64,000 nt of DNA from Psilocybe cubensis (GCA_017499595.2 CM039002.1:2046001-2110000); one strand, 5' to 3'; positions 1 through 64,000 are shown, numbered from the stretch's first letter. The notes: generated by a model from the letters alone, not told the origin. A program made the numbers and translations.

Positions 1-2631
1 AATTATTGGAAGATTTTTTGTTTTGGTATTTTGACTCTTTCGTGTTGCTATTGCTCAAGGTAGGTATCTTTCTCAAGCATACTATATTGCTTGACTTGTC
101 ATCTGATCATATGCATGCTAGACAAATTTCTACGTGACGGACTCCTCTGCTTTCCGTAACAATGTTCTCTATTTCAGACATGACGACTGGGCAACCTTAT
201 GCGCTCCGTTGGTTGAAAGGTTGACATCTGTTACCTTCGAAAAGCTTACAGATGTATGTTTTGTTTTCCTTATATCCTAATACACTCATCAATTCTGTAT
301 TCTTTGTACTCAGGAGGAGGCAGCCGCCATCTTGCGACAACGCAAATTGGGATTCTCATTTGTACGCCTTCTACCTAAAGAAACTGGTGTCAGGCCTATT
401 GTCAATCTTCGAAGAAGGAAAGCGTCAGCAAAGGTATTGTGTATTCCTTTAAATATACCAATATGCACCAAATGCATACTATCGCAGGGCTCCTATGGCA
501 ATGAACAGTCGATCAATCAGATCCTCCAAGGCGCCTTCAGTATTTTGACCTATGAACGGGTACGTAGTTTGCTTTTTTATGTAGTCTTATGTCGTATAAT
601 TGGTTTTGACAAACTTACTGTGCCCAGAGTAACCAGCCTGAAAATCTCGGAGCGTCGATCTTCAATTATAATGATATATGCCTGAAGTTAAAAAAGCTGA
701 AAGCCAGTCTTCCGAGAGACTCGAAAGGTGGATTGTGAGTCGAATCACCACCCTATGTCTTAACAAGTTACTAAGAATCGAAGTAGACCCAAACTTTACT
801 TTGTGAAGCTAGATGTCCAGGCCTGTTTCGATACCATTGACCAAACAAAGTTGCTGCACGTTATACGCCAGCTGATATCAGAGGTACAGGGAATTTCTCT
901 GATTAAGTTTTGAAGGGAATCTTATAACTTATTAGGATGTATATATGATTCAAAAATACGGACAAGTACGGTCGTTAGCTGGCAAAATCAGAAGAATGTT
1001 CCTCAAGAAGGCAGTTCCTGAAGGTGCGATTGCTTTTTCCAAGATCATGAAGTGACAAAGATTTATTTCTTTGCACATAGATGACCATCCTCATTTCATG
1101 CGTTATGCTGCTGACCTGGCTGGCTCCCTTCGCGATGTAATTTTCGTGGACCAGGTAGGCTTCATGTTTCATTCTGAACTTTGTCGACGTCCTGACCACA
1201 ATAGGTGGTTTATCCTCTTTCTAAGAAGCAGGAAGTTCTACAACTTCTCGAAGAACATATCACCGAAAATATTGTCAAGGTATCTTTCTTGCCTCGTGTA
1301 ACTGAACACTGATGGATGTAGACTGTTCTTAGATAGGCTCCACATACTATCGTCAGATGGTCGGCATTCCACAGGGATCCATTCTTTCGACTATATTATG
1401 CTCTTTCTTCTATGGAGACCTCGAAAAGAGATTTGGAAAATATACTGAAGATCCACATAGCGTGAGTGCAGCAAAATTTCACGTAAATATTATCTAACCA
1501 AAGGTATAGGCCCTTCTGCGACTTACTGATGATTATTTATTTGTTACGACAAATCTCGAGTCTGCGAAGGGATTTTTAAACATGATGAAAAAAGGTTCGC
1601 CGGCTAGACATTTCCGGTTAGCAACGAAGGCTGATATCTTTGTAGGTCATCCGGAATATGGATGCTTCATCGCACAAGACAAAACTTTAACGAACTTTGA
1701 ACATGGTGACCATACGCTGAATGTATTGGACCTAACTCAAAAATGTGTGTGTTGTCATATTTTCAGAACATCCTCAATTTTTGACGGATTAATCAAGCTT
1801 TTCCTTGGTGCGGCCTTCTGATTGGAATGCAAGACTTATCAGTTAGGGTGGACTACAGTCGATACAACGGAAGCGGTAAGCGATTCATGATCCTCTTTTC
1901 TTTGAAGAGTATGATTTTGAGCGTTATCACGAGCAGGAATCGGAAGCACGCTAACCGTAGACAGAGGCCGACGCCCTGGCGTATCTTTCATCTACAAGAT
2001 GCTGCAGTACGTATAGCGGCGGGCTGTGTGTTATAATTATGCTGACAAGCCGGAACGGTACAGGCCAGTCAAGCGAAAAAGTCATGCAATATTCTCTGAT
2101 CGCGAGCTCAACAGCAAACACATTGTATACCTGAACATCTATCAGAATTTGCTTCTGACGGCGCTGAAGATGGACGCTTACATTTCAGCGCTGGGAGAGG
2201 GTGGAAAGAAGAATACGGCTTTCCTGCGCAGTAAGTGTACAGTGCGGTCAAGGGCTAGCTAGCCTGATCGTTTTCTATCTTTACCCGTGAAGGTGTCATC
2301 CAAAAGACAATCGTGTATAAGTACACGTCTGTCCGTATGCACGCACGGAGCGAAGGCAACCAGAATGACGGTACCAACTCTGATATTCACAAAGAGGCTG
2401 TGATGTGGTGAGTCCGCTCCTGCCCATTTTTATCTCACCAAGAATGACGCCCTTGGCAGGCTCGGCAATCATGCCTTCCAGTATATCCTGAGCCGGAAGC
2501 CCCAGAAATACAAGGCATTGGTGTGGTGGTTGAAGGTAGAAATGGGGAGGATGAAGCGTAAATCGTACTGCTACCAGTTCAAAGAGCTGGTCACAGAGGG
2601 TCAGAAGGACTTTGCTGTGATCGCAGTCTGA
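1..2631 (+). CDS. TERT: Telomerase reverse transcriptase, multi-exon, 5' part outside the window
   Basis: Spliced translation shows the T motif FYVTDSSAFRNNVLYFRHDDW, motifs 1/2 VRLLPKETGVRPIVNL, motif A YFVKLDVQACFDTI, B' GIPQGSILSTILCSFFYGDLE, C LLRLTDDYLFVT and E FPWCGLLI. Last exon ends ...DFAVIAV* (TGA 2629-2631). Confidence 0.97.
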
Positions 2632-3109
2632 TCTTGAGCTGAATGTCGGGGACGCATCGAAGGATCTGCGGTAGTGCTTTGTCAAAAGATTGGCGGACAC
2701 GTGACCATTCCCGCCGGATGATGACTTCTCTCGGAAAACGGACGGTTGACGCACGTGAGGAGGCGCGGCGTAACAGCCTGTCACCCCCCTCACTGTAAAT
2801 GTGTCACGCTGACCGTCGTCTTCCATTTTGGGAAGGCGTGATGGTCGATCGTCACCTCGCTTTACGCATGTTTCGTACTCAACCTATTGCTCCCCGTTGC
2901 CTCTATACCTCTTTTATTCGCTTCTCCGTCTATCGTTACCGCTTTTGCTAATTTCTCTTAATTACAGATGCAACTATGACCTCATTTCCAAAGGCTTTGA
3001 ATTGCCAGCAGCAGCAACATCAACAAATCCGATCAGGAATCTCTATGGACCTACGCTTGTGTTGGCTCTCATCTTTGTCTTGACAGTCCTCGCTCTTCTT
3101 CCTGGGGCA

Positions 3110-4793
3110 ATGGAAGAACTTCAAAGCATCAATAAGTCATCAATTCTGTTGGAGGTTGATGTTGAGAAAGGGCCGCCTCAGTCAGATGCAAGCAGGCTTC
3201 CGCTTCCCGCTCAGTCCAAAGGAGGTTCAGGGATCACGGTTTGCTACGTCGATGTGTGAGTCTTTCTGTTTTTACTTATATATTCCATTTCTAATGTAGT
3301 TTTATAGTTTTAATATGAAGAAAGCTGATTTGGTAGACCTGTGTCGCCAATACAAGCTTCCTGTTTCCGGTACAATCAAGGTTCTTATCGAGAGATTACA
3401 GGAGTTTAGTGGTCAGCGAGAACAATGGGACCGGTTAGCCTACTCTCTCTGTGCTTTCCTTCTAGGTGTTTATTATAGCTAATCTATTCCTACAAGACTC
3501 ACTACAGGTGTTGCTCGTCGTTCTCATCTTGGGTTTAGCACCCATTCTTCTACAAAACCAACAGCCAGCCACAAAAAGTCAGTGCAGCGTCGTGAAAAAA
3601 TGTTTTTGGAGTCAACAAATACAGAAAATGGCAATCCGAAATCTCTTCCATCTATTCTATCAACGGCAGTTCAGCCCTCTCATCAATGGTGTCAAACTCG
3701 TCGAGCTGCCGATCTTGATTGGGTACGCATGTTGTATATTTGTTTAGTTGCCCTACAACTCATACTAAGCCCTCATTTGATGCTACAGGCACGTTATATT
3801 GTCAATTTATACCCATATCGTAGAGAAGAAACTAGGAATAGGTTGGCAGAGCGTGATGCGGCACAATTTAATCAGAAACGACTGGTAAGTAGTAAACATT
3901 CTTATTATTGTTTTATCATTAATTGTATCTATATATCTAGTTCTCAAGCTCAAATGACGATGACGTTAAGGCTGGGATTGAGATAGCGAATGGCCATCTC
4001 TTAAAAATTGTCAACTGGGTTGAAGCTGGGACTACTTCTCCTCATCCAACTCCATCGCCCTCTCATCAGCTTCAACCAAGCACATCCCACTTTTCGGTGG
4101 CAGCTACTAAGGATTTGCAAAATTCTCAAGGTCATTCAATTTCTGCTTCTACCACAACCACTCCTACTCGCACAGTAACTATGGCTAGTGGATCTATTAC
4201 TTTTTCATCATCCGATGTTCCACCACCACCCGCTGTTTCATTTGCTTCTGATATTCCTGGATTGAATCGCATGTGGGACGATACAAGCATTTATTGGGAT
4301 GGATATTCTGTGCTTACAATTAAGGGAACGGCCATTCCTATTGTATACTGGAAGGAGATATACACCTCTAAGGGTAGTGTTGAATGGAAGCCGAAGCAGT
4401 GGGAGTCACTCAAAGGGAAATTTTTTGATTGGAAGGTAACTGGCTAATGTTCATTCTTGAATCTTGATGAATATGTTTTGACCGCTTTTTGCTCAGATTC
4501 TTGTCCATCAATGGCGACAAGGATCTCCCGAAGATTTCTGGGCTAAATTCACCAAAGACGGCAAGATACTGGGCTATCGTCAAATTCTTGATCAACTCGC
4601 TGAACAAAGAACTGCTCATGATGCACTTTTTGCACAACAGATTATGCACGAGTATGGTAATCAATTTTCATCTATTTTTTCTTATGTTAAGAATGGGACA
4701 AGACATGTCAAGACAAAACCTTGTCATATTATTAAGCAGTACCGTAGGATGAAGGGTCTCATTAACGAAGACGACAATGATGAGGATAATTAG
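3110..4793 (+). CDS. SAP-domain DNA-binding protein with a Trp-rich C-terminal domain (multi-exon)
   Basis: Exon ~3308-3433 reads FNMKKADLVDLCRQYKLPVSGTIKVLIERLQEF, matching the SAP helix-loop-helix pattern. Later exons read DIPGLNRMWDD...IVYWKEIY...QWESLKGKFFDWKILVHQW. Stop TAG 4791-4793. Confidence 0.7.
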
Positions 4794-4842
4794 TTGATTA
4801 TGTTTTTGCTCCAATATCTTACATCAATTATATATAATTTTA

Positions 4843-6526
4843 CTATGCACAGTGACATGTTCGTCCACACATAAAGCACTTGACTGCAGGTGGTTTATCA
4901 GAATTAAAAAAGTCTTCTCGACGCTGTGTTGGGTTATCATTCCAAGATATTAGATATCTCACAATAGTGAGATTAGAAAATTCAGTACTCCATCCACCCC
5001 ATTCACAAATAGTGCGAATAGACCAACGTCTTTCTGATGAAAGGTATTGGCAACCACCACGACGGAAAGAGTGTGTTCCATATGGTATTGGATCAACGCC
5101 AATATCAAGAAGATTGTTTCGGAACAGCTCAAGAAATTGCTCTGATGTCTATTTGAATGAGAAATAAGTAGAAGCATTTGTATAAATAGCATACCATGGG
5201 TATGTTATCAGCCGATGGCCTATCCCCAGATGCAATCTTTCGAAAAATGTAGCCATCGGTAATCTCGCTTGCATCAAGCCAATTTGCCATTGCACGAACA
5301 GGACAAAGATGAGCCTCATTTTCTGCTAGTAACCGCAGATAAAATGGCTTAATTCCTAAAGAAATATATATTAGAATAGACTTCAAATAGTTTAAAAAAG
5401 TTTTACCGCCATGCTGATGTGTTTTGCGAAATGGTAGTGTAAGAACCAGTCCAGGTGGATTCATCTGATAAACAATATGTTCACGTCGGATTTTCAATAC
5501 CTCATCTGATCGGAGTAGACAGAGAAAAGCAATTGTATAAATTGCCTCAAGAGCGCGTCGGGCTAATCCTCCTCCCCAATGGTTGCTATCTTGTTCTTTT
5601 CTAGACCCTGGAGCATAGGGTTTGATATCATAGTTTTCGGATTTATGATTTTCATCATAAAGAGCTTTTAGAGTAGCTGAGGTGATTGCGCGTGCACTTG
5701 TTGGTGTTTCACCATTTCGAATCTAAAAAGGAGATATATAGTCAAAACTACAGCCAATCAAGCAATTTGAGTGCAACTTGAACATTACCTTCCGAGCACG
5801 CAAACTCATCATGTATGTTGCTACGGTGTCGGATACTGATGGATTTCCTATCATTTTACCCGTAAGCTCATTTCTTCTCCACCTATCTGAGCCTAAACCA
5901 AGTTCACGTCCAAAAAGATATGTCATAGACGCTCTCATCTTTTGGCCATGTACATAGGAATCACGGACAACATGTGTTGGCTTTAAAGTTCCATCAAGAT
6001 AAATATCATCGCATCTAGAAAATACGGTAGTTTGAAAAAAATTCCAATAGAGAAAATCAATAAGCTTACTTGTCCATAATCCATGCCGCAATGAAAAAAG
6101 GTGCATCGTCGGGTGGATTGCAACAAGCAAAATCTTCACGTTTTTTAATCATGTTCTTGCTAATCAGAAACTTGATACATTGCTTGATAAGACTAGAATA
6201 AAAACAAAATAAGCGCACTATTTAGAAATGAAGACAGGATAGTATTACCGCTGATAATCAGCATCAGTTTTGTCTGTGACTCCTTTAGATGCACCAGTAA
6301 TTGTATCTCGCCACTTGGAAGCTGTTGGATTGTGGCTATCTAAATCTTCACTAGAAAGATCATGAAGTGACAGATTGGGCAGAGTCTCTGTTTCACCGTC
6401 GAGATCGTTTTCAACGTCTTCTGGTATAAATGGTTCATTTTCAATAGTAGGAGAAGGACTGCCAGATATAATGGAGTTTAGACCGGCATAGATTGAGTTT
6501 GAGGGCACCACCATTGAGGAAAGCAT
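4843..6526 (-). CDS. Tyrosine recombinase / DNA breaking-rejoining enzyme (multi-exon)
   Basis: Spliced reading frame is open and has the catalytic residues in order: R (FLCLLRSDEVL), K (FRKTHQ), HxxR (YGTHSFRRGGCQY), W (EWGGWS) and Y (IVRYL). It also has HLCPVRA, an N-terminal GNPSVSDTVATYMMSLRARK motif and a C-terminal CFMCGRTCHCA*. Confidence 0.92.
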
Positions 6527-6741
6527 AGTAGGGATTAGATTTAAGAAATTGTAGCGGAAAGGAGTACACTGATTAGAATATATACTTTTGTAAAGCTTAC
6601 TGCGGACAAAACAGATAGGAGTAGTAGACTCATTTGAAACACATTGTAAGAAGGCAATTTACAGCAAGGAGGCGATCTAGTGGCATTATGGTGAAGACAC
6701 GCTCAAACACGTAAAAAAACAAATATAAGCCATACCTAATT

Positions 6742-8342
6742 CTAAATACCCTCCATCATATTACTTGGAATCCATGCACGTAGCTTTGGAAGACAATTTT
6801 GAATCCAAGAATCGACACTTGATTGATCAAATCGAGGATTTTCTTGAGCCGCTCGAAGCCTATTAATGCCATCTTGAATAATGTCTTTTGGAAAATCAAT
6901 CTTGACACGTAATTCCGGAGAGCGCTTGCTAGATTGTCGCTTCCCAACAATTTGGCCAAAAAACATGTGGCCATAATAATGAAAGCCAATATCCCGAGCT
7001 CGAGCAATTTGCATTGCCGACCTAAGTGCAATTCCAGGAAGAATGCTGTTAGACAGGTGGCGTAACATAACCACAGCATCTGTACCCCATACGAAATGAT
7101 CTTCGGCAAATAGCATCATGGCTGGAAGAGATAGTTGACGAGAAAAAAGAACTGGAATGAGATCATCGGATACAACAGGATGGAGATAATAGCTTAGTAT
7201 ATCGGAAGAGGGAAAGTCTGCCGGAAGATTGTGGGCCAAAGATGGGCAGCGGCGAGGTAAATGAAATGAAGAATTGCTATGAGCTTCACTTATTAGCTGG
7301 CTTCGCCATTCATGTAGGAATTGTTGCTGTGCTTCTTGACTGTAGTTGTTTTCCTTAAGGCCACACGCTAGTGATCGACCAAAACCAGCTTTTGCAAGTC
7401 CAAGTGCTGTTTCAATGCCACAGCCTTTGACTCCACCCTTAATAAAAAAAAGTTATAATACAATTAATAGAAAGAATAAATTGGAAAATTACAGGATTGT
7501 AGTCGCCACCAACCAATAGTGCAATAAGAACCATATCCTCGCTATTCATCTGAAGAGCTTGAAGAATATCAGATGATCGATATACAACCACCTGTTCATC
7601 ATCGGACACATCTTCATCGCTATTAAAATGCCATATTAAAATTTAGATTGAGTTGAGCTAAAAGTGTACTTACATTCGCAAGACAGTTGTGGTACCAAAT
7701 ACAATACTATCAGAGTCTTCTGTAAGAACGGCATCGAGATAGTCCTCCTTTGTAAGTCTGGCAAGCTCCGCTTCAGCTTCACCAGGTGCCTATTCCCATA
7801 ATATGTATGAGCCGCCCAAGCCTTAGGCTACTGCAATAACCAATAAAGAACATACCTCACACCAAATAAAACCGTAAGCATCTAACAGCGATTTGAAATC
7901 AGCTTCAATCCAGTGGCGATTTCCCCTTATGTTCTTTTTGCGCTTTATACTTGGTTTGTTGGGGCCATCAAAGACAAAGATGGGCAGAATAGGAAGCGAG
8001 TATAGGCGGCTACAGCGAGCATTTAGAGTAGCAAGCTCCATATTCTTTGTAGCACCGTGTCGGTAGCATGCACGGTAAATCCACCCCCTATTGTCAATAA
8101 CACCGAATCAATTTATGTTTTTGAAAAAGAAATCAACAATATATACATACATTGCATCAACACCAAGCCTATATCCTCGGGTTCCTTGACGGTTTGACAT
8201 AAATCCATCCTCAACAGCCAGACGTTGAAACGAGGCTCGTGTTGCTACAGGGTCTAGTAGCTACATAAATCCAATCTGTCAGCAGCTACGTGCAAGAGTC
8301 ATAGAAAGTCATACGCACCTTCCACAGGCCTTTAACGCCCAT
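6742..8342 (-). CDS. XPG/Rad2-family (PIN-like) nuclease, GEN1/Yen1-like; 3' end approximate
   Basis: Spliced translation gives MGVKGLWK, RLGVDA, PIFVFDGPNKPSIKR, APGEAEAELA, DAVLTEDSDSIVFG, LLVGGDY and GVKGCGIETALGLAKAGFG, i.e. XPG-N, XPG-I and H3TH motifs with the acidic catalytic residues present. Confidence 0.9.
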
Positions 8343-8602
8343 CGTATGGAGGCTAAACGAAAGCTAGATCAATAGCGGACAAAAGATAGATATAAGATAA
8401 ACCCACCCGAAATGTTTTGCAAATGTCTAAGCATCAATGTCTGTGAACAGAAACGCATACAGACCACGATAATGAGCCAAACTATTACAAAAGGGGTATT
8501 ATTTGAGCAAAGATTGTGATCTACACAAAAAACTCAAGAGTTCTAGCTGTAATTTAAAATAAATCATATTAATTTTGTAAAAGCGGAGTAGTAGAACAAA
8601 TG

Positions 8603-8710
8603 CACGGCAATAAACACCTCATGCTAGCCATACAGAAGCGCCTCGGCCCAGGGATGATCCTTAGTTTCTTCTGTACGGCTAGCATGTGGTGCCTAGCAGA
8701 CACGGCAATA
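8603..8710. repeat. 24-bp-arm inverted repeat bracketed by a 10-bp direct repeat
   Basis: CACCTCATGCTAGCCATACAGAAG (8615-8638) pairs with CTTCTGTACGGCTAGCATGTGGTG (8668-8691) with 2 mismatches. CACGGCAATA occurs at 8603-8612 and 8701-8710. Confidence 0.85.
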
Positions 8711-9305
8711 TAATAGAATAATATTTTTCAGTACTTGAAAAGCACAACCATAGGCCTGTGTACGTGTCTGCATGCATGCGAAGAAAGGATTTGAGGTGGC
8801 GGCAGTGATGCAAGGAAAGATGATGGATGGTGTGAATGTGTATCTATAGCTTATACTCAGTAATACGAATAAAATCAAGAATCAAAGAAGAGGGCACTGG
8901 CAGCCTAGTGTATGCCCAGGCATGAGTATTCCTGGGCTGCCATTGTGCGACGAAAAGGATGGGGGTATTCCATAATAAAGTATCAGAACACACCTAGATT
9001 CCAATTCTATCCTCTACGTAGCACCCTAAATCAAACAATCTAGCTTGCGCTGCAGGGCAATTTGCATGACTAAACGGCTCCGTTGAGCGACAACACTGCA
9101 AAAAAAATGCTAAGATACTTACCGGAGTGAGCCTCTTGACCAACCTACGAGACAGACGTATCTCATAAATTATAGCACCACACAGCTGATGGAGGGAGAT
9201 GTGCATGGATGGGACGCAAGGAGGAGGTGCATGAACGGGAGAGAGCAGGAATCATCGATTCAACCAACACGCGTGCCAGCACTACACGTGATTGGACGTG
9301 CTGAT

Positions 9306-9362
9306 TGTAATTCACGCGACTCCTGTAAATTCACGCGACTCCTGTAAGATTCACGCGACTCC
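9306..9362. repeat. 3x tandem repeat TGTAA(A/GA)TTCACGCGACTCC
   Basis: Identical 13-bp core TTCACGCGACTCC at 9311, 9330 and 9350. Confidence 0.9.
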
Positions 9363-10425
9363 CTGGTTAAAACACGCGTTACGCACGTTGTATATGGCAG
9401 TGTCGTGCCTCGGCAGCAGGCATTAGTGTAGTACGTGAGATAACAAGGTGTGAACGTCATTCTCTCACTATGAACTGTCTTTTTTTACAGTAGAACTGTC
9501 TTTTATTGGCCCAATTGAGGTAAGCTTGATGCCGTATTTGCCTTCTGATCGTCATTTCTGAGCCTTGGCTCAATTTCGTAGTTTCCAATCTCGCCAATTA
9601 GTCAATACGTTAGTCACACCAATCCACGGCAATCCACCCTACGTAAAAAAGAATGTTTTATTGTTCAATTCTACGGTTATGGTGTGTAGTGCGGCATTGA
9701 ACCTTAAGCTTAGCCAAACTCAAAACCCACTGCCCTCCTGCGAGGAATTTCTCTATGGAACGGGTCCCTTGAACGTGCTCCAGCAAACTCTAAGTTTTTA
9801 CAGAAGGTCAGAATCTGAGTCGTAATAATATGTCATATTAGTTAGATCCGGTAAACTACAAATCAGCACGAATATGTAGCTTTAAAACAAGCCTTGTTCC
9901 CCCTCTCCTTCTTTCCATCTTTCTGCGTCCGTCGTCGGTGTCAAAGCATCTCGAAAAAAATGCCTGTTGCAATTGATTCATCCGCCCTAGTATGGCAGTG
10001 AGTAGGGTTTTATGTACTATCTGGTCGCAAGCTTGCTCCATGCTTTTACTGTTACTTGTGCCCTCAGAACTTTTCGTTTTTCTTGCTGCTGCCATCCCGA
10101 GGCCCTCCACGGCGACGCCGTTTGAACCCGTTTTGAGTGATCGAGGGCACCTCGGCACACCTCTCGTGCGAGGGTTGTGCGAGGGTTAGGGTCGATCGTA
10201 ACGCTGTGACCGATGGCGCCGATCGCTTTGTCAGGCTGTGCCAACCGTCTTTCTGCTCGGTCGCAGCTGTACTTCCCGGGGCGCTTTGTGAACATTGTTA
10301 TTACTACTACTGGGTCTCTTTGAATCGGGCCCGACCCAGGTCAATAAATTGAAATAGGCATCTGAATTTTATCTCAACTCAAGCTCACGATCACGCACCC
10401 GGGTATCTTATTTCCATAGTCTTCC

Positions 10426-11345
10426 ATGCGATTGCTCAGCACCACTGTCCGGAGTTGCTTAAATACTACACACACTGCCAATAGCTACCACAACCTCCTC
10501 TTCGCCACACGCTCCATACAACCATCGTCTTTGTTACTGAGACCCCGCCTTGCATTCACATACACCACAATGGCTACTTCAGGATTCTACTCTTTGAAAG
10601 CTGAGCTCCCAGGCGGCAAGACATACGACTTTGCCGATCTCAAGGGTAAGACGGTCTTGATCGTCAACACTGCTTCGAAATGGTGCGCCACAATCACCTA
10701 TTTTATCTACGCTTTCTCCTTTACTCATTCACATATGCACACGCAGTGGATTTACACCTCAATACAAGGGTATGCAGATGAATATCACGCTTCTCGTGAG
10801 GCAGGGACGTCATGATCGCTGATACCATCCTACCCAGGTCTCCAAGAGTTGTATGAGAAGTACAAAGACCAGGGTTTCGTTATCCTCGGCTTCCCCTGCA
10901 ACCAGGTGCGCTCACCCCACCATGCTTCAGGCGTCAACTCTCGAGCACTCTCGCTGACATCATATCTTATCTCCAGTTTGGTGGCCAGGAACCCGCGAAC
11001 GATGAAGGCATCCAGGAATTCTGCACGCTCAACCACGGCGTCACCTTCCCACTCATGAAAAAGTCGGACGTCAACGGCGACAACACCAACGAGGTGTACA
11101 AGTGGCTCAAGGCAGAGAAGTCTGGTCTGCTCGGCCTCACCCGCATCAAGGTCAGTTCAGTCCAGCTTTCATCCTTCTGCCCTCCTCCCCCTTCGCGCAT
11201 CCACTTCGTGTAACGCATACTCATTGTTAACGTTTAGTGGAACTTCGAAAAGTTCTTGGTCGACAAGAACGGAAAGGTCGTCAACCGATGGGCGTCCACC
11301 ACCACCCCCGCAGCCATCGACGCCGAAGTCGCCAAGATCCTCTGA
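10426..11345 (+). CDS. GPX: Glutathione peroxidase (Cys-type, Gpx/Hyr1 family); second in-frame ATG at 10570
   Basis: NTASKCGFTPQY (Cys codon TG|T split by an intron), LGFPCNQFGGQEP and [13 protein letters not shown]. Confidence 0.95.
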
Positions 11346-11896
11346 CTAGAAGATGGCAGCAGCAGCAAATCCGAATCTGAAGGGGGAGGGTCTGCCAAAT
11401 TATGAATATATATAAACGAACGTGCACTGCACGGATTCGGAGGAGTCACAACTGTACGATTATGCATAATGGAAGTATATCTAATTTATTTATCGGTTTT
11501 CTTTCTTCGAAGTTGGAAGTTGGAAGTGCGATTTGAGTGCGGTCATGGCCATTTTTGAGCGATCGGGAAGATGAACACCGTAACTTCCTATAAAGCACTC
11601 CACTGATTTTCGACCTGCATATCGACCGAAAATTCGCAGAAGTGCATAAATTACTGCACTCCCGATCGCTCTTGAGCCATCCACATAACACCAAGAATAT
11701 CCAAACCGCACGAAAAAAACAACGCCATGATCCAATATACCGACAATTCGGCGGAGATACATCACCTGCAAGGTGCTTTACGCCCACAGGGCAAATTTCT
11801 CTACAATCACGCACTGCGTTTTCATATACACATTACTCACTGAGGGCCGCCGTGCTCAACTTCTCGTTCGACGAGGCATTGTGGTCCCATAACACA

Positions 11897-13425
11897 TTAC
11901 CGGAGAGCGGGATGGCAGTAACCCAAGAACGTCAAGAACCACGCTCGGTAAAATACACCCCAACCTTCTTCTTTCCTGATCCTCTGGAAGCAGTCCAAAA
12001 AGTTGGCATACGGCCTTTGCTCAGTAGTCAAGCTATCAAAAAACAGATAAGAGTCGAATCAGTCAAAAAAAATCTTTTTAAATCATTGTAAAACTTACTG
12101 CAAATACGAAGGCGGCGCAACCATAAGCATCTTCTCAGACTCCCTCTCCTGTTCGATCGGCTCATGGACAGGCTGGATCGCCAAGCGCGTAAGGACAACA
12201 TCCACAGGCGCCATCACCACCGCCACCGCACCCATAAGCAGCGGGTACGCCACCATCCGCGCAATCGTCCCCCACATAACATTCTTCAAAAGCTCCTGCA
12301 CAAGGGCCGTCCAGGGCTGCCCCTGGTACTTCTCGTCAGTCGGGTCGAAGCCCTCCGCTGTGAGGTCGCCCAGGTTGTAGAACGGGGTGCGCAGGAGCGG
12401 GAGGAGGAGGAGGTCGATGCAGAGCAGGCAGAGGAAGGGCAGGATGAACGGCGAGTGGCGTATTGCGCGGAAGGGGTGCGCGCGCTCGTACTCGGAGAAG
12501 ATGGTGCGGAAGACGGACTTGGGTTTTCCAAAGTTGAGCTTCTGTTGGCATACGATGATTCTGTGGTGCAAGGTAGATGAAATGTGAGTTAGCTGGCCTG
12601 TACAAAGTGAGGGAAAGCAGCTCGAACCTGTATGTTAAAATGAGGTAAGGGATGTAAAACAAGTTCTTTATAATCGCTTCATAGTAGGACACCAAGTATA
12701 CACAAGGGCCTGGGGTAACATATAAACGGAAGAAAATGAACGGGAAGAAGAGTCCTGGGACTGCCGCAAACAATCAGCAAGCTGGTTCCCATACACAAAT
12801 CGAACAGGACTCACATATGCCTCTGAACGTCCCAGAAATGTGCTGTCATAAAAAAAATTCAGTCACTCGACCATTATCAGCGTTAAATGTACGCAATAAT
12901 CCATACCTCCCGGTTCCAGACGTTCTTCGCAACCCCAAGAAGCGTCGGGGGACCCGTCAACTCGGGAACCAGCTCTCCATAGGGTGTCCCGTCGATAAGT
13001 AGGGGTTCCGTAACGACAGCGCTATCTGGCACCACAGGCTCAGCTCCTGCCGTGCCTTTGAGCACGGTAGGATCCTTTGACTTCACCGTGCTATCCAGCG
13101 GCACATCGACAGCAGCGGAAGTAGGTGGAAGCGCAACCTCTGCATCCACCTGGTCAAGAGTGCTCTTGGGATAGTACGTCGCCCTGTATCTGACGATATT
13201 CCCAATGATCGGGATGGGTACCAACATTATGACGGTCTGCATCGTATACGGCTAGTTTCAAAAGAGTGAACTGGGGTCGGGGTCGATGATAATCGTATAG
13301 TCTACCAGAAAGGTATAGGTTTGAAGATAAAGAAAAGATAGGCTATATGACACGAACAAGCAACTAAATCAGTGTTGATGGTGTCCGGGCAGTACAAGTT
13401 TGTCTGACTCGTTTTAGTTTCCCAT
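11897..13425 (-). CDS. Divergent mitochondrial carrier (SLC25)-like membrane protein; start uncertain
   Basis: Hydrophobic segments plus carrier-like motifs PVDVVLTRLAIQ, VAKNVWNRE and YANFLDCFQRIRKEEGWGVFYRAW. Stop at 11897. Confidence 0.55.
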
Positions 13426-14757
13426 GGCTATATCTTGACACAGTTCCCCACGAGCACGATGGAGAAAAGACACAAACATAACAACCCAACGTCAACGTCA
13501 AGTAAGAACCGGCCCACCAACCTCCCTCTAGCCTAGTAGCACTAGCACATAAACAGCAATCCCTTCGCACGCTCACGTTCCTAGCCTAGAACAACCCACA
13601 AATATCGTAAATACGTAATTAACGATCGATCGATCTGGACATAACACGAAATCCCGTTTCGCGGACCGACAGATCGGATTCAGATAAGTAGATTCAGACT
13701 CAGAGGGATCATGGATGCGTAAGTAACCGATACGTCGATGAAAAAAAAAAAGTCAGATTCAAGCGACTCAGTTTATCGCACACACCACAGATGATTCGAT
13801 TGCGTGCACAGACGGATATCGATGGCTATGGGTCTGGATATGCGCGTACTGATTTGAATGGTGTACGTATGTACGTGCGTGTTTGCGGCTCGGTTGTAAG
13901 GAATACTATATGAAGAAGGTTGAAGGAGGTACTCTTCGATTGCCTATTAAGCTTTCTCGGCGCTTATCATTATTATGACCGTGACGCAACGGAGATGTCT
14001 TCCAAGATGCTATCTCAGATGTTGTGTCCCACAATTCATTTTCCAATCCAGATAACAACCCTTGCGAAATGAAATGAAATGCCGACATCCGAGTCGGAAA
14101 GAAGGAATCCGCTATACATATAAACTTTACCACAGAAGGATCGGCGAGATGCATAATTTCATTCAATTTTAGTGTCCAATGGCGTTGTGAAGGGAAGGTT
14201 CAAGGGTGACCATGCTTGATAAAAAGGGAAATGTTGCTGTAAAGTATTATTCTTATCCATGCCCTTCCCAGTGGCGTAACTCAGATCCACTATAGACACT
14301 CGAGAACGCTATCTTACTAGCGCTCGATATTTAAAACTGAAGGATGATCGTCAGTGCACTGTGGGGCAGCTGCCAACCTTCATCTAAAATTGGGACCTTC
14401 TCCGAGCAGATGCTCTTGGCGGGCGCTAAACCCCTTGGACAAAGATAGTACCGCACATCATCATAAGAAGGAAACCAAAACGGTAAAATATAGAGCAACA
14501 ATACTATGTTCATTAAAAGAGGAGACTACATTAATTAACAACTATGGAATGGTAAACTCCCAAGATAAGCTATACAAAATGTCACAGGCAAGTTCTACAG
14601 ATCTCCAAATACAAATCCAAAAGATGAAAATGTAAAAATACAGTTCCCAAACCCACAAAGCCAGAAAGAGACAGGAAGGAATAGAATAGGAAAAATGAGA
14701 AACAGATTCATCCAAATTCCACCTTCACCAAACGCGGCAACAATCCGCATCGGCACA

Positions 14758-15999
14758 TCACTTCCAGAAACTGTTCCTCTTGACACCCTTCAACTCACCA
14801 AGTCTCACCTCCCTCTCCCTCTCATCTAACGCGAGGGTCTGCCTGAGCGCGTCCACCTCCGCGCTCTTGTCCTGCACACTTTGCGTTGCCTCGCGGGCGG
14901 CAGCTCTGAGCAGTTCGAGCGTCTCTGCCTCTGAATTGAGCTCGGCTTGAGCTGTTTCATATTTCATCTTCGCGTTGAGATATGCTGCTTCGGCCTTTTT
15001 GAACGCGTGTATAAGTTTTCCGTGCGATACTTGCACGCGTGCTTCGCTCTGCAAAAATTGAAACAATGATGAGCTCAGATTCTCATGTCGCGATATGGTT
15101 CTTCAAGTGCCCACCTTGACAGCATTCTTTTGCAACTGCTGCAAATTATCAAGTTCCTTGATTGCAATCTCAAGTGACTTTTTCTCCGTCTTGGCTTCTT
15201 GTTTAATAATTTTCGACAACCTCCTCCCATTCTTCGCTGTTCACAAGCCAAAAACAATCAACATCACAAACACCTGTCGTAAAACAAAACAAAACGCACC
15301 ATCTTCCTTTGCAATCTTCGACTTCTGCTTCGGCGTAAGCATCGCATTCGCCTCTTTCGTGCGCACAATCACATCCTCCCCCGACTCAGCCGTAGCATAC
15401 GGCCCCGTCGTCCCCGCGCCATTCACAAACGCCGAGCCAGAAATCAAACGCCCGTCGCTCGCAGTATGCGCACTGCGCCGCGAGGTCGAGCGCCTGATCG
15501 AGCCTCCACCACCCGCGCTGCTGGTGGTGAACGTCGTCCCGCCGGTAGCGTGCCGGGTGTGGGTGTTGAACGCGGTCGGGGAGGCTTTGCCGCTTGGTGG
15601 GTTGCTACTGGTCAGATTCGCGGCGCCATGGCCTGCAGTGTGCGTGGTAGTGGTAGTGGTATTGGGCACGTCCTCTGCGGGAAGCCACCCCTCTGAGCCG
15701 TTCGGGTGCTCCACGAGCGGGTTGAGGTAGGTGTTGGGGTTGTTGCTAGGCTCGACTTTGGTGGTGGTGTGCACTGGCGCAGGAGTGGGGTTTGCCTCTG
15801 TTTCAGTCGCGATGGGGGCAGCAGAAACCTCCTGTTTCTCTATAACAGGCTGTGGGACTGGCCCATCGTCGTGGAGAGCATAGACGGTGTTGGAGACGGG
15901 TGGGGGTACATAATCCTGAGAGGACTGCATGGTGAGGGGTGGATGTGTTGGAGCGTCAAAGTAGACGGAGCGTTCACTCAGCGGGGTATTGTTCAACAT
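14758..15999 (-). CDS. Hypothetical protein with a disordered N-terminus and a coiled-coil C-terminus (3 exons)
   Basis: ORFs 15241-15999 and 14758-15066 are joined through a K/E/A-rich heptad exon (RRLSKIIKQEAKTEKKSLEIAIKELDNLQQLQKNAVK). Confidence 0.75.
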
Positions 16000-16089
16000 T
16001 CACTTTGGACGCAGCGGGGCAGTATATGCGTATCTAAATAAGACATACTGACTCTGTCTCAGCCGCGTAGGCTATATAAGGCTTGTCCG

Positions 16090-19081
16090 CTACTGAGCAC
16101 TCGTGACGTCATCCGCACTTGCATGTTCTGATCCGCTTGACTCTTCGCTCCCAGACTCTTCCTCTCCGCTCGACTCTTCCTCGCTCGACTCCTCCTCTGA
16201 GCTCTCTTCCTCTGCACTTTCCTCCTTTTCTTCTTCAGCATAAAATGCATCCAGGTCCATAAACTGGCCCTTTGCCCCATTCCCACTCGCCACAGTACTG
16301 GGCCCCGTCGGTGTCAATACAATAGGCGGTGACGGCACCCCCACAGCACCCTTGCTCTTCACTGGCCCCGCAGACGAAATAGCAGTCGGAACAGGTGGAG
16401 CTGCCGGTGCATCATCTTCACTGTCCCTCAACGAACTTTCTACGCCCTTCTCCAGCCAATCTGGCAGCTCCTCATCAATCGTGATAAACTTGGGCTTCCC
16501 ATGCACCACTTCTTTCGTCTCATCTAACATACATGTAAATTAAACTAGACCAAAATACAATGAAAATAACACGTACCAGTCTTCTCTTTGCCCTCAAACA
16601 ACACCAACTTGACCTGTTCCCTCCTCAACACAACACCACCGCGCTCCTCTGCACTCTCACCATTCAGATCCAAGCCCAGACCAGCAAGCAGCGCTGAAAG
16701 CATCCTTCCACGATCTCTCAAATCATAATTCACATCATACCTCGCCAGCGAAAACACATATCTCGTGAGCATCCCAATCCGCCGGTCAAACGGCGACAGC
16801 ACAAACAGCTTCGCCGCCAGCGTCACCACCTGCAGCTTCACCAGCACAGTCTCCTCCGCAAACGATTTCGCGAGCTTGCGCAGCACATCCGGTGCCCAAT
16901 CCGCCATACCCTCTGGCGCACCGAGCACCCCGGGTATCGTCGACGTCGAAGGGGACACGTCCGCTCCAGCGTATTGACCCACTAACCATACGACGCACGC
17001 ACGCGCCTGTCCGTGTTTAATGTCGTCTATCCGCCGTGCCAGATGGGCTATAATCGACAGCGGCGACTGCTCGGATGTGCCCGGCACCGTAGCGAAATCC
17101 ACAGGCGACGCCAACTGCGCCTGCACCAAGTTTTTGAGCACCATCACCGCACTGCTCACAACCATATCTAGTCATAGTTTTTTCTGAGTCTCGCATATTT
17201 TCGGTAAATTGTACAAGTGACTCACCATAACGACTTTTGATCATCCTAATCAGTGCAGTCAAACATTGAGAAACGGATGCTGGTATCCTCCTCGCACATA
17301 TCCCAACGCCGTCAATAGCAGCTGATACGACTTCATCATTCGTGTCGTCCGCACAGTCCTGCATTCGAGGGGTTAGAATCCGACTTCTGCAATTCTAATA
17401 CAGGCCACTCACTATTAGTTCTCTCATAATCGCGGCATAGTTATCTAATGTCAACACCAAGAGCAGAATCTTGATCTTGTCCTTCTTCACAGCCGAAATG
17501 TCGTCTGAGCGAATGAGGAAACGCGTATAATAAGGAGAAAATAGCTCCTATGTTGTGAAATGGCTTTTAAGCAAATAAAAAATAATCGAGAGGGGACATT
17601 GCGCACCGGTGCCGTTTTGCAGATGGCGATCAAGTCAACCAAAACCACCCTTTCAACCTCTTTCGATGTATCCAAAAGTCTCAGTAGTGGCTGTACGAAT
17701 TTAAGCCAATATCTATACGGTCCAGCGTGGAATAACACGCGCGCGGCGGCCATTACAACCTATATTCAATTAACATAGCATTAGTATCAAATTCAACATT
17801 TTTTTTCAGTAAAAGACAACACTCAACGGCAGGATTACGACTCTGCAGAACAGGTAGCACCGATTCCAACAAAAGCTTCACATCCTTATCCAGCTCCTCC
17901 TCATACCCAAACCCAATACCCTTCTCACCCTCCACCTTCCCCTTTTCCACTCCCGTCCCCGTCTCCGTCCCCGTCCCGTCCGCGGGGGGAGCCTGCCCCT
18001 CTCTCGTACGCACACACATAACCCGCACATACCTCACCAACAAACGCATCATCTCGACCTGCCCCCACTCGTCCACGTCCACGAGCACCCTGCACAGGCG
18101 CCGGAAGTGCGGGTGCAAAAGCTCGAGCCGCGTCGGGCACACAGCCGCGAACGCAAACGCGACCGCGCCAAGGGAGAGCGGCGACCGGTCGCGCAGCATC
18201 ACCTGCGTGATGATCTGGATGAGCGCGGGGAGGTGCGCGGCGTCGAGTCTGAATGTATGGGGTAGAGAGTCATTTGTCATTAGAACAGAAACAGAACGGC
18301 GCAGAAGAAAGTGAGGTGCTCACTCGTAGCACTTTGGGATCGCCAGCGCCGCAGCCTTGCGCACGTACGGGCTCGCGTCGCCTGCGCACTTCCTGATTGC
18401 GAGGACGACGATGCTGCCTATCATCGGGACCCTGATCCCACTCAGGACCCTCAGGGCCATGGCGCGGATCAGGGGGTTCGGGTCCGCCAAATCGCGCTGG
18501 AAGGTGTTGATGGAGAGCAGCGCGAGGTCCGGCTCGTGCTCTGCGTACCGGAGGAGGTAGATGTACACGAGCTTGCGGATCTCGAGGTTGGGCGACGCGA
18601 CGTTTTTCACGACCGAGGCGAAATGGGTGGATACGTTGCGGCCTTTTGAGATGAGCTTTAGATTCGAATTCGGATTCGGGCAATGGTGGGGGATTCAGAT
18701 CGTTAGATTGAATTGTTTCGGCATATAGGAGCGGAGGGTGTATTATAACATACAGAACAAGCCATACGAGAGAGAAGCATACAATCAACGACAATGTCAT
18801 TAGTAAACCGCAAAACGACTCCAAAAGAGTAAGAAAGACACAAGACATACAGCAACAAGTCTCTTCATCGCATCCAGCTTGTCCCTATCGCTGCTCCCCT
18901 CCAGCTGCTTGCGTAGCGCCGCGTGCGTCTTCTCGTCGGCGGGCGTCTCGAGCGCAGCAGCGGAGGTAGCGATCGAGTTGAGCCCGAACTCGCGCGTGCG
19001 CTCCGAGATCGTCTCCTGTAGCCGCATACCAAAGCGCGTCGCATTCTCGGAGAGACTGTTGAGGTACTGATTCGACGTCAT
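16090..19081 (-). CDS. APL6: AP-3 adaptor complex beta subunit
   Basis: [77 protein letters not shown] and an acidic E/S tail typical of beta-3 adaptin. Confidence 0.93.
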
Positions 19082-19620
19082 TGCAATTTAAATGTCTTTT
19101 GAAGTAACGTGTTTTTTGTGGATGGTTGGTAGGCTACGGCGTACTGCAGTGGTACGAGTAGAAGTAATTGTAGTTTAGTAGGGTTGTTGGTAGCGCAGGT
19201 AATCAGTCGTCGAGTTGTATGCCAATCCGAGAAGAGTTGCAGGGTCGATGCAAACTGATAAAAGTCGCCAGTAGACGTCCAATCTACCAAGTTGTTGGCA
19301 GTCGGGATATCTTGTCGAGAGCCCTTTCTCGCGCTCTCAGTCAGTATATGCCGATGCGCAGCACAATACTGTCAAGAACCGCGCAGAGTGGGATTTTGTC
19401 ACCTTAATGAGAGTACAAGTACAAGTTCGGTCAAAGTCACAAATCGCGCATTGCCAAGGGCCAGCGAGATTCGATTACGTCATTTGGTCGGTATAAATCC
19501 AGTAATTACACCCCTATTTACCAGCCTACAGCCATCATAGTACTAAGTAGCAGACGAACAGATAACATTGTGCCAACATCATTCATTGGGTTAAATACCA
19601 AACTTCATGATGATCCGTTA

Positions 19621-20947
19621 TTATACGCGTCGGTAGAAAAGCTCGAATTCCAGATTTCTACTGGAAGAAAGTCTTGGAAAACGCCGTTGACACTTTTCGT
19701 CCGGGGACCCTTCTGACCATCCTTCATTGCCATCGGACCGAAAGTAGATCCCTAAACTGACATACTTTAGGGAAGACCATCCGGAAGTGAGAAGAACCTT
19801 TTCCAGAAGGGACCAAGAGTCAGCAGAGAGTGTGCTATATGGTTCTGCAGAGTAAAATAGGACACAGAATGTGATGGTAAGGGTCTGAATCTGATTATTC
19901 ATCTTTGATATCTGTTCAAGTCCCTGGTGTATGTTGTAGACTGGATCATGTTCGAAGCCTCCAATAACGATAAGTTCAAGATTTAAAGTCGAAACGAACT
20001 CTGAGGCGGCGGATACCGCAGATACAAAAGATGATGCATCGTGTATAGTCACTTGTAAAAAAGTTAATATACATCTTTGAATGGAGTTAGAGAACAGCCG
20101 CCTTACATCTAATTCGCACAGTAATTTCTTGAAGCCCCGGCGTATGTTTCAAAAATTCTGCAATCGAAAAAGCATCTTCGTCGCGCTCAGCCGCAAAGAC
20201 AACATGACGAAGATTGGCAAGCCACAGAGTGCTGCTGTTAGTTGCTTGTTGTTCCGAATACTTTACTAAACCCGGAATGGATTTCCATGGTGTTTCAAGT
20301 ACTAATGTGTCAAGTTTTAGCGTTGCGTTTGAATTTGAAGATGGAAGAACGGTGTCGTTTTCGGAAATGGTAACCTCTTCAAGGTCAAGGTTCCTTAGAT
20401 TTGAACAATTTAAAAGATCGGAGAAGGTAAATTCATCAATACTGTGTATCGCCACCGATTTGATGGTGGGAAGATGCAGAAGATGCAGGAAAACAGAACG
20501 TGAGGAGGAATCGATGTGGTTCCAGGATAGCCTTGGCTCCAAAGACAGTGTCAGGGAATGCAGTTTGCTGAGGAGCTTAAAAGATGGCGGTATTGGTTCA
20601 ATCTGATCGGCATAAAATGGCTTTTTTTGAAAAGGGCCAATGTTAGATCTATTTGATGCATAGCCAAACTCTTGAACATAATCCGCTATATCAGGGTTAT
20701 TTGCGATGAGTCTGGCAAAGGAAGTGATCGAGGGAAGGGTTGAACGTGGTTTCCCACCATGCACATCGATTCGGTAGAATATATGTTTTCTACAGGGGTC
20801 CAGAAAGACCTTGCAGACTAGGGAGCATGATTTTACTTCATAGAGTTGTGTTTTGGTCCACTCTTCACCTCGTGTATCGTCGAAGGCGACAATATCAATG
20901 ATCTTGTGTATAATCTCCGTAGGAAGTACATCTATGATTGAACCCAT
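19621..20947 (-). CDS. F-box-like/LRR-type protein of an expanded agaricomycete family (2 exons)
   Basis: N-terminal LPTEIIHKIIDIV...CSLVCKVFLDPCRKHIF F-box-like motif followed by LxxLxL repeats. Confidence 0.75.
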
Positions 20948-21398
20948 TAGTGTCAGTGTTTTTAAAATGTCTCCTGTCAAGAGTAGAATAAAGGAGAGAG
21001 AATCTTTGAGCTTCAAGCTAGGATGAGTCTGAGAGTTATTGAGGATATGCTGGTACAAGTTTGAAAAATGACGGAGAATATGTGGGAACACTAATGCATG
21101 ACTCGACGTAATTGGTCAGGGGCACCCACGCGTCAGCAAATCAATCGTTAACGTTCACGTTCAACGTTCGAACTGAATAATCAACCCCTCATTCACTTTT
21201 TAGACTTAGAGTCAACGTGTTCTCGCGTCAACAACAGCTTATCTTCCAAATCTGCTCGAATCATTCCCAATCTGGCGTCGCTGGTTGAAGGCCAGTAGTC
21301 GGCGGCTACTGCCTCCACATATTGCCTGCATTCAAGATTATTTGGTACTGGAATTCGGTTTAACCCGTGCTTCTCAACAGCTCTAAACCCCCAATATC

Positions 21399-22632
21399 AT
21401 GAAATATGGCCCTAGCTACACAATAACCACCAAAAAAAGTTCGTAGTCGGTTACATTTGACCGGAATCATTTTGTTAATATCCATGAAAAATAGGACGCA
21501 GAAGATTGCGAATCAATGCCCCTCCCAAACTTCCAATTGAGCTCATACGTCCTATTGTCGAATTCATCGAAGATCGGGGTACCCTCTTCAACCTGCTCCT
21601 TACATCCTCGACATTCAAATATGAGGCCGAGCGCGTGCTGTACTGTGCCATGACGGACGAAGACAGGAAAACGCATATGGGTTTTTTAAAAGCCATTCTT
21701 CACAATCCAGACAATGCCACACATGTCCGAGTCTATCATGCACCAATTGCACGTATCAAGAAGCATGATGCTTTATGGAGACGTCTGGGGAGCGCATTGC
21801 GGTTAATGTACAATCTGAAGGAGTTGGTCGTGGCGGAATTCAGCGCATCCTTATTTCCGCCCTCTCAGGATAGAAAGTCCATCCTTTTTTCACTCGAACA
21901 CTTCCAATGCCGAATAGAATCCATTCACGATCATAAGCGGTTATGTCATTTCCTTTCAGGACAATCACAACTGCTGAAAATCAAAATTGACATGACCCAC
22001 GACGATCCAGCGTACATCGAGCATTTCTCTCCGGGCACAACCCCCCATTTATCCTTTCTTCGAGGGCCTCTCGAGTCACTTAAGGCTTTCCTTCCAGAGC
22101 GCACAATCACGATGTTGGCATGGGAAACCGAGAGCTCTGATTTTCACTCAAACTATCTTCCGGTCTTATCTGCCCTCGCTCCCAGCTTCAATAACCTGAA
22201 ATATCTCTCCTTTGGCCCCCCTGAGCCTTCCGTTGACGACGATACAAGCCTAGCGACGATAGCCCACCAGTTTATTTCCCTTGAATATTTAGACCTTGTT
22301 GGCTTCCGTGTAAGATCCAATATAACTCACAAATAAGACGTGACTTGCTGACATGCATACAGAGTAGCGATATAGAAGCATTACAGCACATTCCTTCTTT
22401 GAAGGGCTTGACTATATCTATGGGCCGCGGTATTGTCCTTTTTGTTCCTTCATCGACCGTATCCAATATCTTCACTTCTTACCCTCGTTTACAATTTGTA
22501 GCGATCGAACAGCTACCCGGTAAACGAGGCAAAAAGGTGTTCAAGAGCTGGACTAGCCCTCAAGCCCAACCGTCCGTTTATACTATTCCCCTATCCGCGT
22601 TTCATCACATCTTTGAGTTATTGCCCATCTAA
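21399..22632 (+). CDS. F-box-like/LRR-type protein (3 exons)
   Basis: PKLPIELIRPIVEFI...LLLTSSTFKYEAERVLY followed by LxxLxL repeats. ATG 21399 is joined in frame through a predicted intron ~21439-21494. Confidence 0.7.
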
Positions 22633-22956
22633 TGGATGCAGCGCTAAGTTTTACGTCGTAATGCTGCGATGATATAGCACCATATATGTAGGAAACTGTT
22701 ATATATTGTACATGCCTAAACTTGCAAGACTTGCTCACAAAATGTGTACATCGTAGCGTAAACAGACTATTATTAATAGCACGGACAAAATTGGAAGTAG
22801 GATAAAATGCTAATACAATCCGTGCTAATCAGTTGGATGATTTTACTGTGGCCATTGGTGGCAAAAAAGTGTTGTTTGGTATCTTCATGAACCCATGACT
22901 ATGATCTACTATGATCCATGCTGCAACGCAAAATCAACACTGGCGATATGATTCAG

Positions 22957-25022
22957 TCAAAGGAAAGAAAGCATGACGACTTCTGTTTCTTGAATATCGA
23001 CACCGTCAGAAACACTGGCGGTTTCGACCTGCAGGCTCCCAGAAACTCTTGCGTCGCTTGTTTCATAGGTCTGACCACCCCAAGTTAAGCCAGTGGTATC
23101 ATCGGCGTGGCTATGTAATAGGAAAAGTTTTACGCTTAGCTGTATATTATTTTATCGACAAGGGTGAAAAACTCACGGAACAAAGAGACGCTTAACAGTC
23201 ATCTCTGTTGGTGCACCACTACCCGAAATAGCCAGATCAACATGAGTGCTAGTGCGATTGGTCTTATCTGTCGTGAAAAACGCCTGCGAGTTGATTAAAA
23301 TGGCTCGCGCCAATGTATCTTCCTCGTAAAAGGCATATCCAGAGATTCGTGCATTATTGATCGACAACTCGACTGCTCGTGTGTTGCCTGTGCTTCCAAT
23401 GGCCTCGCCAGCAATGATAGCTGCGTAGTATTGGGGCTGGATGTGGGGTGGTAAAGGCGTTGCGAGAGGTGAACCATCCAAAGTGGAACGTGTCAGGGTG
23501 AGTGGTTGGATCTAGAATAACGAAGCTCAATATATATCCCTGTACCTGGACAATTCACAACCTACCAGGTTGTATTTGAAGCCAATGCCCTCATGGAAGA
23601 ACACCCTAGAAATACCGATCTGGGTTCTATCGTCTCAAACTCAGCTTTGCAGTTTCAGCTGACATGAGCGAATTTACATACGCAAATAAAAGGTAATCCA
23701 ATGTCCACAATGCAGCGCCTGCAGTATTGCTAACTCCGGGAGCACCCTAAATGAGTTACAGGTGTTATTAAGCAACACAGTAGCACCACAAAGGCATGGA
23801 CTCACATGACATGAGTAACTGTTGGTCTCGCCGAGGACATAATCCAGACCCTTTGCGTGGGTAGCACTAATATCAGGGGTAAATTGTGTAAGATTGCTTC
23901 TTATAGTGCTCTTGGTCATTAAATCTTGCAAAAGACCTCCACTTCCGGAACAGAACGATCCACTGTAGCGATGCTCAGAAATACTAAGAGATAATGTCAG
24001 TTGCTTAAACTACCATGAAGAGGCAAAAACGCTCACGTAGATATAAGAGCACCTGGAGCCGAGGACAGTATACCTTCGCTGAAGATAGCTTGAGGAGAGA
24101 ACCCGGACGTAGAGTGAGAGGATCCAGCAAAGGCAGCGCCCCAGAACTTAGGGGATGATGAAGACAACGAAAGCTGAGCGGCTGCTGTGACATTTGTCGC
24201 GAACTGAATCCACCTATGAGAAACGCAATCCAAGCGTAGGTTGAGTCCCAAGGCCTTTTGCCCGCTTGAGGTTGCTTCTGAAGACACTCACTCTTTGACG
24301 TATTGTGTTGATGTATACGTACTGCTTCTAAGTCCGTTATTCGAGTATAAATCGGCTTCGTTGCCAATCTCGATTGCGTCGAGTGTGATGCCGGAATCTT
24401 TGATAGGTGATGACGCAAAGGCTTTAACTAGGGACTTCGCTTCTAGGAATGCTGCAGTCACATTATTCTGACCGAGATTTAGTCCCCAAATGACGTGAGT
24501 ATCTACCAAAGAGGATAAAATATGAGATAAAAAAAGACGAGCAGTGAGAATGAGACTAACTTGGTGGGAGAAATTGTGCCGCCTCGTAAAATCCATCGCC
24601 AACGATGATGCTTGAGGCCTCGGGATATGGAACAGTGGCGCTTATGGCAGGGAAGGTGGCTTGTGAGAACTGTGTACCATTGGTTTCAGCGCAATGGAGA
24701 TGAAATAATGATCGCCTACCTGTACGTTCTCCGAAAAGTCTGTATGATCCTCACTGTTCGCTCCAATTCTGATCTGTGGTGGCTCTCCAGTAAGTGCTCT
24801 CAAGTTGTCGAGAGTGTTAAAGAAAAATTGATTTCTCGAAGTTGTCCCAACCCAATCTGTCCAGCGATCTTGTTCAATAGAGAATGATACTAAAGAGGGT
24901 GAAATGACTGGGGCCGTCGAAGGGGCGACGAGAGGGATGGAAACGTTAACATCAGCGCAAAGGGAACGCTGAACAACAGCCAAGAGAAGCAATAAATGCT
25001 GCGGGTAAGAGAGACTAGGCAT
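22957..25022 (-). CDS. Secreted glycoside hydrolase family 79 (beta-glucuronidase-like)
   Basis: Signal peptide, SFSIEQDRW, IRIGANSED, acid/base motif EIGNEADLY, nucleophile motif LGETNS, FHEGIGFKYN and a C-terminal domain ending TWGGQTYE. Confidence 0.92.
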
Positions 25023-25955
25023 GTTAGCAACTGGAGGAAAAAGTTCAAAAGACGCGACCTTTATATAAAGTAAACTACCGAATGGGCTAGCTTTGGGCTA
25101 GCTAATAGCATGTTTCAGGAATGCTTTTCGGGAGCCCACATGATGCAAGCAAAAGAAGATCCAGCAGTAACCGCCTACGCCAGTAGAACCTTTTTAGAGA
25201 TTCCTTCCTGTATAATGATTGAATGCGAGATGTATTTGAGATCATCACCCTGACTGGCAACCTGATTCAGATGACCCGCATCGATTGAAGGTAAAGCCCC
25301 TGATGGTGATCGTTTGTATAGCTGTCATCATAAAAATATGCTGCATCAAGTAGGAATAGAGAGGAAACATGAAAAAGTGATTCGACATGGCTTCCATCAT
25401 GATAATGCAAGTGGTTAATCTGACTTGCTGGCCTTTGGGCCTGAGATTAAAGGCCATATTCATCTGGGAAGCTCCTTTTTGTTCAATGTCCACGGTTGTT
25501 GCATGTATAGCGACGGTCATGACGTGGATTTCACATAGAAAGCGAAGTGGTATGTAACATGCTCCGAGTCAGCCCATCGACAGTGTCCAGATCCGAGCCT
25601 GAAGCTAGTCTATCTTGTTGGAGACTGCTTCGACCCGGAGCTGTTTCAAAACATAAGAAGGCAAAATAAAGTGTGGCTTTGGAACATGAGCTACATCATG
25701 AAGATGGTTCAAATTCATAGAAGAAGGGATTTGGAAGGGAAACAGGGTCATGACACCAAAGTTATTTTTATCCAACGGTCATGGCAAACACTTTTGGCCA
25801 AAATCTAACGACCTTGTACGTTGTAGGCTTGTCATGCCAACTTTTCCAACTCCTTTTTCATAACTTGAAAGTTTTATGAACCCTTGATCTTCTCTGCCTT
25901 CAGTTTCTGTCCTTTTGCTACGTGGCTCGCCTATTTAATTGCTTGCTTGCTAAAA

Positions 25956-27151
25956 ATGAGACTTGCTAGCTTAGTTCCATTTATTCCTGCCGATCTCGTT
26001 GCCTCCCTCGAAGCCCATGGTATTCGCACGGAATTCGATTTGCTTTTCTCAGCCTCTACGTTCGACATCTATAAGCGTTTGCCAGCGAACACCGTCACAT
26101 TCCAAGAGCTGATTGACTATACTTCCCTCGTTGCGGAACACTGTGCTGCCCCTGGGATATCAGGTCAAGAGATCTTTCGACTCGAGAAACTTGCTTCCTC
26201 GGAATATAGCGAACTCCAAAGTGGGTGTGCGAGTCTTGACGCTCTTCTCCATGGTTTAGGTGGTAGGAAAGTGCTTGAAATCTCGGGCGATAAAGGGACT
26301 GGTAAATCTGTGCGCTCTCAGGAGGTTGATTAAATATCTTCATGTGTGATAATCCTATACGTGTCCAGACCCTCGCTTTAAGTCTGCTTTTACACCATGT
26401 GAAATGCTCTCCTGCCAATAAGGCCGTCTGGATCGATACTACTGGGGAATTCTCACTAGAAAAGGCTACTCAATTAATAAATGCTTTTCAGGTTTGGTGC
26501 ATTTGTCGCTTTTCATTTTAGCATTAATTTACATAACTTACTCAGATGCCTCCAACAACCCTTGAACGAGTGGAAGTTTCTTTGGCATTTGACATTGATG
26601 GTGCTCGAGCTTTATTTGAAGAAATCAACCTAAGGGCAGAGGTATGCTAAGCGTTGTTTATCGCATTTCACAGACCTCGTCCTCAAGTTGCGTACAGATC
26701 AAATTCCTCGTAATTGACACTATAACACCTCTTCTTGGACCTCTTCTTAGTGCAGCCTCGGCTCAAGGTCATGCTATTATGACTGAGTTCATGCAGCAAC
26801 TTCAGTCGTTTTCCCAGTCGTTTGGTGCCTCGGTTCTTGTGGGTGCCCATAAATGAACAACGAAAGAGTTAAACCTTACGATACACAAGGTTATCAATAA
26901 TACAGTTAGCAAAGGACCCAATTCGCTTGAAAGAAAACCTGCCTTAGGTCCTTCTTTCGCCCTTATGCCAGATACGACACTATGGCTGCAAACGAGGTCC
27001 GATCCCGAATCAAGGGAAAATCTGCTACATTCCGTTCAAATTCTTAAATCACGCTCAAAAGTCCGTTGTATGTTTTATTGTCGTTTTTAACCATACTGAT
27101 TTGATTTCATAGCCCTCATCCGAACCATTGGATTTTCGTATTATGTTTTAA
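25956..27151 (+). CDS. RAD51 paralog (RAD51D-like RecA-fold protein)
   Basis: LQSGCASLDALLHG, Walker A EISGDKGTGKS, VWIDTTGEFS, Walker B FLVIDTI, GHAIM and KPALGPSF. Confidence 0.85.
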
Positions 27152-27644
27152 TCAAGGACAATCAAGCGTATACCAGGATATTTTCTTGATATAAAACTGG
27201 CATAAATTAGTGAAATTTCCACCAAATGCACGCGATTGATGTCGGGATTACCTCGTGAACATTATGTTCATCATTGGCGATGATAGTTGTTTTCCGGGAG
27301 GTGGTTTTGGGTGAGGGTTTGGTCAATATCTATCGTTTACACAACCTCATCTAGGCCATTTTTTCTAGAAGGCGCTTGATTCTTTCCTCTGTGTCATTTA
27401 TCTTGGAATATGATGCAATGCCATCTTCATCGTACCGCTAATTGTGCAATCATGCCGACTTTTCAGTCACGTTACCGCTGAATCGCGCAATACCTACTTT
27501 ACTTCGCGAGACTTCACGTCAATCATACGCAAAACTTCCGTTCTCATGAAGGCATAGAGACTGCTGACCTATTGTTTCCGTCGTCTTATTTATTTGTTCA
27601 TAAAGGGTGAACCACCCACTAATTCTCTCAGAAACATCCCAACT

Positions 27645-29313
27645 ATGGCACCGGTCGCAACCAACGAAGAAAAGCCACAAGAACGAAACACCGCTGCCTT
27701 GAAGGCCGCTACTCCAAAGGTCTTCAACCCATTTTATTCTCCTCCCAGTACAGAGTCGGCCGATGGGGATTATCCACATGCAGATCTCAAGGTCAGTCGA
27801 ATATTTCGGCGGTCTCGCGAAATTATGATATTGACTGGTGTCGTGTTGTGCAATGCAGCCCTATTTTCCAAACGTCTCATGGGAACCTCTGAAAGAGTTT
27901 GAGGTCGTCGACAGAGGCCTCTTTGCAGACCCCGAAAAGAAAAGCTTGTTTAGTGCCGCGACCAAAGTCAAGCATTTGACCCCCGCCATTGGGACAGAAA
28001 TTGAGGGAATTGATTTGAGACAGCTCTCTGACTCACAGAAAGATGAACTGTGAGTATCTACATGCTCACCTGACGCATAGGCCTTACCCAATACTGTCCC
28101 AGGGCTCTTCTCGTCGCCGAACGGGTTGTCGTCTGTCAGTCATTCTTGCCCATGCCATTCAAATTTCCCACTGGACTGACACGACTTTTCAGTTTTCCGC
28201 GATCAAGAAATTAATATTCACGAACAGCTTGAACTTGCACGTCATTTCGGCCCTCTTCATAAGCATGCTACTACACCCATTCCTCGAAACGGTCTCGAAG
28301 AAGTTCATGGTGCGCAATTTTGCTATATGGTTGATGGAGAGCTGCTAAAGCTTGTAATTATAGTCGTCTATAATGACGCCAGTCGTCGACCGGATCCTAC
28401 ATCATTTTCCAAATTAGAATTGTGGCATTCTGATGTAAGGATACAATAATCTGCCAGAAAATTCAAACACTCATGCTTTCTGATTTAGGTGACCTACGAG
28501 CTTCAACCTCCTAGCACCACTTCCTTGAAAGTTATCACTGGTCCTGAAGTTGGCGGCGACACTCTATGGAGCTCGGGGTATGTATTTTCGGTATTGTTAT
28601 TTTTACTGGCAATTCTAAATACATCATTTGGTAGTTATGCCCTGTATTCTTCACTGAGCCCAGGGTTCCAAAAATATCTGGAAGGCCTCTATGCTGTACA
28701 CAGTGCTACTGCCCAGGCCGATGGAAATAGAGCAGCTGGGCTCCCTGTTCGTCGACAGGAAATCGATACTGTTCATCCTGTTGTCCGTGTGCACCCTGTA
28801 ACAGGCTGGAAGAGCGTATATGTCAACCCTGGTAAGTCTGTCATCCTATGGAATAATATATCGTATATTTAAACTCTTGTGAATAGGGTTCACACGAAGA
28901 ATTGTTGGTGTCCCCAAGGCAGAATCAGACGCCATCCTCAATCTCCTATTCCGACAAATCAGTGAAAACCCTGACTTCCAAGTCCGCTTCAAATGGGAGG
29001 TTAACTCAGTCGCTTTCTGGGACAACAGGGTACGTGCACCCCTATCTACTTGGAAATTTCACGAGATCGTCGATCCTAATTCGTTGTTGTCTAGGTTGCG
29101 ACTCATTCAGCGACATTCGACTTTTGGCCTGCTACCCGTCATGCCCTGCGCGCCACACCGCATGGCGAGAGGCCCATATCGGTCGAAGACTACGAGCGAA
29201 CGACAGGAAAAGAAGCCAAGGACAGGCAAATAGAAATATGGAAGCAGCAGGGAATCACAGTTGAATTGAACACGAAGCCCAAATCCGCAAAGGCACGAGG
29301 CTACAACGACTGA
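27645..29313 (+). CDS. TauD/TfdA alpha-ketoglutarate-dependent sulfonate dioxygenase (Jlp1-like)
   Basis: LTPAIGTEI, FFRDQ, WHSDVTYE, GGDTLW, HPVVRVHPVTG and WDNRVATH...RHALR. Confidence 0.95.
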
Positions 29314-30900
29314 ACGGGGCAGCCCATCTCGAGCTGAAGCTCAGAGGCGTCGAGTTCGAGTTCGTGATCGCGTTAACAGCGATGATTATCTCGATGTGCA
29401 ATGAAAAAACTGTAACTGTATGTGCGTGTAAAGTAGTGGACAGCATACCCGTCGCGTAAAAGTGTATCTACAATCTCGAATCTGTTGAAATCATTGCAAA
29501 CATTCATCTGGTCGTGTCGTTCGTTGTCGATTTCATTCATCGAACACCACAGGGGGAAGGCGTTCGGAATTAGATTACCGGACCGTCATCGATGTCGTCA
29601 GAGGACCCATGATCACGGCGGGTACATAAAGGGAAACGGTACACCGAGAAGTATTCATGCAAGTCGCAGAACAGGACCAAGAAACTGCGGCACAGCTGAG
29701 TGTGGGTCCTAAGGTCCCTACATGTACAACCCATAAAAGCAAATCTATGTAAAGCCACAACTTCTACCCAAAAAAACCAGTGCAGAAATACCAAGGCCTC
29801 GGCCAATTCAGTTTTGTCCAGTCATGATTGAATCGCATACTCAAGCCGTGTCTGGCAATGTCACCAACTGCCGAAGAGAGATATTATTACACCAACACAG
29901 CTTCACACCCTGTCCGGAAGAGTCTAAGTTCGAAGTATAGTAAATATTGTACATGCAGAGTGCCTTGATCTGGTGATCGCCCCCGGGACTTGGATAGGGG
30001 CCAGCCGCCTCCCTGGCTGTCGATGTGTTGCTCCGCGTTTATTTAACCGATCTCAATATGATAAAGGGTTCGCAGTTTAACTTTTTTTTTCTAGCCTAGT
30101 GAGATCTCCCTCGGACTCGGAGGAAACAGACAAATGGCGCTTGGTGGCAGTGGCGGGGCGGGGTCTGTGGGAGCTGAAGATGCCGCATAGCTGATTCTAC
30201 TACTATTTCCAGTCATGGCTCTTTGTCTAGATGCCAAGTTTAGACGCCGAAAGAAAAGGAGCCATCTTCATCTGGTCAATTGTTTTTTTGCTGATGGACT
30301 GGCACTGCAGTGTGGGGAGGAAGTCGGAGACTCGGAGCGACAGAGACCATGGGGTTAAAGAACGGAGTGATCAGTGAAAGGAGGACGATGATTATTCGGG
30401 GGTATGTAGTATCGGGAGCATGGCTAGCAGGTACAATGGGCAAATTGTGGAAAGGTGTTGACTACAGTGAGAATTGAGATAAAAAAGTGACGTATATGCA
30501 AGACGGGTCGAAAGAAGGGGTAAAAATAAGTACAACCACAGTGTATCGAAATGCAAGCAGGAAGAAACCGGGATGTTATTGCAGAAGTAATAAAGTATGC
30601 GTGTTGAATGCAAAAGAGATGTATGCTTGAAGCTGTATAGAGGCTATCGCAGACGGGCCTGCACTCTGTTGGGTGATGTGTTGAAGTAATGAATGCAGAA
30701 GACGCGAAAATGAGGAAAGTAAAATCTGTACAAATAAAAGCAAGGATGTGCATGCAGACAAAGCAATACGCCACAATAAGCGACGAAATCAGTTAGAACA
30801 GTCTAAAGTAATTAGCTGAGAGCAAAGGCTGGGTACATTGACAAATAGATATAAGTTGGGGGGATGGTATAGGAATAGAAAGCAGGCTAAACCACCACTT

Positions 30901-33574
30901 TCAACGCGAAGGGGCACTATGTTGAGATCCTCTTATAAAGGACTGATGCTGTAAATGTTCAGGAGCTGCATATAACCGTGGTGTAGACGAAGTTGACCAA
31001 GGCGGCTGAGGCGGCAGCGAAGGAGGTGGCATGCTATTATGCGACTGAGGAGGCGGAGGCGCCCGCGAAGATTCGCTGCTCATCGTCGACGAGCTCTGTT
31101 CCGTCGTTGGTGCCATCATGTTCATGAGTTGGAACGTGCTCTGGTGATGCTGTTGTGGCGTCTGTTGTTTGACCTCCGCAGGTGATGCAGGCTCGGACGG
31201 GTGCGACCGCGATTGAGCTTGTTTCGACCGCGAGGGTTTGTCTATCTCAGCTGCGCGAGCTGAGGCACGCAGCGTTTCCATGTCGATTTGCGGTGCCTCA
31301 CCATTAGCCCCATTTTTGTCTCTTTTGCGCATGAGCTTCGCGTAATCTACATAATGGCGACGGGCATCAGTCAGACGCTCAGATGTCACATTTGACAAAT
31401 ATTTGAAAAAAAGACGTACGAAGCCCACAAGCATTGCAAAGTGTTCTTGCCCCGTCGGGACCCCGCCGCCATTCAGGCGTCTCTCTGATGTTACATGAAT
31501 GGCACTTGCCCGGAGGTGTTGCCCGCTGTTCAGACAAAAGACGCGGATAGAATTCAGTGTTGAGAAAAGAGTTGCCTGAGACCAGACAATGGACTCACAC
31601 TTCGCTTCCTATACTTGCTTTTCGGTTGCCCAGGAGGCCCATTTGTCCCTGCCGTTGTAGTAGCACGTTTTGTTCGGATGAGCTCCATATCTTGCTCTGC
31701 CGTTGTTTGAGGTTTGACATCCCCTCCGGAGGCATATTGCTGCTAAAAAAAAAGGATACAACATTAGGGTACTTTTAAAGAGAAGAATGGATGGACAACC
31801 CACTTCGGGAAAGGAGCTTTGTTCATTTTGTGTAACATCATCCTGTGAAATGTCCTCCCATGGACGTTTAGGAGGTCGGGGATCATCCGGAGATTCCTGC
31901 ATTGGTTCGGGTGCACTCATCCTACTTTGATCAGTCTCCGGAGCATTGGCACGCTTCGTTTCCTCCAATAAGCGAACGAGTTCCTGAGCGAGACGGAGCA
32001 TGTCCTCTAATTCACCCTGCGAAGGCTGGGGCGGAGGCACATGTTGCCTCTGTATGTCCCCTACGAGACATTCCAATCAATACACGCCCGAAACAAGTAC
32101 TCGAACGGGTTCTCACCCCATCGATAAGCAAAGTTGTACAATGTCGAACAATGATTGCTAATCTAAAAGAGGTGTTAGGCTTCGTTCGAGAGGGAAGCCG
32201 AAACTAATTAGAACATACCTCCGACATTGTGTCGCCCGGGCGAGCAAGAGGGGGCGGAGGTGGAGCTCTTTCGGGTTCGCTTGAAGGGTATGACGATCGG
32301 GTGTCAATGTTAGTTGGTACGATTGCAGTTGTCCGGGCAAACGGGATCTGCTGCTGCTGTTGCTGCTGTTGAGGTGGTGGCTGATAATGATGGGGCGGCT
32401 GCGGCGGTGGTGGCTGAGGAGGGGCATGCTGCTGGATTTGTTGTTGGGGCGGAGGAGGTTGAGGAGCGTGTTGTAGGTGATGCGGAGATACTCCGTAAGA
32501 GGGATTAGAAGTTATAGGAGGAGGCTGTTGTTGTTGATGCGGTGGAATATGAGAAGGGTGTTGCTGTACATGGTGTTGCTGCTGCTGTTGCTGCGGTGGG
32601 GGTGGAGGTTGCTGCTGCTGCTGGGGTGGTGGAGGTTGTTGGTGTGAAGGATGTTGAGGAGGGGGAGGAGCGTGTTGAGGTTGCTGACTCCATGGACCTT
32701 GAGGAGGCGGCGCCGGAGGTGGAGGGCCAGGTGATGGATAGGGATTTGAATGTGTAGGGTGAGGATGCGTTGGATGCTGTTGGTGCATGACCGGAGGTCG
32801 AGGTTGCATGTACTGCTGTTGCTGGTATGTAGTATAGGAAGGAGGTATCGAATGGTGCTGCATCTGTTCATGAGATACTGGAGGCGGCGCTGGAGGTGCT
32901 GGCTGGGCGTTGTGGGGCGGAGGACCGGGTACAGCAGGATACGCGACGGGCGGTGCTGCATACTGCTGATAGGATACGGGTGGTGCATAATGAGACTGTA
33001 AAACGGAACGCGTCGTAAGTAAAAAATCAAAGTAAATAGTTCACCGGAAATAAACCACATTGTTTTGTGCACGCACATCCCGAGCAGCGATCGTTTCCGT
33101 GAGATTCCGTCGTTTTGTGGCTTGAGTAGGTTGAATAGGCGAATGGGGGATGTCTTCGTTGCGTAGATTAGTGATGTTGACCGAGGCAGGAGCCGGCTGG
33201 GTCTGTGCGGAGAGGGGAATGCCTGGGTGGGCATAACCGCCATTTTCGTGTTTTGACGGATACTCTACTTTAGGAGTTGCTTCATGGCCAGCAGACAAGG
33301 GAGGAGTATGCTGCTGCTGGTGGGGATGGGACTGAACTGAAGCAGCAGAAGGGTTTGTAGGTTGTACTGAACGACCCCATGAGGTTGTTTGATGCCTAGG
33401 GTGGTCCTGTTGCTGGGGTACTAGCTCTGTCGGGGGCGGCGGTTGGGAGGTGCCGCTTGGAGAGCGATACTGGAAGTTGAGGTCCTTGAGAGAGGGAAGA
33501 CGAAAATCGCTCTGAGAACTCTGGGGAACGGTGGGGAGAGAATATCTAGAGTGATGCTGGTGGGCAGAGGCCAT
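30901..33574 (-). CDS. GATA zinc-finger transcription factor (NsdD/Gat201-like) with Q/P-rich regions
   Basis: [29 protein letters not shown] near 31425-31510, preceded by a basic stretch; poly-Q/P tract at 32340-32850. Confidence 0.92.
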
Positions 33575-36118
33575 AGCAGAGGTGGATCGGCTAGACAGAG
33601 ATTGAGATCAGAAGTGACCTTGGTTTTGAATCTGAGTTGTCAGTTCTATCTCCCGATGACGACGGATCTTGGACGGCGAGATACGTCGTGGCTAGCACAG
33701 ACCTGGCTGCACCACGAGACTGCAGAGAACACAACGAAAAGAAAGAAAAGCAACGAAAAGAAAAGAAGAGGATGTTAGTTGTAAAGGTTCAAGGAGGAAG
33801 AGTCGCCAGGATTTCATTCACTGCCATCTTCCAGAGCGGAGTCCTAATTTGAACACACCGCCATATCGAGCGACTCGTTCATCCTCGCCACATCCTCATG
33901 TTTTTCTCCAGCTGCAATGTCGTGCTTATTTCTTTTCTCTTTGTCTTCTTGTTTTTTCAACTCTCTTTCTGCCATCGGGCCTCTCTTCCTCGATGCGATC
34001 TGCCTTTCAACCACCATTACGTACTCCCTGAAATAGAAATGCTGCCGCCAGATCACCTCTTGGTCTCTCTTTTCCCCCAGTCTCTCGTCTTTTGCGCAGC
34101 AACTTTATACTTGACTCTCATCCATTTCCTCGCCGCCTCCCTGCAGCGGTCCACGTGGAATATCATGGAGATGTTCCTGATCAGGGTCAAATGCATGATC
34201 TATTCCTTCCAAGATCATTCTCAGATGCATGTTCATCAGGGAACTTACCGAATCTGTAAACCAAGATTCCACGCAATCCCCACCTTTGCGCATTGTTCAC
34301 CCATCCTTTCGAACTTTGTCTTTTCGCATTTCTATTCTTCCAGTTCTATTGCATGTATATATGCGCTCTCTTCTTTCTCGCTTTTGTTCTAATCGATCCA
34401 CCCAAAGATCTCAAAAGGGGCGCTTATTTATTCAACCCATCATATTTCTCCCGTGCTTCATCGATAAGGCCCAGATTGGCTCAAAATTAGCCTACCGTTT
34501 CTCCAATTAGATTCCCAACACAGATCAAGCTCATCGGCCAATAGTTACCGGAAGTGCACCATGGTTCTGGTGCAAATCGTTCTGTGTACTCATCGTACCA
34601 CCTTTGCCTCATTCTGCATACGTCTATCCGTCACAATTGGGAGTCTAAGATTCTGGGGTATCTCTGCTGGTTCTGTGATGCTACAATTTCTTTGCCAAAA
34701 TCCCAAATCACATTCTCCCAAGCACTCCCAAGCCCCAGTCGTGCCGCAAAAATCGGATGCCGCATCCTATGTTTACTATATGGCCAACATACCAGAACAG
34801 TGGGTCTGCTGACTTTACCTCGCTTCTCGGTCTTTGAGATTTCCTCTTTAGGGCTTTCCATCGCTGCCTATCTCACTCACTTGACTTCATTTGATCAAAA
34901 ACTGTATCATATCACAGTTTTGGATCCCCATACGGCTATTCAATGACATAGTTCAATGCAAACACAGAGGTCATCAAACTTATGCCAATAGCCCGCTCAA
35001 CGCTCGTCGTCAGAATAAATGTATAACGTATACATTGCACAGCTTACTCTGGACACCTATGTGAACGCCGTTCTGAACCCATGGTTTGTCAATCTTCTAT
35101 GTACACGCTTTGGGAACACTGACAAAGATTGAAGGCACGTTTGATTTTGACGGAATACAGATCGCTATCACCTATTTGAAGGAGTATCTCGAGCCTGTAT
35201 CCCGAGGTGGAGGCAGTGTTTAGTTTAATAGCTGTCGAGATAACCTTCGAGAGGGTTGGGCCTCCTCGAACTGTATCAATTAATGTGTGGGATCAACCAA
35301 GATCTCCGAATGGCATGTTTATCCCATCGCTACAATCGGACGCTTCACGGATCGTATCGACTACCGAGGTGGTAAGAATTTTACGCAATGATAAATCCGT
35401 TATCAGCTACGCTTGACGTACAAATATCATTTACGTCTAAGGACACCCTTTCATGTTCGTTGAAAATCCTCCCGGATCGAGGCAACGAGTTGGTCTGCAC
35501 AAGGATATTGAAGTCCAACGCACACTCCCTTCTATCGAGAAATCTGCGGTACTATTCTAACAACAGCAGGATCCTACAAACTCAACTTGAATACTCTCAA
35601 ATCTACTGAAGGCTTAATAACAGTGCACGGTAAAGGTTTGAAATAATTCATTCAACTCCGCAGAATCACAACGACAGCACTCTGAAATCATTTCAGTAGA
35701 TCCAAACGTGTTTCATTAAAAATCAAAAGTTGAGCCCCATCAGAGGCTTTGCGAGGCGCATATCGATACGAAACGCGCGACGCGTCGCGCCATACCCGTT
35801 CAATCCGCGTGACCTTAAATTAAAAGCGGGTACTACCAAATAGGGAAAGAGCACAACCGCCAAGCCCCGACGCGTTTGTCATTTCCATTTTTTGGCGACT
35901 CTTTGCTCTCCGCTTACAAAAAGCAATTTTGACAAACTCCAAAGTGTGATTGTCCATTGCACAACCAACTTTCTTGTCTGCCCCTTTGCTGTCATACATT
36001 ACACATAAACTGATTACCGCGTTGTTGTACTATTAACGGACTTTTTTTTTGTGAAAGGCGGCCACTGGTGATCACCACCACACAAAGGGTTTTCTGAGTC
36101 ACATTTCACGTTATAGAA

Positions 36119-38951
36119 ATGGTACAAGAAGCATCCGATCTCACTTCAGGTGAGGAATATACCACTCCACCTTCTCCAAACCTTCAAGACAGCGCGAACA
36201 TGGCTCAATTCCTCGTCAAGCAGAAGCTGTCCTCAGAACACGATACCGAAATTTGCGTCACCTCATGCCACGAGCTCGATGTGCACGAGAACCTACCAAA
36301 ATTTATGAAGTCCGTACAGGAAAACACCATTGGTCTGGCTGCAGCATACGACCAAAAGTGCCGCGTGCTGCGCCTTGCGCTATCTTCCCCGACGGAGGCT
36401 CTCGTCGTCACACTCGTAGCGAAACACGACCGGTGGAATGGGATGCGGAAGCAGGCGAAGCACCAAGCGTGTATTGAGGCGAAGACTTCGGCTCTGCAGT
36501 GTCTCCTCAACAACCCAGCGATCGTCAAAGCGGCCTTGCGCATGGACAAACTCGCCGCGTCGATATTCCTCGACCATCGCATGACCATTGCAAGCGCGAA
36601 AGACCTCTTGTCTGCAGGGGATGGTCCAAGGCACTCTTTAGCTGCCCTCATGAGTGTGCTGGAGGGCTATGTTCCGATAAGGAAGAGGACTGTGATAGAT
36701 ATGTTTATCAAAGATGACTCTGGCGCGAACGGAGTTCGTGAAACCGCCCTGCAGGCTTGGGCAGCTTATTACGCCACCACGCATCCACATATGGCTCTTC
36801 GACTGGAACAAATGAGCTCTATCGATACTTCCACTATTGAACTGCATGTAAGGGTCTTATTTATTCCCGCATTGCTATTTGCTCATTTCAAGTCGTTAGG
36901 TCATGGCTCCCCTCGCCAAATTAATTCGAGTTGCAGATCAAGTACTCTCCTTCAAGCCTAGTCGAGTCAAGCACGAGATCAAACACGAACAAAACCTCGA
37001 AACAGGAGAAATTTTAATCACCTCACAAAGATACAAAACAAAAGTCTCCCGCACGGCCGCCAATCAAGTAGGTCACATTTAAATCGCTTCAAAATACCGC
37101 AACCCTTTCTTACTGTCCATAATTCTCGTTAACAGAATGTCGAAGTGACCTTTGAACATGGTGGCAAGAGGACGACCTCCAAAACTCGAACTGCTGAGGT
37201 ACATGGGCGAGTAGCGGTTTTGTGTGCCGCAGAGGAGACGAAAGGGTCTCTTGTCCGGGTCGAAACTGTAGGAAGAGGCGGACCCAGTCCTGCAGAGATT
37301 ATGAAATCAGATTTGCTGCTTCGTGCCTTGCACGATCCAGATTTCCTGATTTCTCATCCTTTCGTCGAAGCTCTATGGTTTCCTCGTCGAAAAGCCAAAA
37401 ACGTGGCTAAACTCAAAGTCAAGTCTGAGCCATTACCCCCTGTGGATATCTCCTACGACGGTCCCTTGAACGATTCGCAGAGAGCTGCAACTGAGGCCAT
37501 CCTTTCGCGGGACCAATCAAAACGCGTCGTTCTTGTGCATGGCCCGCCCGGTACAGGAAAAACCACTGTCATTGCGGCTGCTGTCACCAGTGTCATGGCC
37601 TCGCGCGATAGAAACGCTACGGTGTGGCTTGTTGCGCAGTCAAACGTTGCCGTGAAGAATATCGCAGAGAAACTGGCTTCCGTCGACTTTTTTGATTTTA
37701 CAATCTTAGTCTCTACAGGCTTTCACTTTGACTGGTATTCACCTTCTTGCTGACCTCTTCCCCTATGCTGATTCTTTTTTTTCGTATTCAGGCACGAACA
37801 CCTTTATGAGAAGGTCGAAAGGAATGTCATCACATCTGAAGACCTGCCAGACGATATCCTTCAAGCTGAACACATGCTCCCTACCTCCAGAGTCATTTTA
37901 TGCACTCTATCTATGCTATCCAACCGGAGGCTGTCGCCGATCACTAGTCTGGTGCCACTTCGAACTGTCATTTTTGACGAAGCCAGTCAAATTGAAATTG
38001 GAGACTACCTAGCGATGATGCTCCAGTTTCGTTCCACTCTTCAGAAAATGGTCTTTATCGGAGACGACAAGCAACGTGCGTTTTCATTATCTGTCTTCAA
38101 TTCTTGATTATTTACCAAGTCGGTAGTTGAACCACACTTGTCGCAGGACATCTTTGGCATGGAAAGTGTATTTGATAAATCTCATCTCCGTGAAAACGCG
38201 CTGTTTTTGGATACTCAATGTAAGTCAAACACCACTGGCGAGAGCATTAACTGAAATTGCAATATCTAGACCGTATGCCGCTGGCAATAGCAACTTGCAT
38301 ATCAGAAAATGTTTACAAGGGCCGGCTGAAATCTCTAGACGTCAATTTTGACACTTCTTGCTGTCGATTCGTTGACGTTGCCTCTGGAACAGACAATCCG
38401 CAGGGCTCTAGTCGGATAGTACGTCAGCAACTAATTAAATGTTTTGTTGTATCTAACAATATGCTATTAGAATAAGCAAGAAGTTGCTGCCATTTTGACG
38501 CTGTCGAAACGGTTCTTCCACCAAAAAAAATCGTTCCGGATAATTACTCCATACGACGCTCAACGCACATTGTTGGAAAATGCGTTGAAGGAAGCCGGGT
38601 TACCTTGGGAAGACATGTGTTTCAACATCGACTCGTTTCAAGGTCGGTTCTATGACGCTACGGTGAATATATACTAAAGCCATACATTTTATAGGCAACG
38701 AGGACGATTATATTCTTGTGTCCGTCGTGCGAACCCAACGGCTCGGCTTTTTGTCAGATCACAGGCGGGTTAATGTTATGTTGACGCGGTGCAAGAAGGG
38801 AATGGTTATATGTACCCATCGTGGCTTCATAGAGGGGCCAGCACGTCCAACGCTTATTTCCAAACTTGTAGAATCCTTAGGTGACTCGGCGTGGGTGGCG
38901 GAACAGGAACTCGAAGCTGCACAAATATTTGACAAGATACACGATACATGA
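36119..38951 (+). CDS. UPF1/DNA2/NAM7-like SF1 helicase with a degenerate 3'-5' exonuclease-like N-terminal region (paralog 1)
   Basis: LNDSQRAA, GPPGTGKT, AQSNVAVKNI, DEASQ, IGDDKQL, LDTQYRMP, NIDSFQGNE and RRVNVMLTRCK. Confidence 0.9.
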
Positions 38952-39342
38952 GCCAAATTCCTATCTAGTACTAATATCTATAATATATCGTCCATTTAAG
39001 TATCTGTTGGCTTTGTCGTTGTCAGTTTTTTTTATACAACATATAAACGATGTAAACTTATGGTATAACGAGCGATCCATTACACAATTGCAAAGTTTCC
39101 TGACATAGGTTACAACCGCGAGGTTATTGCTCGGACATAGTTTACACCCGTGAAACGACTGGAGATGATATTTCGTAGGTCGTTTGCTGAAACCACCTTG
39201 AATGGAGAGTGTACCACAGTTGAGGTCTGAACAGCGTCGTCTCCGGCGGCGCCGGTCAAATAAAAACCAATCAGTCAGTGTCAACCGTGTTATCCTGGCG
39301 ATAATGGTGGATAAGTTAGAATGAGTCATGGTTGGAGGACAG

Positions 39343-39650
39343 GCTGCTTACTGTGTCAGCGGATCCATAAAGTGCCCAAAGATTTAAGTAAGTGCCTTCT
39401 ATCCTTGTTGTCAGCTCATAGAAAACTAATTAGAATCATAATCAGATAGTTGCGAACATAGATTTCTGCTCCAAGATTGAAACAACAAATGGTATAATGG
39501 ATGCTAAACTGCGGTCCTTGAACCCTTGGATCGACACCAATTGCGGTAGGTAAAGATCCTTGTTTTGCTCGCAGTATTGATCAAGTATCGTCTATGGTTC
39601 TTTCAGACCTTCAAATTGGCCAATATCTATGCTTGGGGTCCCTTAGATGA
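39343..39650 (+). pseudogene. LysM-domain gene remnant
   Basis: Spliced reading is YCVSGSIKCPKI*|IVANIDFCSKIETTNGIMDAKLRSLNPWIDTNC|DLQIGQYLCLG, a fungal Cys-rich LysM pattern. An in-frame TAA (39385-39387) replaces the conserved Tyr, and the upstream sequence is broken by stops. Confidence 0.7.
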
Positions 39651-40079
39651 TGTTCGCGAATATCAAGATTTTGTGTATACTATCTTCCACCTTAACCGTG
39701 TGGACGATCGTGTGGACGATGCTCTAAAGAATCCGATAGAACAGAATCCGATAGAACTGCGAGATTCAAACGAGTTCATATCGTTTGTTTGCAGTGTTAC
39801 ATTATTTCAGCTCTTCTCCCATTCACTGAGCCTGAGGTTCGATAACGTTTTGAATCATCGTTGAAGTTGTTTAGTACGTTGGACGATGTAGAGATATTCG
39901 CGGCGAAAGGTACTTTGCATGGTAGTCAGTTACGTTATTGCGATCAGAAGCGTGATGTACAAAGAAATGTGATCGTAATGACAGGCTTTGCTCAGACCTC
40001 GAGGCTGCAGGCGGCTTCGACAACTGGGTCTCCTTGCTTTCAAAACATCGCTCCACTACATTGTGAATTTTGAAGAAGT

Positions 40080-42904
40080 ATGCCCCCTACATCTACCTTT
40101 ACTGTGATCCAGGACATCCTGGATGGCTACAAGTGCTCGGATATGTTACCAACCGTAAGGCTTCAAGAAGAAAGCCTCAGTGATAGCGATTTGTTCAAGA
40201 CCTTCGCACATACACTCCCTCTAGGAATATCTCCTGGATACTCAAAAGAAGGTCGGCTCTTGGCTCTTTCCATCACGGACGGCAAGCAATGTCGCATCGT
40301 TGAATTTTTTAGTCAACAACCCAAGCGAGAGAATGGCAGGCGTGGCCCCCAAGGGGACAAACCAACGTTATCTACAAGTCTCTTAGAAATGCGCAAGAAA
40401 CTGCAAGATCGTATTCTCTGCCGTCCCAATGGCGACGTGTTTGCTTTTGATATGGGACCTTTGGCGATGTCTCTTTACTGCGATTTAGGTTTACGTATTT
40501 CACGCGCCGTCGATGTCCAATCTGCATTCTCTGCTGTTGATCGCAAGCCCATATCCGCTATTCAAGAGGCCTTGGGCAAAGATTCTGACGATGAGTCTCT
40601 TCCCGCCAACGAAAGGATCAAGATCAACGTCGAGAACGTAAAGACCTTATTCAGGTACCCCGTTTACGATCCGAATGATAGAAATACGGCAGTGGATCTG
40701 GCCGTTAGGGCATGGGTCTCCCAGTTTCTTCCAGGGTTTGGCAATGGCGCCGAGGTTTTTGATAAAGTTGCCAGGATCGATACAAAGAAATTGGCTCAAG
40801 AGGTATGATATATTTTGCTGGCGCGCCATCGTATCGACCATCGCGTTTGCGATTGCTCATCCACTTTTATTTAGCAATTGGACATCATCGCGAAGATTGC
40901 CAAAGACTCCCTGAGGCTTGATCAAACTAAACCTGGGCAGACGAATCACCAGTTCCAACAATCCCAGGACATGTCAGATCAACAACTTCGTCTCGTATCG
41001 ACTCACTACAATACCAAACTACGTCGTAACCAAGTAAGTCTGATGTTCCACTCTTCCTGACATCTGTATAAACGAGTTATTTCCACCTGCAGGAAGTCAA
41101 AATGCAAGTTCAGGGACCAAATGGTTCTTTTACCGTCAAGGGCACAATGGCAGGTGTCTCGGGAAAAGTTGGGAGCGTCAACACGAATAATGTCGCGTTC
41201 GCGGACAAGACAATCACGGTTGTCACTTCGATCGGCCGCGACGATCCAACCACGGCAGAAGCTCATCGTGCAGCTACGGTCCTTCGCATCCTGCAAGGCT
41301 CTGACAAACTCCTCGACCGAAGCCCCTGGATACAGAATATATGGTTCCCATCGAGTGATGGTGGCCCTCTTATTTGGCCAAAAGAATGGTCAATGCCACG
41401 AGCAGCACCAATCTTCAAGCCTATATCTTTTAAGGCACTACAACTCAATTCATCGCAGCAGCTGGCTGTTAATAGTATGATGTCAGAAAAAGATGACCAC
41501 CGTATTGTCCTTGTCCAAGGCCCACCTGGAACTGGAAAAACTTCTGTCATCGCATCATTCATCCAGTTCGCTATTCTTTCTCAGAATAGAACGGGTATCT
41601 GGCTAGTTGCACAATCTAATGTGGCCGTCAAAAACATTGCTGAGAAGTTGATCAAGTGCGAATTTTTTGCATGGAAACTATTGGTCTCTAAAGACTTTGT
41701 TTTTGACTGGTATGTGGCATATGCTATAGACACATACATTTGTCTGACAAACCTGCTTTAAAGGCATGAACACCTCTATAATACCAAAGTGACAGCAAAT
41801 ATCATTCGCTCAGACACATTTGTTAAAATCAGTAAAAATGATTTACAAGGAACCCAAGTTATTTTATGCACTTTAAGCATGTTATCCAATTCTCAGCTTG
41901 GCAGATTCACTCAGCATATTCCTTTGAGAGTACTTGTTGTTGATGAAGCCAGTCAAATTGAAGTTGGAAATTATATCTCCATTTTTGTCAAATTCAAGGC
42001 TACACTTCGCAAGGCATGTTTTATTGGAGATGATAAGCAATGTATGTTTTTCATTTTCATTTTATTTCTTTTTCTAATCAAGCATAGTACCACCATTTGG
42101 ACAAGAAGAGCTGCAAGACCTCCAGAGTATCTTTGAAATTACACATTTAAAAAAACAGGTTGTATTTCTTGATACTCAATGTAAGTGTTAAAATTTTAAA
42201 TCTAGTAAAAGTCTAATTAAATTTGAATAGATCGTATGCCTCCTCAAATTGGCAGAATTATATCAAAATTGGTTTATGACAGTAAACTCAATTCAAATCC
42301 TCATCATGAAATCAAGGATACTGTTACTGCATGCTACTTTATTAATGTTCCTGGAAAAGAAAAGGCACTTCAATCAGGATCATTTATGGTTTGTGAATTC
42401 CTATATTCATTTATTTAATTTTCTAAAAAATACTTTTTATAGAATGGTTTAGAATGTGAAGCCATTCTTAAGCTTGCACGCAGGCTTCAAGATGAGCAAA
42501 AAAAATTCCGAATTATAACTCCATATGAAGGTCAAAGAGCTACAATTGAATATGCCTTACAAACAGAAGGTTTAGATTGGGGAGACAAATGCTTTAATGT
42601 TGATTCATTTCAAGGTTGGTTTTTTTTGTTAAATTGAATAAGATTTAATTTTTTGAAAATAATTTTAGGAAATGAAGAAGACTTTATTATCATTTCTCTT
42701 GTTCGATCACGTGCATTGGGCTTTTTGAACAATCTCCGCCGAACCAATGTTATGCTTACTCGATGCAAGAAAGGAATGTTTATTGTTACTAGTCAGGATT
42801 TTCTTCAGAATTCTGGAGCTAAATCTTTGGTTGGAGAATTTGTAAAGGAAATGGATACTGTGGTATGGGTACCTCAAGACAAAATTGAGGTATATAACTT
42901 TTAA
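40080..42904 (+). CDS. UPF1/DNA2/NAM7-like SF1 helicase (paralog 2)
   Basis: LNSSQQLA, GPPGTGKT, AQSNVAVKNI, DEASQ, IGDDKQL, DTQYRMP, NVDSFQGNE and RRTNVMLTRCK; intron positions match paralog 1. Confidence 0.9.
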
Positions 42905-42944
42905 ACTTCTTATCTACTATTTTGTTCAAGTCTTTTGAATATAA

Positions 42945-43052
42945 CTAAAAGACATCTGTAGTCAAGTAAAGATTCAAAAGCAAGAAGATGTTCAATATTT
43001 ATTGAACATCTTCTTGCTTTTGAGGCCCTACTTGACTACAAATGTCTTTTAG
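42945..43052. repeat. Near-perfect palindrome with 53-bp arms and a 2-nt spacer
   Basis: 42945-42997 is the reverse complement of 43000-43052 with 5 mismatches. Confidence 0.95.
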
Positions 43053-43177
43053 AAAAAAATATAAAATCCCTAAATCTTTGTAAACAGAGTTGTATATTGC
43101 TATAGCAAAAATATAATCATTAAAAATCAAATATTGATATAACTCAGCAAAGACCACAATGCTTGAAATCTGATAGA

Positions 43178-45598
43178 TTACAAATGACTCAGTACATTAC
43201 GCTGATTGTCTTTTAGTTCAACAGTCTGGCAAAGTGTATACATGTCTTTCATAGCACAATCAACTGCATGCTTAAATGCTTGTGTTGAAGTGGATGGATT
43301 GGAAAACTTTGACTCTATCCCAAATTTCACCATATCTGGCGCAGCTAGATCTTTGATGGAATTTAGTATATACAATTCACCCTTGAAAAATTAGCACTTA
43401 CAATTTATTCCAAACCCATCTTCATATACTGTACCAAAGCCTGTTCCTTTGAATAACATGCCAGCACTCAAGCCACTTGTGCTCAGCTTCCACCGAGAAC
43501 TACGCTCAAACAATTCATCTTCAAATAATGCTGCCGATTCAGCATTTAGAGGCCGTAGGAGAAGACGGAGACCAAGCAGGTGCCTGTCAAACCCACGGCC
43601 TGTCATTGCCTCTCGCGTCCTTCGAGTATGAGATGCAATGGCTTTTTGTAACAGAACAAACCGTTCGGCATCCTAGTAACAATAATAAGATATTAGCTGC
43701 GGCAAATCTGAGGCTGATGAAGCCAGCGTACTGATGTTTTCATGTCTACCATACTTAAGACCCATAAGCGACTTTCGCGACTGAAAACACGAAGTGTTTC
43801 AGTCCGTCCATGTTTAAATAGTCTCGTAAGGACAGTTTCGTATGTAGCCGTAAATTCGCCGCGGTATCGATACCATGCAAGTTGTAATGCCATTTGAATG
43901 AAAGCGTCAGGAGAGAGTTTATAATTTCCTGTAGAACGTCAGTGATGGTCACAACTACTTGGTAGCAAGACTTGCCGACGCTTTTGATCCAATCTGTTCC
44001 AAATTTATCAAACCACATTACACTATCGTCAGAGTCTTCCACTATGACTTTGGCGCTCTCCATGGCAAGTTGGCACTCTTTCTTTATTTTTGCATCACCG
44101 ACCCACTCAAGTCGCTCCCAGCCTTGCCCATCAAGTAAATTTTCCTCCAATTCTACTGTCCGGAAGGCTTCGGCGTCAACACCCTCCACTAATCCATATT
44201 CCGAAACAATGCTAGGAACGAGAGCGTCAACAGGAGAATGCTCGCCGGAAGCGCCAGCTCGGGTCGATGGATCGATGATTAAAGTGAAAGCTTTATCATA
44301 GAATCGATTAGAAATATTTTGGGTTGTTCCACGAATTGCGTGGAGATGGGAATCTATTGATGATTCTGAAGGTGTGCGGGGGTGGATACGACTAGGAGGC
44401 AGATTTGATGACGACGGCGTCGGGACAATGTTATAGGTTGTGTGGTCTAAGCTGAGGCCCATTGCGGAGTGACACATTGCTTGATATGATTTCTGGTTGA
44501 CTGGGGACAGCGAAAGGAGATATTGTAGGTTCTGACAATGGGTTAGGACAAGTTCAATTTGAATGAATTGAAATGTACCTCAGCCCAACGATCTCTATCA
44601 TCAGCGCTCAATATTCCGACAGGAAGAGGTTTCTCTCCAATGGACAAACGAGCTTCGACGTCGAGCACGACTGCCCTTAAACGTGCTTCTATCAAACCAG
44701 GCGAAAGTAATCTGGGTGGTTCAGACTTAGAGGCAGGTGGATGGTAAACGGTGACAGAGTAACACCAGTCATGTACCATGAGGAAAATAGAGCGTGCAGC
44801 TTGGGATGAAAGATCTGGAGGTTTAGAAAGTGTATCGCAATGGGGTTCTGGTATTCTAGCAACGTTGAACATTTTGGTAGTGTTTTCCAATAACCAGTCT
44901 CCAGCTTTATTAGATGTCAGTAAAATTTTGCTATGATGATTCGGTTTGCTTACATGTTCTACTCGACGAAGTAGCGGATCTAAAGATATTAATTGATGAG
45001 CTTTACTCAGGAGGAAAGGGATATGTGTCATACGTTTGAGATGCGTTGTCTCTAAATTGCAATATCCTGTAGACAAGCCAGGCCGACCTGCGGAGCTGCC
45101 AAAAGGTCGTTCCAGCGCGGTTGTTGTTTGTTTCTCCGCAAAGGGCACTGCGAGGTATGAGGGGATCATCCCCGAATGCCAACCACCAGTTAGAATTAAC
45201 CAGTAAAGGAGCACGCCATTCAAGATATGCTTTATTGATCCAGAAGTTGTCGTCGAGCCAGTTGTATGGAGATACTTTGTCAAGTGCTACGGATAGCAGT
45301 GGTAAGTTGGGCGTCGAAATTATTGTACATGCGACATACCCAGCAATCGCTCTTGTAAGGTATTGCCAATACCAGTTTCAAAGTCATTTGCCCATTTTTG
45401 CCTCAGAGAGTAAGCTGCATCAAATGACATCCCGCCTCTAGATTCGTCTTCATGAAGGAACGGTTCTAAAGAGTCCAGGTATCTGTCTAGGGTATGTCGA
45501 AGCGTCGGGACCGGCAGACGTCCTCTACCTTTAGAACGAGTGGTTCTCTTTTGAGAGGAAAGCATCTGTATATTGCGAGCCAACGCCGTCCTCTGCAT
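43178..45598 (-). CDS. Carnitine O-acyltransferase (choline/carnitine acyltransferase family)
   Basis: LPVPTLRHTLDRYL, NRFYDK, catalytic GEHSPVDA, ATYETVLTRLFKHGRTET, GRGFDRHLLGL and LSTS. Confidence 0.93.
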
Positions 45599-45740
45599 CA
45601 CAAAATTGGAGGAACTCTATGAAGCCTCCTTAAACATGGTCAAGAGCGAAGTGGAGGAGTAAATTAACCCGAGGTCCCGCGAGATAGTCGAGGTCATATT
45701 TTTATTCGCGTATCACGTGATGACGGGAAATATCCAAGTA

Positions 45741-45753
45741 GACGCGTCGCGTC
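45741..45753. promoter_or_regulatory. Overlapping ACGCG (MCB-like) motifs in the ~215-bp divergent promoter of the carnitine acyltransferase and RMI1 genes
   Basis: GACGCGTCGCGTC about 60 bp upstream of the RMI1 ATG, with CACGTG nearby. A similar ACGCGCGACGCGTCGCG lies at ~35773 upstream of helicase 1. Confidence 0.45.
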
Positions 45754-45812
45754 ACTCGTTGCTTTCATTCTGCACTTGGCTTCATTAGTGAACCCTTCTT
45801 ATCCACAAGATC

Positions 45813-47726
45813 ATGCCACCCAGTCTTCGAGTATCCCAATGGCTAGACCAGCAGTTTCAAAAACCTCGTGTTGATCCAGTGAGCAAACACTTACACTGAC
45901 TGCATCTAACAAAATATTCATCTTTTTGCAAGGAGTGGTTGGAAGGATGTACGGAGTGGCTGGAAGGCGACCAGAACATATCTCCCGTTTCTCAGTTTTC
46001 TGAATTTATGGATAAAGTTAAAGGACAACTTCTTGAATCAGACCTGATTGATTCTATGCTCCCTGGGACAGGCTTGGATGCGCATATCTCGACTCTGTCT
46101 GGTTGCTTGAGTGGCCCTCCTGTTTTGGTACAGATTACCGCTATTACAGAAATCGGATCCAGCGCATTTCAACTAGATCAGATTCGGACTGCAAGAGAAG
46201 AAAGGAAGCTAGCAGGTGTAGGGAACGAGGAGGGTGAAGAAGATGGCGACATTGAAGTTGAAGGAGAAGGACCTATGCCCAAATACCCTCGTGGAATGCT
46301 TCGCTTTCAACTCACAGACGGTGCAACGTTGATAGAAGCAATGGAATACCGTCGTATACCTCAACTCACGTTAGGTACGACGCCTCTTGGTTTCAAGGTA
46401 TGTATTGATATTCTACATAGATCTGGCTTATACATTCTGCAACAGATGCAACTCAAAGGTACCAAATTCCAGAATGGAATGGCTATGCTTGAACCAACCA
46501 CCATCGTTCTTCTGGGCGGAAAACAAGCCGAACTTGAGGCTAACCAAAATTTGGATTTCAAAAGGGGATTATACGCGAGGCTAGGGTAAGCATCTGAATG
46601 AAAGTGGGTGTTGAACTCTTAAAAATAAACATATTTCAGCCGCCCTTTGACTCCAGTTACCCAAAATCCCGAGCCAGCCCAATACCGTTACGCAGACGTC
46701 CCAGGTGCTGCAAGATCACCGTTACGTGATATCTCTCCTCCTCCCCTGCCTGCTCAAATGTCACAGCATGACGATGACATTGAAATGGAACCACGAAGGC
46801 GTATACCTGTTGATTCTTCGTTGAACCGCGTTCCAAATCAGGTCGGTTCGGACAATTCTAGTCGTGACAGGGCTATTGCTGCACTTCCTTCTCGGCAAAA
46901 TTGGACCAAGGCCGATTGTGATGCTCAAACGAACAGGATCACACCCAGGGCAGAGCGGGCCACTTTGGTTTTCGCCGGCTCACAATCATCCAAAAGTACA
47001 ACATCTGAATACTTTAACGGAAATTCTGTAGCTTCTGGGTCAAATATAGCAAAACTACGAAGTCAGGAAATCAACAATACTGTTCAAAACTTGGACTTCA
47101 ACTTGGAACCTACTGGGAGGCAATTATCACACACATTACCGTCCCCAGATTACTTTTCTGATGTGGATCAATTTGATTTTGACCTTCTTGACGATGTGGA
47201 TAGAGAAAATCAACAGCCTATATCCACCAACAAAGAAATGGAAAGTCACGGCCCATCTTCTGTTCCCCAAGATCGTGACATTCAAGACGCCAGCTCAGAT
47301 GACTACGGGATGGATGATTTGACCGCCATAGACACTTCATTTCTGGAAGCATGCGACAAAATTGAGAAAGATGCTATCACTAAAACCGGATTCGCACATC
47401 CGTCTTCTTCGACTAATGTACCGTTTAACTCAAACCCTTGCACATCCTTAGTTTCCCCTCCTCTGTCCACCGTTGCTTCATCAGGAGGTGCATCTCGCAT
47501 AGTTGATGTCATCGAAATCAATGACTCCGACGAGGACGTTCTCGAGGCCGACGACAAAGAGAACGCACCTGTTGCGACAAGACATGTCCGCCGTCGCACA
47601 GATACGAACAGTCGGCCTTCTCGATCTCAGAGTCACAGGAGCCAAAACACTCTCAAGAAACCAGGTCAACCCATTGTTCTTGCAACTAATCCAGATGATA
47701 TAATTGATATATCTGACTCTGACTGA
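45813..47726 (+). CDS. RMI1: RecQ-mediated genome instability protein 1
   Basis: N-terminal helical bundle plus OB-fold (VLVQITAITEIG, RGMLRFQLTDG..IEAMEYRRIPQL...PLGFK, GMAMLEPTTIVLLGG) and a disordered acidic tail. Confidence 0.88.
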
Positions 47727-48368
47727 CCACCGTCACTATCTCTCCCTCAATTTTCTTGGACATTGTTGTACTGTCTAACTGTTTGAAAAAAAGTTTTTAT
47801 CAAGACTTTGTATTTATAATAAAACCAAACCTGTACGTAGATCACCTACTGTATGAATCATCGGACGTACTGTACATATATCAACATGTCATTGACAAAA
47901 AAACCCCTTGAAGGAGTTATTGATACAATAATGGCAACAGCTGCCTAAATGTTCAAACGAGGTTGGCTATCATTGTGTCTGTCTTTGAAATAATATTATG
48001 GCGTATTCATCGTCTTGGGGTGTTGGTGTCACTCTGCGCACGGTTAACCTTGAAAAACATGTTTCCGAAGGCAAGATTAGCGTTCAAAACAGGTTATAGA
48101 GGAGGCAGAGAAGTTGAACGTAATTAGCTTCGCCTATAGATAATCTATACAGGCACGCGAATTAGTCAAGACCGTATAGAGCTGGATACACTTAACATGG
48201 CCACTGGGATAAACTTTTCTGGAATGGGAAGGTTACAAAAAATATTTATACATACATGTTCATAGGTGGGATTCGAGTACAAATTGATCTATCATGGGAA
48301 TGCGTAAGACACGAAATGAAGTCGTGCAACCAGAATGGAGGAAATTTTGAGAAATGCCAATAGAGGAC

Positions 48369-49318
48369 TCAACCAAGAACAGTAACTTTGGTCTTCTTCT
48401 TCTTCTTGCTCGAGTTGGCAAAGTTGCGCCAACTATCAACACGCTGCTCTCGATTGTCTGTATGATTGAAGAGTCAGTATGTGTTACAAAAGCACAGCAA
48501 ATTAATTCTCACCTTCCCAGTTTTTATCCTCTTCTGCCTTCCTCTTTCTTTGGGCAACTTCTTCATCTTTCTTCCTTGCTTCTAATCCCTCATTCGCTAA
48601 ATTCATCTTGATAGCTCTATAAACAGTTTAGATGAGGCGAGAAACTTGTCAAAAAATCACTCACTTCCGCCTTCTAACTTCCTCGTCTATCAACAACAGT
48701 TTGGATTGAGCCCTTAATCTGGTCTTGAAAGGCGGATCTAAGCCTTGAACCTTCGGGTCGGAATTTGAGGTAGACACAGGAAGGTTGAGAGCTTTGAGAA
48801 CAAGGTTACGGGCCTGATTTATGACGCTGTCGAGCTCTTCTCGTTGGTCTTTATTTGACAGTTCAGACTCGGCCTGTGTTGAAGAAATGCTGTGAGAATA
48901 TAGAGGCAACATTGGATGGAACGCACCTTCTTGAGTATATCAAAAGCCTCTGGAGCTCGCGCATGAGGGCATTTATCGGGGTGGATAACTAGACGACAGA
49001 ATGTTCAGACTATCACGAAGATAAAGGGGGAATAATGATTACAGAGTGATAGCTGGCGGTACTTCTTCTTGACTTCCTCCATGCTGGCCGTTTCCTCGAT
49101 ATCCAAAATTTCATAGGGACTGTATAGTAAATAATTCATTAGACCTGATCATAAACTTGGGACACTAACAATACTCACTTCAGCTTAAATGCCTTAAGTA
49201 TGCGATCGACTTCTACCTCGCGCTGGTAAGCAGAAGCTTCACGATTCAAGATCTTTTCTATGTCAATTTCATCCTGTGCTGACGGTTTGGCGGAAGACGA
49301 CGAAGGATTCCCCGACAT
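48369..49318 (-). CDS. SPF31: J-domain protein, DNAJC8/Spf31 family
   Basis: EVDRILKAFKLNPYEILDI...KYRQLSL..IHPDKC..APEAFDILKKA; C-terminal RVDSWRNF...KKKK. Confidence 0.88.
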
Positions 49319-49494
49319 GAAGGCTTGACGATGATGATGGTATGATACCTAGGACTGTCAACGACCGACAGCCAGAGTACGTCCCTCGATCATGTGATGA
49401 CAAGCCAAGTCAAATCATTTAAGTCGGTCGCAATCCTTGAGTCCTGAACGTTGAACGTGAACTCTCAAGTCGACAGAGAGTGCGATACAGAAAA

Positions 49495-50614
49495 ATGTCT
49501 TTTGTTCGGCCTATATCTCGTTTAACGTCTACCGTCTGTCTCATCCGTATAACACTTTACAATGATGATCATTGATCGTTCATTTGTTAGCTTAGGTTTT
49601 CCTCAATATCACAATGTCGCCAACAAGGACACTCTAATCTACCCTTTCATAATGTATTTCAACAATCACGACGGAGACTAGCCTCAAGTTCATCGCACTC
49701 AGGAAGCCCCTCGACATCGTCTCGTTTGCCGCCGTCCGGTAAATCAAGAAGTGAGGTTCAAGCGGCAAAGAACCGGGCGTTGCTCATGTACAGTACCGCT
49801 GTAGTATGTCCTTTAATTCTCTCAGGGAGTCTTCCATATAACAGCACCATTAGATTGTCTTTGCTGCCGGAGCGAGTTATGCTGCTGTTCCGTTGTATAG
49901 AATGTTCTGTGCCGCTACCGGATTCGCCGGAACACCAAATGTCGGAACTGGTCGTTTTGAACCCGAACGTCTCGTCCCTGTCGAGAACGCTGGACGCATC
50001 AAGGTACACTTCAACGCAGACAGGTCCGAACAACTCCCGTGGACATTTACGCCTCAGCAAAAATTTGTCACTGTATTACCAGGGGAAACTAGTCTGGCAT
50101 TTTATACGGCAAAAAACAATTCCGACAAGGATATCATTGGTATAGCTACGTATAACGTTACTCCTGATAGGGTGAGTGGTTCTAGACTTACATATGGATA
50201 ACTCGCATAACACTCTTGTCCTTGTTGTGTAGATCGCCCCATACTTTTCGAAAGTAGAATGTTTTTGCTTTGAAGAGCAGAGACTTTTGGCCGGCGAGGA
50301 AGTCGATATGCCTCTTCTCTTCTTTATCGATAAAGACATTTTAGACGATCCTGCCTGTAGGAATGTCGAAGATGTCGTACTATCCTATACTTTCTTCCGG
50401 TAGGACATTCGCTGTCTCCCTTCCCTATTTTAACTTAATCGTTATTTTTTGCATTCACAGAGCTCGCCGAAACGATCAAGGTCAACTGGAACCTGATGCA
50501 GCTGAGGATGTTGTTCAAAACTCACTGGGTTTTGGCGGGTACGAACATGCGCCCAAAGCAGAGACTCGCACATTGGCCAAACAATCCAATCCTGCATCTT
50601 CTTCAACGTCATGA
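49495..50614 (+). CDS. COX11: Cytochrome c oxidase copper chaperone COX11
   Basis: YAAVPLYRMFCAATGFAG, PGETSLAFY, ATYNVTP and YFSKVECFCFEEQRL. Confidence 0.96.
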
Positions 50615-50777
50615 ACATGGATGACAACATAAAACACTTCATCAAGGCCTAAAACTCGTGTTACTCTCGTCATCATTAGGTGTTTAATCAATTCCCACAA
50701 ATCAGATTTTGACAAACCCATGGCTTTAGAGGAATACAAGTAAATTTAATTAATGTACCATCTTCAGCTAGTGTGAT

Positions 50778-53700
50778 TTAACCTGCTGCAGAACTAGACA
50801 TAGATAGGTCGTCATTGACATTCGTGGATCCCAAACGTGGCTCGACAACGTGTCCAACTTCAGGATTTGGCCGTGGTCTTATTCTTGGCCTTAGATTCAA
50901 TGCAACTTCGCGCAAGGCTGCGTCGTTGTCATCAACAGGAGCGGGAGCATCTTCCGCCTCATCGACATAACCCGGCGAACTGCTGCCACTTGAATCTGCA
51001 TCCTTCCGTTTTGATCCTCGGGCACCACCACGTCGACTACCTCCTGTTTGTCTTCTACTTGAGGAAACAGCTTTCGTTTGTCGGGCAGAGGTTGATTTAG
51101 ATTTGCCTTTTCCTTTGCTACTCACCGTTGTCCTTCGTTTTTTTGAAGGTGGGGAGGTATTGTCTCCACTACCTGATGCATCGCTTTTTTCTTCCGGCAA
51201 AGGTGTATTGGAACGTGAGGAGGGCTGAGCGGATCCGCTCTTTTGACGCTTCCTAAAGTCTGAAATAACCTGCTGAAGACGTTTGCTTTGATATGCCCGG
51301 CTTTGCCGAGGTGCGTGTGTGCCACTACCAGCTGCAATATCCAGAAACTCGTTCAGATTTCCTTGCTTATTCAAGGCAGCATTCTAGATGCCGGAAAGGC
51401 TTCAGAGATTTGCTACACAAATATTTCGAATAAGGAAACATGCCTGGTTACGCTTATTCATCTTTTGCAAAATTGGCAGTATCAGCTCATCGACTTTGGC
51501 CTGACTCCAACCGAGTTCTTGATGAAAAAATCTAGAAAAGAAATTAACATTCGTTTGATTGCTGAAAGACACTATTCTTACGTGCGCAGTCCATCCAGGT
51601 CTGGCATGCCCCACTTGAAGGGTTCCTCAGAGCTATCCACCGTTGGATGATAGTACGCATCCCGCTATTGAGATTGTTTAAATATTTAAAACGTTCCTGG
51701 GGTGCTTTGAATATATCGTACCACGACAGAGTTGGGCCAGTCTGCAGGCAGGTACAGATTTTTAAATTTCTTTTTCTAAGGGTGAAGTTCATTCTGATAA
51801 GATAGTTTCAAAGGAATAAGTCTTATCGACTTACAAATTGCTTTCGAAATTTGGATTGATTATCTTCTTCTCGGTCTTTCCCGGACTGAACCTTTGCCCA
51901 CCAATCTTTAAACTTGTGCAAACCAGAAATTCCCGGAAATTCTTTCAGGAGTTCCATGGCCACTACAGGACCAACACCTGGCAAGCCTTCCGTGTAGTCG
52001 CTTCCAAGAAGATATGCCAATCGTATTAACGTGTCGCGATCGAGCCCAAGCTCTCTCGACAAATCGGTGAGCAAGAAACACTCCACTGTTTTTGATTGGT
52101 TGAACATATTCTTGTAAACTCTTTGGGCACCAAACAGAAAAACATCAGAGTCGTCGGTGATGACGCCGTCAACAAGTCCCAGAGAAACAAGTTCTGCACA
52201 TTGTGCTTCCGCTTCCATGGGTGCTGTGATGTATGGGATACCGAATAATCGAAGCATCGTCTGTACATATTAAATGAACTTTATACGTTTCTGTCCACAA
52301 AAGAAAACATTTACCATGATCTGAGTAACCATCTGTTGTGTAATATCCTCAGAATCTCGCATTGCATTCTTTCTTTGTTGATCGAGAGCAGTAATTTCTG
52401 CGTCGATTTCTTTCCTAACGTCATCCATATTCTTTCCTTTGACTTGGGACATGAAGCGGGCAAATTCTCCTTGTTCTGCATTGATGTCGATCTCCTCTGC
52501 TGCATCCCAATGAACTGGGGATGAGGGTGGACGACGGGGTGAGTTATTTTCACGTATAGGGGATGGCGTTCGGGACCACGCAAAAAGCCGCTCTTCTTCC
52601 GTTTCACTGGAATCGACTAACCGTTCCGTATCTTTCTTGGACATTTGACTTTGCTCTTCATTCGGCGACGAAGGCGTATAATGAGGCTGGGAAGGAGGAG
52701 TGGAATTAGTGTTCATCGGAGTGAATGGAATAACAGGAGCAACGTTGTCAACGGGTATTTCTTCCATGTCCTCGTCCGAGTCGGAAGCAAGAATAGCTGT
52801 TTCGGCGTCAAACTCCCTGATTGGAAGAGAGGAGGGAGGTGTCGTAGACAGCAAGTGGGCAGCCATGCCTTCTTCCATCGGGAAGTCCTTAAGGTCAGTA
52901 GCAGTTTCTTTATCATAGGATACAGGCTTTGCCTTAGGTGAAGCCGTATCGCTACTGGCAAGTAAAAGAGATGGTGTCCCGAACGTAGCTGTCGTAGTCA
53001 AAGCATCTTCGTTTGGTAAAGGCACGGAATCGATGATGGTCGATGGTGGATTGCGTGGGCGTGAAACAGAGGTATTACCGGAAAGAAGGAAAGGCTGTCC
53101 AAATCCTGAATTTTCAATATTTTCAGTGCGAACCATTTCGATGCTGGCCTGTGGAGACTGGCCTACAGCAGAGTTGGTAGGAGATTCTGTATGTGCCTTA
53201 TAATCATGGGTGTCTTTGTTGGCTTTAAGGGGAGACATGTCTTCCATGATATAGTTATTGTCATCATCGATACTAGGTGATAAGCCATCTTTCGAAATAC
53301 GATTGTTCGAAGATGTTAGGAGTTCGGGTCTTCCAAACATCGGCCGCTTGTTGTCATTTTTGGGAGGTGTGGTTAAGACGCGAGAAGAACCAGAATTTGC
53401 GAAAGAAAGCGCCGTTTCCAGGCGCGTACGCGGCGTACTGTCCACGTAAAAATCGTCCTCATCATCCTCTCCTTCCAACGAAATATTTTGTTGGCGAGTT
53501 GATGTCTCTGCAGTCGAATTAGTTTCATGAATCGAAATCGTTGTTGATTTGCATTTGGATTTGGATTGGTCAAGGGATTCTTGGATGGCATACGCAAGCA
53601 TATCATCCTCATCAGATTCTTCGAGCAGTGATGGAGAGAGTGCATCGTCGCCATAAACGGATTTCAAGGCAGCTGACCTTTTGTTACGCGAAATAGGTTG

Positions 53701-55119
53701 GAATTTAGAGCGATTATCTCGAATTCTTCGAGTAATTCCTGACAATGCATTTTCCCTCTGATATTCACGCAATTTAGTATCATCATGGGTGGGCGGTGGC
53801 CTAAGAAATATATGAGACGAAAACCTGCTACAGTTTATCATGATGTGACGTACATTTCAACTTCTTCCATGTCTGCATCACTGTCTTCTTCCTCCTCAGG
53901 TTCAGCTTCTTCATGGTCAAGTACTATAGGCTTTTCTCGGGTTCCAATGTCTTTGATACCCAATATCCATCCACCGTCTACGCCTTCATTCTTCATGAGC
54001 ACATATTCTCTGTTTCTCTCACTCGCTATACGGATTGGTATAACAATGTTGGCTTTTCCGATAGTGTCAGTAGTCATCAAAAGTTGCTGTGTGAGGGCGT
54101 TGCGCTGTTGAAGGTTCCGTATCTGCTGCTTAGAAAAATCAAGCGGGGTCCGCGCGGTTTTAAGCATCTTCTGTAGTCGTGCATAGGATGTCTGGCGAGA
54201 TTTCAGTCTTAGATCGCCAATGATTTCGTACTGAATCTCAGTAGGTAGTTCTCGGAATTCTGGAGAGTTTATGTCAAAATCTTCCGGTCGCATCTCTTCA
54301 ATGAAAGTGCGAAGTTCATCTTCCGTCGCTAGACGAGGATCAGGGGCAGCCGATCGGGTGGCTTTTGTTATGGCTTCTTCAAGATCAACTTCCGGCAATT
54401 TGTATGGGTCATGGTCGTGAAATTTGTTCTTTTTTGTCGAACTCGATGAAGGTGTAGGAGGTTTCCTTCTGACAGGAGTTTTCGGTGCAGTGCCATCGAT
54501 ATCTTCAAGAAAGACTGTATTTTCATCTAATAGTATATCCCGATTCTTGCCCTTCGATCTTTTCCCCCTACGTGAGGTTTGAAACGCAGAGACATTATCA
54601 AGGGCAGAGTAAATACATACTGATTGCTCTGAGCTTGGTTAAGAGCTTCTCGTCTCATTTGAGCGGCGAGAAGCTTCTCAGCCAACTTTACATGTGTAGT
54701 TGCAGCGCCGCTCTTCTTCTTCTTCCGTTCATTCTATATATGCAAAACAGGTGTTAGAGGAACAAAAACAGAAAAAATGAGACTTGGAAAACATAAACGT
54801 ACCAGGGTTGACCTCTTTAACGCAGGCGCTCCACCGTCGAACACAAAGACAGGCTTGATACCGAAAAACAACAATTTGGCAATTCGTCGTAGGAAGCCCA
54901 ATACATGAGCATTGACCAAGGCACGTCCTTCTTTGTCGCGCATGGTGGCCTGAAATTGATACAACCAGATACTGGAATCAATGGCCATGACTTTTCCTTC
55001 AACTGTCTCGAGCCTTCGTTGACCATCAGATAATGCCTGGAGCAAGATTCAACTGTGCTTATTCACATTACAGGACGGCCCACAGGAGTCAGAAGGGTCC
55101 ATAGCGACTTGACTCCCAT
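50778..55119 (-). CDS. RAD2: Nucleotide excision repair endonuclease XPG/Rad2
   Basis: [29 protein letters not shown], a long spacer with UBM/UIM-like segments, then [27 protein letters not shown] and LLGSDYTEG. Confidence 0.96.
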
Positions 55120-56006
55120 TGTTATTGGGTGGTATCCTCATCAAAGTGTGAGTGCTGCGCTGTAGAGGTAGCCTGAAATAATTGTATGTGAGGTTACCTG
55201 CACCGACGACAGTCAAAGATAGTGAAGGTTGTCCTGAAACTTGCTGAATCGCTTGCTCGGTCCCGACATCTATATTTAGTCATCAATCCCAGAGCCTGCC
55301 TAAAACGTCATAGGAAAAAATTATTTTAAGCGCGTTTGATTCAATGGCTTTCAAATTCACGGTGCATACTGTGAAGGGAGAGTTGAATGCATATTTACAG
55401 CTATTTTCATATCGATAGGCCCAACGTAAAAATATATTCATACAGTCGGACTTGAATTTCTGCGTAGCCTTGTTACATAAGGAATGCTCCTATGTTGATT
55501 TTATTTTAATCTATGGTACGATCTTGCAGAAAAGCGCTGACATGCCTTTCAGTTTGAGAAGGGAGTGTCTCTAGGATGCTGCTGATGTGGTGGTATTGCT
55601 TTAGTTCTTGTAGCTCGACTTTTTTTGTAAATACTCATCGACGATTTTGCTAGTTCCCGTAATTTGCCGTCTTTAAATTTTATGCTCCGCTCAATAAAAT
55701 TCTTTATCCGTGTACGTGTAAATTTAGCGGATAGGTCTATCGATATGAAAATAGCTATAACCAGGTATCTGTACCAAAATAGTGTCCATGAGTGCCTAAG
55801 ATATTATTTTAAGATACATATTAATGATTCCCCAAAAAATGGTCCTCAGACGCAAAGCGCTTGAAGTTATGGTAATGTACATCGATTGTCGAAAGAGTGC
55901 TTTCAACAGCAGGCGGTAGAGCAAAAAGGAAAGATCTAGCATGATTTGAGAGAAGATGAAGTCCAAATTATAAAATCGCATCATGTACTGCTCGAGGGCT
56001 TTTTTT

Positions 56007-59000
56007 TTACTTCGGGCTTGTTGGACGAGATGGGCGGCCACGGTCCGCCGTCTCAGGCCCTCCACGTGCCAAAGGAGAACCTCTACTAGCTGGGGAGCTG
56101 GTGCGCGACGAGAATTGAGGAGGCAGCAAACCGCCGTCGTTCGAATTTCCAGTATTGTTATTGGCGATACCTGGAGATGACCTCGCGTCGAAACTCGACA
56201 TGCCTGTAGCTTGCATACCCATAGGCGACATTGAAGGAGCGCCCATGCCCATGTTCATACCCATACCCATACCCATCATAGGCATACCCATCATTGACAT
56301 ACGGGGATCAAATCCTGCCATAGACCCCGCACCCATAGCGGGGTTCATGCCCGTCATATTTGGGGTTATCTGCGCAGAGCCAGTGCCCGCGCCCGCACCT
56401 GCACCCGTTGCTCCTCCACCATCACCGCCGATCTGTGAACCTGCAACAGAAAACGCCATCATAGCTTGTTGGTATGCCTGAGCAGCCTGTTGAGCAGCGA
56501 ACAAGTGTGGATTGAAGCCACCCATCATCCCTGGGAATCCCATTTGTCCAGTCATCATCGGATTCATCTGGCCCATACCTCCTGCTCCCGTCATCATAGG
56601 ATTCATAGCATTGCCAGTCATCATGGGATTCATGGCCATCATTGGGTTCATACCCATCATCATTGGGTTGGCCATCATGGGATTAAAACCGAACTGACCA
56701 CCATACATAGAACCCCCCTGTTGCATCTGGTCCAATTGCTGGCGCTGATGGTCGTCGAACCGTCGCTGTCGCTCTTCTGCAAGACGTTTTTCACGTTCTC
56801 TTTCAGTCAACGCGGCACCGACACCACCTTCACGTTTTCGTTCCCGTTCATGGGCAGTGATCGCGCCAAGAAGACCAGTCTGAGGAGGAGGTGGCTTGTT
56901 CGGCACATTGATAAGAGAAGCGCCGCTCTCTCGGGCAAGTTCCTCTTGTCGCCTTGCTGACCGATCTTCTTTGTCTTGTAATCCAGCTGAAAGGAGACCT
57001 TGAGGGGTGAAAGCTTTGGTCATCGTTTCTGAAGGCTCCAGCTGTACAAACGTGTCTCGAACAGGAGCAGCCTGCTCAGGTTGAGGAACGCGACCTGGAG
57101 CATGACCAGGATCCAAAACTTGACTCCAGACGGTCTGCCGGGCAGCACCTGGCTGAGGAAACTCTGCTTGGGTCCGTATTGGTGTTCCGTCATCATAGAA
57201 TGTACGGCGACTGCCATCGCCGGTATATTGATCTGAAATCAACCTGCGCGGCGCAGCTTGTGGTTGAGGATGATGGAAATTGTCACCTGAATAAGTTAGT
57301 TACATGGTCATCCAGAAACAACAATAAAGCTCACCAGTCATCCTATTTCCAGGTATCTGGGGCAAATTCCTGGCAGGCCGAAGGTGTGACGGTGTTTGTG
57401 GACTATCTTGATACTCGTGCTGCTGCCCGACTGGACCCTGGCCCTGAGTCTGCAGTGGCCTCAACGAGTTAGACGATGATGACATGCCCTGACTCTGGGA
57501 AGAGCTGCTCTGCGGCCCCCGACGTTGTTGAGAATCCGAGTCGACATCATCATCATCGTCGTCCTCTTCCTCTTCCTCCTCTTCTTCTTCATCACTGCTC
57601 TCCCAAGCACCAGCTGTTTTTGACTTTCTTTTGCCATTTGCCCTTCCGGGTTTATGCGTAGCCGCGTGTTGTGCAGCCTGCTGGGCTTGCGCCTTGAGTT
57701 TTCTCTCCGCGGCCTTGTTCGATGGTGCAAAGGATGACTTGTAAGGCACTGCCTCTCCCGACTGTGTCCCTGGTAAAGGAGATGTCGCAGAGTTACGGTC
57801 TGCACCACGCAGGTTAAGGGGTTCGACTTTCGGCAGGGGCGGCGTAAGGGGCGCGACGGTCGACGTAGCAGCCGCAATGTCCTGAGAATCCGCGATGTCC
57901 AGATACGTTAAGGCCGCCAGTGCCTCTCCGTTCGCATCATCGTAAGCCAGATCGGATGTGTTGCTCTCCTGTTTCTGGTGCTTTGACATGCTTTCGTCAG
58001 TCTCTGTGACCGTCTGGGAAGAAATACTTTCCGCGCGATTGTATGATCGACCGACTGCCTGTGCACGTGCGCCTGATGGTTTCCGTCCCAAGTTAGACCG
58101 AGACGGGCTTAGCCGACCGATTGGCGACATCGGCGCGGTATGGCTCATCTTGGGCGATGACGCAGAGGGCGTCACAGTGTTGGCGTGTACAAAAGTCGTC
58201 GGACTGCGCGCGGCAGAAGTACCATCACCGATTTGTTGTTGACTTTGTGACGGCTTCGCAGCGGTGGCTTTATTAGCAAGTGAGTCGGATGACGACGATG
58301 ATTCATCCTCGTCCAAGTCCTCTTGCTGCCGTTCGCGTTGCTGTACATTGCCGGAGTTTCCGACACCAGATTCCCGCATGTAATAGAGCGCTCCTGCCTC
58401 GTTGATGAAGTCATTAGGTTCATCTGTAGGCGATGAACGTGTAGCATTAGCCGCAAACGACTGACGTTGATGTTCTTGCTGATTACTAGGCGACGTTGTG
58501 CGTAAATGGGCCGTATTTCCAGATGGTTGAGGGGATGTACGGGGACCATCAGCCTGGCGGTTCATTGCCTGAGATTTCGCCCGAGCTTCGTCAAGCGAGG
58601 TGGGTGAAAGGGGCTGCTGTACTTTGCCTATCGTTGAACTGAAATTGGGCAGGGGACTTGCAGGAGGGCTACGAGCATGGGCGTCGAAACCTACGTTGGC
58701 TGGCGGCCTCGGAGAATCGACAGGGGCAGACGTCGCAAGAGAGGACAGGCTGTTATCTGCAACACTATCAACAGAAGGAAGCGTCCCGACAGCAGATGAA
58801 AATTGAGTGCTCATTGTGTTGGTTGATGGACTTGCTGAAACCGTTTGCCCCTGCTGATTCAAACCCGACGAACTTGTAGGCTGCGAACTCTGAGCTATTT
58901 GTTCACTGGAGTCCGGAGATTTGATAGATGCATTATTAACGGGATTGGGCAGATTGTTTGAACCGGAGCTACTCGACTCTGTAATTCCGCCAAGTTGTAA

Positions 59001-61645
59001 TGATTGATCGTTTAGAGGCGAGGATGTGATTGGAGAATGCCCGGTGTTCAGGCCCGACGGTACATCCAAAGAGAGTGTACGAGTAGTGGTCATATTACTG
59101 TTGCTCCTTTCAGTAATGGGCGTCAAAGTTCGTTCACGAGACTCCGTCGTATTTGTGGAAGTATTTGCTCCAAAACTTAGAGGAGGAAGCTGAGGTCCAG
59201 CATTAGGAGCTTGTTGGGGGGGAGGAGAGGCGCTCTTTGCTACGGCAGTTGCGCTACCAACAGAGGGCATTATTGGAGGCGATTCAGTCATGGCTCGCGG
59301 GTTTGGCTGGACAACTTGAACAGCAGGTCTCAGATTTGCCTGCAACAATTTTTTCATTTCAGCTCTGATAACTGAAGTACGATCATCCCGAGGGTCCATA
59401 TTTTCCACCAATTCCCTGTCGAGGAATAGGTTCTGTTTCGTGTGGTATGAGGATCATGAAATTGTGCCACGATTGAATAAGACACATACCTCCTTCTGAG
59501 CTCCTACTGGATAACCAAACATTAGAGATACAGGGTCGCGAGGATCCCATGTCCACGCCTCCGGCCTTCCATAAAGCTCAAAGGCATCATGAAGGCCTGC
59601 ACACGATAACGGTATTAGAACAAGGATAAAATAACATCATGACAGTAGGAAGTTAAAACTGACCAACAATCCATTTCAGCATTTCCGCTGCTTGGCCAAC
59701 GCCATTTTCCAACTCAGGCATAATTAGCACCCACCCCTCTCTCGTTCGAAGTGAGCCAGCCATATCATCATCTCCAAAAGTACCTTCAACCTTCATAAGA
59801 GTGCTTCGATTGATAAGCTCGGGACGTTCAGGGTATACGCCAAAAGCCTGGGTAACATTGAATACAGTCATAAGCGCCTTTTTACGATCCTTGGGTTTTG
59901 GCCCCGGGAACATTGATATCATGGCTTTCGTGGGTATGGTAGAGTTTGAAGGGTTGCTATCTCTTGAAAACAGATTAGACATCCGCTTCTTTTTTACCAG
60001 CGTCCCTTGAGGAGGACCACTGATCGCGCCCTGCTCAGCGCCTTCAACCTTCCCACTACCTTCTGTTCCTTCTTGCACCACAAGCCAAACACGTTTCCAG
60101 TCAGTTTGGCCGGCGATGCGGACACGAGCATATCCTTCCATTTTCCCTCGGACAAGAGTGGTTGGGATATCGCGTGCTGCTGGGTAATCAGTATCGTTGA
60201 ATAAACAAAAGGATTAACAATTACCGCTCAACGTGATCCTAATGAGATGGGCTGTGTAAATTTCCTCGAGTCGTGACTTCTCCCACGCAGATAATCGTAA
60301 AGCGGCCGCCCATGACAATAGAGCAGCAGTCGAAGGGCACGAGAACAGAAGTAGGTTTGATCCTGCAGTATTGAGGGTCAAGACATTGCTGTACCTCTTT
60401 GCAGGCGTTGTTGGGGTGGCTGGCACAGTCACTGAACCTACAACTTGGATAAACTTGACATAAGCGGAGTTAACATTAGCTGTTAAACACGCATTCGTAC
60501 GACCAAAGAGGACTCACAGCATCCGTTACATTGATGTATGAAGGTGGAACCTCTTTGCCTTGTTTGTTGGCTTCTTGAATCTCTTTCATGGACCAGATAC
60601 TCAAAGTGGTTCCACCTAGCTGGGCCCAGACATCTGTCCAGCCTTCATCTTTGTGAGGTCTCTGGCCGTCACCCTGACGTTCCAATCGGCGCACCAGAGG
60701 GCCAGAGAAATAGATTTTGTGAGCATGAGCGATAGATAGTTGAACAACCGATCGAATCTCTGGATGCAATGGAGGTGGAGCAGGCGGCTGAGGGTTGTTC
60801 TGTGCACCACCTACTGAGGGTGAACGAGCAAGGGTGGTTGGTTGGGACGCATTAGATGTGCGACTTGGATTCGGTGCATTAGACTGTTGTGGTTGGGCTT
60901 GAGGCCTTTGAGACTGTTGCGGTGCCGGTGCTGGAGGAGGCGGAGATTGCGGCATAGGGGGTTGGGGAGTGAATTGATTGGGTGAAGGTTGGCCTCCAGA
61001 GAAGCTTGGACTAGACGGCTGCTGCTGCTGTGGTTGTTGAGGCGGTAAATGTTGTGGTTGAGGTTGAGGTTGGGGTTGTGCAAGTTGTTGCTGTTGTTGT
61101 ATACCATATTGAGAAGGTGGGACATTTTGCGGAGGAGGCTGACTTTGTCTGGATGGCCCGGGTGCCGGGCCTTGAGGGGGGAAACTATTTGTCGACGGAG
61201 GCAAATACTGCTGAGTGGGGATCGTGGCACTGCCAGTATTTCCGATGGTAGACATGGGTCTTTGGTGCACATTAGGCTGACCGTCAACCGACTGCTTGTT
61301 ACGATTGAACGCAAAAAACGACGAAGACCGAGAGTGAGCCATATCTGGCGTTGGAGGCGCGCTCGGGACCTGTTGAACAAAGTTATTGTTCGAGGGCGAT
61401 GGTGGATGCTGATAGAGAACAGATTGGCGCTGATACGGACTCTGGCCCTGTGCGTGGAGCTGGTTCTGAGCCAGCTCAAACTGCTGTTGCTGTTGCTGGA
61501 GTAGCTGCTGCTGCTGGTTATACTGGAGCTGGAGCTGCTGAAGACTATCCTGGGCGCGAAGCTGTTGGAAGCGAGGAGGGGGCACGTAGCCGTTTCTGGA
61601 TTCCCAGTGTGGCGGGGAGGTGGTCTGAGGATAAGGGGAAGTCAT
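56007..61645 (-). CDS. PH-domain protein, Skg3/Caf120-like, with Q/P-rich N-terminus and M/G-rich C-terminus
   Basis: YFSGPLVRRLE...WTDVWAQLGGTTLSIW, NTAGSNLLLF, SAWEKSRLEEIYTAHL, EGYARVRIAGQTDWKRVW and HDAFELYGRP. Confidence 0.8.
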
Positions 61646-62040
61646 GCGGCCGGGCCTCTACTTGAACAAACTTGTCAACCTTCAGAATCAGAGATGATGG
61701 CAAGCCGCCGCACCATTCCAATCCTATTCTCGCGACTCAATGCACGTGCTCCCTCTTCTCACACCAATCCCCTTCAGCATCAACTTGAACTACTTCTACA
61801 GTTTCAGAGTTCCCCACGTGGAGTCCAGAACAATTATCGCCGCATCACCATTGCAATATAAGCGTTATACATATTGTGAAAAATTTGGGTACAGAGGTGC
61901 ATACAGAAGGTAAACGAGTGGATGGATGCTGTAATGTTTAAATGATACAATGTGAAATACAGGCTACATTAAGTCTACAGACAGGCTGTCCAATAGCTAT
62001 AGATTAATAGTGTCAAATAGAAATGAAAACAGTCCTTGAT

Positions 62041-63473
62041 CTAGTTCCCACCGACAGTGGCTGTCAACAACACGGAGATGTCGCTAAATTCCCCTCCACC
62101 ACTAGGAACAACGGTAGGGAAAGGCGCACCAGTTGAGAACGAGAATCGACCTGCTGCAGAAGTAGTACTGCTCACGACTACAGGCGTGGAACTTGAGGCG
62201 GAGGCGGAAGGGAAGGAGACAGTGAAGACAGGCGCGGAAGACGAAGCAATGATAACGGGCACTGTGGTCTCCTGAGGAGAAATAGTAGGAGTGGTGAAAA
62301 ATGTGACCGAGGAGGAGGGGACAGAAGGAGTGATAATCGTGTTCGATGGGGCACAAGCCGTGGCTGGCGCAGTCACCGTGACGGTAGATGCAGACATGAT
62401 GACGACAGTCACGATGCCATCAGCACCAGTAGCAGTTACGACAGGAATCGCACTACCTCCAGCAGTGTTCGAAGGAGCAACTGTGGTAGCGGGGTCTGAG
62501 CCAGCAGGTGTAACGACAGCGGTGGGATTGGGAATAACCGTAATAGGAGTAACAGTTGACGCTGACGAGCTGGGAACCGCCGTGCCTGGCAGAGTACTTA
62601 AGCCAATTACGACAATGTCTGGATTGGTAGAACTAGGCGTGGAAGACGCCTCAGAAATTGTGGTAGAAGAGACTGGTACAGGACTCGGCGTCTGAGGCCT
62701 TTCACGGACAAACAAGGCGTTGGCGCTGGCTGAGGGTTCTACAGTGATTGTCGTAGTGCTCGTAGTGACAGTGACAACTTGATCGACGATAGTAGCAGAC
62801 GATTTGGGCACATTTACAGTAAATGTGAGGGTCTGGTCGATTGAGAAGGAGCCTGAGGGTGGCAAGGTTGTGAACTTGGGAACCGGGGTAGAGGTGGCAG
62901 TTGTGCAATGGCCTGTTGGATCCGAGCCAGTAATTCCACCAGTGACACCAGCATCTGCAAATATGTCTTTGGCAACACTCTCAGTGACGCAAAGGATCCC
63001 AGTGCCGTTAACGCCTTGTTTGGGAAGGGCGAAGCAGGACTTGGGGGGACCACACGAAAACACCTGCCATTTTTCGGATGCACAGAGGACAAAAAATCCA
63101 CTTATGCATGCTTGCTCTCCGTCTGGAAAAATAATTAGATAGAGCAAAAAAAAGTAGGATATATCAACGTACTTTGACAGGCATCATCCACATTCAAGTT
63201 GGCAAAACCAGCATTTTGTTGCTGGGCAGCCAGTGCATTCTGCCTGGTAATTTCTGATACACCGGTTTGTTCTGCCTTGGGAGAAACAATGGTGATCGAT
63301 GCGGTGGTCTGAGTGACAGAGGGGGCGGAGGTCGCTGTGACTCTCCCAGAAGAGCGAGGCAGATCATCGCCAATAATCGTAAATTCTTCTTGGGGCGTCG
63401 GCGCTGACTTGACCGGAGCAAGGACAGCAAGGACAGCGAGAGCGTAGAGCAAGGATCTAGTCTTCGAGAACAT
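62041..63473 (-). CDS. Secreted Ser/Thr-rich protein with a Cys-rich CBM19-like domain (2 exons)
   Basis: Signal peptide MFSKTRSLLYALAVLAVLAPVKS, then QNALAAQQQNAGF...ACQ|GEQACISGFFVLC...CFALP...GTGILC and an S/T/P/V-rich tail. Confidence 0.7.
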
Positions 63474-64000
63474 TCTGCGATTTGATAGTAGGGTCTAAGT
63501 AGCGTTCACAAGTTCAAAATTGCGAGTCGTCGTTTTCAAGTCGTCAAGGCGCCTGGCCTGGTGAAAAAAAAGAGAAAAAGAAAAGAAGATGAAATGAAAT
63601 GAAAGAAGATGTGCAGGAAGAAGAGTGCGATGTGCATTGGGCATATTGGTATATATAGTTTTGGTGGAAGCAACGGTCAAGACAATACGAAAGGTCCTCA
63701 TTGTCTTTTTTTCCAACTCCGAACGACGTCCACAATAGGAAATCACCAGCGGATCAGAGGCGCGTAACTAGCTATTTATAGCCGGGCCGTTGGCTCAAGA
63801 GGTGTGTAGTAACTCTGCACCGTCGCCTTGACGCTGTAAAATGCGGAAAAAGGACCCAACCAGAAAGAATAGCTTATAATCCTGTACACATGCATACTGA
63901 CTCTACTTTTTGGGCCACTGCTCAATTAGTTGAGGCCGGGAACTCCATGGCAAAGCCTTTATTATTGTCAAACTTGGGCTAAGCGCCTTGGCACTGCCTA

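Follow-up and report, generated by a model that had tools for sequence, protein, structure and literature searches.

The window analysed here, a 64,000-nt stretch of Psilocybe cubensis DNA, holds three intact genes in the interval between TERT (P0044, with the Pfam families of telomerase) and the gene for a glutathione peroxidase (GSHPx, 2e-13), the two flanking genes that an earlier reading of the sequence alone had named. Each of the three has six exons separated by GT/GC-AG introns, and the spliced window models equal database proteins letter for letter; what is said here of expression and splicing refers to these gene models only. The first, on the plus strand at 3110 to 4793, encodes a SAP-domain protein of 461 aa (P0041; exons 3110-3255, 3308-3433, 3497-3722, 3789-3884, 3941-4435, and 4497-4793). 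The second, on the minus strand at 4843 to 6526, encodes a tyrosine recombinase of 469 aa (P0038; exons 6526-6249, 6192-6070, 6014-5789, 5722-5407, 5355-5195, and 5148-4843). The third, also on the minus strand (6742 to 8342), encodes a GEN1/Yen1-like nuclease of the XPG family with 434 aa (P0031; exons 8342-8319, 8260-8151, 8087-7856, 7789-7674, 7619-7493, and 7437-6742). The sequence-only reading had described just such a compact, spliced, and intact trio in these orientations, and its spacings hold as well: the SAP and recombinase stops, at 4793 and 4843, are 49 bp apart, and the recombinase ATG at 6526 is separated by 215 bp from the nuclease stop at 6742. Also in line with it, no Pfam domain of a reverse transcriptase (RT), gag, or DDE transposase was found on the exons, the full proteins, or six further ORFs in the non-coding part.

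The best fold match of the recombinase model is Cre (1kbu_B, E 8e-9, 378 columns), and its candidate catalytic residues are R280, K309, H394, R397, W421, and Y433. The corresponding R, K, H-x-x-R, W, and Y blocks recur across 23 homologues, many of whose gene models stop before the C-terminal blocks. In Pfam searches, 6 of 23 family members match Phage_integrase and one matches NDC10_II, while the nearest structure cluster in the Atlas is annotated "Ndc10 domain-containing" (TM 0.70). GCR1_C is absent from P0038 and from all 23 homologues, and the protein ends in a Cys-rich tail (residues 458-469).

As for the SAP-domain protein, Pfam detects PF02037 at 1.6e-8 on an exon and in 25 of 36 members of its family, which counts 629 representatives at E<=1e-3. 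Its fold matches are confined to SAP domains, and its C-terminal domain (about residues 270-450) is predicted with pLDDT above 93. An Atlas lead likens this domain to GCR1_C (0.86), a match that HMMER does not see. For the label "DNA-end-binding" given to this protein earlier, nothing speaks apart from the SAP domain itself.

Pfam assigns XPG_I (1.4e-19) and XPG_N (1.6e-8) to the nuclease, whose closest solved relative is GEN1 of Chaetomium thermophilum (6grb/5cnq, E 4e-47, residues 1-295). Matches to FEN1, XPG/Rad2, and EXO1 reach only 1e-17 or weaker, the next best after GEN1 being Rad2 at 6e-17. All acidic motifs are present (residues 41-44, 83-86, 123-130, 145-149, and 198-201), as is the helix-two-turn-helix region. 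By these sequence comparisons, the protein is a member of the GEN1/Yen1 branch of the XPG/FEN family. It differs from GEN1/Yen1 in its length of only 434 aa and, on the reading argued below, in being transposon-encoded; P0031 shows no GEN1_C match (PF18380) at E<=0.1, a domain carried by two cellular fungal-type relatives. A separate host XPG/RAD2-like gene lies in the same window at about 51.9-55.1 kb.

Beyond the nuclease gene extends a 1.9-kb non-coding arm (8343 to 10270), in which six ORFs lack any Pfam family and neither an Rfam match at gathering score nor a tRNA was detected. It contains an inverted repeat with 24-nt arms that are 92% complementary around a 29-nt loop (8615 to 8691; fold z-score -4.26, with 0 of 200 shuffles folding equally well) and a tandem repeat of 2.8 copies of a 19-bp unit (9309 to 9362), whose copies are candidate protein-binding sites. 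A 45-bp hairpin-forming piece at 8900 to 8945 (fold z-score -2.4) is present elsewhere in the genome too, including in strains that lack the surrounding DNA; loose ends at 8900/8901 and 8945 mark it in sequencing runs X1, X12, and X9, and residual depth is seen in its bin alone. Finally, an 18-bp subterminal motif at 2838 to 2855 recurs as a direct repeat, 83% alike, at 10185 to 10202, and because this family has just two copies, the resemblance may be due to chance.

Evidence that these features form one mobile unit comes from DNA that lacks it. Run X12 contains 26 raw DNA reads, with 22 start places, that join position 2723 directly to 10271 and skip 7,547 bases. The same joint is found on one 986-bp contig of X9 and on one contig of X10. 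Depth is 0 over 2836-10175 in X10 and X12, with the exception of the short repeat in X12 (bin 8708-9074), and X9 is empty over that span as well, apart from the short repeat and bin 6506-6872, where its depth is 2.01. Thus, three runs carry a precise empty site from which the unit is absent, and the exact junctions in related strains that the sequence-only reading had called for are in hand. At the joint, five letters fit on either side, and a single ACTTC remains without a scar. The unit is therefore a discrete 7,547 bp (2724 to 10270) with a 5-bp direct repeat at its borders: the left ACTTC at 2724 to 2728, which we regard as the candidate crossover core, and the right copy at 10271 to 10275, of which two the empty site retains one. 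The extent proposed earlier, 2690 to 9470, was 34 bp off on the left and about 800 bp short on the right, where 10270 is the boundary. Likewise, the AT-rich interior noted then is real but mild, with a GC fraction of 0.421 for the unit against 0.461 for the whole window and 0.434 for the left flank. The flanking sequence of the empty-site strains diverges by several percent from that in the window, so the age of the insertion is only loosely constrained.

The borders carry no terminal inverted repeat, an end-versus-end alignment being equalled by 60 of 1,000 shuffles, and self-BLAST and repeat scans revealed neither a long repeat nor a second copy of the unit within the window. Tyrosine recombinases usually bind inverted sites; dyad symmetry around ACTTC gave no significant signal.

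Where the unit is present, it is present more than once. In X1, possibly the sample from which the window derives, a single 7,552-bp contig spans 2724-10275 with 0 letters other than the window's, and its word depth of 40.1 compares with 10.4 and 9.33 in the flanks, an excess of about 4-fold. A second flank was recovered on a 5,182-bp contig that terminates in the first 29 bases of the unit's left end. Because the high-depth contig starts at 2724 and stops at 10275, all X1 copies would carry ACTTC at both ends, as judged from these contig breaks together with one other left flank at base level.

Database proteins of P. cubensis identical to all three window proteins tell the same story. On each of three contigs, their accessions and locus tags run consecutively (KAH9481586-588, KAH9482199-204, and KAH9487060-064) in the repeated order SAP, recombinase, nuclease. 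The models amount to five sets, with SAP and recombinase represented 5 times each and the nuclease at least 4 times; here and in Cyclocybe aegerita, adjacency is read from consecutive accession numbers and equal-sized contigs rather than from DNA. Two head-to-tail pairs are apparently among them. Residues 1-13 of P0040 map to window positions 9960-9998, spliced to about 2954 onward, and P0034 and P0042 start with the same 13 residues. Since the junction sequence of a tandem is also that of a circle, these data do not separate the two. Taken together, the X1 depth, the second left flank, and the sets on three contigs establish that the unit exists in several copies whose flanks differ, the point that the sequence-only reading had proposed to check: an element-bearing P. 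cubensis genome has about 4-5 identical copies at no fewer than three loci.

The gene set is not private to P. cubensis. In C. aegerita, a fused nuclease and recombinase model (CAA7260796) adjoins a SAP model (CAA7260797) on one contig, and metagenome locus L003 carries nuclease (+), recombinase (+), and SAP (-), so that linked recurrence in the same order and orientation, as the sequence-only reading anticipated, extends to another genus and an environmental contig. What the wider family conserves as its core is the recombinase with the SAP protein. Of 61 metagenome loci in which this is testable, 41 have a convergent SAP gene downstream of the recombinase, at a median of about 140 bp. The two-gene module was seen in no fewer than 271 environmental stretches, and many agaricomycete genomes contain it as well, frequently more than once. 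The nuclease, by comparison, was found in only 2 of the 19 metagenome loci whose sequence reaches 1.8 kb or more beyond the recombinase on its upstream side, which makes them testable for it.

This scarcity raises the possibility that the nuclease is a passenger, a host GEN1/Yen1 paralogue captured in some lineages by a two-gene element of recombinase and SAP protein. The four rows with a nuclease are scattered over the recombinase tree; they require 4 changes, of which starred branches force at least 2, and the labels are no more clustered than shuffled ones (500/500). In one related family (L014, L037, and L051), conservation extends for over 3 kb upstream, and XPG finds no match there. Some "absent" loci are nevertheless truncated copies, as is the case for at least one of the 17 that lack the nuclease (L008). 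Moreover, position and strand of the nuclease do not vary between the element in the window and those of C. aegerita (P0004), L003, and L006, although the four have diverged, with recombinases 43-58% identical; its acidic active-site motifs are all intact; its C-terminal part has been kept between Psilocybe and Cyclocybe; and a recombinase that works through Holliday junctions would pair naturally with an enzyme that cuts them. On balance, we find a mere passenger conceivable but somewhat improbable, and the best reading is that of a lineage-restricted accessory. Its absence from 17 of 19 loci and its scatter on the recombinase tree nonetheless mean that the nuclease may not take part in transposition.

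We interpret 2724-10270 as a single copy of an autonomous, Crypton-type DNA transposon that has been active recently, a reading to which we give a probability of roughly four in five; the assignment to Cryptons draws on traits of the element. The self-mobilising recombinase unit proposed from sequence thereby gains support from its copies, its empty site, and its recurrence, with four corrections, which concern the right boundary, the end-binding label, the two-gene core of the wider family, and the minority of relatives that have the nuclease.

The unit probably moves by site-specific recombination at ACTTC along a circle route. The Cre-fold recombinase would pair both ACTTC junctions and excise a 7,547-bp circle with one ACTTC, which could then re-integrate at another ACTTC site; integration beside a resident copy would give rise to tandem pairs. 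The SAP protein, near-always the convergent neighbour of the recombinase in relatives, may partner it in a DNA-binding or architectural capacity. As an accessory gained by some lineages, the GEN1-like nuclease would most likely cut Holliday junctions or other branched recombination intermediates. The data examined contain no instance of a circle, an excision, or a new insertion. A bolder version of this scheme, which we regard as speculative and rather unlikely, is a two-enzyme chemistry, whereby the recombinase of the nuclease-bearing elements would carry out only the first strand-exchange pair at the 5-bp ACTTC core and the element's own GEN1-type resolvase would finish excision or integration by cutting the Holliday junction so formed. 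If true, this would be a transposition chemistry not known in eukaryotes, and the family would be the first of eukaryotic transposons shown to bring its own Holliday-junction resolvase, apparently active today.

Some of the same features could fit a different way of life, in which the unit is mainly a self-replicating nuclear circle, a plasmid- or virus-like episome, with the chromosomal copies as by-products of occasional integration. The yeast 2-micron circle is the model for such an episome, and several properties would suit one: the compact 7.5 kb, a recombinase, a chromatin- or DNA-binding SAP protein able to tether a circle, a 1.9-kb non-coding arm with hairpins and repeats as a possible origin, complete absence from related strains, and head-to-tail copies as expected from the integration of multimeric circles. 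However, no replication protein was found by Pfam on exons, proteins, or the six spare ORFs, every copy seen belongs to a chromosome, as gene models on contigs of megabase size, the depth of about 4-fold in X1 fits the integrated copy number without an episomal excess, and each of the three genes has five spliceosomal introns, all of which makes an episome very improbable. Scarcely credible is the proposal that host segmental duplication, ectopic recombination, or an unlinked transposase acting in trans produced the copies with no part played by the recombinase: the flanking ACTTC could formally be a 5-bp target-site duplication and no inverted binding sites of the recombinase type were found around it, but all copies end at exactly the same points in the same 5-mer (from the X1 contig breaks), the empty site is free of a scar, and terminal inverted repeats are lacking. 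In addition, the recurrence of recombinase plus SAP across at least 271 stretches and multi-copy genomes is the signature of self-propagation.

How, then, does this probable Crypton-type transposon compare with known systems? Lambda Int with Xis/IHF and Flp of the 2-micron circle are site-specific integrases with accessory DNA-binding partners. They would resemble the unit in their workings only, that is, in excision of a circle, a short identical core, and an architectural DNA-binding helper; beyond the recombinase fold there is no sequence relation, and arm-type or inverted core sites were not identified in the unit. DIRS/Ngaro elements also encode a tyrosine recombinase and, in the portion of PMC13465315 that concerns them, are reported from Basidiomycota. 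Their hallmarks are RT/RNase H genes and terminal repeats of the inverted or split direct kind; Pfam and repeat scans found neither in the unit, and we reject this identity.

With Starships, described in the abstracts of PMC10104507 and bioRxiv 10.64898/2026.09.21.753150 as DNA elements of Pezizomycotina with a tyrosine recombinase and a reported circular intermediate, the unit shares a fungal host, mobilisation by a tyrosine recombinase, and presence/absence polymorphism with clean empty sites. Starships, however, are giant and cargo-carrying and have a DUF3435 "captain", whereas the unit measures 7.5 kb without a cargo gene and none of the 23 recombinase family members matches DUF3435 at E<=1; this identity, too, was rejected. 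The host here is a basidiomycete, and according to a 2026 preprint, no Starship-like elements have been characterised in that group.

The closest likeness is with Cryptons, in particular CryptonF. In the sections of Kojima and Jurka (2011; PMC3212892) that treat their structure, a tyrosine recombinase is the sole recombination enzyme and no RT is described; terminal inverted or long direct repeats are lacking, a 4-6-bp terminal direct repeat is taken as the crossover substrate, and a circular intermediate is proposed. The unit agrees in having a tyrosine recombinase without RT, no terminal inverted or long repeats, the ACTTC direct repeat, a fungal host, and intron-bearing genes. Its gene set had been put forward as a candidate undescribed type, and the literature searched, which did not extend to Repbase/Dfam, holds no description that matches it. 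Compared with CryptonF, the unit has three genes rather than one, a recombinase with a Cys-rich tail in place of a GCR1_C fusion, and a separate SAP protein as constant partner, joined by the GEN1-like nuclease.

At its left end, the window contains the 3′ portion of a telomerase reverse transcriptase (TERT) gene, whose fused database model (P0044) comprises the Pfam families Telomerase_RBD, RVT_1 and TERT_C, and a glutathione peroxidase gene starts at about 10.4 to 10.6 kb (GSHPx, 2e-13). Between them lie the three genes that the sequence-only reading had proposed to form an undescribed mobile element: a SAP-domain protein gene (3110-4793, + strand), a tyrosine recombinase gene (6526-4843, − strand) and an XPG-family nuclease gene (8342-6742, − strand). 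Its claim that all three are intact and spliced holds up well. Models with six exons each and GT/GC-AG introns, derived from the window, are exactly equal to the database proteins P0041 (SAP protein), P0038 (recombinase) and P0031 (nuclease), all of which are identical to annotated Psilocybe cubensis proteins, and the spliced models confirm to the base the claimed intergenic gaps of 49 bp and 215 bp. Pfam recognizes the families SAP, XPG_N and XPG_I in the element and, as proposed, finds neither reverse transcriptase nor gag nor DDE transposase, whether on the exons, the full proteins or six spare ORFs of the right arm. This 1.9-kb right arm is noncoding; a scan of the whole unit with Rfam and a tRNA search returned nothing at gathering score and no tRNA. 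Candidate binding sites are a triple repeat of 19 bp (9309-9362), 18-bp subterminal motifs (2838-2855 and 10185-10202) and a hairpin with 24-bp arms (8615-8691).

The sequence-only reading had called for an empty site in related strains, and this was indeed found. We mapped sequencing runs on window positions 1001-12000, namely X1 (the likely source of the window), X12 (raw-read DNA), X9 (DNA contigs) and X10 (probably RNA contigs). In the latter three, base 2723 is followed immediately by base 10271, so that 7,547 bases are missing; the joint is supported in X12 by 26 raw reads with 22 start places, and X9 and X10 each contribute a single contig across it. The 5-mer ACTTC fits both sides of the joint and occurs in the window at 2724-2728 and 10271-10275. 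Depth is zero across 2836-10175 in X12 and X10, save in X12 for a 45-bp piece (8900-8945), a repeat with further occurrences in these genomes; X9 also has this repeat, and its depth in the 6506-6872 bin reaches 2.01. Given the exact joint and the missing depth, the unit is wholly absent from these strains and the site is clean. In the flanks, they diverge from the window by several percent, marking them as a related lineage, and they share a species label with run X3, one holder of the unit; no RNA run was among the listed holders. While X1 is perhaps the source sample of the window and hence not independent of it, the empty-site runs are.

Several side observations concern this region. The 2,625-letter X10 contig runs from spliced TERT exons across the empty site into spliced peroxidase exons, which suggests read-through or overlapping transcripts over the short spacer between these genes, a spacer interrupted by the element in the present genome. 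The hairpin-forming 45-bp piece at 8900-8945 is not confined to the unit: loose ends in X1, X12 and X9 place it at other genomic sites with different flanks, including in strains devoid of the unit, and it may stem from another small repeat. Dyad symmetry or inverted binding sites around ACTTC were not significant, 60 of 1000 shuffles being equally good. The 9-mer GCTTTGTCA is present both in the left flank of the target (2676-2684, 39 bp left of ACTTC) and near the right end of the element (10224-10232, 37 bp left of ACTTC). With one target seen, this pair may be due to chance or may reflect targets that resemble the element's own junction.

Run X1 also speaks to copy number. Here, the unit assembles into one 7,552-bp contig (2724-10275) with zero variants, at a word depth of 40.1 versus 10.4 and 9.33 in the flanks; X1 holds about four identical copies. 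Because this high-depth contig starts and stops with ACTTC, the motif is common to both sides of all X1 copies. A second flank contig of 5,182 bp reaches into the first 29 bases of the unit. Exact look-ups of the proteins in the P. cubensis annotation returned five SAP, five recombinase and at least four nuclease models, whose accessions and locus tags are consecutive within each of three contigs, of 3.68 Mb (KAH9481586-588), 4.15 Mb (KAH9482199-204) and 4.68 Mb (KAH9487060-064). By accession, the gene order in every set is SAP protein, recombinase, nuclease, adjacency being deduced from this numbering and copy structure from the numbering together with read mapping. The several sets on three contigs and the ∼4-fold X1 depth show a multicopy rather than a single-copy element. 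In addition, the second SAP models on the two larger contigs (P0034 and P0040) and one from another annotation (P0042) share identical first 13 residues, which in P0040 correspond to window 9960-9998 and are joined by splicing to sequence from about 2954 on. One copy's right arm would therefore run directly into the left arm of the next, making head-to-tail tandem pairs of the element probable in P. cubensis. Collectively, we conclude that the element is real and has been recently active. The same genome encodes, on another contig, a second, divergent SAP-family protein (P0064, JR316_0008007; 33% identity), which may be a relic or belong to a second family of elements.

As a single sequence, the recombinase P0038 has no significant Pfam or PDB match, and its identity becomes visible through profile and fold searches only. 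An AlphaFold model built with 23 homologues as input (mean pLDDT, 74.5) best fits Cre (1kbu_B; E 8e-9, probability 1.0, ∼380 columns), the predicted match extending over the core-binding domain as well as the catalytic one. Alignment blocks at R280, K309, H394-x-x-R397, W421 and Y433 fit the usual catalytic positions, as tallied among homologues whose models extend that far. Together, fold and candidate residues back the assignment as a tyrosine recombinase, which ends in a Cys-rich tail. Among the 23 homologues, Pfam detects Phage_integrase in six and NDC10_II in one, and DUF3435, DUF3504 and GCR1_C in none.

The SAP protein, whose assignment is borne out by the Pfam match, carries a SAP motif at its N terminus, then a long helix, and a C-terminal domain (residues ∼270-450) predicted with a pLDDT above 93. 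In the searches run, this last domain matched neither a Pfam family nor a solved structure; Foldseek with the protein returned only SAP-domain rows, every one at E>1, and in a wide VIA search the long helix (175-234) prevailed, so that the C-terminal domain was barely probed. A language model scored this domain at 0.86 for GCR1_C, the DNA-binding domain carried by CryptonF recombinases, which is below the bar of the tool, and further searches did not confirm this lead.

The nuclease was expected to be GEN1/XPG-like and, besides XPG_N and XPG_I, its best solved relatives are GEN1 structures. Residues 1-295 align to Chaetomium thermophilum GEN1 (6grb and 5cnq, E 4e-47) with all acidic motifs in place; matches to Rad2, FEN1, XPG and human GEN1 are weaker (1e-17 or weaker), and Pfam found no GEN1_C family on P0031. 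Elsewhere in the window, a second XPG-family gene (51943-55119, − strand; XPG_N 3.3e-23 and XPG_I 8.8e-30, ∼2.5 kb apart) shows the layout expected for a cellular RAD2/XPG-type repair gene and only ∼30% identity to the element nuclease.

Homologues of the recombinase occur in Agaricales, Boletales and Russulales, often in several copies per genome, and the SAP-partner family counts 629 cluster representatives at E≤1e-3. The recombinase/SAP element family is thus widespread in Agaricomycetes. Recurrent co-occurrence of all three genes, which the sequence-only reading had set as a test, was seen in a minority of relatives. The trio recurs in another genus, Cyclocybe aegerita, where the fused model P0004 contains nuclease and then recombinase on one strand and the accession that follows on that contig is the SAP homologue P0057. 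Three Suillus paluster models are fusions of SAP protein and recombinase on one strand, an orientation different from that in the window. Ten more SAP homologues, looked up by locus tag, revealed no further adjacency; in Tricholoma furcatifolium, the SAP and recombinase genes lie on separate short contigs.

For a broader view, metagenome contigs were scanned, yielding 271 stretches with recombinase relatives, 80 of which were kept for locus analysis. At 61 loci with the recombinase C terminus and at least 400 bp beyond, a SAP-family gene is convergent and immediately downstream in 41 (median gap ∼140 bp), as in the window, and upstream in 6 (one same strand, five divergent); none was detected in 14. 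By comparison, a GEN1-like gene upstream on the recombinase strand, as in the window, is present in only 2 of 19 loci with at least 1.8 kb upstream: L003, a complete trio, and L006, which ends before a SAP gene could show. One of the 17 nuclease-less loci, L008, is 96.8% identical to part of L003 over 2,281 bp (L003:6639-8919, L008:2307-4587); since this homology ends abruptly, once inside the recombinase gene, we consider L008 a truncated copy of an L003-type element. In a FastTree phylogeny of 86 recombinase rows (8 of the 80 loci omitted for short coverage), the four nuclease-bearing rows are scattered. These distributions identify recombinase and SAP protein as the conserved core, with the nuclease as an accessory in some lineages. 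The constant linkage of the two core genes argues that the SAP protein is a DNA-binding or architectural partner of the recombinase.

Relatives with two other gene arrangements (L019, L035, L047, L052, L053, L058; L018 and P0016) each form one well-supported group in the tree, SAP upstream and divergent being one clade (support 100) and SAP upstream on the same strand a Suillus-like clade (support 99). Three nuclease-less loci (L014, L037 and L051) have >3 kb of conserved sequence upstream of the recombinase with ORFs of 120 to 270 aa; these match no Pfam family and are possibly another accessory gene.

The exact ends, the ACTTC common to all copies, the scar-free empty site, the identical copies at several loci, with probable tandem pairs, and an intact Cre-fold recombinase as the one transposition enzyme found are shown here; the mechanism is inferred. 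The Cre-fold recombinase would synapse two ACTTC junctions, excise the unit as a 7,547-bp circle with one ACTTC, and integrate this circle at another ACTTC, a scheme which is that of the Crypton model as outlined in PMC3212892. Insertion beside a resident copy would generate tandem copies. The SAP protein might serve as a DNA-binding or architectural helper, with the 19-bp repeats, the 18-bp motifs and the hairpin as candidate sites. As for the nuclease, its likeness to junction resolvases suggests a role in processing the Holliday-junction intermediate; given its patchy distribution, it may equally be a mere passenger.

To our knowledge, eukaryotic tyrosine-recombinase DNA transposons are rare and their mechanism is almost unstudied. 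Ends of Cryptons are hard to define; here, the ends are resolved to the base, the empty site is exact, the copies are identical and strains free of the element occur naturally, which opens excision, circle formation and integration to direct tests. A transposon-borne GEN1 paralogue beside a Holliday-junction recombinase is an unusual pairing that could reveal a new division of labor, and a compact recombinase that works in a mushroom nucleus on a defined core of 5 bp could serve as a genetic tool.

In the literature searched, we found no description of such an element among recombinase elements in Basidiomycota or Psilocybe, nor of this gene combination or of Cryptons with GEN1/XPG or SAP genes, and a curated repeat entry may exist. 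Within the available parts of these sources, Psilocybe appears only through an uncharacterized 'tyrR' inside one psilocybin cluster, and a 2026 preprint states that Starship-like recombinase elements have yet to be characterized in Basidiomycota. With regard to known systems, a DIRS or Ngaro identity is ruled out by the lack of a reverse transcriptase, and a Starship by the lack of DUF3435 and cargo and by the wrong phylum. By structure, the unit fits the definition of a Crypton, the closest known kind. Unlike in CryptonF, its recombinase carries no GCR1_C domain, which places the element outside the CryptonF definition, and its set of recombinase, SAP protein and GEN1-like nuclease sets it apart as unusual among elements of the Crypton kind.
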